A stretch of DNA of 62,415 nucleotides, counting the filler, from Sphacelaria rigidula (Eukaryota), in NCBI GenBank assembly GCA_964200075.2. It is 10 parts of 10 records of this genome, joined end to end, with 100 filler letters (N's around TTAATTAATTAA, not from the genome) between each part and the next. Parts side by side here need not be neighbours in the genome. Positions count along the whole stretch, not along the records: positions 50,014 to 56,164 come from CAXNAA020021916.1; 9 more parts are not named here. One strand, 5' to 3'. Below are positions 1 through 62,415 of this stretch, piece after piece (position 1 is the stretch's first letter; each line of letters starts with the position of its first letter). A model generated the notes under the pieces. It saw only the letters and a list, made by a program, of their open reading frames with translations, was not told where the DNA came from and made no database searches. Position numbers and translations under genes: made by a program.

Positions 1-1136
1 CGAATGATCAAAGCCACTCTCAATCGTATCATCTACGCTCAATCTCACGAAAATACTGTTACGAGTGAAGTGCTGACATTTAACAGGATTGATATATCTC
101 GCTGAACAACAATATGTCTTATCGCGGACCATGCTGCAGGATGTTCTATATATTATGACACCCTACAACATGGTGTTGTCTGTGGTGGGGTGACGAGCTT
201 GCCGCATCTGCAGGGACTTGTATACGGTCTCGTGTAATTCCGTTTCGGAACCGAGCGGGACCCGCATGCCCCGTGTTGAGCATTTTTCGGGATGGGGGCA
301 TTCAAGGGACCGGTCTACAGGGGAGCGTCGACGCAGTTCTGGGCTGAGGTCGTGCTTCCTTCTACTGTCGCAGGGAGATGGTTGTGGGTTGTCGTCGATC
401 ACGTCGGCAATAATTGCCACTGCGTTGAGATCCCGAAGATCGAAACAATCACTATGTCTCCACCGTTTTCCCGTCCTACCACGTATAAAGGGGTTGAGCG
501 TAAGAGGGGCAACATCAAGAATGGCAATTCAAACTATGTCACCGGGATGGTTCCGAAGTGCAGTCTATTGCTGTATTGCTCATCGACTACATCCCGTACT
601 GTGCCGCAAGTCCTTCTCATCATATCGACCTTAGACGCCACACTCGCCACCGTTTCTGTAATCGACTTCAGGCGCTGATTTCAACCTTTCGTACTTGCGC
701 TTACAGTTCAGCGGCGTCCCCAGTAGTCATGCGCGTCTTCTCGTCGATAATTCGCCGAAGTAACTCCTCTGCAGTGGCCCGATGGTTTCTGTGAGGGCTC
801 TGCATGATACTCCACTCCCCGACATTGTTGCGATGAGTACTCGACGAGCTTGTGAACCCGGAGTTGAGTCTACAATGGCAGGAATACGTAGCCACTCATT
901 CAGCTTCTTCACGGCCTCAACGATCACCAGCTGATCTTCCTTTGGTGGCCCATGCTCGTGGACTACACCTTTGCGGCGGAAATGCCGGAAGTTGTCGTAG
1001 GCAATGAGCTTCTCAATCACCGCACGACAGAGATCAGTATCCTGTAACCCATCACCCTTGTTTCTTTCACGCAGGGTGTAATGCGTGAGAGGACCGCGTT
1101 CTTAGAGGACCGCATTGGAATTTGAAAACCACTATG

Positions 1137-1385
1137 GACTAATGCCGAGATAGCCCCCCTAGAAAACGTGCACCAGAGACCGTCCGACAAACCGGCTGCA
1201 ATCCCACTATTGGGCTCGTTTTCAGCAATTTCGTCCACATGAGAGGCGTGTAGCAGTCTGAAATCCGTTATAACGCCCGAATAAGTCGCGTCGTGCAGCA
1301 CGAAACCAACTCTCACGGCATTTATAATCATCACCTCCGTGCACGTTTATCGCCGGTTCGGGGGGGGGCTATCTCGGCAGCAGTC
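1137..1385 (-). mobile_element. ~250-bp MITE, family GAC-A, copy 1
   Basis: TIRs GACTAATGCCGAGATAGCCCC / GGGGCTATCTCGGCAGCAGTC. TATG duplicated at 1133-1136 and 1386-1389. Homologous to 1983-2232 in the opposite orientation. Confidence 0.85.
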
Positions 1386-1389
1386 TATG

Positions 1390-1433
1390 GTTGGGGTTAG
1401 GGTCAGGGTTAGTGTTGGGGTTAGGATCAGGGG
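1390..1433 (+). repeat. Degenerate telomere-like (GGGTTA)n tract inside the TIR element
   Basis: GTTGGGGTTAGGGTCAGGGTTAGTGTTGGGGTTAGGATCAGGGG. Confidence 0.6.
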
Positions 1434-1982
1434 CGTGGTACCTGCAGGAACTGACCCGATTGGTTTCGGAAAACGTCGATCCTGAGGTGTTTTGAACTAC
1501 GGCGCGGTCCTCTAAGCACGCGGTCCTCTCACGCATTACACAGGGTTCGAACGGCATCGTCGATGGATTCCAATATCTTCCGCTGAATAGTATCGTGTCT
1601 AGCACGTCTCTGTGCTGGTGTACCGGACGGCACAAGCTCCGTACTGGAAACATGACGGGTGATCGCTGCAATACAACGGGGTTGGCACTGGATTGAATCT
1701 CATCATAATGTATGGAACGGCATCAATACTGCTGGTGAGTGGGACTGTGAGGAGGAGGGCTAGACCTCTGTCGGACATCGAACCATGCGTCGGAAAGCAT
1801 GTTGAATGAACAATATCTACGCATAAGTATCATGTATATGGACACCGACTACGATAGTCTTGGACGCTACAGCCCTCGCTCGTATTCCTTCCTAATGGCA
1901 TAATATGTGTAGGTTCAATATCCCGACAAGAATAGTATGCCGGGTGGCTCAATAGCCTGTCTGTCCTCTTGTCCTATCGGTC

Positions 1983-2232
1983 GACTGCTGCCGAGATAGC
2001 CCCCCCCCCCGAACCGGGCAAAAACGTGCACGGAGGTGATGGTCATAAATGCCGTTAGAGCTGGTTTCGTGCTGCACGACGCGACTCATTCGGGCGTTAT
2101 GGCTGATTTCGGACCGCTACACGCCTCTCATGTGGGCGAAATTGCTGCAAACGAGCCTGATAGTGGGATCGCAATCGGTTCGTCGGACGGTCTCCGGTGC
2201 AATTTTTGTGGGGGGCTATCTCGGCATTAGTC
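1983..2232 (+). mobile_element. ~250-bp MITE, family GAC-A, copy 2
   Basis: TIRs GACTGCTGCCGAGATAGCCCC / GGGGCTATCTCGGCATTAGTC. GGTC duplicated at 1979-1982 and 2233-2236. Confidence 0.85.
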
Positions 2233-3016
2233 GGTCGTCATGTTCACATACAAGAGCTATGCTGTTCCTTTTTCAGTCATTAAGTTCGTCTCGTGGTTGG
2301 CTTTGCGAATCAGCATCCGGAGAGTAGATTCGTCAATGACCACACGATCCAGATGATATGCAATTGGTGTGTGTGAGTGTGACACAGACTTTCTGTCCGT
2401 TTTACTCACGTTACAGGATGGGGATATACATTAATTGGAGCAGCCCAGTGGTGACATCGATGTATGTGCCCTGTTATGTGATTTTTCTGTTCGAAGTCTT
2501 CGACATATCTGGGACGGGGAAATGGAAAACGCCAAAGTGATAGCCGTGCCACTACTCCCTCTCTACCTCGTCCTTATCTCTTTATCTTCCCTCCCCTTCT
2601 TATTGCCCTGTCGTAGTCGGTTACGAAGACCCGCCGAAAAAGAAGGATGATGGCCGTTGAACTGAGTGGGTCCGCTTATACACGGTCGGGCGTGCCTATG
2701 GTAGCCGATGCCGGCTATTTGTACCACCTCAGAAGCTTCATTGCTGCAATATGTTGCACGGCCTGCCTTGACGTGAGTGTATCAAACGTGCGGCAAAGTT
2801 GTTTCTATCGTCTGTCGTCGGTTCAGCAAACCGGCCATCCTCAATCATTTGGTGTGCCAAAAAGCGCCTTGTTCCGGTGATTTTACGAAGTTTAACGTTT
2901 GTGCAGAGTATGATCAGTCGTGGTCTCAAGATCTAACTCGAGTCGTGGCTCCTGCGGTACAACGTATTGACACATGCGATATGTCGGTACACAAGGGGGC
3001 GGTTTCGCGAACCGAC

Positions 3017-3259
3017 ATACACAGATATTTTCTGAGGTTAGAAAAATTAGGAGCCCTTTATCTCATGCACAACAGGATTTATGAAAATATGCGAGAGTCC
3101 GCCAGGATTACTATTCCAATGTGCTGGGGATATCTCGAATAANNNNNNNNNNCAAACGGGGATGCCCTGGCCCATATTCTTGTGCGTCTGGAATCGTTTG
3201 GAGCCCCTGAACCAGACAAAATTTCGAGAAAAAAGTGCACCCCTACCGTAGCATTGCCC
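3017..3259 (+). mobile_element. MITE of the GAG...CTC family, left end lost
   Basis: Colinear with the complete copy at 38031-38287. Ends in GTGCACCCCTACCGTAGCATTGCCC. Confidence 0.75.
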
Positions 3260-3768
3260 CAGTGAAACCGCAAACTACTTGATTTTAGTATCAAAACGAT
3301 GTTTTTGGGCCTCCTGTGACGTGAACATGGAAATTCAAGCATAATTTGATCGAGTTTTACGACGAAAAATTATGGAGCCCATCCTTGGGTTATGCGGAGG
3401 CGAAAACAACACGGTTTCGGGTATAATTCGACCCCGTAGTAACCGTTTTAAAAATATAATTTTCTCGTTAGATTCCCGTGTCGATGAATGTAACTACGAT
3501 TTGAAGCATGTAGAGATTGGGTGAAAATTGGGCTTGGTATTCGTAATTTCGATCTCGGAAGAGTTTGAAGGGCGCTGATTGGCTGAGGAACATTTTCGTC
3601 CATAGCGCCACCGCTACGGCCTTAAACGAAACTCCGGCTATGTCATCCACTTCGTCTCTTCATTGTGGTCAGTATGATACCATATGTGCGACTATTGGGT
3701 GCGTATTGCGGCAGGTATTTGCTGATGACACAATTTTGGGTTATCACCGTGAACCAGCCTGTATCCAA

Positions 3769-3874
3769 CACACGCGGCCATTCGGCTACCCCCTTAAAAT
3801 CCTCTATCGTGATTTCCATCCTCTCGAGGCTAAAGTGACCCTCGGGAGGATAAAAATATCCTCTAGGGGGTATT
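3769..3874 (+). mobile_element. Left end of EnSpm/CACTA-like element (same family as 60546-62285)
   Basis: CACACGCGGCCATTCGGCTACCCCCTTAAAATCCTCT is identical to 60546 onward, and similarity continues for about 105 bp. Confidence 0.75.
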
Positions 3875-5051
3875 TGTCATAAAGAGGGAGTAGCTAATGC
3901 ACCGGCTGGGGTCTCCTCAGTATGAGTGCCAGGAGATACCATGGTGCCAACCTACCAAGCTCCCACGTGGGCAGCATCACATAGATCTAGCTATCCATCC
4001 TTGACTACCACAGAGTAGGTTCATCCATGTTCAGACTGTTGACTAGGAACTCACGTGTTTGCTTAGCATCGTGTTTTATCTACAAGCAGCTCTCATACTC
4101 AGTACAGCCGCAGGGCAGCCATAGGAGCAGAGCGTAGTGATGGCGCAGGGTAGACCACAGCAAGGGCATGTGACAGCATGTCACAGGCAGTAACTGACTG
4201 AGGGCGGCTCAACGCCGTGTGATGGAGCCGAAACAATCTCAACTAATGACAATAGCAAACGCGATAACAACGCGTCACGGAACTCAAGGTCTACGAGCAG
4301 ACCCGCACAGCGTATATCATGCAACGCCTCTGAGCTTCATCACACTAGCCCATCCTAGACGAGTCCTTATGCAGTTGAATCATCATCACCTCGGCACAAT
4401 GTAAGTGCGCCGAAGAATTTCATTATTCAACGTGTAAGGGCTCTTCTACACTATATTCGTACGAAAGCATGAAGCGAAGAAAAAAATCACTCTCCCACAC
4501 CTCTAAGAGGCGAGCATCGCTGCGATCCGGCACAGCATCAAACGTTCAATCCACAAAAAGGAAGACATTGTGTCTACGTGCCACTCACGCACCTATGTTG
4601 AACAAGACAACACACACGCAAGCCCACCTACAAAGTCCAAGCACTAACTGGTACGCACGCGTAGACTTCATCTACCAACGGAACAAGAACGGAATGCCAG
4701 GTAATCCGGGAAAAGGGGAGGGAAATTGCAGTTGCGGCATAGCATCGCGGCAACTGCTCTGGTCGGACGCAGATCCAAGTGAGCTCCATGTCTGTGTTCG
4801 ACTCCGTCCTGACACATCCGTCGCGTATAGCGAGAGTGGCACCCCGCTCGTTTCCTTGGCAGAGCGTTTGAAGTAGCAAATCTGCCTTGAAAAAGGCGTG
4901 CAGCGTGAAGTACAATGCGATGGGGGGGGGGGGGGGGGCGACCGCGCAGGGGGGGGGGAAAGGCGGGGGGGAGCCGGTGTTAGCAGATGGTTGGCGCAAA
5001 GAGGNNNNNNNNNNAAAAGAAAAAAAGTAAGCAAAGAAAGGGGGGGAAGGA

Positions 5052-5082
<31 letters not shown>

Positions 5083-6152
5083 CTACGCAGCAACGTGGAG
5101 ATAAAGCCGGGATGTAGCCGATGTTCAGGTTTGGTGTGCCCGAAGTGCGAATTCAAAACCTCTGCGGGGGTGGGCACGAGCCCATCCAAGACGACACTTG
5201 GGGTAAGAAGCCAAATGTCGTTGGTGAGAACTTGTCGTTCAGCGCGGCGGATCAACTATCGCGTGATATGAGCGAAAATGTAGTGCCAATTAAACAAAAC
5301 CCCGTCAGAACGCAATAACAATCGTCCGGCAGAAATACGGCCTACAACAAGGGCGGTATAAGTGGTCATTCCCGGTTGAACACTGGACCACGAGCAACGG
5401 AACGACACAAGAGAACACACCCGTGTCGCTAGCTGACCAGGCTGCGCTACGGGATAGGGGTAGAGCAAACAAACGAATACATCCAGATGATTTGCCGAAA
5501 TGCAGTAACTCACCTCGACCTAAAACAGTCGTCGGGCATAAATACGGCCTACAACAAGGGCGGTATCATTAGCAGTACACGGTGTAACCAAGGACCCGTG
5601 CAACAAGACGATGTAAGGGAGAACTCCCGTGCGGCGTGCTCTCCTAGCTGGAGCCAGGGGTTGAGCAGTGACCACAACAAACACATCCAGAGAACGAGTC
5701 ATCAAACATTCCAAACATGCGGGAGGCAGGAATAAATCTACAGTCCTTTCGTCGCGTAAAGAAACCTCGAAGACAAGAAGAAGAAGAAGAAGAAGAAGAA
5801 GAAGAAGAAGAAGAAGAAGAAGAAGAAGAAAAAATCACCAGATGCTCAGGGGACACGGACAGAGATGCGACAGCGACAAGAAATATGACTACAGTTACTA
5901 GAAACGGAATAACCAAGAAGGTGAACTCAGCGCAAAAAAACACTATACCAAAACCTCTGGGGGGTTATAATGCGGCAAAGGGGAGGGGGTGGCTATGGTC
6001 TGATATCTGACCAGATCGGACTGAGGGGTTGTGAAATCCGCCAAGGTGAGCTCATCGCTCGCCGCATTGCCGAGGGATGCTGACGGTGTGTCGTAGCAAC
6101 TCAAGTATAGTCCTACGATACAACCGGTGTTGGGGGGCTACGATCTGATATC
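3875..6152 (+). mobile_element. Long non-coding dispersed repeat starting with TG (LTR/LARD-like), copy 1
   Basis: Colinear diverged homology with the reverse complement of about 13315-15609. Shared start TGTCATAAAGAGGGAGTAGCTAATG vs TGTAATATAGATGGAGTAGCTAATG. Internal duplicated unit AATACGGCCTACAACAAGGGCGGTAT at about 5333 and 5541. Confidence 0.65.
5775..5830 (+). repeat. (AAG)n microsatellite
   Basis: About 18 perfect AAG units. Confidence 0.95.
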
Positions 6153-6252
6153 NNNNNNNNNNNNNNNNNNNNNNNNNNNNNNNNNNNNNNNNNNNNTTAA
6201 TTAATTAANNNNNNNNNNNNNNNNNNNNNNNNNNNNNNNNNNNNNNNNNNNN
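6153..6252. other. Artificial contig spacer N44-TTAATTAATTAA-N44; identical spacers at 12405-12504, 18657-18756, 24909-25008, 31161-31260, 37412-37511, 43663-43762, 49914-50013, 56165-56264
   Basis: Nine identical 100-nt spacers carrying a six-frame stop linker. The intervening contigs are all 6152 or 6151 bp. Confidence 0.98.
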
Positions 6253-6311
6253 CAAAATTTCGAGCAACAAATGGCCCAAAATACCCCCCCCCCCTATCGT
6301 AGGATGACTTT

Positions 6312-8492
6312 GGCGTGGAAATTCACCCGCTTCTGGATTCGGCGATGCTTCAAATGCCAAGCCCGAATAACTTCACGGAAGACAGTACGCTGACCCGTCA
6401 TCTCTATGGGACTCCCCAACGCGCCAGGCCACCTCGTGTCCTTTGACTACTTTGGGCCTCTAACGACCACAGGTCGCGGCAACACCTACATCTTACTCTT
6501 TACTGGCCGCTTCAGGCGCCACGCGTCCATGTACGCGGTAAACGTGGGATCTTACAAATTGGGGATGGATCTTATATTGGAGATGAGAAACGCGGAGAAT
6601 TAAAATCTTCGTGTCCACACCAAATCTTCGAAATATGCTTCCATTTCTTCACCTACTGATAGCTACTAACAACTGTTACACGTCATAGAAAATTGACATT
6701 CGATCAACGAAAAGTTGGGGTCCTAGGTGAAAAAACCGTTTTGGGGAATTTCGGGTGTCCGAGCGGACGCCAAAATGGTTCCGAAATTGGTTTTTCAACT
6801 GAGACCCCAAATTTTCGGTGATCGAAATCCAAATTTATACGTCGATTAGGAGTTGTCAATAGCTATCAGTAGGTGAAGAAATGAAATCATGTTTCGAAGA
6901 TTTGGTGTGAATACTAAGATTTTAATTCTTCGGGTTTTTCATCCCCAATAAAATATCCATCCTCAATTTGTAAGATCCCGTGTTGGTAACCGCTGCAGTT
7001 TCACTGCCGCTGGAACGGTCTGCATATTGTTCCACGATTACATCAAGCACTATACGGTTGCCCGAAGCGACTCCTTTCAGGCAATGGTCAGTAACTTTGC
7101 TCAGATCTCTCTAATGAGCTTTATCAGCTCCTGGGCATCCGCAAAATTGCCACGAGCGCCTACCACCCAAACGGTAACGGTGGTACCGAAAGAGTCAATC
7201 ACACCATGGCCCAGATGCTCTCTATGGTTGTCAATGACCGCCAAAATGATTGGGACCTACATCTCTCGCACATCATGTTGTCCTACAAAAACTTGGTTAA
7301 CGCCGCCACCGGCCTTTCTCCGAACGAACTCCATCTTGGACGTTACCCTCGTCTGCCCATCACCGTGTTTGAGCGACACACGTTCGATGGCCACCAAGGA
7401 TTGGATCAGGATCAGATATCCTATCACGAGCTAGCGCATTCACGACAACGCGAAGCGTTTACCCTCGTGCGCGAACAAGACGCTATCGACGCCTCGCGCC
7501 TGGAGAGATCTAACACTGCTCTCTACAACCTCATACACAAACACCCCAACTGGAAAGTTGGTGACTGGGCTTGGATCTACAACAGCTTGTCGACCATCCG
7601 CCAAGGCACCAGCAAGGCAGCCAACGACACAGTTTCGAAGACAAAATTGTCCCTCATTTGGACAGGACCATTCAAGATCCTGACAGTCGGGCCATCGCCA
7701 TCATCACCAGATGACAAACCCGTTGGTGACAAACTGCTCTATCTCGACCTGCCTCGCGACTTCCAGGGTAAGGACACCAAACCCCGCGTCTCCATGCATA
7801 GATGCAAACCCTGCACCAACCCGCATGATACAAGCAACATGCCCAAGTACCTGCCTGCCGGACTCACACAGTATGTTCTCAACAGCTACTCGACCAAGTC
7901 CCCGTCCTACCATGATACCACCGACGACGTGACGGAACAGTCCCTCCAATTGACCGTGTCCACCATCTCCGGCCAACGGATGACCCGTGGTCGAGGTGGC
8001 AAAATTGCTGTCATGTATGAGACCCACTGGGACGGTCTCCGGAGATCGTCTTGGGAACGTGAATCCGACCTTCAATTGCACCGCCGTGCAATCCTCCTGT
8101 ACTGGACGCAATCTCAACATCAGTAACTTGCTCACAACAAGAAATATCGCAACATGCGTCGCGGCGCAGCAGCCCGCAGACTTCACGGTGATCAGGGACT
8201 ACGATTCGTCGCCGATGGTTAGGAACTTGTACCCACCACGACTTGTAAGACAAAGTTCTTTGCAAACCAGCGAATAGTGCCCAAGGTCAGCTACCTTTGG
8301 TTCAAGGGCAGCGACAGCCTCCGGTGGTTGGGTCAGACCCACTCCGCTAACCTGAATTCTGCCGACATATATACCGTGCGCTTCATCGATGACCCTGGAC
8401 CCACACAGCTCAAGCTCCGGCCAGCACTATACACCACCAGCCCATCTGCACCACGCGTATCCTGGTGCCTCCAGCGCCTCAAGTCCAAATGA
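6312..8492 (+). mobile_element. Degenerate Ty3/Gypsy pol 3' part: integrase (Zn-finger end, DDE core, GPF) plus chromodomain-like region and C-terminal extension
   Basis: WIRRCFKCQAR; VSFDYFGPL..GNTYILLF; TSAYHPNGNGGTERVNHTMAQML; WTGPFKIL; YETHWDG..SWERESDL. Has in-frame stops and frameshifts and is interrupted by a MITE at 6541-6984. Confidence 0.9.
6541..6984. mobile_element. 444-bp fold-back MITE (AAC...GTT family)
   Basis: About 200-bp imperfect inverted arms. TSD GGTA at 6537-6540 and 6985-6988. Removing it restores the integrase sequence ATGTACGCGGTAACCGCTGCAG. Confidence 0.92.
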
Positions 8493-8799
8493 TTTCGCCG
8501 CGGTCTCCACCGCAACATCAACCACACCCACGACGTCCACGCACCGCTTTGAACCACGCTCCTTCGCTGCAACTTTCCCTCCCTTCTGTAGTACTGTTTG
8601 CCCTCCCTTCTTTATTAGGACCCTACTCTACGACATCCACAACAGGACCACCTATATCGGACGACGATCGAAGAATTACTGAAGCCACCCACCATCTACG
8701 ACAACTGGAGCTGTCCCCGTCCGGCTGGCGCTCGATCTCGTTGGATCACCGATTTTCAGAGCTTGCTTCCGACCAACCTGCGCTGGTCGCACACTGATC

Positions 8800-8919
8800 T
8801 TGCCGTTTTTTCTCTTTGGGTTTCCCCAGATTAAAGCTCTGCTCCCTGTTGTACCTCCTTGCCGTGTTTTCCTCTTTGGATCACCCCAGGTTGAAGCTCT
8901 GCTCCCTGTTGTACCTCCC
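8800..8919 (+). repeat. 60-bp tandem duplication in the Gypsy 3' untranslated region
   Basis: TTGCCG...AAGCTCTGCTCCCTGTTGTACCTCC occurs twice in tandem. Confidence 0.8.
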
Positions 8920-10109
8920 TATTTCCCCCCTTCGTTCTGCTAGGACGCCGAAGCAATTTGTGCTTCTTCGTTGATTGCTGCCACGCAGAGGCAGCTCGTG
9001 CTTCCGCATTTCGAATCAGCTTTTCTGCTCCTCGAAGCAGTATATGTTTCCCTTCTTTCGAGGTGTGGGAGTGGGTACAGGAGTGGTGGGTATGGGAGTG
9101 TTTCCTCAGGTATCCTTTATGAGCCGCTCATGACTTTACGAGTGAAGAAAAACCGTACTTTTCGCTTCTTTGAGGATAAATCCTCGCAGCTGTAATAAAG
9201 GTTCGTCTGGGTGGGTTAATGTCATGAGGACGCGTACTAGCCTGTTGCCATGCCGCCTCAGACCCGTTGATGAGTCCGGCTATTGCATTTCTGGTATTCT
9301 CAGGCCTGAGATTGCAGGTCTGTTCAGAGTTGGTCAGATACGATTGTGAACTTTTATATAGCAAGGATATAATAGAGAAGCGCTTGGATGCACGGTACGC
9401 ATCCAAGTACTACCATCTACTGCCCCTTTCTGAGCAAAGAAGTCTAACACCGGTGAGACTGACTGACTGAGCGTGAGATTGGATTGATTGATTGGATACT
9501 GGAAGGTTGAGATCAAGCAGTAAAGAAGAGAGACTGCCTGCGCGTGAAATATTGGTATTTGTCGGACACGTTTGTTCGAGGAGGTGTTTGTTGTCTTGTC
9601 TGGCTGCTCAGTTGGCGGACTGGCTTCTTGCCTTGCCTAGTGTGCCTGTGCTTGCCATAACAGCACCGCGACCCCATTTCAACCGGCTTCCGGAGGTCCC
9701 CGTGCGAAGGCTCCCGGGAGGCGGTGTAGAATGCCTCACAATAAAATGAAATAAAATGATACGTTCTGGGGTAGTCCAAAAAACGTATGTACAAAGTTTG
9801 ATCGAAAACTTCGTATGTGTCTTTCGCAAGCGTTAGTGGTATTGCATACAGTATGTTCAGTTCAACTGTACCACAGAACACGAATGAAGCCACAAAGGCT
9901 GTCAAAAGCATCGCTCGGGGGGAAAACTGGCAAGAAAAGCCGCTCTGAACACGTAGACGCGTGTGTCGTACTATATTATAGTTGATGCGGCACATGTGAA
10001 TACAAAATTTGAAGTCAAGTTTATTGCGGATTTGGCTCTTCAGGGGTTCACGACCTATACGCTCCTATTTGCCCTCCCCACCTGCAAAAGGCCGCGTCAC
10101 CGGAGAGTC

Positions 10110-10450
10110 GCGCCCATGAAATAACAGGTGGGAAACACCATGTTACCATAGTTTATATCACATGAACAAAAGGTGGGGAACACGTACGTGTGATTCACGT
10201 GCATGAACCAAGAGTGGGAAACATGTACACTCGATCAATCTCGTAATATTGGGAGGAAATGAATATGTACGTATGATTCATGCTGCATGAATGAAGATTG
10301 GGACACATGTACTTATGGTTCATACGGTATGAACGGAGATTGGGAGTCATGCACGCTTGATTCACCTCACATGAATGGAAGGTGGGGAACGTGTGCCCAT
10401 CATTCATGGTGAATGAATGGTAATAGGGAAACAGTACCAATGATTCACAA
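10110..10450 (+). repeat. Degenerate ~40-bp minisatellite (CATGAA..GTGGGAAACACGTAC..TGATTCA)
   Basis: About 8 diverged units, each with CATGAA / TGGG(A/G)AAC / ATTCA motifs. Confidence 0.65.
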
Positions 10451-10451
10451 C

Positions 10452-10674
10452 TGTGACGAAATCACGCCGTCACGTTGAGTATATAGTGATGATATGGATG
10501 ATGACATGGACACAGGGATGATACCCTGATGTGGTTTATATGGAGTTGCCTGGAAGGTCATTCCTGAATAATGAGATGTTGTAAAGACTGACAACTGAAA
10601 CCTGAGGCCAGTGGAACTGGGGAATCCCTCAACAGCATTAGACGCTGCAGTGCTAGCAACCTGCCGTCGTCACA
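10452..10674 (+). mobile_element. Putative 5' LTR (223 bp) of a Gypsy element
   Basis: Perfect 8-bp inverted termini TGTGACGA...TCGTCACA, about 300 bp upstream of a gag-protease ORF. Confidence 0.6.
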
Positions 10675-10976
10675 ATATCGATATTTGTGATAGTGCACGT
10701 CGTGCTAGTAGTGCTACCGTTAGTGACTGCTGAAAAACATTCAGTATAGAGGAGTTTGGACAGCTTGGGACATACCTTCACGGGCGCGTGAGGAGGTATC
10801 AAGCTGAGGTAGCTGCAAAGGCGACTGGCCCGTGATTGATCCAGACTGGAGACTTGCTGGGGCTGCGTGCAGCGGGAGTTTGTAGGACCCCACGGCTGTG
10901 TGGTCCGGCGACGAAGGCAGGTGTGACCTGTGGAGTTCGAGAAGGTTCAGAAGCCTTCGATTAGTTCCGCTCGGAA

Positions 10977-12404
10977 ATGTCGACTACAGAGGTACCGGCA
11001 ATGGAGCCATCGGAGACGACTGTAACCTCAGTTGTTCCGAGAGAAGAGTTGCGGCCTCCCAGTTACGGGTATTTGTGTTCTGAGTGTTCTTCTCGTTCCT
11101 GTTATACGAAATACGTGGAATACAAAAAGCGGGTGGTGCATGCGAATGCGGGGGATGCGGTAAGGCATCAGGTGGTTTCCATGGCGCAACTCGTGCCTAC
11201 CCCCCTCCAAAGCGTTTTTTGATTCCATGAGAAGCACACAATAACGCCGTCGCGATTGGTTGCGGCGATCAGAAAGCATGCTGGGCATGCGGCGGGCACT
11301 TGCCACTGTTGTGGCCAGGTCGGCCATTACGCTCGCGATTGCCCCATGTCTTCCGGTCGAAAGTCTGGGCAGTCTCATGCCGCGCGCCATCAGCATCGTC
11401 AGCACAAGGGCAAAAGGGGAGGTGATCGTTGTGGCGGCGGCGGATCCTCCAGCGGTGGAGGTGCACAGTCGAGTTTCCAGCAGCAGCAGCAGCAGGGGCA
11501 GCAGCAGGGGCAGCGGCGCCAGCAGGGGTCCAGTTTTGGGTCCGGCTCAGCCGCAGGGGCTGCTGCTCCGCAACGGGCGGTGCAGGTAGGACCGACCACT
11601 CTAGTGTCGGGCTCAGTGCCGGCGCCGCCGGCAGCAGAGCAAGGCGAGACGCCCGCTGCTGAGCCGGCCGGATTTCAGCTGAACTTTGGATCCGCTGCTG
11701 CGTCGGCCGGAGTACCCTTGCAATTTGGTTCTGCGGGCGGGGCCCCGTACCCCCCGGCGGTGCCGGTGACCCCAGAGCGGGCGTCTATTCCTGCGCCGCA
11801 CGCGCAGCCGTGGCGCCAAGTGGGGATGACGAACAATCAGTCGGCGGAGCAGGCGCCGGTCCAGTATCAAGGCAAATATATTCCTGCAGAGTTATATCTC
11901 TCAAATCAGTGGGCGCGGGGAGCCATTGCGGTAGAGGCTAAGTGGGATTCTGGCGCCCACTGGAGGGGTCATGTGAGTCTGTCGGCACAAATTATAGAGA
12001 TGCTGGAGCGTCTTCTCCCGGGTGTGCCGTTGCGCACTCCGTTCTCACTCGGGGCTCGGCAGGCCGTCACCGCGTCGGGTCAGCATCTTCATGTCACAGA
12101 GCGTACTGTTCCGCTGCAGCTGACTTTGATCACTTCCTGGGGGCCGGCGCAGTTGCCTCCGATCTCGTTTGCGATCATGCCGGGGTCGGATGGCGTTATT
12201 CTTCTGGGGTTGCCGATGGTCTAGGATATTGGAGTCAAAGGTCGGTGGTTGTGGGACTCCATGAAGACGCGGATGTCTCCGCCTGGTCCACGCTTGGAGA
12301 CGCCCGCCGTTTTGGGCAGTCGTCGCGTGAGCTTGTCGGTGGATGCTTTTCAGGAGGATGGAGGGCAGGTGACCGAGGAGCGGGATGCGGCGGTGGAACG
12401 CTTG
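10977..12404 (+). mobile_element. Degenerate Ty3/Gypsy gag-protease (internally deleted gag, CCHC knuckle, aspartic protease), truncated by contig end
   Basis: Zinc knuckle CHCCGQVGHYARDC; protease motif AKWDSGA ... VILLGLP; stop codons present. Confidence 0.85.
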
Positions 12405-12829
12405 NNNNNNNNNNNNNNNNNNNNNNNNNNNNNNNNNNNNNNNNNNNNTTAATTAATTAANNNNNNNNNNNNNNNNNNNNNNNNNNNNNNNNNNNNNNNN
12501 NNNNCTTCCTACCCTACCTCGCATGTGGGTGCTACGACCTCGCCCAACCCCCCCCCTCTCCCTCCTCCCCTCCCCGCGCGCGCCCTTTTCTGTGTTGCGG
12601 TACCCCACCGCGCAGCATGGTTCTGAGTTGTGGGAACCTAGACCGCCAGTCGTGGAAACAACAGCTTCCTCCTGTGACAGCACACGCATATGGTAGCGGA
12701 CCTCGCATTGTTGACGTTGGCACAACAGATTCGAGTCAACAGTAGTTATTTCCCCCATCCTGGGCCAACGTCGCCTCATCGATTTCCTTGTCATAGTGTA
12801 CTCATTTTCTTCCCCGTCAACGGTACTAC

Positions 12830-13095
12830 CACAAATTTGCCTCCGGATGTAAGCCCACGAGTTTGTTGGCCTTCCCATGATGTCTGCCCACATCACTACA
12901 GTCCGGCCTGATTGACCTTTTCCTGAATTAGCAGATGACTCCCGTCGCGGAGTACTGTGGTTTTAGCGACAAAATTTGCCGTCGGATGTAAGCCCACAAG
13001 TTTTTGCGTGACCACCCTCCGATATTTGATTACATCACTTCAGTCCGGCCCGATTGAGCTATCCTCTGTAGTGTCAGATGGGTCCCACCCCTTGT
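12830..13095 (+). repeat. Diverged ~140-bp tandem duplication
   Basis: AAATTTGCC..CGGATGTAAGCCCAC..ACATCACT.CAGTCCGGCC.GATTGA at about 12832 and 12972. Confidence 0.7.
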
Positions 13096-13314
13096 CAAGG
13101 AGAGAGGAGTGGCCCCGCAACCGCGCAGGTACTCCTAGCGCACCATGTCCCCCTTATCAGTGCAATCGCACGACCTTTTGCAGTACTATGGAAATGATAC
13201 TCGAGCTCGAACATTTCCCCTGGTAGGAGGGACGCCTTCGGACACAGCCCACATTTCCCCTTCCATATGCCGCTGCCCTTGCTGCTCACTAGCACCCCCT
13301 TGAAACGATCTGAT

Positions 13315-14983
13315 GAGATCCCAGATCGTGCCCCCCACCCAACATCGGTTGTATCGTAGCCCCCGCAACATCAGTCGCTACTACATACCGCCCGCATCCC
13401 TCGGCGATGCTCTGAGCGATGAGCTCACCTTGGCAGATGTAGGAATCCTCCAAATCCCCCCCCACCCCCCCCCTCCCTCCCCTACGGCTGTTCTGTCTTG
13501 CTGTGGTGTCCTACATATGTACATCGGCGTGCTTCTTGCTGGTTGCCGTTGGTGCTCTGGTACACTCTTCCTGCCGTACGTTGTAATGGAGTTTTGTTTC
13601 CGTGCATTACTTTTTGCGCTCATGATAGCATAATAATTGTACACGAACGAACCACTTCCCCTTTGCTGCGTTGTTGTCTCTCACTGGTTTTGGTACCGTG
13701 TGCTTGCTGGTGTTGGATTCGCCTTGTTGGTCACTACGCTTCTAGTACCCCTAGTCACATTTGTTGTCGCTGTCGCATTCCTGTTTGTGTACCTGAGCAT
13801 TCAGTGTTATGCTATGTCTTCGAGGTTCTAATGCGATGACAGAACTGTAGATTTACCCCAGCCACTCACATGTTTGGCATCTTGATGACTCATTCTCCGG
13901 ATGTATTCGTTGTTGTCACTGCTCACCCCCCTGCCGCCAGCCAAGAGAGCTCGCCGCATGGGAGTACTTCTTTGTATCGTCTTGTTGCACGGGTCCTTGG
14001 TTACACCACGTACGGCTAATTATACCGCCCTTAACGTGGTCCGTATTTCTGCCCGACGACTGTTTCATGTCGAGTTGAGTTACTACGTTTCGGCAGTTCA
14101 TCCGGATTTGTGCTTTTGTTTGTTCTACCCCTATCCCGTGGAGCAGCCTGGCGAGCTTGTTTGAGCTGGGCGTTTCCTCTTGTGTCATTCCGTTGCTCGT
14201 GGTCCAATGTCACCATGGGAGTTACCAATTATACCGCCCTGATTGTAGGCCGTACTTCGCCCGACGATTGCTTTGAGTTGGGTATTGTGTTCTGACGAAG
14301 ACCCCTTTTTAATTTACAATATGTTTTGGTTATAACACGCGATGGATTATCCGCCGCGCTGAACGATAAATTCTCACCAACGACCCTTGACTTCTTGCCG
14401 TGAGTGTGGTCTTGGGTGGGCTTGTGCTCACTCCTGCCGAGGCTTTGAATTTCGCACTTCGGGCACACCAAACCTGAACTTGGGCTGCACCCGCACTTTT
14501 ATCTCCCTGTTGCTGCGTAGTCTCCTCCTATCGCACCGTACTTCACGTTGCACGCCCTTTTCAAGGCAGGTTTGATACTACTAACGCCCTGCCACGAAAA
14601 CGAGCGGTGTGCCACTCTCGCTATACGCGACGGATGTGTCGGGACGGAGTTAGACAAAGACGTGGAGCTCACTTGGATCTGCATCCGACCATAGCAGTTG
14701 CCGCGATGCTACGCCGTAACTGCGCTTCCCCTCCCTTTTCCCCGCATTGTTCGGCATTCCCTCCTTGTTCCTTTGGTATATACAGTATACGCGTGCGTAC
14801 CATTTAGTGCTTTACTTTGTTGATGGACTAGCATTCGCGTTGTCTTGTTCAACGTAGGTAGTGAGTGTCTCGTAGATACAGCGTTTTCTTCTTGTGGATT
14901 GAACGTGTCATGTGACGGGTCGCAGCGATGCTTGCCCCTTGAGGTGTGGGAGAGAATTTCTTCTTCTTCTTCTTCTTCTTCTT

Positions 14984-15014
<31 letters not shown>

Positions 15015-15609
15015 ATATTTTATTCGCTTCATGTTTTGTTCGAGTGTAAAAGAGCCTTTTATCGTTGAACTTTGCTTTGAAGTTTCTCGGCGCAATTATA
15101 TTGTGCCGACGTGATGTTGATACACCTGCACTAGGACTCGTCTAGGGTGGGCTCGTGTGATGAAGCTCAGAGGCGTTGCACGATATTGAGATGCGCGGGT
15201 CTGTTTGTAGACCCTGGGTTCCGTGACGCGTTGTATCGCGTTTGTCATTATCATTGTTGCGGTGAGATAGGGCGAGCCATCGCCTTTCTGTCTCACTTGT
15301 TGACTGACCTTGCTCGCTTGCCTGCTTATTTCTGCTACGCTGGCGCATCGCCACGCTCTGCTCCTTTGGCTACTCCCCGGCTGTACTGAGTTAGGGAGCT
15401 ACTTGTAGGTCTAATATGATGCTATCAACATGTGAGATTCAAATCTTCCAGCAGTATACATGAAGAGCGGACTGTGTTGTGTGCATGATGGATAGCTGCG
15501 TCTGTATTATGTATCCACGTTGGGAGCTTGTCAGCTGGAACCATGGTATCCCCTGGTGCTCATAGTGAGAGACCCCGGCCAATACATTAGCTACTCCATC
15601 TATATTACA
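13315..15609 (-). mobile_element. Long non-coding dispersed repeat (LTR/LARD-like), copy 2
   Basis: Reverse-complement homology to 3875-6152. Its TG start abuts and truncates a hAT relic. Confidence 0.65.
14958..15013 (+). repeat. (TTC)n microsatellite
   Basis: About 18 perfect TTC units. Confidence 0.95.
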
Positions 15610-15760
15610 TGAGCCCCCTCAGCGAGAACACTCACTCTGAGGGACCTGACGATGCTGGAACAGCCAGGGCGTTCCAAGCGACATGCGCAATGAGTAGGTC
15701 CTTGTGCGCATTCAGCGCCCACCACTCGAGCGGGTTTTCGTTTATGGCCAGAGCATTTGC
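15610..15760 (-). pseudogene. hAT transposase C-terminal dimerization domain relic
   Basis: NPLEWWALNAHKDLLIAHVAWNALAVPASSGPSE*VFSLRGL matches the hAT dimer pattern PLxWW..YPxLxxxAxxxLxIPASSxxSERxFS. Confidence 0.8.
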
Positions 15761-16673
15761 TATCGCAATGTCCAAAATACCAAGAAAATAATAGATTAGA
15801 AATCCGCGTTTGTTTTTCAACGGAGCGGATATCCGGAGTGGACGGAGTAGAGCACATATCTATCTTCAGCCTTTTTGAGACCGGACTCCCAGAAACATGT
15901 GGTTTGCACGCAGGGGCGTTTCCGTGAACCGGCACTATTTTCCTCGGAAACGATTGAGAATAATGTCGGTCCACAAAAAAGCCGCTAAGTACAAACCACT
16001 TGTTTCTGGGAATCCGGTCCCAAGAAGTTTAACGGGCCCTCCCGTCAACCGAAATAAAAACCGTACCCGTAGGAATCGTATGTCGTCCGACGGTTGAAAG
16101 ATTCAGGTAGGAGCTGCTGATGACCAATTTCCAACTTGGTTCCGTGCGACACAAGACACGAGCAACCACCCCCGTGATAGTCAGCCTGTCGTGATGACGG
16201 CTCGCTAGATGGTCTGGTACTGTCTGTGAGGAGATGTTGCCCGCTTCCCGGACAGGGTCACAGTGATTGGCAGAACATCCAGTTACTTGCACCAACTCGG
16301 CTTCACGGCGACTTCTTGCGCGAGACGAGGGGCGAACGTTGAGAACAGCAAACTCACACATATGACGAGTCCTCAACCGTGCTTGTGCCCCTGTTGATGT
16401 GGGGGTCGACCTATGAACGGACAGAGTTAACCCTTGGACGGCGAGGGTAGGTCATAATATGTGGAATCAGCTCAATTTCACTTGGAAAAAGTCTGCATGA
16501 TCAAGATGGACCACCCGACTACCCCAGCGGTCTACAGTACGGGTTAAGCAACTACGTGCTGGCAAGATTTGCCGCTGCCTCCACGCCGGTTCGATATCTT
16601 ATGCTGTATATTAGAGGCCCGTTTAACGAGACAAGAAAAGTGAAAAAGCGCCATGATATTGAGAGGGATTGCG

Positions 16674-17125
16674 CCAGTTTCGGTGATTTTTTTGGGCAAT
16701 GGCCCAGAAAAAGTATACCTTCTCTTATTCTGCCTACGAAAGGTACGAAAAGTGACCATAAACGCGAAACCAGCAAAAACACACCATTTACACCGATTTC
16801 ACTCCGAATTATTCACGCACAGCAAATGGGGGGCTCCTTGGCACTCGGGCCTCGAAACAAATCCAGGAAAAGGCTCGATTCTGTGTTAGGGAAGAATCGA
16901 TGTTTTGTACAGAAGCGGGAAGAACCGGCGGTTTCGTGTATTTTTTGGGCAATGGCCCAGAAAAGGTAAACCTCCTCTTATTCTGCCTACGAAAGGTACG
17001 AAAAGTGACCAGAAACGCGAAACCAGCAAAAACACACAATTTACACCGATTTCACTCCGAATTGTTCACGCACAGCAAATGGGGGGCTCCTCGGCACTCG
17101 GGCCTCGAAAAAATACAGAAAAAAA
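16674..17125 (+). repeat. Direct tandem duplication, period ~252 bp
   Basis: TTTTTGGGCAATGGCCCAGAAAA...GCACTCGGGCCTCGAAA occurs at about 16690-16857 and 16942-17109 with high identity. Confidence 0.85.
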
Positions 17126-18520
17126 CATGTTACTCGCGAGATATGGCCATGTGCAGAAGGACATATCGCCTCCAGAAACTAGTCCCCCTTTCTAGGCCAC
17201 ATTTCGGCCAGGTATACCTGATCTAGGAATTCTTTTTGAATTGTACCTTCTCTGGGCCACCAGTCGACCCAGAAAATACCTGTCCTGAGCCATCGCTTCC
17301 CACACTGTACCTGATGCGGCACACTGCGCGCACGGCTATCTATGCGCCAGCTCCAACCATGGCGTCCACACATTTGGCTCTTTTCCCGCCCATTTGTCGT
17401 ACACGAACGCCACAACGACCACATGATACTAACCGTAACGCCACAACCATTAAAGCTGTTGGGACCGGACTCCCCACAACGGTATGTTTGTGGCACTTTC
17501 CCTCACTTTCCCCCCACGGTAACCGTGTGTTGGTGGCAGGTGTCCATTTATTGTACGAGCTGGGCCAGCCTAAAAACGGACTTAAGCTCTTGAAGCAGCA
17601 TCTCATCAACACAGACGAGTTGGACCGTGATCCGCATATCGCATTGATCGTCTAAGCAAGGGGAAGGTGCCCATCTGCTCAAAAATCTGGGCCAATAATT
17701 TCTAGTTGATTAAACCCCATGTCTAGTAATTCCTATACCGTACGGAGATAGCGTCCACACTAAAATCTATATGGAACCCCGAACGATACATTTAGCGGAT
17801 GATGATGATTTTTGGTGTGGACCTCCCCTGAAGCACGGGGAGACGATAGATACCCTAACCTTCACCTAATTCGTAATCTATCTCGAGATATGGCGCACGT
17901 AAGGTTTTATACTAAAATCAACACATTACGAGCAGAAGCACTAAATGCCCTGAATCTGGATATCGCGGCTCAGTTTTTGAGAGTTGTGCTATGAAATTTC
18001 GCATGAAGAACCGCTAGTGCATAGTAAAATAAACAAAATAGCCTCATACCCTTTTTCTTCATTTTGTTTCCTGTTTCTAGAGGTGTTTTGAGGAGATATG
18101 AACATTGTCCTCACACCTTACCTCAATTTTTTACCTCAATTTTCATAATTGTTATTCAAAACTTAGCATGGGGGACCACGAAGGTGTGCCGAATGAAAAA
18201 AAATGGGTCTTCGTTTTCGCTTCATAGAGGTTAGGGCGTTCTCGTGAGGAAATGGTCTTTACGATACTAAAACGCCCTAAGCCAGCGAAAAATTTGAAAG
18301 AAATCAACCGGACTCCTTGAGTTCCGTAAATAATGCCCTGGCGAGGACCCACACAAAATTTCAATACGCAGAAACCAAACATGGGCCGGTGAGTGGCGTG
18401 GGAGATACTGTTCCGAATTTATACTGACCTGGTTTTTAAAAGGCGAATCCGCCGACACATGTTTGGCGTTGGAGCGTAACATTTGGTATGGACAATGCGT
18501 AGGGCATGAAAAAGAAAATA

Positions 18521-18546
18521 CATATATATATATATATATATATATT
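18521..18546 (+). repeat. (TA)n microsatellite
   Basis: Direct observation. Confidence 0.9.
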
Positions 18547-18756
18547 GGTACACTCGTATTATATTTTCTATTCCCTATTACTTACTCCTCCGTTCCCCGT
18601 CCTCTGACGAAGGCCATGACCGGTCTTGTCGGTACGGCGTGGGGAGGGTCGTTTCGNNNNNNNNNNNNNNNNNNNNNNNNNNNNNNNNNNNNNNNNNNNN
18701 TTAATTAATTAANNNNNNNNNNNNNNNNNNNNNNNNNNNNNNNNNNNNNNNNNNNN

Positions 18757-18790
18757 AAGGCAAGCAACAAATGAGTACGCCCCCCCCCCC
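18757..18790 (+). mobile_element. 3' terminus of the C-tailed LINE family
   Basis: AAGGCAAGCAACAAATGAGTACG followed by C12; matches 53190-53230 and the reverse complement of 38720-38750. Confidence 0.7.
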
Positions 18791-19222
18791 AAACAGAGGA
18801 CGTCTTCAATTACTTGGCAAATGTAAGAAGATTTCAGTACACTACATTGTATAGAGTAGTACATGTACTGCCGTGCCGTAGGTTTGACGTCTTCGGCCGT
18901 CACGTAGCGAACTGTATACAGTTATGTGGCTAACACTACACACCGTTAGACCGTCCGGTTATTCCAGCACAATCGACCTCTCTGACTCGACCGTTCTCCT
19001 CGGTGATGTCTCCCTTGCTGGTCCGAAGGCACCGATGGAGAGAGCAGCACGAGGCCTCACGCGGGCGATGCCATCACGACAAAAAACGTGCTAGAGGATT
19101 CCGCACGCCCCAACAATGGCAACGAATACAACGCAGCCAACAGCAACGGCGACAGCAGTAACAGTCCTCGCCGCCGTCCCCGTCGCGGCAGCAACCGCCC
19201 TCGCAGAAGCAAAGATATCCCC

Positions 19223-22200
19223 ATGACGCCTGAAGAAGGCCGTCGCAACTTAAACGAGGTATTCGGAGACTCCGACGAAGAGAGTGGTGACGACGAGCAT
19301 CCGATAGCCCGTAGGAAAAGCCGCACCGACGGTCGTGGTGCGCAATCCCCAACCCCGTCGACTATGTCGGGAGCAAGGCAGCATCGAGGCAGAAGGAGGA
19401 GTTCCAGCTCTGGGCCCAGACGGCGACGGAGTTCGGATGGCGGTGAACATGGAGGAGGATCACGTAGCAAGGAGCCCCGATCACCGCGGGCCGGTGCCTC
19501 TGACAGATCTTCTCGCACAAGAGAACGAAGGCGATCGAGTAGACTGGACACGAATAACGATGGCTATGATGGTGACGGTGTCGGTAGTGGTCGCACCAGG
19601 GATGCCGGAAGGCGGCGGAAGAGTGCGCCTGTAGCAGCGCAGTCACTGGGGCAGACGAGACATGCTGCACGCTCGCTTGTTCCTATTGGGGCTGGACATC
19701 GCTCTACCGCACACAGGTCGGTCGTTTCACGATTCAGTTCATGAGGGTATCTGTTGTCTCAATCCTACAAACCAACCGCAGCACAACGCGGTCGTTTTTG
19801 TCTCTCGAGGAACGACATCGCTCGCACTGCGCGGGTTAACGCTATCTTCTGTCCTGATTGACGAATCGTCATGTGTTTCTCTCCCCTTCAACATAACATA
19901 AAAAATGTCGTCAACCTCATGGCGTTTGTGCCACCTCGTAGCAACTCGTCGCCAGAATGCCTCGGCCTTTTGATTGGAGATGCTAGATGGGCCATTATCC
20001 CTGCGCGAAACCTTCAGTAGCACCCATGTGCGGATGAATACTCCCTCCTGGCATGGAGTTGCTAAAGAGAGAGAACACATCGTCCGCGGGCGAGCAGTCC
20101 AGTGAATCTACTCTCTGCTAACGCCCCTCCTTTCTCATTGAGCGCCTCAGACCTGGTACGCTGGCGGGAGTGAAGGAGATTCGGCGGGCGAGAGAGTGGG
20201 CGAGGTTCTGCAGACGGAAAACTTACCTCTCCTTGGACGATTTGTCGAGGGAGGACAGACCGAGAATGGCTAAGAAGGGAGCGGCTACTCCGTTTTCACT
20301 GCACCTCATGAAGGTGTGTGTGCGCGTGCGTGCGTGCGTGTGTATGTATGTGTATCTGAGTGCGTGCGTAAGTGCAGGTTGCTGGCGTTTGAAGGCGCGA
20401 AGGGTCGGAGTCTTGTGCATATCTTGTCGTTCGTTTGTGTTTCACGTTTCTCTTGTGGTTGAATCGGTATCGATTCGGCACAAACGCGTCAGTCGAGGTT
20501 TCGGTTAATAGTACCGTATACCGTATAACACAGCGGGTGATTACATTGTACGTCTTTAAATTTTCATACAGAACGCGATGAAGTATCCGGTGTTCACGCT
20601 GCTGTACGCTAACCACAACACGGATCGTATCCATGACGTAACGCATGCTGGCTTCTGCTGGAGGTCTTCATTGTGGCCGACATTCTTCCCCGATTTTTCC
20701 ACGTCTTTACCATTGCGAAACATCAAAGGTGGAGGGATGGCAAATCCCGCCGGCCTTGGTGGAGCGTGCAGGCGCTCCTGGACACGGGTTGAAGTTCTCC
20801 CTCAGCGTGAGTTTTTACCATGCGGGTTCAAAACGGTTCTACGGAGATACCTTCATGGGAGACGGACTAGACGAGGAAGACGAGTCACGAGTGAAGATCG
20901 TGTCGGAGGGGTGGCATGGGACGTCCAAGGGTGGCAAGATTAAGGTGAATCACTTCTTTGTGTGGGGGGGTACAAGCTGTGCTCATTATTTGCATGAGTA
21001 CGCTGGAGGACATGGTACAAGCGCGTCGTTGGGGATGGCTACTTTACTCGTGTTCCTCTCGACCTAATCTGTGAAGATCAACAGCCACGAGATGGTTTTA
21101 GGCGACTTCCCGCTTGCGTGAGGAGTCTGACAATGTAGGCTGGTGCTGTATGTAATTTGTCTGACGAGCCTGGCGCTTTACGGCGGGGGCAAACCGTAGA
21201 TGAGTACAACACGTGCTACGTGCACTTCTTTTTATTTCACTTGATTTCCGGCAGAGAATTTGTAGAAGAAAATAACCTAAGCCCACTGCACCGTTTTTTT
21301 GTCATCTTACGTAGCACGGGCCGTAACACGCGTGCCACCCTACGGTCGTGAAACTTGGCCCTCTGGGACAGCGGGATCAATTATTCAAAGACAGGTAACG
21401 TGGGAACGGCGGGTCGAATCTGAGTAACCTATCGGGGCTAGTGTCACTTTACCGGACAGCTTTGTGCCCATCAGAAATGAAATCTGATCGTTCCACCGAA
21501 CCACGTGCACTCGAGAGCAGCGAAGCAAACGATCGAAACGCAAGAAAAGTGGGAGTGGATCATCGAAGCGGGGGAAAGGAGGACGATCTCGGGGTGATGA
21601 GGACGAGGATGATGACGATGTGGAGGAGGAAGAAGTGACGACCAGGCACGAGGAGTTGATGTACTGGTACACACACTTCGAGGATCCCAACTGCCTGGCC
21701 GTGGTGGAGCTCGTGGCCACGATCATGGATGATAACAATAGCATACAGGTTTGTACAGACATTCTACCGTACTCTGCGAGGCATGTCCAAATTTCCGCCA
21801 CTGCTGCGAACAATGTTCATACTGCTCCGACGACTTTACTGAAGTTGCGCTGCAATAACATCTGGTCGCAGGGCCTCATCTCTCATATAGAACTAACTTA
21901 TTGACATTTACTGACAAGACGACGGCTAACCATCGGCGCAATATCTATCACTAAGTGAGTTCGTCTCATCAAAGTACAAGTACCTATTCTTTTACATGCT
22001 TGCACAGCCGCTCGGAACCTTCTCGTAGATGTTCGAGTGTAGTTCGTCAGTTAGAGGATGTCATTGGTTTTCTTACCATCGTTGTATTAGGGGGTAATCT
22101 GAACACTCTCGTGTAGGAGGCTTCCTCGCCGACAACTAGGCGCTACTGTAGAGGTGTAGGCAAGCCTCAGACGTCACGACTCTGAGTGTTGACACTATCG

Positions 22201-24148
22201 AGTATAGTACGGGCAATGCACGGGCTACATAATTAGATGGACCCCGCCGCTCTCGAGCGCACAATGCCAGCTGAAGATTTTTCTGGCTTTGTTGTTGCAT
22301 GCGGACAGGTGGGTCAGTACGGCTGTGGGTGGACATTCATTCAGTTCTTCGGCCCGAACGAGCCTGAGGCAGTACAGCATAGGGACGTCTACCGAGGATC
22401 TCCCAGGAATCTACTGTTTTTCGAACAGGTACGCACGAGTTGATATTGTTGTTTTTTCGGCTTGACGGCTGGACTGTAATCATGGCTACGGTCGTAAAGA
22501 TCGTCATGACGGAAGTAGGGGGGTATAAGTACTTCCCGCATAACATGAAGGCGCGACATTCGGTCTAGCGATTCGACCGTACAAACCGTCTCTGCCGATG
22601 AAGCAGGGCATTGCCCGAGGGGTGTGGTATTTTTGGGCGACGAAAGTTCGTGAATGGCACAACTACTCGAACCTCATCCAACTGCTGCAGAAGTAAATTA
22701 AGAACAAGAACAAAAAGTGAGCACGAAATCGAATTTCACTGAGGATTGTCGCAGACAATGCCACAGCGGCCACCTGCGAACCTCATTAAGTGTGTCTTTC
22801 GTCTCGCTTTGTCCGCTCGTACACTCCGAAGGGCGATTGGGGCAGCGTGGGAGAGACGGCCATCCCGGGCTGCTCGTTATGGTTCACTCTTTCCGTGTGG
22901 GACAACTTGATGAAAGCTCACCATCTCTTCCGCCCGGACGAGATAGTGTCGGCGATCGACGTCCTGCCTGGAATGCAGGTCGGCCTTTCTATTATCTTAT
23001 GAAGCAAAACGCGTGTGGGTACGGCGGTGTAATGGTATACTTCGTTGATGTCGCGTCTGTTTCGAAATAGTGCTGCTGCGTTGGGAAAGGGTCTGTGGCA
23101 AACAAATTCCATGAGAGTATGTGAGCCGAGGATGTTATAATGGCGTCTGTGCGCACGGTTGCCCGCTATATGGTAACGTGTGTCTACCATAGCGTTGAAG
23201 ACACGAATCGTAGCATCCAAGAACAATGTTCAGATGATATCTGTATACATGTCAGACTTCCAAGGCAACCCACCAGTGCAGTGTGTAATCACACTTTCAA
23301 CAACGACACACGCTCCAGGATACAGCAGGTTTCCCACCCCAGACCACGCAATCATCATCCAGCACAGCCATACTTTCAATGACACACTTTTTGTGCCGCC
23401 ATCGGTGTCTCAAGGCGTAATAGCTATCCCCGCTTCTTTCTGAAAACGCTGATTCAGACCAAAAACATCAAAGTGCCCGACAAACTCACAAAGCTTGGAC
23501 CATTCATCGGGCTGCGCATAGAGGAAGGCAGGGCGCGCCCAACGCGCAGGGGCACACGCAGAGGCGAGTCCCTCAACGATAGGAGAAGATAGGGTCGTGG
23601 ATATTCGGCTCATAACTTGCCCATAGTTGCGTCGAAACATTACCTTTTCTCCCTCGTACATACCCGTGGTCGTACTTCTTGCCTATGTTTCTGTACCGTC
23701 TCGTGGAGCCATGCTGCTAGAACATTTGATTCCATCGTCAACGGGTGCGCAGCTCCAATGTAGTGTTGTGGAGCTGTTGGTGTTTCGTTCCCGTCCATCA
23801 CAGAGCGGCAGCCTCGATGACTTTCTAGCCCACTGTACTTGACCTGACACCCGAAGCTTGAGCAGAGACCGTTGATGAACTGCCAGGGAGACTCTCATGG
23901 ATAATGGAGCACCGTCTCGGGATGCACACTTACCCTACGTGCTACTTACTGGCTGTAACAAAAAATCTGCTTTTTACGGCGCAGGCAGCGACGGGGAGGA
24001 CGATAGTCGCTGGAGCATGGTTCCCTCCCGCCCTCGACTTGCTCCTTGTATTGAATTCCGGCTGTCGTCTTTGAGGGTGGTGATTCCGGGAAGGGAGAGC
24101 TACGAGCGAGATCTGATTCGAAGTCTGGGAGAGGATATACCTGACCAG
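19223..24148 (+). CDS. NPHP4: Nephrocystin-4 homolog, 5' part (ciliary transition-zone protein). Predicted exons 19223(or upstream)-19716, 20151-20313, 20729-20944, 21521-21748, 22309-22428, 22832-22978, 23458-23563, 23985-24148; probably continues beyond the contig
   Basis: All exons are phase-compatible, with AG acceptors and GT donors (one GC). The peptides align in order to the NPHP4 N-terminus as I recall it: EWARFC..TPFSLHLMK-VEG; KFSLSVSFYHAGSKRFYGDTF; LMYWYTHFEDPNCLAVVELVA; YGCGWTFIQFF; VYRGSPRNLL; IPGCSLWFTL..AHHLFRPDEIVSAIDVLPGM; PRLAP..IPGRESYERDLI. Confidence 0.85.
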
Positions 24149-24508
24149 GTATTTATTCACAGCGTAACAGCAGTTAGAGGTATGGTGAGGAGGGGGGCAC
24201 AAGGCAACACTTCGCAGCCTCTAAGAAACGCCTAGTGCGTCAGTAATGCTTCAAGATTTCCATAGGGACAGTGTGGGACACATGACGGTCTCCGGCAAAA
24301 TCAGATCCTCCACAACCCGAGCTGAACACCGCTCCGCTCTCAGTGCGATCTGTAGCCCGTGTTTAGGGAGTGTTTGAGAGAGCCCCCGCTTTGGCTCTCG
24401 CGGCAAGCACATGCTTTGCCCTCGGGGACAGGGTGACAGCGAGAGCTCTGCCGCCTTGCCCCTTTTGAGGGTTGGCGGCAGTTGGCAACGACGCTGTGAG
24501 ACGCGCCA

Positions 24509-24594
24509 CTCACTGCGTAAGCTAGGCAACCAGGTTACCCATTTTTTTCGTTGGCGTTTTGTTTGTGGTAACCATGACGGTGATCGAGCTAGAT
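24509..24594 (+). repeat. ~90-bp dispersed repeat (second copy at 31070-31160)
   Basis: CTCACT.CG.AAGCTAGGCAACCAGGTTACC...GGTAACCATGA.GGT..TCGAGCTAGAT occurs in two different contigs. Confidence 0.75.
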
Positions 24595-25008
24595 CACATT
24601 GTGCAGGGTGGAGAACCCAAACTCTGCCCAAGGGGATGATCGTACTTCGTAGTGTTTATATGGTGAGATACCCGTGGGACAGTGTGTAATCCACGGCTGT
24701 CTCTGCAAGTGGCGATACCAGAAAATGAAGCAACTCATCGGAGGCTGTCATCCATATGCAAAATACTTAGTACGTCCCGGACCGAACAATCTTGGCAGGA
24801 TGCATCTCACCATTCATGCGACGCGCCGAACACATCACGGCTCTTCGCGTTCGGTGATTGGGTGCGAGCCTGGTCCGGCGAAAACCCGGCGTGCTCCGTC
24901 CCGGCTTTNNNNNNNNNNNNNNNNNNNNNNNNNNNNNNNNNNNNNNNNNNNNTTAATTAATTAANNNNNNNNNNNNNNNNNNNNNNNNNNNNNNNNNNNN
25001 NNNNNNNN

Positions 25009-25079
25009 TAGAATCGGTAGGAGCCCCTGAACTAGACATAATTTCGCGAAAAAAGTGCACCCCTACCGTAGCATTGCTC
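25009..25079 (+). mobile_element. Right end of a GAG...CTC MITE
   Basis: GTGCACCCCTACCGTAGCATTGCTC terminus, as in 38031-38287. Confidence 0.8.
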
Positions 25080-28000
25080 TTCCCAAGTCCTAGCCGTTTA
25101 ATGCATGCGACTACAACCGTGTCTCTTGTCTCTCGTTATTCCCGTAAACTTCTTCAGGGCCTGATGAGCATACACTTCACATCTTCACGTGCATGATGCA
25201 CAACACTCTACGGCACGTAATATGCTTGAAACGCCTTCTCTGCGTACGCTCCGTCGTATCCATCGCCAGCATCGACCTCCCCAAGCCGGAAGAATATATA
25301 TGGAAAGCACGCCGGAGCTTTCGAAAGGTGTGAGGGTGTCTTGGTGGTTGCTCCCCACAGCTGTCCCTTCGTGAACAAGGCCCATCTGAAGTAGCACCGA
25401 CTGTAGAGTGAATTTACACCAAGACATCACATGCTGCGGTAGAAGCGTGAAGTGAGCAAACGCCTGATCTTCACGAAAAGCATACCGCAGTCGTCTTCAT
25501 CGACAGGCCGCCTTCGATGTGTGTAAGCATTTTTGTCCACCTATGTAAATGACCTCCTCGAGTTGAGTGTATAGCAGTCTAAGCGACGGTCCTTGAGTCG
25601 AGAACGGTGTGACGAGACGGAAGATATTCCTTTTCAAAGGATCCACGGTACTACAGCCCCCATAATTTTATTGTCGGGATGTCATCCCGTATTTCGAAGG
25701 ACAAGTTTGGTGAATTGCACCCCCACCGATATTTTCGATGATGTCACCAGACAAGTGACACACGACTTTTTGTTTGTTTCTGATCGTGCATACGGAGGGC
25801 TTCACATCAACCCATTCTTATAGTATCAAAACGCCAGCAGCAACGTCTGGGTTGAGCTTCAAGGTGGACGCAACGAAATCAACACATCGACAACAAATAG
25901 GTGTTGACACACACGGGGGGCTGCGGGGGAAGAAAGCTTTTTGTCACCGTAGGGCGTTGTAGATATCGAAAGAGAAGGAGTGTTGGTACGCACTATTTCA
26001 GGAGCTGTGAGCGGCGTGAAAATCCAGGCAGGGTGAGTCGCCATCTAGAACTCGACGTAAAACTTACCCCCAACCCAATGACTGGCGGGGGCGAGTGAGA
26101 GTTATTCAAGGGGGCGTCTGTACTTCTCCCCTTCACATGCTAGTCTGAGTTGTCGGGCTGTCACGTCTAGCCTTGCTCGGCTTCTCTTGACTGTGTGTTT
26201 GTGGTGCTGTGACCTGCAAAGTACAGTTCACCACACGCGAATCAGCCGAGGTGTGCTGCTTCGGGACGGCGAGATACGTACACAACATGCGCGTCGCGTA
26301 AGGTACCGCCGCGAGGCTAACCCGTTGGTAACATGGATGTGTGTGTGCGCGTCTCTTTTTGTCAAGACAAAGAGCGCGGATTTCGTTGTCGCTTGAGTTT
26401 AGTCAGAGCAATGTCGCTATGATATGTGTGTCCTTGTATGGGTGACATTCGCGCTGCTTGTGAGCAGCTCGATATCGTAAAGGGACATGGGGGATATTAT
26501 ATTCCAAGGAGAAAACAATGTACACAAAGAGCGAGGGATGGCTTGACAGCTGATTGAGCGCTCATTTGCTATCTCTGGAGCCTTCGGGCTTTGACCGCGC
26601 GATGGGGGCGAGGGGAATTTCATTTGCTGTATATACCGAAAAGATCCTGCCCCAATACTTTCCGCCTGGTGACGCTGCAATGATCCACGAGTTTGGTGAA
26701 AACCCAACACGGTTTTCTGTCACAAACCCGCGCGTAACCTGACGTTAACCCCCCCCCCCCCCCCCCCCCCGCCCCCCCCCCCCCCCCCCCGCCCGGGGCC
26801 CGCCATCNNNNNNNNNNACCGATTTGGTGAAAACCCCACCCGGTTTCTCTCCCCCACCCCCCGCCGAACCCGCCCCTCCCCCCCCCCCCCCCCCCCCCTC
26901 CCTCCACCCGGTGCCGACGCGGATTTGGCACTGTAGCAATGTCCCAGTTGAACGTGCTATTGCCTTCTTCAACATCATGTACGGTCGCTTGACATCGTTC
27001 AAACAAATATAGTACAGGAAATATCCGGGCGTTCCTTCCACTGAGTACTCTTGTCACCATTTCTCACAGCGACTTTTCCAGCAAGCTTTTTCAACCATTT
27101 CTTGTTGGACCATCATCGAGAGAAGCCCTTTCTGAGATCAGGGGATATTTCCACAGAGACGATTTTCTACCCATTTTGTCGAGAAAGAGTTTTGGTTTCG
27201 GACAGATCAAGGAAACGGGGTCTGTCTATCTCACACGCCTTTCGTCAAGTATGCTGCGGTTCCTGTAGCCATACAGACAGTACATGCGTGAAGTACAGCT
27301 GCACACCGCACAGCACACATAATACATGGTCCAGAAACAATGAAATACAGCCGGTGCCGCTGCGCAAAGGCACAGACAGCACGCGCAGCCACGGCACGTA
27401 GCTGTACACTACATATATGCATGCAAAAACGACAGCAGTAGAGGACTATCGAACAGTACATGCAGTACAGCCGCACAGACAGAGCACTGTACAATATACA
27501 TACATGTACGGAAATATGCCATGAAGACGGCACACAGCTGTAGACAACGGACGGTACAGCGGCCGCTGTTTCGTGTGCCGAACATCGAGCGGCAAGCAGC
27601 ACAAAAGCTCTCGACCTCATTTTGGTGTACAAGACCGCCAAACCTTTTCTAAAGATATTTTATGAGATCTGAGGGACTAGTTTCGTCGACGCCGCGAAGG
27701 GGTGCCGAGAGAAGGGCACTACCTAATCGTCTCCAGGCCTTTTTTCGGACGGTAAGAAGCGACCTACCGTGGAGTGGGAATTTCAGTTATATTTTCGAGG
27801 GACGGCGGGAGCGGGGGGTATCGGCACCGGTTCAAACATTGAAGTGCGATTGACGTCCAAAGGCAACACTCACGGGGGCGAACAACAACAAGGGCATGCG
27901 TGTTATCAGCGACAGAGGAGGCTTAGGAATGGAGAAACAGGAGACACCCTATTGGCATTGCTATTTCTTGTGAAGTCCGTGATGAGGTCGGCAGAACACA

Positions 28001-28869
28001 CATGCTGAAGTACATATGCGAGTGTCTGGTTCGTGGAAGCAATTCAAAATGCAAGGCTACTTGCTCTGTGTTGATTCTGCTCGTTGGAGCAGGGCAATTT
28101 TTCCAAACATGTCATGCTTGGCGGCTACCCCGCGGGGTTTCGTGTGCGGTAGTGGTGTTTCTGTGTCGTGTGGTGGTCGTGTTGCATATCCTTCGCAACA
28201 CATGAGAGCATACCCCAAGATATCGACGGCTGGTTGGCGTTGTATTACGAGCTCTGGTGAGTGTCATTATCCCGGCTGACCATTGAAACATAAACATAAC
28301 CACCCGTATGTCTTATACTTTTATCATAGATTTCATGTAGTCGTTTCTCATTTTATCCTAGATTTTCTGTAACACACCGAGGAATCAAATCGAAGGTCGT
28401 TTGGCACCTGAACACGCCACGATCAGACGTGAAACGCTGTCTAAAAGTTCAACACTTCTTCCTCCAACCGAGCGGTTCAGATGTTTAGACGTGCGTGACC
28501 GTTCTAAGGCGACTGTTATCGAATGTTCGGGAGCTTTTCGTGTACGGTGGACTACATTGCAGTAGAAACAGGTAGCCGAGTGGATCATGGCGAGAGCTTG
28601 TTTTTACCCAAAGTCTACAGTCAGATGTTGTTTGTGGGAGGATACAGAGTGACGAGATATGCCTTACTGTGTTCACCAACGTCCCATTCTTGGACTTTTT
28701 TTGTTGTACAGCACTCGAAAAACACAAGGACGCAGAGAGAAAAATATGTCCGTCAACCTGAGGAATAGAAGGCGAGCTTTTGTCGAGCTGACTATGCGTA
28801 CGTTCTCTAAGGGATGCACTAAAGAGCGTTCAGCGCAGCGGTCACGATCTCCATACAGTAGTAGCCAAC

Positions 28870-30234
28870 CTTCAACAAAAGATATTGAAATGGATTCAGG
28901 TTTTCCAGGTTTCTCGGTTGCCACGACTCATCGCGCTTCCTGCTTGATGCCAATATTTGGTAATCGAGATACATGAATACCCGACATAATTTTCAAAAGA
29001 TAATATTCTACGACTAATTATGAACGAGTTACGGACTCACAGGTATTTGAGGGTCCCGCGGGTGTACAGCCCCCGAGTCTCGCTCTCTGATATTTTCGCT
29101 CGACCGCACCGATTCGGATAGTTAAAATGAATAAACCTCTGCCTTCGGTTTCTCTGCTTCCTCGAGATTCACCGCGCTTCAGCCGAAAAATCACGTGGTC
29201 AACAACACTTCCTCGATGGACGGGGTTTTACTCTGTATTGCATCGACAACGCAAAATTGGAAACGTGTCCTGGGGACAATCTGCTTCTTTTTCCAACGCG
29301 TACCGACTCTTGAACTCTCGAATGAAGATGGCAAATCGTCTGTGAAGAAATCCTGATTGAGTGACTCCCATATTTACAGTTTCACTATTGTTTGCGGTGC
29401 CTAACCAGCGTCGAATGCTGAAACGATTTTCCAAGAGTTGAGCAGAGGTTACCGTCGAGGTTACTACGGTTAAAAGACACTTTGTACGATAGCCCCCCCC
29501 CAAAACCAGCCAAAAAGCAGCACGAAAACAATGGCCGTACGGCGCCTGATGTGATGTTTGGGTTCAGGCTGCATGAAGTGCCTCATATTGGCGACATTGC
29601 CTAGAACGAACCCAAGCATGGGGATTTCCAGTTACTTGTTGTGCTCGGCTTTTCCTGTTTCGATTTACGCGAAGATTTTGCCTCTCAAAACCATGCACTT
29701 TTTTTGGGGGGGGCTACCGTAGAAAGTGTCAAAATTATACACAAGCTGGAGTGAGACTAACATCCGGTTGGCGTGTGACAGGAGGACAAGAGTGTCCACT
29801 GTTCAACCTGCACCGCAAGTGCTACTGTACTGGACTTTAACTTTCGCCGTTTCTGACATTGCATCCGTTCCGCTCGCCGTGTGATCGTGTCCTGTCGCCG
29901 CGAAAAACAAATGAAAACACAGGTCACTTGCCCGCCCAGCGAGCGAGTGACATCAGCGGCATGTTCGGCGGTTCACCGAGGTCTTCACACCGCATGCCTG
30001 CGCCTGCGGTCGACCCTTGCCGAGGTGCGCATTTAGAAAATAGAAAGGTTACCATTCAGTTACCATTTGAGACTGCCGAAACAGTTTGAATTGCCATGCA
30101 GCCCGCAAAACATTGTCCATTCCGCACATGAGCCCGACATCTCGAACCCACGGTCACAGAAGTAGAGTCGCCTCTCCGTACCGTCCCAGCTTTTGCTTAC
30201 ATAAGATGGAGCGCCCATTGCTTGTTCTGCGAGT
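28870..30234 (-). CDS. Two candidate exons of an unidentified gene (30234-30064 and 28939-28870)
   Basis: Canonical AG/GT sites, open frames and compatible phase. Joined peptide: LAEQAMGAPSYVSKSWDG..GSLKWKRDESWQPRNLENLNPFQYLLLK. No homology recognised. Confidence 0.3.
29476..29730. mobile_element. 255-bp MITE, family GAC-B
   Basis: TIRs GACACTTTGTACGATAGCCCCCCCC / GGGGGGGGCTACCGTAGAAAGTGTC. AAAA on both sides (29472-29475, 29731-29734). Confidence 0.8.
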
Positions 30235-31260
30235 CTGAAGGTAAGGCGAAAGAGCACAATGATAAAACAACCACAGAGAGACGTCAAACAAATCAGCAGA
30301 GAAAAAGCGCCCCCTCCAGTTGGTCGGGGTATGGTGAAACAAGCACATCAGATCTGCCGAAAAACGTAATCAAAGGGAGTAAAAAAGAAACAAATGAGGA
30401 AAAGGGGGGAATTTTTGGAGTCTCAAAGCGTCTTACTCACTGCCCTATTCTTGGGGCTGTAAACTGGACGAGTCAATCCTGTCGATGGAACTGGAACTGG
30501 AATTCAGCTGGAACCTACGACGAGGGCGCCAGCTGTCTAGTTTATTTGAAGTTTGCCGTTACCGGCTATGTTTCACACCGATTTTAGTATTGAGCAGTTC
30601 CACACCATTCCAGGTCACGTTTTTGAAATATTCGAACTCAATGCATCAGGGAACCAACTCAGCAAGAGCCCAAGTTTGATGAATGACGCATAGTAATGTG
30701 TAAACAACATCGATTGAATCGGATTTGGGCGGGGGGTGCATGGTAGCGCAGGGGACAAGAAACAGCCTTGCCCGGGGGTGCTTTGCCGTGAGCTTATGGG
30801 CGGTTTTTACCATTTTGGCCTATATGGTGTAAACGGCATTACGTTTGGACGACATGAGGGTATTTCCGAGATACTTGAAATACCGGAATAGTAAAATATG
30901 GATTTTTTTTCCTTATCCGGAAATATCACGTAGGTATCTTCTCCCAAAATCAACTGTCATCTGTGTGGTGGCTTACCCTTTTGGTCTGTTACATACACGA
31001 AGGGTGATGCATCCAAACACACGAACACATAAAAAAACGTATCAACGATAAAATTATTTATCTCCGCCCCTCACTACGGAAGCTAGGCAACCAGGTTACC
31101 GTTAGTTTTTGGCGCGCTTGCGTTTTTTTTGCGGTAACCATGATGGTAGTCGAGCTAGATNNNNNNNNNNNNNNNNNNNNNNNNNNNNNNNNNNNNNNNN
31201 NNNNTTAATTAATTAANNNNNNNNNNNNNNNNNNNNNNNNNNNNNNNNNNNNNNNNNNNN

Positions 31261-31941
31261 TGCCCTTGTCCCCTGGTCATCATCCAGGATCCTACATGCT
31301 ACATCTACTACGCCTTGGTGTATTTTGGCTACAGAGCGCTTGCTCGCCAGTCGCATGGCCAATGCGAGAGGCACTGGGAAGCTGTTATGAAAGTTCTGAA
31401 GTATCTGAATGAGACGAAAAAGTTGGGACCTACCTTCAAGAAAGCTCATGATGGGCTTTCAGTCTACTACGATGCAGATTACGCCAAGAAGGAAACGGAT
31501 AGGCGTTCGGTTTCAGGGGTAGCCGTGATGTACGGTGGTGTGGTAGTGTCGGCAACGAGCCGCACGCAACATAGCGTAACTCTGTCAACTGCGGAGGCAG
31601 AGTATGTTGCAAAGGCCGAGGGAGCAAAGGAGGGATTGTTTGTGAAGGCAGTGTTGACGTTCCTGCGACCGCCGATTGTGTCGGCAAGCGGGGAGAACCA
31701 AGGTATTGTTTTGTACGGGGACAACGAGGGAGCAAAAGCTCTGGCCGAAAATCCTCTCAGTTCCGAGAGTAGTAAGCACATAGACGTGGGATGTCACTTC
31801 ATTCGAGAGCTGGTGGGAACGGGAAAGGTCAGGGTTGTACATGTAGGCTCAGGATGGCAGCATGCAGATATTTTGACGAAGCCTCATTCGATCAGCCTGT
31901 TTACGAGGCACAGGCGTTTTTTTGATGAACTTGGAAGGTGA
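31261..31941 (+). mobile_element. Ty1/Copia pol 3' end (end of RT plus RNase H)
   Basis: HWEAVMKVLKYL; YYDADYA..DRRSVSG; VTLSTAEAEYVA; DNEGAKALAENP..SKHIDV..HFIRE; QHADILTKP. Confidence 0.95.
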
Positions 31942-31966
31942 CAAGTAGGCACGTTTTTTGTGTGTA

Positions 31967-32407
31967 AACACGCGATCTTACAAATTTGGGATGGATCTTT
32001 TATTGGGGATGAGAAAACCGGAGAAATAAAATCATCGTATTCACACCCATTCTTCGAAATATGGTCCCATTTTTTCACCTACTGATAGCTATTGACAACG
32101 ACTACACGCAATAGAAATTTGGATGATCACCGAAATTTTGGGGTCCTACATCAAAAAACAATTTCGGAACCATTTTGGCATCCGTTCGGACACCCGGAAT
32201 TCCCCAAAATTGGTTCTTCACCTATGACCCCAACGTTTCGGTTATCGAAATCCAAGTTTCTATGGCTTGTAGCAGTTGTCACTAGCTATCAGTAGGTGAA
32301 GAAATGGAACCATGTTTCGAAGATTTGGTGTGGGTACGAAGATTTTAATTCTCCGAGTTTCTCATCCCCAATAAAAGATCCATCCCCAAGTTGTAAGATC
32401 CCGTGTT
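31967..32407. mobile_element. 441-bp fold-back MITE (AAC...GTT family)
   Basis: AACACGCGATCTTACAAA...TTGTAAGATCCCGTGTT. TSD TGTA at 31963-31966 and 32408-32411. Confidence 0.92.
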
Positions 32408-32959
32408 TGTATCATTGTGCTCGTGCCGGGTATTTTCAGGTGTTCAAGTGATGCATTTATGCGCATTTTGGGTTGAGCCACCCACGCTACTTTGAGGGGC
32501 ATGGGTTTCGTAGGGCGTTTCCTGACATGTCGTGTATCTGCCTTAACCGGCGTCGATGGATTATCTAGATGGAGCGCAAGCTGTTGAGGGGAGTTTTTTT
32601 TTGCCCGGATGGCCGGGTTTCCCCCTTGAAACGTTTTTTTTTCAAGAGAGAGAAAGCCACGACAACTGATGTACCGGTTCAGAGGGCGTATTCATGTGAA
32701 CAGGTACACTGAGTGAACATGCACATGTGCGGATAGATCAATTCGGACGTGCGGGTACTGGTAGTCGAGTGTGTGTGACTACAGTACCCCGCTCATGGTA
32801 GCTACCACGCTGCCTGCTGAGCTCACTCGACATCTGATCCCTCAGTCATAGGGTCGACTCGGTTTAGGCACTCTCCAATAATACAAAAGATGAAACTATC
32901 TATCCTTCGCCACGGACCACGGAATACCGAGCACCGGTTGATGCTTTGGGGAACGACAA

Positions 32960-33260
32960 CTTCCTATCCAAATCTCGAGTGAAACTCATGCACTGTAAGC
33001 AGACTGAATCGGTCAAGCGTCATATCCAAATCCGTGTCACCACTGGCCGAGAATTTAGAACCCAGAAGCTTTCTATTCAACTCTTACAACATGAAGCTCG
33101 CACCATGGAAGTAGACTGAATTGGCCAAGAGCCATATCCAAATCATCCGTACCATCACCTGTCGAGCGTGCAGAACTCAGAACATTGAATACCAACTCTC
33201 CCATGCAGCTCGTACTGTGTTAACTGACTGAATTGGTCAAGGGCCACATCCAAATCCGTT
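32960..33260 (+). repeat. Degenerate tandem repeat, period ~112 bp
   Basis: GACTGAAT(T/C)GG(T/C)CAAG..CATATCCAAATC at about 33002, 33114 and 33226. The intervening segments also resemble each other. Confidence 0.75.
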
Positions 33261-36200
33261 CTGTCCAAGCAGATCTTGAGTTCACACCCGTCCGATAAAA
33301 CTACTGGTACCCATCGAGACCCTTGCCTCCATACCCTAACACTCGTGCATGTGTGTCGTGCGACAATTTTTGTCTCGCCGGTGGCGTGTAATCGCCGTAT
33401 TCCCGAGTCGTGCCGTATTCTCCTGTGAATCAACAACAAGGTGTAGTTGTGCTGTTGTTCGGTTTCGTCTACGGCGCTTTTTCGCAACGAGCTTCTCCCC
33501 GGGGAGGACTGCGATTGTAGGGCCGAGGTTACCCTTCAAGCTTTCTCTTTTTCATATCCCCCCCCCCCCTTTTTTGCTATGGTATGCTCTTTTTTTCCTT
33601 CTCATTCCTTTAGACTTTCCCATTTTTTAGTTTCATTCAGCGAATATTCATGTGTGTTTACCTTAAGCGCGTCTGTCTTGTGGCCACAGCTATGGGTTCG
33701 TAGCGGACAGGTCAATGTGCGACACTCACACTCCGTACTCAAAGGCCATGACAACAGAGCTGTTTTTTTGTTCTAAACTTTGTCTCTACTCGATGAATCC
33801 AACTTATTTTGTTACAGGATCCACTATCGTTGGTCGCTAAACACCTTACTTACGTGTTGGACGAGTCTCTGGTCGCGATGGGCTGTATCATACGACCAGT
33901 TCGGAAATAAAGGGGCGCGCTGCCTGGAGTCATCATATTATCTGCCTCATCATCTCGCCGAAAACCAACGGTCGAGACATGTGCTTCTTCGTTTCGGACG
34001 CCAACCGTAATGATAACACAAACTCCAACCCTGGGCAGACCGGGAGCACTTCCCTGAGAAAGGTGGACAAGGAGTTCAGTGCGAAATACGCGTCGGCAGA
34101 GCTCATTTCGGCATCTGCGACACGATTGAACAACGGCGCGTGGTGTCACCACGCTGACGAGCACCTGGGATTGTATGTTCCCGAAAGATCTGAATGTTTT
34201 AGTGTCCACGATTACCTTAAGTGCATTTCAACGATGAGTATTCAGGGATCGATCGGTGATTGTACATGGTAGCTTTTTGCTGCTGGTTTGATTTCACACC
34301 GGAAGTGAAACGGTTTTGAAGAACGAGGGTAGTTTTCTCGACCAATAAGTACTGTACCGTTGGATAGATCTTGGGTGGATTCGTGGATCGACGCGCTTTT
34401 TCATCGCCGTTAGCCAGGCATTGGAATTGCTACTGTCGAGATCTGTCGATGTATTCCCTCCTTCAGTAGCACAAACTTCTCGGGGACACCAAGCTTTGGA
34501 TATTATGCCAGGCCGCGATGACGTCCCGGGTTCTGCGCCGGTAGGCCGACATATTTTGCGTCTTTACAGTTCAGTTCGGGTGGCGTCATGCGTCAGTAAC
34601 AGATGTATAGGCGACTGGGTTTGCATCTACTACCGTACGATATGTGTCGTGTCACGCTGCAGAACTAGTGATAGGATAGAGCTGTACTGCACTGCCACTG
34701 TAGACGCACCACGTAGATTCCATTAAAGGATAGGAGACAGCAGTGCTGGGGCGTCGTGTCGTAGTGATCACAACCTGGAGGGGTTCGCACGCACTGATGC
34801 AAGCACGTCCCCGTTCAGTATCAGTCTCTAGCAAATATTGAGGGTTATGACTCGATCGACGACAAACAAGATCGGTATCCTTATGCACGTACAAGTTTTT
34901 TTTCTCTTTTGCTGTAGCTGTCCTATTCAGACCGGCTGTCGGAAGATAGATTTTCTCCATGGAACAGCAAAGAATGTAAACAACACTTTTCTGGTGAGGG
35001 ATACACCATTGCAGTGTGGTGCGTTATGAGGATATTTTCCGATGCTGAAAGACAAATAGCATGAAATGCGATACAACTACAGCATTATTACATAAGGCGA
35101 CAGCTTAAAAAAGATACCAACGAGATTTGCTCCCCATGTATCCAACTTGGTGATAGTCATGCCTTTGATGTCCATATGTGAACGCCAGGGCTGGTGTTCT
35201 TTGGCAACAGAACCAGAGACGATGCGAATCGGACACGATAGAAGAATGACCTCTTCAACTGGACATGTGTCTGTAGAAGAGGACGACGATCTACTGGACT
35301 CCAGCACCTCATCTTCTCTGGATTCATCATTCTGTAAGGTGCAGTCTGTTGACATGATGATTCCTGTGGCACCACTTACGGTAGGTAAACAGGTGCTCTG
35401 ACGACAAACTTTACCCATCGTACCGCCTGGGGCTCTCTTAAAGACGTAACGTGCCGTAAAATCACGCGCATACATACACACCAGTCGGGTACCCGGCACT
35501 ACACTAATTAGTAGTTGAGCTGACAATCGAGGTCGTCCTGGCTGTCAGTTACTGTCAATGATGGTCAAACAATCCAATGATGTAGGTGCATGTGTGTTTC
35601 TGTGAGTTCGGGGTGCATGAGTCCAGATGGCGCCCACTATACCTGAAGCGATCGAAACGCGCGTTCTACAAGCATATGGCAGCGGCGGGTGAAGGCAAGG
35701 GCCGGTTTGACGTGCAGATATAACGGTAGATAGAGCGGCAAACTTTAGACACGTATAAGACACAAAGGTGTGAAAGCTCGCTGGCAGGTGGCTTGTTGTC
35801 GGCTGCCACTTTGAAATAGCACCCCACAACCACCTCAAATCTGATAGCTGGCGAACTAACGTGGAATCTTGAATCTTGATGCTTTCACGGAGCAGCTATT
35901 ATAGGAGGTAGAGGGAGGCAGCTGTTTGTGGACCGTTGGTGTCCAGGCGACAGCACCTGCAGCTGTCGGCACTAGATTTGCAGCGAACAACATACATACT
36001 ATCCTGCCGAACCGACACGCTTTGCCTTCACAGTAATGATGGACCCAACGCAACAAACAAGAGCCAACATCATCGCACCGTGAGAAAACATCAGATCATC
36101 AAATCCAGGTGGCACGGCCCGCGTACCACAATTGACAAATAATGAAGAAAAATAGCGAACAAGGGAAAGCTGGCTGTCTCTCTTCCCTGTTTCTTCGTCT

Positions 36201-36586
36201 TTTTGCTGTCGTCCTACCTATTCTGGACGCCGGTCTACACCTTACTACGGTGTTTGTGGGCGCACCAGCCGGGGTCACGCAGGAGGAATGGATTATTGGA
36301 AGCTTAAAAGATTGCTGCATTGCAAAGAATATGGGAGCTGTGCGTGAGATAGATGGCGCGCTTCCGTGTTTAACCTGATATATGAGCAAGTTGTTTGCCC
36401 GTTGCGTACATTTTCATGTATTCGTGGCACGTTGGTATTTAAGTGCCTCAAGTACATACTCTGATAACCCCGTCTGAGCCAACTTTCATGACGGCGATGT
36501 TTTATAGATCCACTGGACTCTGCTGCTCACGCGTCGGGTGTCTGCGATTTTCTGCATATATCCCCCGTGTTGAGAACTCGGTTATG

Positions 36587-37396
36587 AACACGGAATTTTA
36601 CAAGTTGGGGATGGGTCTTTTATTGGGGACGAAAACCCGGAGAAATAACATCTTCATATCCACACCAAATCTTCGAAGTATGCTTCCATTTCTTCACTTG
36701 CTGGTAGCTATTGGAAACTACTACACGCCATACAAATTTGGATTCCGATAATCGAAATGTCGGGGCCCTAGGCAAAAAAAACACTTTCGGCGTCAACACG
36801 GGATCTTACAAATTGGGCATGGATCTTTTATTGGGGATGAGAAGCTCGAAGAATTAAAATATTCATATCCACAGTAAATCTTCGAAATATGGTTTCATTT
36901 CTCCACCCACTCATAGCCTTTGACAACTACTAAACGTCAAAGAAATTTGGATCTCGATAACCGAAATGTTGGGGTCCTAGGTGAAAAACCAATGTTGGGG
37001 AATTTCGGGTGTCCGAGCGCACGCCAAAATGGTTCCGAAATTGGTTTTTCACCCAGGACCGCAACATTTCCGTGATCGGAATCCCAATTTCTCTGGCGTG
37101 TAGCAGTTGTCAAGAGCTATCAGTAGGTGAAAAAATGGAACCATATTCCAAAGATTTACTGTGAATACGAAGATTTTAATTCTCCGGGTTTTTCATCCCC
37201 AATAAAAGATCCATCCCCAATTTGTAAGATCCCGTGTTCGTCCGATCGGACACCTAAACCCCCCCAAAATTGGTTCTTCATCTGGGACCCCGACATTTCG
37301 GTTATCAAAATCCTAAATTGTACGGCGTGCAGTAGTTTTCAATAGCTACGATCAAGTGAAGAAATAGGAGCATACTTCGAAGGTTTGGTGTGGATG
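36587..37396. mobile_element. Older fold-back MITE (AAC family), split by a younger copy; right end missing
   Basis: Starts AACACGGAATTTTACAAGTTGGGGATGG. The right arm resumes at 37243 after the nested copy. Confidence 0.8.
36795..37238. mobile_element. 444-bp fold-back MITE (AAC...GTT family), nested
   Basis: AACACGGGATCTTACAAA...TTTGTAAGATCCCGTGTT. TSD CGTC at 36791-36794 and 37239-37242. Confidence 0.93.
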
Positions 37397-38030
37397 CTGT
37401 GACGCTAGCAGNNNNNNNNNNNNNNNNNNNNNNNNNNNNNNNNNNNNNNNNNNNNTTAATTAATTAANNNNNNNNNNNNNNNNNNNNNNNNNNNNNNNNN
37501 NNNNNNNNNNNTCACGTAGTGAGTGGCGTTTTTTATAGCGTCATCGCCAACCGACGCCAAACCCATCGGGGCAGTCGGGGGAGAGGGGGGGGAGCGGTGT
37601 ATGAGACATCAAATAGTTGTGAAGACCTTCTTGACATGTCGAGTGAAAAAAGATACCTATGGTAGTGATCTAACCGTTGCTAGCGTGGTGCAGCGGGGTT
37701 CGTCCATGCTGTAATCTGGAGCACGCGCTGGCTGCGTGAACACCTCGGCACGGTAGCTTTCAAGAACTTATTTGATTAAGAGGAGATCACGCACTACAAC
37801 CTTGATCGAATATGCTTACACTCAGTCGTGAGAATGATGGCATGTAGGATACTGCGTACATGTTGGCTTGTGTGATATGATACAAGGATTATGTGGACGG
37901 AATAACCGGAATGTGGGGATGTTGGAGTATTTCGCGTAGGAGGCTTTTCATCGGATTGTGTGGTAAGACGCATTCCTGTTGGTATTCCGTGGTGTGGGAA
38001 GCACATGCCACCCACCCGAATTCAGTTGTA

Positions 38031-38287
38031 GAGTGATGCTACGGTAGGGGTGCACAAATATTTTCTGAGGTTACAATTGTTAGGAGCCCTTTATCTCGTG
38101 CAAAACACGACCTACGAAAATATGTGAAAGTGCGCCAGGATTACTACTCCGATGTGCTGGGAATATCCCGAATGAATTTGCAAACGGGGATGCCCTGACC
38201 CGTATTTTTGAGCATCTAGAATCCTTGGGAGCCTCTGAATTAGACATAATTTCGGGGAAAAAGTGCACCCCTACCGTAGTATTGCTC
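38031..38287. mobile_element. 257-bp MITE with GAG...CTC ends and 4-bp TSD (Sola2-like)
   Basis: TIRs GAGTGATGCTACGGTAGGGGTGCAC / GTGCACCCCTACCGTAGTATTGCTC. TSD TGTA at 38027-38030 and 38288-38291. Confidence 0.85.
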
Positions 38288-38650
38288 TGTAGTAGTTGTC
38301 GTTGTTCTACTTCTTCGGGTATATCGGTTTCATGCGAGTCTATATGGGGTACGGTATGAGGATATGTGTTGAATAATGATGGAGAGATCATGAGTAAAGG
38401 GGTATAATTGCCACCGATGCACCGAGCTTCTTCTCACGCTAGCGAGAGTCGACTGATATCAGTCTCGTGCATGCGTCTTGAGTGATGGCGTCTGTGACGT
38501 GGTGCAGACGGGTCGGCGACAGCGAGGGCCGGGGCGGGGTGGAGCGGTCGGGCGGGGGGGGGGGGGGAGCGCACGCCCGTTTTTTTCTTGCTTTCCCCCG
38601 TTGCGCGGGGCCCGCGCGCCGCTTACCCGCCGCCACCTCCNNNNNNNNNN

Positions 38651-39003
38651 GGGGGGCGGGGGGGGGGGCGGGGGGGGGGGGGGGGGGGGGGGCGGGGGGG
38701 GGGGGGGGGGGGGGGGGGGGGGAAAGCATACTCGTTTTTTGCTTGCCTTCGCCATTTGACCGGTGACCGCGCGACACTTAGCCGGAGCACCGTTCCTACA
38801 CCAAATAAATACCTCCAACATTTGGGCACTCATGGCGTTTCTTCTATTCATGACACACAATTGTTTCCAGATCTTATCCCCTTCCTGCTTCATCTTCTGT
38901 GGCCACCATTTATCTCCGAGTATAGCGATCGTTTTCTCGCTACAATTCCATGTACCAAACGATTCCATACCACCTTCATTTTAATCCCGCATTTCCTCCT
39001 CTA
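38651..39003 (-). mobile_element. 5'-truncated copy of the C-tailed LINE
   Basis: MESFGTWNCSEKTIAILGDKWWPQKMKQEGDKI matches LESFDALDSREKTMARPGDGCWPQMAKQDGDKI of the LINE at 52935-53030. Ends AAGGCAAGCAAAAAACGAGTATGCTTT followed by poly(C). Confidence 0.85.
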
Positions 39004-40099
39004 TGTACTGCGTGTGCGGTGGTACCTCTGATTCGATTTCCATGCGGAAACCACGGCCGCGGCACGGCAAATGCGATCGTCCCCAAAGGATGCAAGGCGC
39101 TCAGCAGTTTGCCCACGAACCGCTTGAAGTATCTCTTGACGTGGTCGTTTATTAGTGTCAGGATGCTTTTCTCGGCATCCAAGGAGACGAGGATAAGCTT
39201 CGGCTGGCGTGCCACAGCCAGTGAGTCACCTCCATCGAAGAGCTCACCCCCTCTACGAAGTAGGTTTTCCGCGTGCGTGGTAGAATTCTTGCGCCTATGT
39301 GAAAACATAAAGGCCATTCCACACGGTACATATCGATATCCGACGGAAGAACGCGGGTGAAGCGCGAACCTGAAGCAGACAACAAAAGCACCGTCGAAAT
39401 ACGCACCCTACCCGACGGAGCATTATCACGTATTCCCGCTTTCATATTTATTAGCCTGCAGTTATCACCGACTGCCTTTAATGTATGATCTCTCCATTGC
39501 GTTAACTTGTGTTGTGTTTTTGTTACGAGCGCACCTCTTGGGGGGGGTGGGGGGTCGCCGACATATACCCCGCGGTACTATCACGGAGATATAGTGTTTA
39601 TATCTCGTCGGCCATATCTACATCGGAATATTGTCAAATTCGACGAATCGTGGCACAAACAAACCGCAAGTATGACAAGAGTGGTAACAAACAAACACAG
39701 TATAGAAGATGATACTATGTATCGAGTGTTGGCGTCTGATTAAGACCTATGGTATTGCCTTACGCCGCCACATCCCTCCCCTCCCCCACCCTGACGTAGG
39801 AACACTCTCACGGTGTACTCCGAGAGTATGAACGCTACACAGCCATAGTTGCCAACCGATCGGTGATTTGTTGCGTTTGTGTATCCGCGGGGAGGTGAGG
39901 GTTATGTGATCAAGGACACTCGCTGAGAGACACGTGCTGAAAAGATGAAATTCACCGGCGAGTGTTTTCACACGAGGAGACGCTCGTCTGGATCTGCGAT
40001 CTTCGCATCTTTGCTCTTCCATGGTGGCGCCGGCGAGCGGTCGGGGAACCCTTGCCTTCCTCGCTTTCTTCCCGCTATTTGGTGTAACGCCGTCTCCGG

Positions 40100-43000
40100 C
40101 TGGATCCTGAGATTCTTTCCTCTTCCGGCTCTCTGGCTCGCCCTCGCACGATATGCAAAGGCGCTTTTTTCGCTCGGCCAGAGTCGCATCTTCTGAGGTA
40201 GGGACGAGCAGGTCGCAGAACGCATGGTGTTCAACCCTGCAGTGCGTGCATCGGTACCTGCGGGAAGGGGAACCGAGGAATATATGTCGGCGGCGAATCG
40301 ATCGACAGTCTCGCGAGCAATACCTTCGTCGATGGATGTGTCTCTCGGTGCCCACCCTCCGACTAGATACTCCATGTGCGTTAATTACACGCTCACCTGA
40401 CGTCTCGGGTGGGTTTGCACGACTCGCACACTTTGCCCTCGCGACTACCCGCTGCTGGACGCTCCCGACCCTCCTCACCCTCGCCGTCGGCCTCCCCAAC
40501 GGATGCGTCGTTCACATCTTCCTCGCCGCCGCCACCCACGAGTTTTAAACGCGCTGTCTTGTCGTTTAGCGCGTTCCACTTTTTCCTCCACGTTTCGCTG
40601 AAAGATTTGAGGGTCCCTCTTTGTGTCACCTGCGAACGGCGGTGAGGGCAAGATCTCTGGTATGCCAAGCATGAACTAAGATTCAAAATAAGGGACGGCC
40701 GGCAGCAAGTCTCTGCTTCGTCTCTGGAGTGCAGATTTATGTGGGTGGTGGTGTTTTACACTCCTCAACCAGTACTACCGGGAAAGATACAGTTGACTTC
40801 CGTGCCTGAGCATCGAGGCCGGTCACCGATCAGCTCGCGACAGCGAATATATCTCAACTTTCTTAGGATAAAGTCAACTACCGACGGGGAGTAACGTACC
40901 AGCTGCAAGGGCCGTGGAAGTCTTCCCTTGTAGACCGCCTCGAATTCCTTCATGGCATCGCCTTCCTGTTCTTCAGCCGGCAGGCTTTCTCTTGTCTCTG
41001 ATATCGTCTTGTCCACGGACGATATAGAGTCCCCCACGAACAGCTGGAAATCTTCCAATCCGTACGTACCGTCTATCATTTTGTGCACGCCGCTGTTCAC
41101 AGAAATCGGAATCGAAAACATCAAACGTCGCACCACATTCTGTGACAGGTCGACTAGTGTGCAGTGATATTTACGAACACAGCGGCGCATGCTTACGTTG
41201 TCTCGATATTGACAGAGCGCCGTACCTCGGGCAGCGGCCGGACTACAGATTAATGGCACTCACTCCTCCAACCTGTCCGTCCAAGCAAGACGAGGCACCA
41301 CGCTCTCGATTCTCTCCACCAGGTTGTGCGCGATGCGAGCGTTTTTGGTGATCCGGTCCCAATCTTTCGGTGTGAGTGTCATCTTGTTCGCCCTCGAATG
41401 TCTGTCGTGGTACGGTCGAAAATCGAGGATGAATGTTGTTTGGGTACCGTCCTTGGTATCTTTCATAAGCATCACGATACATTCGAAATAAAGACACATC
41501 TGCACTCTCCACCTGTGATGTGTGGTCTCGCTCATCCCCGAAAACAGCCATCTGCAATTCGTGACCTCCGGTGTTTATTCGGAACGATATCGTCCTCCAG
41601 TCATTCCGGTACAAAACACTGTTGATCTTATATTTGTTTGCTACGATGAGTGAGGTCACACATCACAGCCGGAGAATGATTTTGCATTTTAATTTCGAAA
41701 CCTTTTCGATGTTTATGAAGGTTCCCGAGGTCGTCCTCTACCAAAAAATCTATCCTAAATTTCGAAAATAGACTGCTTCGAGCGGAGGAGGGGGTACGTG
41801 TAGTTATACCCTGGATAAATTGGTTCTGACAGTCCATCAAACAGGACACATACCACATGATACACTCTCGTCATCCTTCGGTGCGGCAAATTAATGGAAG
41901 ATAACTCGAGATTATCACAACAAGCGACTGGATGTACCGGCGGTGCATGCCTTACGAGCATATTGACGGCGATCGATTGCGCTGCGGGTGTGGCGTGTAG
42001 ATCGCTGTAAGCCTTGCTCTTCAGGTACGTCAGCGAAATACATTTCGCGTCGATACCGGGGTCCGACGTCTGGAACGCCCATGCAATGTCCTTCATTGCT
42101 TGTGGTGTAGTGGCGAAGCAAGCCTTTCGCCAGTGCCGCATCGTCACCAGCGACAGAGAATTCAAACCCAGCTGTTTTCGGTAACGAGGGGGCACCATCG
42201 GACCGTGGAGAATAACATATAGCAGATGCGGTGAATCCGAGTCGGCCGTTTCAGGGTCCGTGGGAGTTCAAAATGATTCATATTACCGTACACAACTTTT
42301 CCCGACTGAACAGAATATCGGTACCGGTCCCCACATCGAATCGTCGCCCCCCTGCTCCAGAGCGGCAGCTTCACTGCGACCGTCGTGCATGCTGCATTTC
42401 ATACGTGGTCGAGGTCTGTCGTGTTCGCTGCACACTGAATTGTTTCTCGACGTATGAGCGGGTGGGAGACGCAGTACACGCGTCGTAAACCCTCCGGTAA
42501 CTAGTTTACAACAATATAAGCGGACTTGACTCGGTTCCGAGATGTAACATAAATGATCCGCGGCGCACATATAATACAATAATACGACTTTAAACTTCAC
42601 CCAATGCCCACTATCGTCCCCGTGTAATGCAGATCCGGTTTTGTAGTACCCCGTCTTTCACATTCCATTACTCACGTTCGTGAACTCCTGTGCTATTTGT
42701 TCCCCCGTGACGGCATCACTTCTCGTCCTCTCCTGGACCGAGAGTATGATCCCAACGTGCATGTAAAGCTTGTCGTACGTGTTGCGGGCGAACAGAGTCT
42801 CGCCGACATCGTTTAAAGCTCTTCGAAGGCAGGCAGGCAGCAGCAACGGTTGACGCGGTTATTATTCTCCGATGTTCCAGACTTTTTATTCGAAAAAATT
42901 TCCTCTCTGACGCAGCTGATGCTGGGCAACAACAATATAAATATATGAAGTCGTCTCTTTGGTCCTTCAGCTGTCATTCTGTATTCGCTCGGACGATCCC
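40100..43000 (-). pseudogene. Heavily decayed Mutator/MULE-like transposase with SWIM-like and PHD-like Cys/His motifs
   Basis: Ordered fragments across stops and frameshifts: GDDSGHWVKFKVVLLYYMCAADH; SMHDGRSEAAAL; PHLL..H; VNCIFPGSTG*GVKH; CESC; CTHCRVEHHAFC..LCISC. Confidence 0.45.
41411..41773. mobile_element. Old fold-back MITE inserted in the MULE-like relic
   Basis: Left arm TTCATAAGCATC..TTCGAAATAAAG..CTCCACCTGTGATGTGTGGTCTCGCTCATC pairs with right arm GATGAGTGAGGTCACACATCACAGCCGGAG..TTTAATTTCGAA..GATGTTTATGAA. Confidence 0.65.
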
Positions 43001-43782
43001 AAGACACTTTGCGTTTGAAGGTGGACAGAGGTATAACATTTGCCTGACTCGTACGTTGGTCCAAGCACGGTCAGCCGGTAAACAAAATGTCCCGCGTTTT
43101 ATCCAACAGACCGTTCTTGGGCAAAAATGTAATTGTTGCAAAAATCACCTGCGGCCACCGGAAAACGCAAAGATGTTTTTGACCCGTCTCAACGAGTGTA
43201 GCAATACAGTAGCAGTTGTCAACAATCGCGTACAAGGTTGTTCGTTCGGCTAAAATCTATAACGGCCACCAGAAAAACTCGAAGGTGCCCTGCAATCGTC
43301 TTAACCGCTGAAGCACGATATTCGAAGGTGTCTGCGTTTGGGCCGTAACCCGACCCATCTGGACCACATAAACAGTTCGTGTCAGGTTATTCTTGTCTGC
43401 CATAAGAATCGGCATGATGAACGGCGACAGCCGAGCTGTCGATTACGTCGACAAATCGAACAACGTAAGCCCGACTGCATGTTACTTGAGAACTGTGGCA
43501 TTGGAATCTACTTTGTTTTGTTTTCGTTTGGAATCTGAGAATTGAACGAAAGGTCTGAAAAAAATGCGCCTAAACACGTCCCGTCGATGACGATCGTCCA
43601 CTGCCCCTCCCACCACCCCCACAGCAAGCCAAACAAAGCAACCCAACAAAAGAAAAAAGAAANNNNNNNNNNNNNNNNNNNNNNNNNNNNNNNNNNNNNN
43701 NNNNNNTTAATTAATTAANNNNNNNNNNNNNNNNNNNNNNNNNNNNNNNNNNNNNNNNNNNNCCCCCCCCCCTCCCCGCCCC

Positions 43783-43857
43783 TCCCTCTCGAAAGGGATG
43801 CATGGTTAATTTGAAGTGAATGAGACAAGCAACAAATAAGAACGTCTTCCCGCTCCT
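43783..43857 (+). mobile_element. Short 3' fragment of the C-tailed LINE next to a C-run
   Basis: CCCTCTCGAAAGGGATGCATGGT..ACAAGCAACAAATAAGAACGTCTTCCCGCTCC resembles 53118-53215. Confidence 0.55.
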
Positions 43858-43985
43858 CAAGGATGAACTTTTGTGAGCAAAATATGGCAGTGGCAGTATG
43901 TGCGGTCCCGGAAAATGAAACTGGAAGTTTGACGATGAGCTACGCGTGCGATCTCGTTGAACTTGTCACGCGTTTCCCCTACCAG

Positions 43986-46900
43986 AGCGATGAACAGCTG
44001 GCTGCCGTTCGGGTCGAGTCGCTGGTGCAGCTGATCGTCCATCACGCCAACGAAAGAGAAGACTCCGACAAGGTGATATTTGTTAATATTGGGATCGCCG
44101 GGTTGACCTTAGATCTTTTCTGACGGCTGATTGTTGGCTCGTTAGGGTTGTGTTGGATGATGGCCAACTTGGCCACTTGGCCCTTGATGGGTAACACGCA
44201 CTACCCGTTTTTTGGGCTCCGTGATATACATATGTATATATATATATATATAGAATATTTCGAACTCACGAGCGTGCAACATACTTTGTAACGAGGCGTG
44301 CACGAGATGTAATGCTGATATTAGTTTGCAAGTTCCTCCGCACCCCCCCCGGGAGATGACTATTCGGGCCAATGCCAATGCCAGGGGCCCGGTTAGCGGA
44401 TTCGTGCTTTACTTTGTGCGGGGGTACACATGCGTTCGCGACCGTTCGAACGGACGCGCGATCGCGGTGGTCCTGCAGTGAGCATGGGTTTTTCGAGAGA
44501 GGACATATTCTCACGAGAGCTTGGCAAGGCAAGAATACCGAGACCCTCGAAAAAGATGAACGGGACCGGGGCGCAGTCCCGGGTCCCGTGCGGCTTGATT
44601 GATTGTATACACATATATACAGATCACACCCTGAACAATCTATGTTCAATAGATGCAATAGTCATATGTACTGGATAAAGTATAGGCCTTTTGCAACTAT
44701 TGACGGCCGACAATAATAGTAGTTGCAATATGTCTTTACTTTACACAGTACACTTGGTCTCTATTGCATCTGTTCACAATGTTCGGGTGGTCTTCACTTG
44801 TCACTTGTTGCAGTCTGTGCTATTATTTTCTGATTTATTGTGTTCTTATGAATCGTATCGTTACATTTTTATTTCGCAAATCGTGTTGGTCATTTCACGT
44901 CCCCGAAGAGTGGTTCGAAACCCGTCCATTCTATTCCATAATGATCCAAAATATGGGCAGGTTCTACTGTCTCGTGACTCCCCGTACAGTAGTCACTCTA
45001 CAAAAGTACACGTGTACACGATACGGTACGCATACGAAATTCGCATCGGCTTTTGTTGATGTTTCGACCTCATCCGCAGTGTACGGTACCTTCGCCCCCG
45101 GGTTGTCTTGTGATCAGTTTGAGATTACAAGCACCGTACCCGTCTCGAGGCAAAACATGCCACTAAATCTTTTCTAGACCAAAATCCTTGTTGTTGCTCA
45201 GCCTTGACTCTCTCGACAGAGATGATCCAGTGCTGCTCTGCTAGAACGCTCCGTCAATGAACGGATACAACGACAGGTCGACTACGGTACGACACCCTCA
45301 TGGAGAATCCCGTGTTCTCAGAGAATATCAAAACAGAGACGTGCATATCCCGTAATCAGAAACCTCCGGCTACGAGCTTCGCGGTTAGGTCACACGAATA
45401 AACCGAGTCATTTTCGGGTTATTCTCCGAGGGTGTGTTGTGTAGGGTTTTCCCTACATTTGGGTATCTTGGAAAATCAGACTCCAAGCATTAGTCCGTTC
45501 GGTTTCTGTCTGACGCTTGACAATCAGACTCACCAGGCAATGTGCAAGCATATGTCATCATCTATCCGGTTTTACCGGGAACTCGACCAACCTGGTACAA
45601 GCTGCATCCCGTTTGCTATATCGTCGCGTTGTGTGTGAAGAAGCGCATGTGCACATGTGCCTGTTATTTTCACTTTCATTTTTATTTTATTTTGTCTTCT
45701 CCCATGAAAGAAGGAAACCTGACCCAACACTCACCTCACCCGCCAAGCGAGTTCATGCGCCGATGACCCGGCGGCTCGGCCAGACTGCTTCACGTCACTT
45801 TATACCTTCATGTGGGGTAGGCGCCTCGGGCGTTCGCAAGTTTTGCTGAAGGCAGTACGGGGGTCCGACTTGGCGCAGTGCACGTGCCGCCCCTCTCTCA
45901 TGAGCTTTAGCCCCAGAGGTGCATCTCATCGTACTTGGCAATTTTGCTATGACAGGGATGCACAAATATTTTGCTGTGACAGGGCCGGTGTGCTGGAGTT
46001 TGATATAGGATACAGGCTCTCGTTTACACCCACTTCTGCGGTTGGGGCGAACATCTCAAATAGTAAAGAACGTCGTTGTTTTGTTTCAACACGTGAGGGT
46101 GCCTAAGACAAGCTTTGGCCGAGATATTGTACCCCTACCATATTAATCGCACGGCTCTTGGCACTGTACTCTATTCTTCACGGGTTGTGCAGTCGTCGGT
46201 TCCATCCACTGTGTTGCGTCGTGTTTTGGGGTTAGATTTCTATGTAGTACAGAGTAGGGTATCTCACACTTGTTCAAGTATCGACTGCCGACAGTTACTC
46301 AATACCCCCAAGGTTGTGTTCTGTAGGGTACGGGTATGATCGGGAGGGGTATCGTTTTCCTTACAGAACTTGAAGAACCTGTCGGACTCGATGTGGAGAT
46401 TGCACAGAGACTCTCAGGAGTATACCCGTACCCCCGGGTAAGGGTAAATATTTCGTACAGCTCCCACATAGCTGGGCGGTCCCGGGGTGGGAGGCTTGCA
46501 GAACTCAACATAGCTGTCGGGTACCGGTACGAAAGGCTTGCAAATCTTACAGAACTGCTGGGTTCAGTTTGTGCCAGGGTAAACACCCCGGGTGTACGAA
46601 AAATCGTACCCTACAGATCAGAACCTTGTATTTTCACATGGTGCCCGTGGTACCTGGTGTATTAACTTAACAACTGAAGATTACTCTACCTGTACCTTCA
46701 CCTGTACCCCTATCCTGACGATTGGATATGTGCACCGCTCTTCGACGACATGCATTGAGGCGTCAGTAGTCAGCAGTGCCGTCAGCCCTCTCGGAAAATC
46801 TGAGCTCAGATTATTGTTACAGGGTAGAGAGAATTATCTGTGCGTCATGTGTTGTACCATATCTGTCATCCGAGAATTAACTCTTGTTCTTACCTCCTCC

Positions 46901-49056
46901 GCTTTTTATTTCACCCCGCTCCCTTTCGAATGTGTCATTTTTCATTCCTCCGTGTGGATTATTTTTTAGCAACGACTTGCGTATGCTGACAGCGCTGTTG
47001 AAGCTATGTGGGCTCTTCCTCAGGCCAAGGTGAGTGTTCTTGGCACAGCTACTGATTTTACTGCGTGTGTCTAAAAAGCTTGGATGCTGATGCATTACGG
47101 TGCAGTTTTATGACCGATGTTGTTGTTGTCGTTGTTGTCGTTGGTGTTGTTGTTACCGTTGCAGCGATAGCCCCCGTCCACCCACGCAAGTTCGTCGCTA
47201 TTTTACGTGCCCAGGGTTCCGCCGCGCCCCGGTGGTGTAGTGGTCCGACGGTCGCCATTAGGGTGGAGAGTACGGGGGTTCGATTCCCGATGCGTTGGGT
47301 TTTTTTCTTCGTAATGTATGATTTCCACCGNNNNNNNNNNGTGAGAACGTGAGTAAACAAAGTAGTCGACTGGGTTTGTGTGACGTGAGTTGATGCGGTG
47401 CGGGAGTGCTGACCCAATCCGCGAGACCAAAATGAACGGGGGAGAGATGGGTCGATCCCTTGAGACCACGGACTCATCCCGAGGAAAGGGAGGGGTTCAA
47501 AGTGCGAGGAAAAAACAAAATGGTGCTCGCACGTATTATAGGATGCAAAGGTGAAAACATAGCCCAAGAATGTATTCGTGCGATATGAATCAATTGCACT
47601 CGAAGCAATTATATTTCAGACGACAAAACAGTGTTCGTTGGACCGTTGGAACCAGCTATCAATAGCGGCGGGTTGAACTCAAAGGAACATATCGCTGCCC
47701 ATCTATTTCCCACGGTTGGGTACAAGTGCAAGTGCAACTGCTTTGCGCAACGTTTTTCACCCGAAGCCATGTCGCAGAGGCCGACCACGCCCACTGTTTT
47801 TTCTCTTTTTTTTTTCTTTTCTGTCTACTCTGTTTCGTTCACTGCTCACTTTGATTCGGCGAGTGTGTTCGTTTTGTCTGTAGTTCGCTTATATTTATCA
47901 TGTGACAAGGGCTGGATGAATGGATACGTGAGGAATCAGGTAATGTCCGGCAATCAAACAAACGAATTAAAAGATTGTACCCGAGTCCTTTTTTCAGCGA
48001 CGAAGTGTTGCCTTTTTGAAAAATCTCACCGTGGGCACACACCTATCCATCTTTAGTACAGCAAGTCACGATAGGATTCGCTGAGGACCAGTGATATGTG
48101 ATACAGCCGATCCATAACACACTAATCGATCAAGACGTATGTGGCCCTATTCGGCCGTTTTTATCTGGGCCACGTACAGTGCTACCAACCCTTTTTTTCT
48201 ACATGGTTCGTTCTTTCAAGTCGTACGTATCTTTTTGCGTATGTACTATTTTTTTTACTAACGTATTCGTAGAATCGTTCCTGCGGTGTAGGTGTCGTGT
48301 TTTCGTGTTTATATTCGTATTTATATTCGTGGGCGTATTAGGGTATTATTATAATTTCCTCTCCATGTCTTTCTGTCTTCTGTGTACCATGGCTTCGTGA
48401 CCATGGACGCTATATTTTGGGAAAGTGGCTAGTGTGAGGAACAACAACGTAAAAAAATCAAAGATTGTTGTCTGTAGGATACGAGTATGTTCGGTAGGTG
48501 ATGGCATTTATTGCAGAAACTTACAGAACTGTCGGTTACTAGTATGAAAGTCTTGAAGAAGGTATAGAACCTGTCGGGCACGCTGTGGAGGTTTTACCGA
48601 AGCCTTTACCCGCAACCCGAATTCTCTACAAGGTATAGCTGTACCCCGAGTGAAGGTTTTCGTACAGATCGTGCAGATTTGTCGGGTACCGGTACGGGAG
48701 GCTCGTAGAAGTTACCTAATTGTCGGGTACGGGTATGGGAAGCTTCCATAACTCACAGACCCTTCAGGTACGGGTAATATCTGGGTGAATACTTCTGGTA
48801 CACAAAACACTTGAGCTAGAGAACATAGCCTTTTATCAGTCAATCGGACCATCAATGAAGTAATCAACAAAATAATCAAAAGAACCAACTGATGAATCTA
48901 CAAATCGATCAACCATTTGATCAGGTGCTGCGCCGTTGGCGTGCCATGTTGATCCTGCTGGACAACGAAGAGGCCGGAGGCGGGGGGAGCGGTGCCGGAG
49001 CCCTACATGGACAGGACCAGACAGTCGTTGCTCGCCTGATGCTCACTTCAGCCAAG
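43986..49056 (+). CDS. SCC3: Cohesin subunit SCC3/STAG (stromalin) homolog, internal exons 43986-44072, 46970-47029, 48925-49056
   Basis: Three phase-0 exons with AG/GT join to SDEQLAAVRVESLVQLIVHHANEREDSDK-QRLAYADSAVEAMWALPQAK-VLRRWRAMLILLDNEE..LHGQDQTVVARLMLTSAK. This matches the STAG segment I recall as LIRMLVLFF..HAAYLVDSLW..LLKDWECMTELLLEE..DRQESALIELMVCTIR. Confidence 0.72.
46288..46720. repeat. Intronic repeat built of GTCGGGTACCGGTAC / ACAGAACT subunits (related copy at ~48470-48805)
   Basis: Recurrent CTTACAGAAC, GTCGGGTACCGGTACG and TACCCC motifs in both regions. Confidence 0.6.
47118..47154 (+). repeat. Imperfect (GTT)n microsatellite
   Basis: Direct observation. Confidence 0.85.
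47226..47306 (+). mobile_element. tRNA-derived Pol III promoter module (SINE-like or pseudo-tRNA)
   Basis: A box TGGTGTAGTGG at 47233-47243, B box GGTTCGATTCC at 47277-47287, T7 run at 47300-47306. No acceptor stem can form. Confidence 0.6.
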
Positions 49057-49131
49057 GTCACAGCCGATTGGAGTCGATTGTACTGGTTTTTATTTCTATT
49101 CACGTTGATGCTCCCATCTCTCTCCCTGTTC

Positions 49132-49169
<38 letters not shown>
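49132..49169 (+). repeat. (TC)n microsatellite
   Basis: Direct observation. Confidence 0.9.
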
Positions 49170-49172
<3 letters not shown>

Positions 49173-50013
49173 CGCCTCGCTCACTCTAGGCGACCTTGTA
49201 CCATGCACCTTCAAAGGTAACGGACGTAATGCACCGATATTTCCAAGGTGGGACCCAAAAGTAGTAAGGTAGACATTATGAGCACATGCCGTATCGCCCT
49301 CCTAGTTTCTTCATAACGTATCGCCCTGTGTGTCGTCTTTGGCCATAATTCCCTACGGCCATCTCCAGCCGCCAAGGCTAGTTTGTGATCCCTCACCGCT
49401 CTGCGCCTCTGTCACCATGCCAAAGGTGTTGCGAAATCTGTCTCCTCTCTGTTTGTGGTCATTGTGGTCATCGTGGTGATGGTGGTGATCGTGCGAATCG
49501 GTGATACTAAGACTAAGACTAGTTCCAGGGACGGGGGGAACAAGGCTAGGTGTTTGCAGGACCTTGCGTATTGCTATTATCGCGGATTGAATTCGCACTC
49601 CCGCACTGCACCGCGTAATCAACTCCGTTCAAACACAAGGCTTCTTTGCCACTGATATCAAGTCATGATGCTCAAAATTGTGATAATAGTGATGATACAG
49701 TAGTGGGCGGTCTAACTTTTTATTTTGTGTTATTTTGTGATTTTTACGTGATTGGCGATTTGCTTGGGCTCTTTTCGCTCGCCACCCCCTATCACATCGG
49801 AAACCTGAAGATATTTGTATCCGCTCCACATTCCAAGAAGAAAAAATCATCTGTACTCAGTATTGAGTGAGTTACGGGCTGACCGGTCATCGGGGGTCAT
49901 GCCACGTTTCAGCNNNNNNNNNNNNNNNNNNNNNNNNNNNNNNNNNNNNNNNNNNNNTTAATTAATTAANNNNNNNNNNNNNNNNNNNNNNNNNNNNNNN
50001 NNNNNNNNNNNNN

Positions 50014-50098
50014 CAAAAGGCAGCCGTGTCCAATGGTCAAATGACTAAGGCAAGCACCAACTGTATCCCCCCCCCCCCCCCCTATCGTAGGATGACTC
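50014..50098 (+). mobile_element. 3' end of the C-tailed LINE fused to the C-run of a MITE terminus
   Basis: GGTCAAATGACTAAGGCAAGCACCAACTGTAT + C-run + TATCGTAGGATGACTC. The same MITE end occurs without LINE at 6283-6309. Confidence 0.65.
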
Positions 50099-50206
50099 TA
50101 TTGCTGCGTTGTGGTCATGTGCGTGTATGCTAACCGCCATCGCCCGACTTCATGTTCGGTGATTCGCATTCACTCATGTCTTTTTGTGCTCGGGAAGCAC
50201 CTAATA

Positions 50207-50359
50207 ATGGATGCTGCATACGAGGCGAACCTGTACAGTGCGTACGAAAGGCGGGTACAAGAAGCGGCGCGACCAAGACCGGTTCTCCCCGTTACGATAA
50301 TCACCGGTTTCCTCGGGGCGGGTAAGACCACCCTGCTACGGAAAATTCTCCGATCCAAG
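50207..50359 (+). CDS. CobW/COG0523 (G3E P-loop GTPase, metallochaperone) first coding exon
   Basis: MDAAYEAN..LPVTIITGFLGAGKTTLLRKILRSK followed by a GT donor. The family signature is PVT(I/V)ITGFLGAGKTTLL. No further exon found in this contig. Confidence 0.85.
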
Positions 50360-50784
50360 GTGTGTGTGCCATGTTCATTTTCAGTTATGATTAGGAGCGA
50401 CTGGCACGCGACATACCCACAATATTTGGTGACACGAAAAATAACTTCCCGAAACGTTTTTCGAGGTATGTCCGCTAGGGTTGGATGTTGCGCCTGCTCT
50501 CGTACATCGAGTGCATTGCACAGACTACCACATGGTACCTCGTGGTTCAAACGCCGCATACACTCTTGTTTGTCACAGATCTTCATGCTCGTCCGTTACA
50601 GGGAAAGCATTGTAATATTTCGAACCATAGCCGCGCTCAAATCGAGGCATGTCGTTGATGAAACTCCGACAGCTCAGGATCCCCCCACTCCTCATCTCGG
50701 GCTAAGTGATGCAAGTGATGCCATTTCCGTCGCCGGGAAAATTCCCGATTGGAGCCCTTCGATTTCATTCCCCCCCGAATTCCC

Positions 50785-53230
50785 AAGAAGGGAGTATGGA
50801 AAAATGTTGTGGATGAAACAAACGAAGATTTCGGTGGTGGGATTAAACAAATGTGGGTAGGGATAGAGGGGATAACGGGAAACCAGGCAGGGAAGATAAA
50901 CAATGGGCAAGTCACACTCCGGGCGTCGAACGGTAGAATGGTCAGTAGTTCGAAGTGGAAGAGAGAAATGCAAGTCGAGCTCTACCGTAAACTAGGAACA
51001 CCACAACAAACCCGAAGTTCGACACGGATTTAAAAAAAGTCAACACGTGGACAGGGGTAGATCTAGAGACGTCAAAACGGGAGGGTAGTGGCTCGAAATA
51101 TTTGCAAAGAAAATTTACCAGAGATAAAGTGAAGGTGTGCGTAGCTAAACTCAAGAGCAGAAAGGCAGCAAGTGCAGACGAAATAGTAAATGCATTTTGA
51201 AGTACGGGGGGGAAGGGAATGATCATCATGATGATTATGCTGTATAACTGGATCCAGGGAAACGAGTATACACCCAAGAGGTGAGGAGAAGGAGTAGTCG
51301 CCAATCTTTTCGAAAAAGGAGGCAAAGCCGACCCATGGAATTATAGAGGGATAACGCTAGTAAGCACGGTAGGGGAAACATCCTGTCAAATTCTAAACGA
51401 TAGAGTAGAAACGATGGTAGAACAGGAAGACAAAATCAACGAGGCACAAGCAGGATTTAGACCAAACCGTAGTTGCGTAGACCATGTGTACACACTAAGT
51501 AAGATTATTCAAGGTAGGAAAGACACCTGGCTAACCACGTACTGTTCCTTTCTGGACGTTCAAAAGGCTCATGACACAGTATAGAGAAATGGGTTGTGGA
51601 CAACGTTAAGGGAAACTGGGATCAGAGGAAATATGTGGGGAATGGTGAAGATGACAGAATGTGCCAAAAGTGCTGTCATGCTAGACGAGGAAATATCGAA
51701 TTATTTCGATATCTTACGAGGAGCTGAACAAGGACGTACGTTATCACCCACTTTGTTCAAGGTATTTATCAATGACGTGATGAGCAATAGAAGCAGCAAA
51801 GCAAGGGGTCAACGTGGGTGAAGATACGGTATCATGATTGATGCTCGCGATTGATTTTATGGGGATTTCAGGAACACCGGAAGGGTTATAGGAACAGACA
51901 AGGCGCTAGAATACACTGGGAAATGGAGAATGACAGCGAACGTCAACAATTGCGCGGTACCCGCCTGTAACGGAGATGAGAAAAATCCGGTTGAATTCAA
52001 GTGCGAGTGGGGAGAAGAGGAATTGCCGATCGTAGACCAGTATACATACCTTGCTGTAGATATCTCCAAAAACTGTTTTTGGGATGCACACATGAATGAA
52101 GTATTACAACAGGGTGAGGCACAACTAGGCAGAATGGACGTGATCCTCAGAGACTCGCACCTAGATACTAGGGTTAAGGGATGTATCCTGACGAACGTGA
52201 TTGCACCATAGCTGGAATGTGCCGGAGACGCATGGGTTGGGAACGTGAAGTTGGTGAAGAAGTTGGAATAGCAAAGATGGCAGCAGCTAAGAAAGTACTT
52301 GGATGCTCGAAAAGACGAGTAATACAGCATTGAGAGCAGAGTTGGGAATATGCTCACTTGAAAAAACAGAGACATGGGAAACCTGAGATGGCAATATAGC
52401 GTGAAGAATATGTAGAGAAAGATATTGCCAGCCGTAGTTGATAGGGCTGTATGAAATCAAATTACGAAAGGACAGGCTGGAATAAGGTACACAGAAGTCG
52501 AAAAACTATGGAGGGAGATTGGCGGAAACCAAGACGAAATACTGTCAATGGGTGAAGGCGCGGGGTACGAGACAAAGGTAAAAGGCGGGATAGAAATAAT
52601 CGAAAAAGAAGCGCTCAGACGCGAAGTAGACGAGGAAGAACACCTGGAGATATACGGGTGGTTGAGAGAGGGGATGAGGAATGAAAACATATTGACATGG
52701 CGCAATGGATCCGCCGGAAAATATGAAACTGCGATTTCGGGTGGGGGACCTGGACCTGCCAGAGAGAAGATAGAGATACACCAATCGTCGAAAGGAGGAG
52801 GAAGTAGACAAACAGAAATGCCGCTGGGGCGAAGCAATTGAGAGCAGAAGTCATATAGTGGCAGAATGTGAACTATACAAGGAGAAACGGGACGTGCTGG
52901 AGGGCAAAATGTGGGACGTGAACAAAGGTGGCCTGGAATCGTTTGACGCATTAGACAGTAGGGAGAAAACGATGGCTAGACCAGGAGATGGATGTTGGCC
53001 ACAGATGGCGAAACAGGACGGGGATAAGATACGTGAAAGGTTTTTGTGTGATGTATGGAAGAAACGAAATGAGCACCTTAATGTTGGAGGTGCCTCTATA
53101 TGGAGTGGGATCGGCGCCCCGTCCCGAGAGGGATGCGTGGTCACTAGTCAAACGGGTGTACTCATGATCATGCAAACGGGTGAGGAAATAACGAATGAGT
53201 ACGCCCCCGCCTCCTTCCCCCCCCCCCCCC
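50785..53230 (+). mobile_element. Degenerate 5'-truncated non-LTR retrotransposon (LINE ORF2: RT plus C-terminal Zn-finger) ending in a C-rich tail
   Basis: KAASADEI; KGGKADPWNYRGITLVSTVG; EAQAGFRPNRSCVDHVYTL; FLDVQKAHDTV; GAEQGRTLSPTLFKVFIND; VDQYTYLAV; ESRSHIVAECELY. Multiple stops and frameshifts. Confidence 0.95.
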
Positions 53231-53406
53231 GCGAAATTTCCTTATCCCCCAAACATTTAGGTGCCAATTATGAAACTCTTGTGACCCTCGACCAATTTCA
53301 AATCGTGTTTAGCGGGCGTGGCCGGCGCGTGCCTCTCTTCTATTTGCAGATGGGTAGGGAAAGGCTGATTTGCAATATATTTTCTAGGCAGGTGTGGCTG
53401 ACCCGT

Positions 53407-53830
53407 AACAGCCGATCATCGAGATTGAGGATGAGAACCCGGAGGATGAAATTTTCGTACCCACACCAAATCTTCGAAATATGGTTCTAATCCTTCATCT
53501 ATTGGTAGCTATTGACACGTGCTACACGCCATACAAATTTGGAGTTCGATAACCGAAATATTGGGGTCGTGGGTGTAGGAACAATTTGGGGGAATTTTGG
53601 TAATCCGATCGAATCGCCGAAATTCCCCGGAATCGTTTTTTCACATAGGACCCCAACATTTTGGTGATCGAAATCCAAATTTGTGTAACGTGTAGTACTT
53701 GTCAATAGCTACCAGTAGGTGAGGGGTCGGAACCATAATTTGAAGATTTGGTGTGGATACGAAGATTTTAATCCTCCGGGTTCTCATCTTCAATAAAAAA
53801 CTCCATCCTGAATTTCGATGATCGGCTGTT
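53407..53830. mobile_element. 424-bp fold-back MITE, AAC family variant
   Basis: Termini AACAGCCGATCATCGA / TCGATGATCGGCTGTT. TSD CCGT at 53403-53406 and 53831-53834. Internal arms are homologous to 6541-6984. Confidence 0.9.
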
Positions 53831-55321
53831 CCGTGCGTCTCTTTCGGCAGCGCGGAACCAGCAAGCCTTGCCATCCCAAACCCAACACAAGGCATCTTGC
53901 TGTGATCTGTTGAATATATGTGCTGCGTCGCACACGTTAACGTGCGCTTCTCGAAAACGTTAGTTCAGCCCCAGAGCTGTGCCGTCATGGCTATCTTCTG
54001 CGATGTTTCGGTATCATACTCGTTCGCAGTATATATACCTATATTCGTAACTTATTAACACATTTTTCTCATTCCCATGCCGCTGCCGTTCCACGGACTG
54101 CTGCCATTGTCTACCCTTAAATTTTCTCACACACACATTGCCTCTAGCGAATACGCAGTCTTGGTTGAGATCGCTCTCGCTGAGAGCTCCTTCGTGCGTC
54201 GCAGGCCTTATACGGCTACTAGTTCGCAAACTGAGTTTATCTCTCTGTTTGGTCATACGCGTTCCAGAGCGTTGGCATCGCAACGGGAGGGTTAGTTACA
54301 GAGAACGCTGCTCCACGCCCATGCCTTGTGCCATCAAGCGGTGAACGCGCAAGCGTGAGCCACGATCATGAAATGGGTACACATAGCCGTGACGCATCGA
54401 GACATCAGCAGCGATCGCGCCTGAAGAATTTGTAGACATACATATATACTGCGAAAGATTTAGAAGCAGTGGCGTGAGGGCGTGGGCGTCAACGTTTACG
54501 TCGCTCCTCGCGACTGTTGGGCAACGATGCCTGTCACATGACAGCCAAACTCCATGCTATTGGCTATGCTCTACATTTTTTACATTTGTTTGCTGACCAC
54601 TCGTAGCCAACGAGCGTGTATGTTAAGGTTCTCGAAGAGAAGATCTCAAACTGGCGAGATCATCAGCAGGCTACTACTAAAATGAATCGGTATGGGCGCT
54701 AAAAGGGTTGAAGCTTCGGTACTAGCCATATTTGGAATGGTATTTTCGCTGACCATCCCGTGGGTACAGGGGGGTGCGCATCTGTTCGAAGGAGGTGGGG
54801 CATGTTCGACGACCTGTGCAACGGGCTAGGAAACGAGAAAAATGATGACACAACTGTCAAGCTGGGATAGATTTCGTGCACGCATTGCCTGATCTTGCTT
54901 ATCTCACAGCGAAGCCGTATTTTACCATTTTACAAGGGACACTAGCCGCCGCGCCCTGGTGGTCTGAATTATAATGATAAATTGAAACCAGCTACCGTGG
55001 GAGATTGCTGGTGTGAAACCCGGCTGATGTTTTTTTTTGTGAGAAGTATATGATTTTCGTCATTGAAAACGTCAGGCGCTGGTAGCAAGAATGTTATTTG
55101 ACGAGCGTCGGCGCGGTAAGGGAGTCATGATCCAGCCCGCGATACCAAAAACTGGGGGAGGGGCGATTGACAAATCCCGTGGTAACACGGCCTCAGAAGC
55201 TGCACACGGTACGGTGACTGCAACTACAGGCCGGCTGCGGGTGAAAGCCCGAAACATATTCCCCACCAGATACAGAACGTAGTACTGTCCCGATAAAAAC
55301 ATATTTGGTATCGTAGTGACC

Positions 55322-55446
55322 CCACAAGGGAGCGAAAATCTGATCGTGTTACATTTTTCGCTCCCTTGTGGTGTACTCATGACTATGGCATGCATGATCA
55401 TGAGTACATCACAAGGGAGCGAAAAATGTGACACGACCAGATTTTT
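55322..55446. repeat. Compound palindrome with three alternating copies of CACAAGGGAGCGAAAA
   Basis: Motif on + at about 55323, on - at about 55355, and on + at about 55410. About 48-bp hairpin arms at 55335-55382 and 55399-55446. Confidence 0.8.
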
Positions 55447-56300
55447 TTTCGCGTCCTTCGCCGTGGCGCTGGTCGTGAAAATGTTTCTCCGCCAATCAAG
55501 GGCTATTGTTCTGAAATTGAAATCCGAATTCTTGACACAATTTGTACTCGATCTCATCACGAATCAAACCTTAGTATCCGCCATCACCTACAGAACCAAA
55601 CACAAAAAATATTCGAAACCCGTTTGTATGGGATCGAGTTATACCGCAGACATGGTATTCCGGCGATCTGGGGTTTCGGCGTCGTCGGAACTCTACTGAC
55701 GGTGTGCATCAAAACCCCAGAAAGCTTCTTGACATTTTCTGGTGTATTTTTCGTATAATTGCTCCGATCACCCTCAAACTCGGCAATTTGGGGAGATTTG
55801 GGTGCTCTGAATGAAAAAAACGTCGTTGAAGAATATTGCACAAGTCTATTCGCTCTCCACCGGCTTCTGGGAGTCCCAGCGGGAAGACCCCGCAAAAGCC
55901 GGTACAGACTGCTTCAAGATTGAAAACTCAAATTTGACCCGTCTTGAAAAAGTGTAAGAAACGTTTGTACAACGTTTTGTTGCGTAACTCGAAAAGCGGG
56001 TCTCAAACGGTCGATTTACGCTCAAGCGCACAAGGAAAATGTCGGTAACACACATTAACCCTTTTGGAACTGGACCTCCAGAACGACCAACGAGGCTGGT
56101 TAGTAATGACGTGTCCTGCATATGGATGAAACAGTGGCTTCATTTTGCTAAAAACCAACGTATGNNNNNNNNNNNNNNNNNNNNNNNNNNNNNNNNNNNN
56201 NNNNNNNNTTAATTAATTAANNNNNNNNNNNNNNNNNNNNNNNNNNNNNNNNNNNNNNNNNNNNCGCCTACCATTTCGATCTCTATTATACCAGTAGCTA

Positions 56301-56400
56301 CTGTGCGTGTGCGTGTGCGTGTGCGTGTGCGTGTGCGTGTGTGCGTGTGCGTGTGTGCGTGTGTGCGTGCATGCGTGTGTGTGTGTATGTGTGTGTGTGT
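56301..56400 (+). repeat. (TGCGTG)n / (TG)n microsatellite
   Basis: Direct observation. Confidence 0.9.
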
Positions 56401-56934
56401 TGCCATCTCATCCATCCTGTACTTTGACAGGAATATTGACGTGTTGGTTTACCGCGGGCTCGCCGCAGGTGGCACAAGCACGAAATGCAAATGATGACCA
56501 CTACCAGCACCTGCATGCAGGCTAGATGATGGCCTCGAGTGTACAAATCCCCAGGATTTTTTCGTAGACTATAAGGTGGGGTTCTGAAAACTGATTCCTT
56601 TGGAGAAAGTCTCTGAGAAAAGTCGTCCAAAAGGACTTTTCTCAGAGACTTTTTCAAGTCTAAAAGAAGCGGCCTCAAGAAAAAATATTTCATCGAACCT
56701 CAGTTGGTCTCAACAACTTCTTGACCCGCATCAAATACAATATTATCCTTGGGAAAATTCTCAACTCGAAAACAACATTTCATCCCAAAAACAATTCCGA
56801 CATTTACGCGCATCCCTGTGATTACGTGCCCATAGAAGAGAGTTTCGGATTTTTATTTCCCATCTTAGAGTCAGAGTGCAAGGAAAAATAGCCGGCAACG
56901 GTGCACATTCCACTCTGTTTTTTTTCAGAGCGAT

Positions 56935-57446
56935 TTTTTCAGAGTGCTGTTTGCACCTCTTCAGGCTACTTCTTATGTGTCGAAAAATGAATCTTGTTGA
57001 AAAGTGCATTTTCGACCCTTCTTCATCGTTTTTCGCCCGAAAAGAGGGCCAGGGGGATGTTGACACCTTGGAAAGACTTGCTGTGCTCGTTGAGACCGTT
57101 CCAGAGCGCCACTGCGTTTTCCGTAGGTCACGATTTTGCTCTTGACCAAACTTGCATTTTCAAGAACAGACGGTCAAGTTATCAGAAAACAGGGGGGAAA
57201 CTGCCATTTGTTTGATAATTTGACCGTTTGTTATTGAAAATGCACGTTTGGTCGAAAACAAAACTGTGACTTACGGGAAACGCAGAGGTGCTCTGGAACG
57301 GTCTCGACGACCACAGCAAGTCATTCCAAGGTGTCAACATCCCCCTGGCCCTCTTTTCGGGCGAAAAAGGATGAAGAAGGGTAAGAAATGCACTTTTCAA
57401 CAAGATTTATTTTTCGATACATAAGAAGTAGCCTCACTCTGAAAAT
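56935..57446. mobile_element. ~510-bp fold-back element with ~220-bp inverted arms
   Basis: AGGCTACTTCTTATG...CAAGTTATCA (56963-57184) pairs with TGATAATTTG...CATAAGAAGTAGCCT (57213-57434). The mirror ORFs 56994+ and 57403- are near identical. Confidence 0.85.
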
Positions 57447-57799
57447 CATTGTTCCTCTTCAGAGTTTATAGCGGAACGAAAAAGAACCACGCCCACCTTC
57501 ACCATCATGATCACGGCCGGTCCAAAATCAATGCACCCTGACAAGCAAAGTGGGACATCCGTCATCCATCACAACTGCCACCCATGCTCATCAATCACAA
57601 TGGGCCATTCACGACTTGAAAGAGCTTCGCACCGCAATCAAAGGACCTCCCTGACGCCGCCATGGTATCAGCATTCGCTTGGTTGTGTTGCGTGGAAATT
57701 CAAACGCTCGGCGGGTACACGGCGTTGCCTTGAGTGCAGTTCCTCATTTGAGCTAGCTTCAGCTAGGAGAATATGGTGTGAACGATTCCACACGTAGCA

Positions 57800-59228
57800 C
57801 AGCTCATGAGCTAGCTCATCTGCGGGCCGTAGCTCACTTATAGTCAAACATAAACATGTGAGCTACGCCCGATAGCTCAACACTAGGTAAACGTGCGCTG
57901 ATGAGCTACGAGTTGGTAGCTCACCCAGGACAAATATGCGTAGCTCATGCAGCTCTCATAGCTCACCCAGGGCGAATATGAGCTGATGAGCTACGGGTTG
58001 GTAGCTCACCCAGGGGAAACATGCGTAGCTCATGCAGCTCTTGTTGCTCACCCAGGACGAATCTGAGCTGATGAGCTACAGGTTGGTAGCTTACCTATCG
58101 CAAACGTGCGTGGCTCATAGAGATCCCATAGCTCACTCAGAGCGAACATGAGCTGATGAGCTACGGGTTGGTAGCTCACCCAGGGGAAACATGTGCAGCT
58201 CATGCAGCTCTCACAGCTCACCCAGGGGAAACTCAAGGGGATGAGCTACGCTCGATAGCTTTTCTAAGGCAGACATGTGTAGCTCACGCAGCTCTTGTAG
58301 CTCACCCGGGGAAAACATGAGCGGATATGAGCTACGCCCGGCAGCTCACCCCAGGGACACATGGTCGTGGCTCACTCACGTCATATGCCTAGCTCGCCGC
58401 TGCCAACCCCGTGTCTCTTTATGATGTACATTCTTGTTCGAAGGGATGGCGCCGCATATCATTAGATTATTGTGATGTTTTGCCTCACTGTTCGCGGTAG
58501 GAAGAAAAGAAGCCAACACATATCCTCGTTCGCTTGGTCGGATGGTTAAAATATACATTCACACACATACATATATCCAGTGTCTACGATAATCGATCGA
58601 TTCATTTCTCTTGATCCGTTGGCCGCGAGGGTACGAGCCCATCTGGTCATGCATACGTTATTCAAGTTAAATTGGAGTCGATTCAACAGATGACTTATGC
58701 TCGCCGTCAAGGGGTTAGCCCTTCGACCGCGAGGGTTGGCGATCTGATAAATCAGCATAATTCACTTTATTTCTCGGGTGTGAATGATGTCTATTCAGAG
58801 ACCTCCAACCCTCGCGGTCAAGAGATGAGCAATCCTAGCTCTCACAGCTCACCCAGGGCAATTATTCGCGGCTCACCTAGCTCTCATAGCTCATGTAGGG
58901 CAGACATGTGTAGCTCATGCATTTCTCATAGCTCATTCAGGGCAAACATGTGCAGCTCATGCATCTCTCATAGCTTATCCAGGGCAAACATGCGTAGCTC
59001 ATGCAGCTCTCATGGCTCACCCAGGGCGAACATGAGCTGATGAGCTACGGGTTGGTAGCTCATCCAGGGCAAACATGCCTAGCTCATGAAGCTTTCATAG
59101 CTCACCCAGGACGAATGTGAGAGGATGAGCTACGAGTTGGTAGCTCACCTATCGCAAACGTGCGTAGCTCATACAGCTCCCATAGCTTACCCAGGGCGAA
59201 TGTGAGCTGATGAGCTACGGGTTGGTAA
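57800..59228 (+). repeat. AGCT-rich minisatellite, 85-bp dimeric unit, two blocks (57800-58375 and 58826-59228)
   Basis: GAGCTAC(G/A)(A/G)GTTGGTAGCT(C/T)ACC at 57903, 57988, 58073 and 58158 (period 85). Each unit consists of two related ~42-bp halves. Confidence 0.9.
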
Positions 59229-60249
59229 TATCGGACTCAGAGTGGATGCTTTAGCGTTCCTTACAGGCATTTTGTTTTTTGCTTGAGCACACGTCCTGTG
59301 CATGCAGCTACCGTACAGTACCCCATTCGAGGAATTCGGCGGTCTGGTTGGTGACATACCGCACAAAGCATTTTTACGCCTGGGAGGCATTTCGGAATTG
59401 AAACTGTTTCAGGCACTAATCGGTTCTTCCTGAAAGAGGGGATCTCTTGTTGCAATGGACTGACTACGTCGTTGCGATCAGGTGATGTGTCAAGTTGATC
59501 GTGTAGGTGACAGCTTTCATTAAAGCCACCGCTTCACCAGCTGGGCGCATTACTCCTCGAACTGTGGTGATGTCAAAATCGACTGAAAAGTCAACTGTTT
59601 CGGGTCTCACTCTGAATCGGATGTTACACTCTGAATCTCACGAAAATAGTGTTACATTTGGCGGAGCAACCTGCGGCCAATCACTGCGGCAAAAAATCAG
59701 GTCAAGTCGCGTCACACCAGCTTCCACAATGACATTTTTAGCGTCCACTATGAAGTTTCAAAGATTTCACTCTGCACTTAGGCAGTAGCTCCGTAAGCCC
59801 GTCAAAAAAAAAAAGTAAGCTCCGTTTTTGATTTCTTTACCGGCTTTGCCCTTTGGTTTATGGCTCCTTTTGGTTCAGCGAAAATTTGTGTACTTTATGC
59901 GCCCCCTTCGCGTCCCTGTTGTGTCCTTGTGGCAGTATCCCCTCACGAGGCGCGCCTTCTAGCATGAGGAGAAGACAACAACTTGGGTATTCGAAGTATT
60001 ATAAATTGTTTCTATTTGGAAAATAGGACTTTTCTCCCACTATCGAGTCTGAATGTCACCCCAAACCACCTATCGAAACAACGTGTCCGCACTACGTACA
60101 CGCATGATACATGATGCAGCAGTGGGTCATTGCATCCTCTGGACACCGGGTATTGCAGCCTTTGGTCTCTCGCCCGGCTAGCTTCAAGCTACAAGCTATC
60201 GCCCCCGCCCACCCCATCATGTAACATCAGTCGACATTTGAGATCATGT

Positions 60250-60460
60250 CAAACTTCCGGCTCCGATTATACTTGAGCATGACCGCGGCTTCGATCCGGC
60301 CACCTACTAACGCCCTCTCCTGGTGGGAGAAAAAACACCCCCTCAAAATGGAAAACATCAGATGCATTCCAGAGGAAGCGGACGATTGCTGAATAAGTAC
60401 GATATCCATCGCCACGGGATACCAAGTGGGAAGCCTTGTTTTCTTATCGTCCCAAAGACA
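60250..60460 (-). pseudogene. hAT-like transposase C-terminal relic (QPSSA..ERVFS..MLxYN type)
   Basis: LWDDKKTRLPTWYPVAMDIVLIQQSSASSGMHLMFSILRGCFFSHQERALVGGRIEAAVMLKYNR. Confidence 0.65.
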
Positions 60461-60545
60461 GCATACAACAGTGGATCCTGGAAAATGGGGTCCATCTCAA
60501 AAATGAGGTTGAAGTGGCATTTCTTTTTTGCAGGGATGACGCGAA

Positions 60546-62285
60546 CACACGCGGCCATTCGGCTACCCCCTTAAAATCCTCTTTCGCGATTTTCACCCTC
60601 TCGAGGGTGAAGTAACCCTGCCGAGGATAAGAATACCCTCTAGAGGGTATGTCATACTCGGTTCCGGTCATACAATAGTGCATCTGATGCTCCAGTTACT
60701 TCTGAGGTCTGAATCCCTCCAGAGTACCAAAAATATGGTGCTCTGCAGCACGTGGTGTTCGTGAACGTCCCTTACAGGGGAATATGAACAGCAGAGGGAA
60801 ATATGAGCATAATTCCTGTGGAGAAGGGACCGCCTATGGCCTCTAAGGCATTTGTTGCGACTTCCGAGGACATGGCCGTGCAGTATCCTCCAGCGTGTAC
60901 ATTTACACGGGTGTACTTGTGCCCTAACTGCTTCCAGGGCACCTTTAGGACCATCGCGCCAGATAGATTACCACGATAATAACTCTGCAGCAAAGAGCAC
61001 GAGTTGGGTGCAGGGATATAGATACACACTGCAGTAGTTGGGTATGATGTACGTCTTGTTGGTGGAAGTTTAAACTTGAGCATCTTCTTCCGTGGTCGCG
61101 GAGTCGCGCGGTGCCGGATCAATGCGCGGGGTAGGCTGCGGGCAATAACCGACAGTCGAGAGGCCAAAATGAACAGTGCAGGCAGACAAAGCTGCGCACA
61201 CTGTTCAAGTCCGTTTCACGTCGCACTATAAGTAGAAAACATACATATAGTCCTGCGCTGTCTGTACTGTACTTTGCCCGCTTCCCCTTCACGTTCAACT
61301 GACTGCAGCGGGGAGCATGTGAGCTTGCTGCTAGAACGGGCGTCGTGAAGTATACTCAGTAGCTGACGGTATATAACACCCCCATGCACCCAATGTTACA
61401 GGCGTCCACTTTGTTACCGCGCTAACTCTGCGGTATATTATTCTGCGCGTATATAAGCACGATATGGTACTGTCCTGCACGGCATTGTACAGTTCAGTAC
61501 AGCACCAAACCGTGCTCATTGTTGTGGTCGTCATATCGTCATCAAAGTACACAGTGTACAATCGCCATCGAAGTTTTCGCGTGTTCAATCGAAAAAATGC
61601 TTGAGTATGATTGAAATGGTGAAAACGGGACTACGGGGTTTTCAAAATCTGTATGTCAATAGATACGAGGTTGATCCAGCTACATAGCATGGCTGTGTGT
61701 ACATACACTCGCAATAAGTGTATGGGATCTGTAACCAGCGGAGGCTGTCGAAAACTTCGATTCTCTTGCCCAATTGATAAATGAACTGGGGGGCGAAAGG
61801 ATAAGTTTTCAACACTTTCTGCTGCATCTCGAATCTCATCCACTGATACGGTGCGGTATGTGGGACTTGAACGGCAAAAGATGCTCGCAAATAAGTTCCT
61901 TTTTTGCCCAATTTCAGGTATTGGCGGGAAAAATGGGGATTTATTTCGATCAGCTTTTTGGTGTACAAATTGCATTCGCGAGTGTAGAGGGGATTTGTAC
62001 ACCAAAAAGCTGTTCGAAATAAAAACCATTTTTGCCCGATTCTGAATTTGGAACTAGGAATTATTTCGAAGAGCAGAGGCTGTACGAATTCCAGATTCTC
62101 ACATCACCTATTCCTTAGAAAATCCAGGGGATTTCAATATTGACATATATCTTCGAGGCCCCACAATTCACAATACTCTAGAGGATTGTGAATACCCAAG
62201 ATCCTCTAGCGGGGGTTTCAAAACGGACGGAACCGAGGATGACGTTTGGAAAATCCTCTACAAGGTAGCCGAATGGCCGCATGTG
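60546..62285. mobile_element. 1.74-kb non-autonomous EnSpm/CACTA-like element
   Basis: TIRs CACACGCGGCCATTCGGCTACC / GGTAGCCGAATGGCCGCATGTG. AA on both flanks (possible 2-bp TSD). Subterminal TCCTCT/GAGGA repeats at both ends. Confidence 0.75.
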
Positions 62286-62415
62286 AAACACTCACGACGG
62301 AGCGAGGCCATCTCTCCCCCCCCCAAATGTCCGCAGCAGTCAAGCAGCCGTGGCTAGGTGCACCTAACGAATGCGGTGTACACGCGTGTTGATGACGATA
62401 TCACCAGAGAGAGAA

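Follow-up and report, generated by a model that had tools for sequence, protein, structure and literature searches.

Why a LINE should end in a run of C rather than A, and whether such a run is a tail made by the element, the DNA into which it inserted or a product of sequencing, is the question raised by a set of retrotransposon termini in the Sphacelaria rigidula assembly GCA_964200075.2. We examined these termini in a window of 62,415 nucleotides consisting of ten contig samples joined by spacers. A sequence-only reading of the window had proposed that a single LINE end is followed by C-rich or poly(C) sequence, never poly(A), at five loci; all five were found, and the pattern holds in seven of seven copies once those from outside the window are included. 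The copies represent a real and very abundant LINE family of a brown-alga-like genome, the members of which end in a C run and sit at C-rich sites.

Besides one decayed, 5'-truncated copy of 2.4 kb, the window contains four short pieces from the 3' end of this family. The long copy (copy A, 50785..53203, plus strand) comprises a reverse transcriptase (RT) domain (Pfam RVT_1, E 1.2e-07), a C-terminal CCHC region, a stop codon and 5 nt, and its decay is evident from 11 in-frame stops in 575 codons and a frame change ahead of the C-terminal part. It corresponds to nt 2742-5124 of an intact relative, L003 (blastn, 75% identity), and covers aa 559-1353 of the related protein P0002 (tblastn). The end of copy A (53181-53203) closes with AATGAGTACG and is followed by C5GCCTCCTT and then C14, the C-rich tail and run together occupying 53204..53230 (plus strand, read from the sequence), while a flank with C7 (50768..50784, plus strand) lies directly upstream of the 5' junction. 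On the minus strand, a fragment of approximately 350 nt (copy B, 38727..39082; blastn, 72-77% identity) covers aa 1239-1360 of P0002 (tblastn). Its terminus (38727-38749) carries three mismatches and leads through CTTT into C29-G-C23-G-C11-G-C6, a long tract (38651..38726, minus strand, G on the plus strand, read from the sequence) that enters an N10 gap and is, because of that gap, of uncertain true length; the 5' end and downstream flank of copy B are unreadable owing to decay and the same gap.

Two further fragments lie at the starts of contig samples (loci 18757 and 50014), and their 5' parts are invisible for that reason. In one, C11 follows the element's final 23 nt (18757..18790, plus strand; 100% identical to L003 across 34 nt), with an exact terminus at 18757-18779; in the other, C16 comes after the final ~50 nt of a diverged copy (50016..50082, plus strand; 84% identity over 67 nt), with a terminus at 50047-50066 that reads ...GCACCAACTGTAT. 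The remaining site is a 64-nt 5'-truncated copy (copy C, 43782..43844, plus strand; blastn with L003) that is preceded by C10 and C-rich sequence (43763-43781) and ends at 43823-43844 with ...CAAATAAGAACG, after which comes TCTTCCCGCTCCTC, which is C-rich and without a run. A blastn comparison of L003 with the window returned exactly these five sites, each ending at or just beyond the common element end. In L003 numbering, the 5' starts are nt 2742, about 4790 and 5089 and the common end is nt 5152, the picture of variable 5' truncation, and the element-end 23-mer had no chance matches in 100 shuffles.

The common end, ...GAGTACG, is formed by the final five codons of the ORF (K-A-S-N-K), TGA and 5 nt. 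The ORF closes with ...NGQMTKASNK-TGA only 5 nt short of the element end, leaving almost no 3' UTR, and the shared terminus that had been taken for a 3' UTR is really the end of the coding sequence. To the five window copies we added two from unrelated public assemblies (L001 and L002/L003), recovered by a tail-free pattern ending at the stop codon; the same pattern found no loci in viral contigs. Across these seven copies, a run of C>=5 begins directly after ...GAGTACG in five (three of the five window copies and both outside copies) and 4 nt further on in one, and the sequence is merely C-rich in the last, which places (C)n at the 3' end, at most 4 nt away, in six of seven. The outside tails are C8 in L001 and C13 in L002/L003, and tail length ranges overall from 0 to more than 70 C. 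Of all strand-positions in the window, 0.1% begin a run of C>=5, so that the occurrence of such runs at the very next base in these copies lies far beyond chance. A continuation past the C run into conserved sequence or poly(A), which the sequence-only reading had named as a possible refutation, did not appear: the downstream sequences are unrelated between all loci, and a poly(A) or A-rich tail is present in none of the seven copies, whether in the window or in the two outside assemblies. On the same count (0/7) the family does not fit an L1-like poly(A) LINE.

We give almost no credence to the C runs being artefacts of sequencing or assembly, or chance juxtapositions in a genome rich in G/C tracts. 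The longest tracts do adjoin N10 scaffold gaps, which makes tract lengths unreliable, and Logan contigs break within the C16 run at 50074/50075. As to the existence of the runs, however, this reading is refuted by the same junction appearing in the two unrelated public assemblies and within contigs that have unique sequence to either side of it; it is further opposed by the low base rate of C>=5 per position and by the same feature in the TE library of Ectocarpus, for which curation used the v5 assembly, termed near-complete in the main text of that work (PMC12477816). Contig support was drawn from Logan contigs rather than raw reads, and sets X2-X4 may stem from the data behind the assembly itself: a 431-nt contig spans 53048-53478 with no differences in X2 and one in X4, and a contig from X1, a separate study, spans 50074-50877 with one difference. 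Among the contigs listed for X1, none lies over 53048-53478, which counts neither for nor against the junction; X1 and X2-X4 differ from each other by SNPs. Summed contig depth reaches 1e5 to 2e6 over the element versus 30-70 on unique flanks (50014-56164). In this assembly, scaffold gaps and contig breaks fall at the tails and targets of the LINE.

The identity of the family emerges from its intact relatives, which encode a single ORF of about 1330-1380 aa arranged as an N-terminal domain of ~90 aa with a ferredoxin-like fold, an AP-type endonuclease, the RT and a C-terminal CCHC region. L003 has an ATG-initiated ORF of 1333 aa within an open frame of 1382 aa without stops, and the 1067 nt upstream of this ORF contain no second long sense ORF. 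Residues 144-388 of the L003 ORF match Exo_endo_phos and Exo_endo_phos_2, its RT matches RVT_1 (E 6e-32), and P0003 likewise carries Exo_endo_phos and RVT_1; the endonuclease domain is missing from copy A because that copy is 5'-truncated. The N-terminal domain has a predicted fold (pLDDT 85.7) with weak PDB matches (E 0.02-0.1), the best natural ones being RRM domains, including that of LINE-1 ORF1p, and it may be RRM-like, a lead rather than a result. The longest relative measures at least 5152 nt and is cut by a contig end.

With RT, an AP-like endonuclease N-terminal to it in the same ORF and variable 5' truncation, the family is an APE-type non-LTR retrotransposon. The read-through of copy A is 58% identical to P0002 and 52% to P0003, and the LINE portion of P0005, a gene model of Ectocarpus sp., is near-identical to P0003. 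Within the best 120 of 620 matches, those eukaryote proteins that have a named source are models from Ectocarpus sp., labelled 'unnamed protein product'. L003 is 88% identical to P0002 overall and 95% in the RT region, as compared with 80% in the RT region of the Ectocarpus-like P0003, a better match to P0002 that indicates a family related to the Ectocarpus one and probably belonging to another brown alga. From the published description of the Ectocarpus elements and from similarity to Ectocarpus proteins, we provisionally assign the family to the kind curated as RTE-X (RTEX-1/2_Ec32).

If the C runs are real, are they part of the element or of its target? Each of the two 5' junctions that can be read has a C run no more than 25 nt upstream (C7 in one case, C10 in the other), the background rate being 0.87%. 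Copy C has a C-rich flank on either side, the downstream flank resembling the upstream one. At the diverged copy, the C16 run is followed by the final 15 nt of a MITE end (50083..50097, plus strand); 50072-50097 is identical across 26 nt, comprising the C run and TATCGTAGGATGACT, to 6284-6309 (plus strand), a LINE-free paralogous MITE end with C11 that serves as a paralogous 'empty site'. This identity confirms the earlier proposal that the LINE tail merges here with the C run of a MITE terminus. The MITE family has TIRs, and its related LINE-free ends carry C11 in one case and C4 in three; one LINE copy thus adjoins an internal C run of a MITE end. Targeting of C-rich or C-run sites has some support from the two readable 5' junctions and the LINE-free MITE end, and to this extent the proposed preference for C runs stands, although no clear-cut TSD emerged at these insertions. 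The flank TTCCCCCCCGAATTCCC at 50768-50784, which had been read as half of a decayed TSD of copy A, is present as described; yet the best local match between the flanks scores 19, a value reached by 19 of 2000 random 60-mers and also by 4 of 23 N-free C-run windows (the run downstream of copy A itself being one of the 23). The candidate TSD matches no better than C runs do in general, and a TSD is not provable for this copy. A search of the intact L003 found no TSD, its contig probably stopping short of the element's 5' end, because 1067 nt precede the ORF whereas published elements reach 5.5-5.9 kb.

These observations could be turned around. Known microsatellite-specific LINEs sit inside their own target repeat, and a tail-less, strictly site-specific LINE inserting just upstream of existing C runs would make the whole run target DNA. 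The C4 and C11 already present at LINE-free paralogous MITE ends, the C runs upstream of both readable 5' junctions and the passage of the 43782-43844 terminus straight into a C-rich flank like the one upstream would all fit such an element. The LINE-associated runs (C16, C14 and more than 70), however, exceed those at the LINE-free MITE ends (C4, C4, C4 and C11), the C13 run of L003 gives way to G-rich rather than C-rich sequence, and the Ectocarpus curators count (C)n within the 3' end (PMC12477816), leaving this alternative improbable in our judgment. Homopolymer tail and homopolymer target are inseparable by sequence alone.

Still less probable, by our assessment, is an untemplated origin, in which the RT would extend the nicked DNA end with G residues ahead of copying the RNA and C-run targets would not truly be preferred. 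Such addition would suit the highly variable tail length, and long G runs border an insertion, not necessarily of the present LINE, at 4928-5074 whose empty paralog (14524-14528) is without a homopolymer. It leaves unexplained the C runs upstream of the 5' junctions, the insertion into the MITE's own C run and the published 'C-rich' TSDs (PMC12477816).

Very probably, then, the copies are those of one abundant LINE family of the RTE-X kind with C-run ends that would insert through target-primed reverse transcription (TPRT). Under this preferred reading, the endonuclease would cut the bottom strand within or next to a G run, which reads as a C run on the sense strand of the element, and the 3' end of the G run would prime cDNA synthesis on a short C tract ending the RNA template. 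Slippage on the homopolymer could then generate the variable tail length, as has been proposed for other repeat-tailed LINEs, UnaL2 (TGTAA)n among them. The signal recognized by the RT would have to lie within the final ~60 nt of coding sequence, because the 3' UTR is just 5 nt; in Ectocarpus, the non-autonomous RTEX-N families have this stretch in common with the LINEs. Folding of the final 136 nt detected nothing unusual in RNA structure (z = -0.18), so that a stem-loop recognition signal is not supported. Several points sit awkwardly with the preferred reading: the C tract in the RNA template is assumed, the copy ending at 43844 is without a C run, the C13 of L003 leads into G-rich sequence, and the candidate TSD of copy A does not stand out from other C-run windows. 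Tentatively, and at somewhat below even odds, we extend the proposal to brown-algal RTE-X LINEs in general, which might be homopolymer-primed through pairing of G run and C run with no polyadenylation, carry their signal in the last ~60 coding nt and be a main source of G/C tracts. Within the window, only 4 of about 18 G/C-run clusters adjoin this LINE.

An odd-looking C-tailed feature is now explained, and there are practical consequences, as repeat maskers that expect poly(A) will misplace the boundaries of such elements. With C rather than A as the homopolymer, the tail cannot come from polyadenylation, and the family therefore offers a clean natural test of how TPRT chooses its primer and start point. 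Should the homopolymer-priming reading be true, L1 would have in this family a natural counterpart with C in place of A, one not known to have been studied mechanistically. The family, in tens of thousands of copies, would then together with its non-autonomous partners be among the main sources of long G/C tracts, which are scattered through these genomes and break their short-read assemblies.

The behaviour itself is not new. The sequence-only reading knew of no described example, but the supplementary annotation notes of a 2025 Ectocarpus TE library had already recorded RTEX-1_Ec32 as 'single EN-RT ORF; (C)n 3'' with a 'C-rich' TSD and RTEX-2_Ec32 as '(C)n termini/TSD' (PMC12477816). The same source describes Ectocarpus RTE-X elements as 5.5-5.9 kb long, frequently 5'-truncated and present in thousands of copies, with RTEX-4_NV and RTEX-1_BF as their best blastp matches and with non-autonomous relatives (RTEX-N1/N2) that have a 3' end in common with the RTEX LINEs; other Ectocarpus families end in (CAA)n (RTE) or (CA)n (CRE) (PMC12477816). 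In the literature searched, the only print record of a poly(C) LINE tail was those few words in a supplementary table (PMC12477816), no study of the mechanism was found, and among the matches listed none spoke of a poly-C tail in retrotransposons. A Blepharisma paper containing both 'RTE-X' and 'C-rich' proved irrelevant, 'C-rich' there referring to the TIR of a DNA transposon.

The closest known system is accordingly RTEX-1/2_Ec32, with which the present family shares a single EN-RT ORF, a (C)n 3' end, frequent 5' truncation and high copy number, its nearest named proteins being Ectocarpus sp. models, and from which it differs in being closer to P0002 than to the Ectocarpus-like P0003. L1-type LINEs carry a poly(A) tail and are primed through T-run/A-run pairing. 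The family resembles them in its logic, with a 3' homopolymer, a probable target that opens with the same homopolymer, a putative TSD that would merge with the tail, and 5' truncation, and is distinguished from them by C in place of A and by a single ORF that reaches to within 5 nt of the element end. A variable-length repeat tail other than poly(A) is shared with the Ectocarpus RTE and CRE families and with the stringent LINEs UnaL2, (TGTAA)n, and the I factor, (TAA)n, for which a passage of PMC3747384 sets out repeat tails and slippage; Ectocarpus RTEX elements are further like stringent LINEs in having a 3' end in common with non-autonomous partners. In contrast to these LINEs, the repeat unit here is one base, no 3' stem-loop is supported and the common 3' end is coding. 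A last parallel lies with microsatellite-specific LINEs of the R1 clade, reportedly treated by Kojima and Fujiwara in 2004 and including the families Waldo, Mino, Kibi and Koshi. These likewise insert into simple repeats at a target sequence matching the element's 3' junction, but they belong to another clade and use di- or trinucleotide targets, whereas the specificity seen here looks loose, embracing C-rich sites and not runs alone.

The window holds five copies of a LINE family whose members end at a common 3' position next to C runs or C-rich sequence. These sites were matched by blastn with the reverse strand of an intact relative, L003: 50785-53152 (nt 2742-5124 of the relative, 75% identity), 38711-39003 on the minus strand (nt 4870-5165, extending to 39082 at the protein level), 43782-43844 (nt 5089-5152), 50016-50082 (nt 5099-5165) and 18757-18790 (nt 5130-5163). 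The 3' end at nt 5152 is common to all window copies while the 5' truncation differs in extent, as is typical of target-primed reverse transcription. The 62,415 bases comprise ten samples of ~6.15 kb, each from a different contig, linked by N44-TTAATTAATTAA-N44 spacers and containing five internal N10 gaps; two of the five loci cited by the sequence-only reading (18757 and 50014) fall at the first bases of their samples, and their 5' parts are therefore not visible. Summed contig depth over the element reaches 1e5 to 2e6 versus 30-70 on unique flanks; this figure is not a copy count but indicates that copies are very numerous. Immediately upstream of the long copy, an open frame at 50096-50700 encodes the P-loop of a CobW/HypB/UreG-type GTPase (Pfam cobW, E 1.3e-06) and is probably a host-gene exon.

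The long copy (50785-53203) carries a reverse transcriptase (RT) frame with a Pfam RVT_1 match and is decayed, with 11 in-frame stops in 575 codons and a frame change ahead of a C-terminal CCHC-type region. Its read-through translation, with X at stops, is 58% identical over 95% of the query to full-length P0002 (1360 aa) and 52% identical to full-length P0003 (1328 aa), the latter near-identical to the C-terminal, LINE-derived portion of P0005, an Ectocarpus sp. gene model. The RT region of an intact relative, used as a protein query, returned 620 matches at E <= 1e-10, and the named eukaryote proteins among the best 120 of these are Ectocarpus sp. models. A single ORF in intact relatives encodes an AP-type endonuclease and the RT, followed by a C-terminal region of ~370 aa; the open frame of L003 spans 1382 codons and is 88% identical to P0002. 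A conserved domain of ~90 aa starts this single ORF, ahead of the endonuclease (L003:3920-4195, minus strand). It is confidently predicted to adopt a ferredoxin-like fold (pLDDT 85.7) and is possibly RRM-like, as RRM domains, that of LINE-1 ORF1p among them, rank best among natural PDB matches, at only E 0.02-0.1. The L003 frame runs 49 codons upstream of its first ATG, which the first strand of the fold precedes, and the 5' end of the element seems to lie beyond the contig. The bacterial MAG into which L003 was mis-binned contains a second, distant LINE-like RT fragment (G001:C51:1-1912; 33% identity to P0002 aa 661-795), pointing to further eukaryote contigs in that bin.

P0002, P0003 and P0005 all terminate in ...NGQMTKASNK, and the common terminus of the copies, AAGGCAAGCAACAAATGAGTACG, translates as K-A-S-N-K-stop followed by GTACG. 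The terminus thus consists of the last codons, the stop and a few further bases, such that the ORF ends 7 nt (stop codon counted) before the element does and leaves essentially no 3' UTR; what had been read as a 3' UTR terminus is the end of the ORF. Near its 3' end the long copy has ~23 extra nt relative to all other copies (53153-53177, GTACTCATGATCATGC...), which partly replace the KASNK-coding stretch.

To prevent the selection of copies for their C runs, three public collections were scanned with a degenerate pattern covering the last ten codons including the stop and nothing beyond. It matched one marine-metagenome contig (L001) and one contig mis-binned in a bacterial MAG (L002/L003), with zero matches in viral contigs. 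From the stop region on, L001 reads GAGTACG-C8-GCACCTCC... and L003 reads GAGTACG-C13-GTTGGGGG..., placing C runs at the element end in two outside assemblies as well. Across the seven copies (five in the window, two outside), a run of at least five C begins at the very next base in five (C11, C16, C5, C8 and C13), the C5 of the long copy being followed 9 nt later by C14 (53217-53230). One further copy continues CTTT, then C29-G-C23-G-C11..., and another, at 43845, is C-rich only (TCTTCCCGCTCCTC). Poly(A) follows none of the seven, and the sequence past the C run is unrelated between copies, bearing out the original observation. Since runs of at least five C start at 0.1% of strand-positions in the window, the association with the LINE end is not due to chance. 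Logan contigs span 53048-53478 with 0 differences in one sequencing run and 1 in another, both of which may have gone into the assembly itself, and a contig from another study covers the 5' junction of the long copy (50074-50877) with 1 difference. The longest tracts adjoin N10 gaps and contigs break within the C16 run, making the lengths of long tracts unreliable.

C runs are also present on the upstream side. C7 (50771-50777) directly precedes the long copy, and C10 with C-rich sequence (43763-43781) directly precedes the 43782-43844 copy; a run of at least seven C within 25 nt upstream is found at only 0.87% of positions and at both readable 5' junctions. The flank match of the long copy, TCATTCCCCCCC versus TCCTTCCCCCCC, has a score of 19, a value that 19 of 2000 random 60-mers and 4 of 23 C-run windows also attain, and the target-site duplication proposed there is not upheld as such. 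At the minus-strand copy, decay and an N10 gap obscure both the 5' boundary and the flank beyond the tail. The 50016-50066 copy adjoins C16 followed by TATCGTAGGATGACT, and the same 15 nt follow C11 without a LINE at 6284-6309, as had been noticed from the sequence. This 15-nt stretch forms the outermost part of a MITE-like family, which has terminal inverted repeats ending ...GTGCACCCCTACCGTAGCATTGC and a short C run ~15 nt from the end. Its copies at 3153-3257, 25011-25077 and 38036-38285 (~250 bp, the 38181-38285 part bearing the C run and 38036-38055 the inverted end) carry C4 at that position, with variant ends at 6253-6309 (C11) and 50083-50097 (C16). Judged by these paralogs, not orthologs, the 50016-50066 copy appears to have inserted into a C run that was already there. 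In the proposed insertion mechanism, which is unproven, the bottom strand would be nicked in or beside a G run, the G-run end would act as primer on a short C tract terminating the RNA, slippage would vary the tail length, and the last ~60 coding nt would serve in template recognition. Folding of the 3' end gave no conspicuous RNA structure (z = -0.18). In rival readings, the C run may be target DNA in its entirety, or it may stem from non-templated G addition.

The family may seed G/C tracts of the genome, as the sequence-only reading proposed. Only 4 of ~18 clusters of G/C runs of at least 8 in the window adjoin the LINE, with others lying within MITE ends or other repeats. Relative to a repeat paralog at 14524-14528 (minus strand), the segment 4928-5074, bordered by G17/G10 and G28 and containing an N10 gap, represents an insertion, with flanks 4703-4927 matching 14748-14524 (87%) and 5075-5294 matching 14528-14308 (81%). 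In the empty paralog the sequence is GCGAT-AGGAGGAG-ACTACGC, without a homopolymer. The insertion is possibly a short element that introduced or generated the G/C runs flanking it; it does not resemble the LINE 3' end. Two inverted-repeat pairs (1360-1368/2000-2010 and 29493-29501/29706-29713) place a C/G run of 8-11 beside ...GATAG or ...GGTAG, within other repeat families and independently of the LINE. Adjacent units at 26692-26781 and 26823-26909, ~77% alike and separated by an N10 gap, have long C-run ends (C22+C19; C21). They recall RTEX-N1, published as one that "can be present in tandem" (PMC12477816), although they lack the LINE 3' end.

The sequence-only reading was largely right about the nature of the element, and its observation is confirmed; it erred on the 3' UTR and on novelty, having known of no described example. 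Among the matches listed in a literature search for poly-C tails in retrotransposons, no paper used such a phrase. RTEX is a recognised Repbase clade (PMC4455052), and the repeat tails and slippage of stringent LINEs have been reviewed (PMC3747384). A 2025 Ectocarpus TE paper reports seven RTE-X families with 16,418 copies; the main-text passages contain no discussion of the C tail (PMC12477816). The same source describes the non-autonomous RTEX-N1 and RTEX-N2 as sharing 60-100 bp of 3' sequence, and gives the tail as (CAA)n for Ectocarpus RTE families and (CA)n for CRE. Its annotation notes already record (C)n 3' ends, giving RTEX-1_Ec32 (5867 bp) as "single EN-RT ORF; (C)n 3'" and RTEX-2_Ec32 as "(C)n termini/TSD", each with a "C-rich" TSD. 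By that published description, the family in the window resembles RTEX-1/2_Ec32 in its single EN-RT ORF and (C)n 3' end (PMC12477816).
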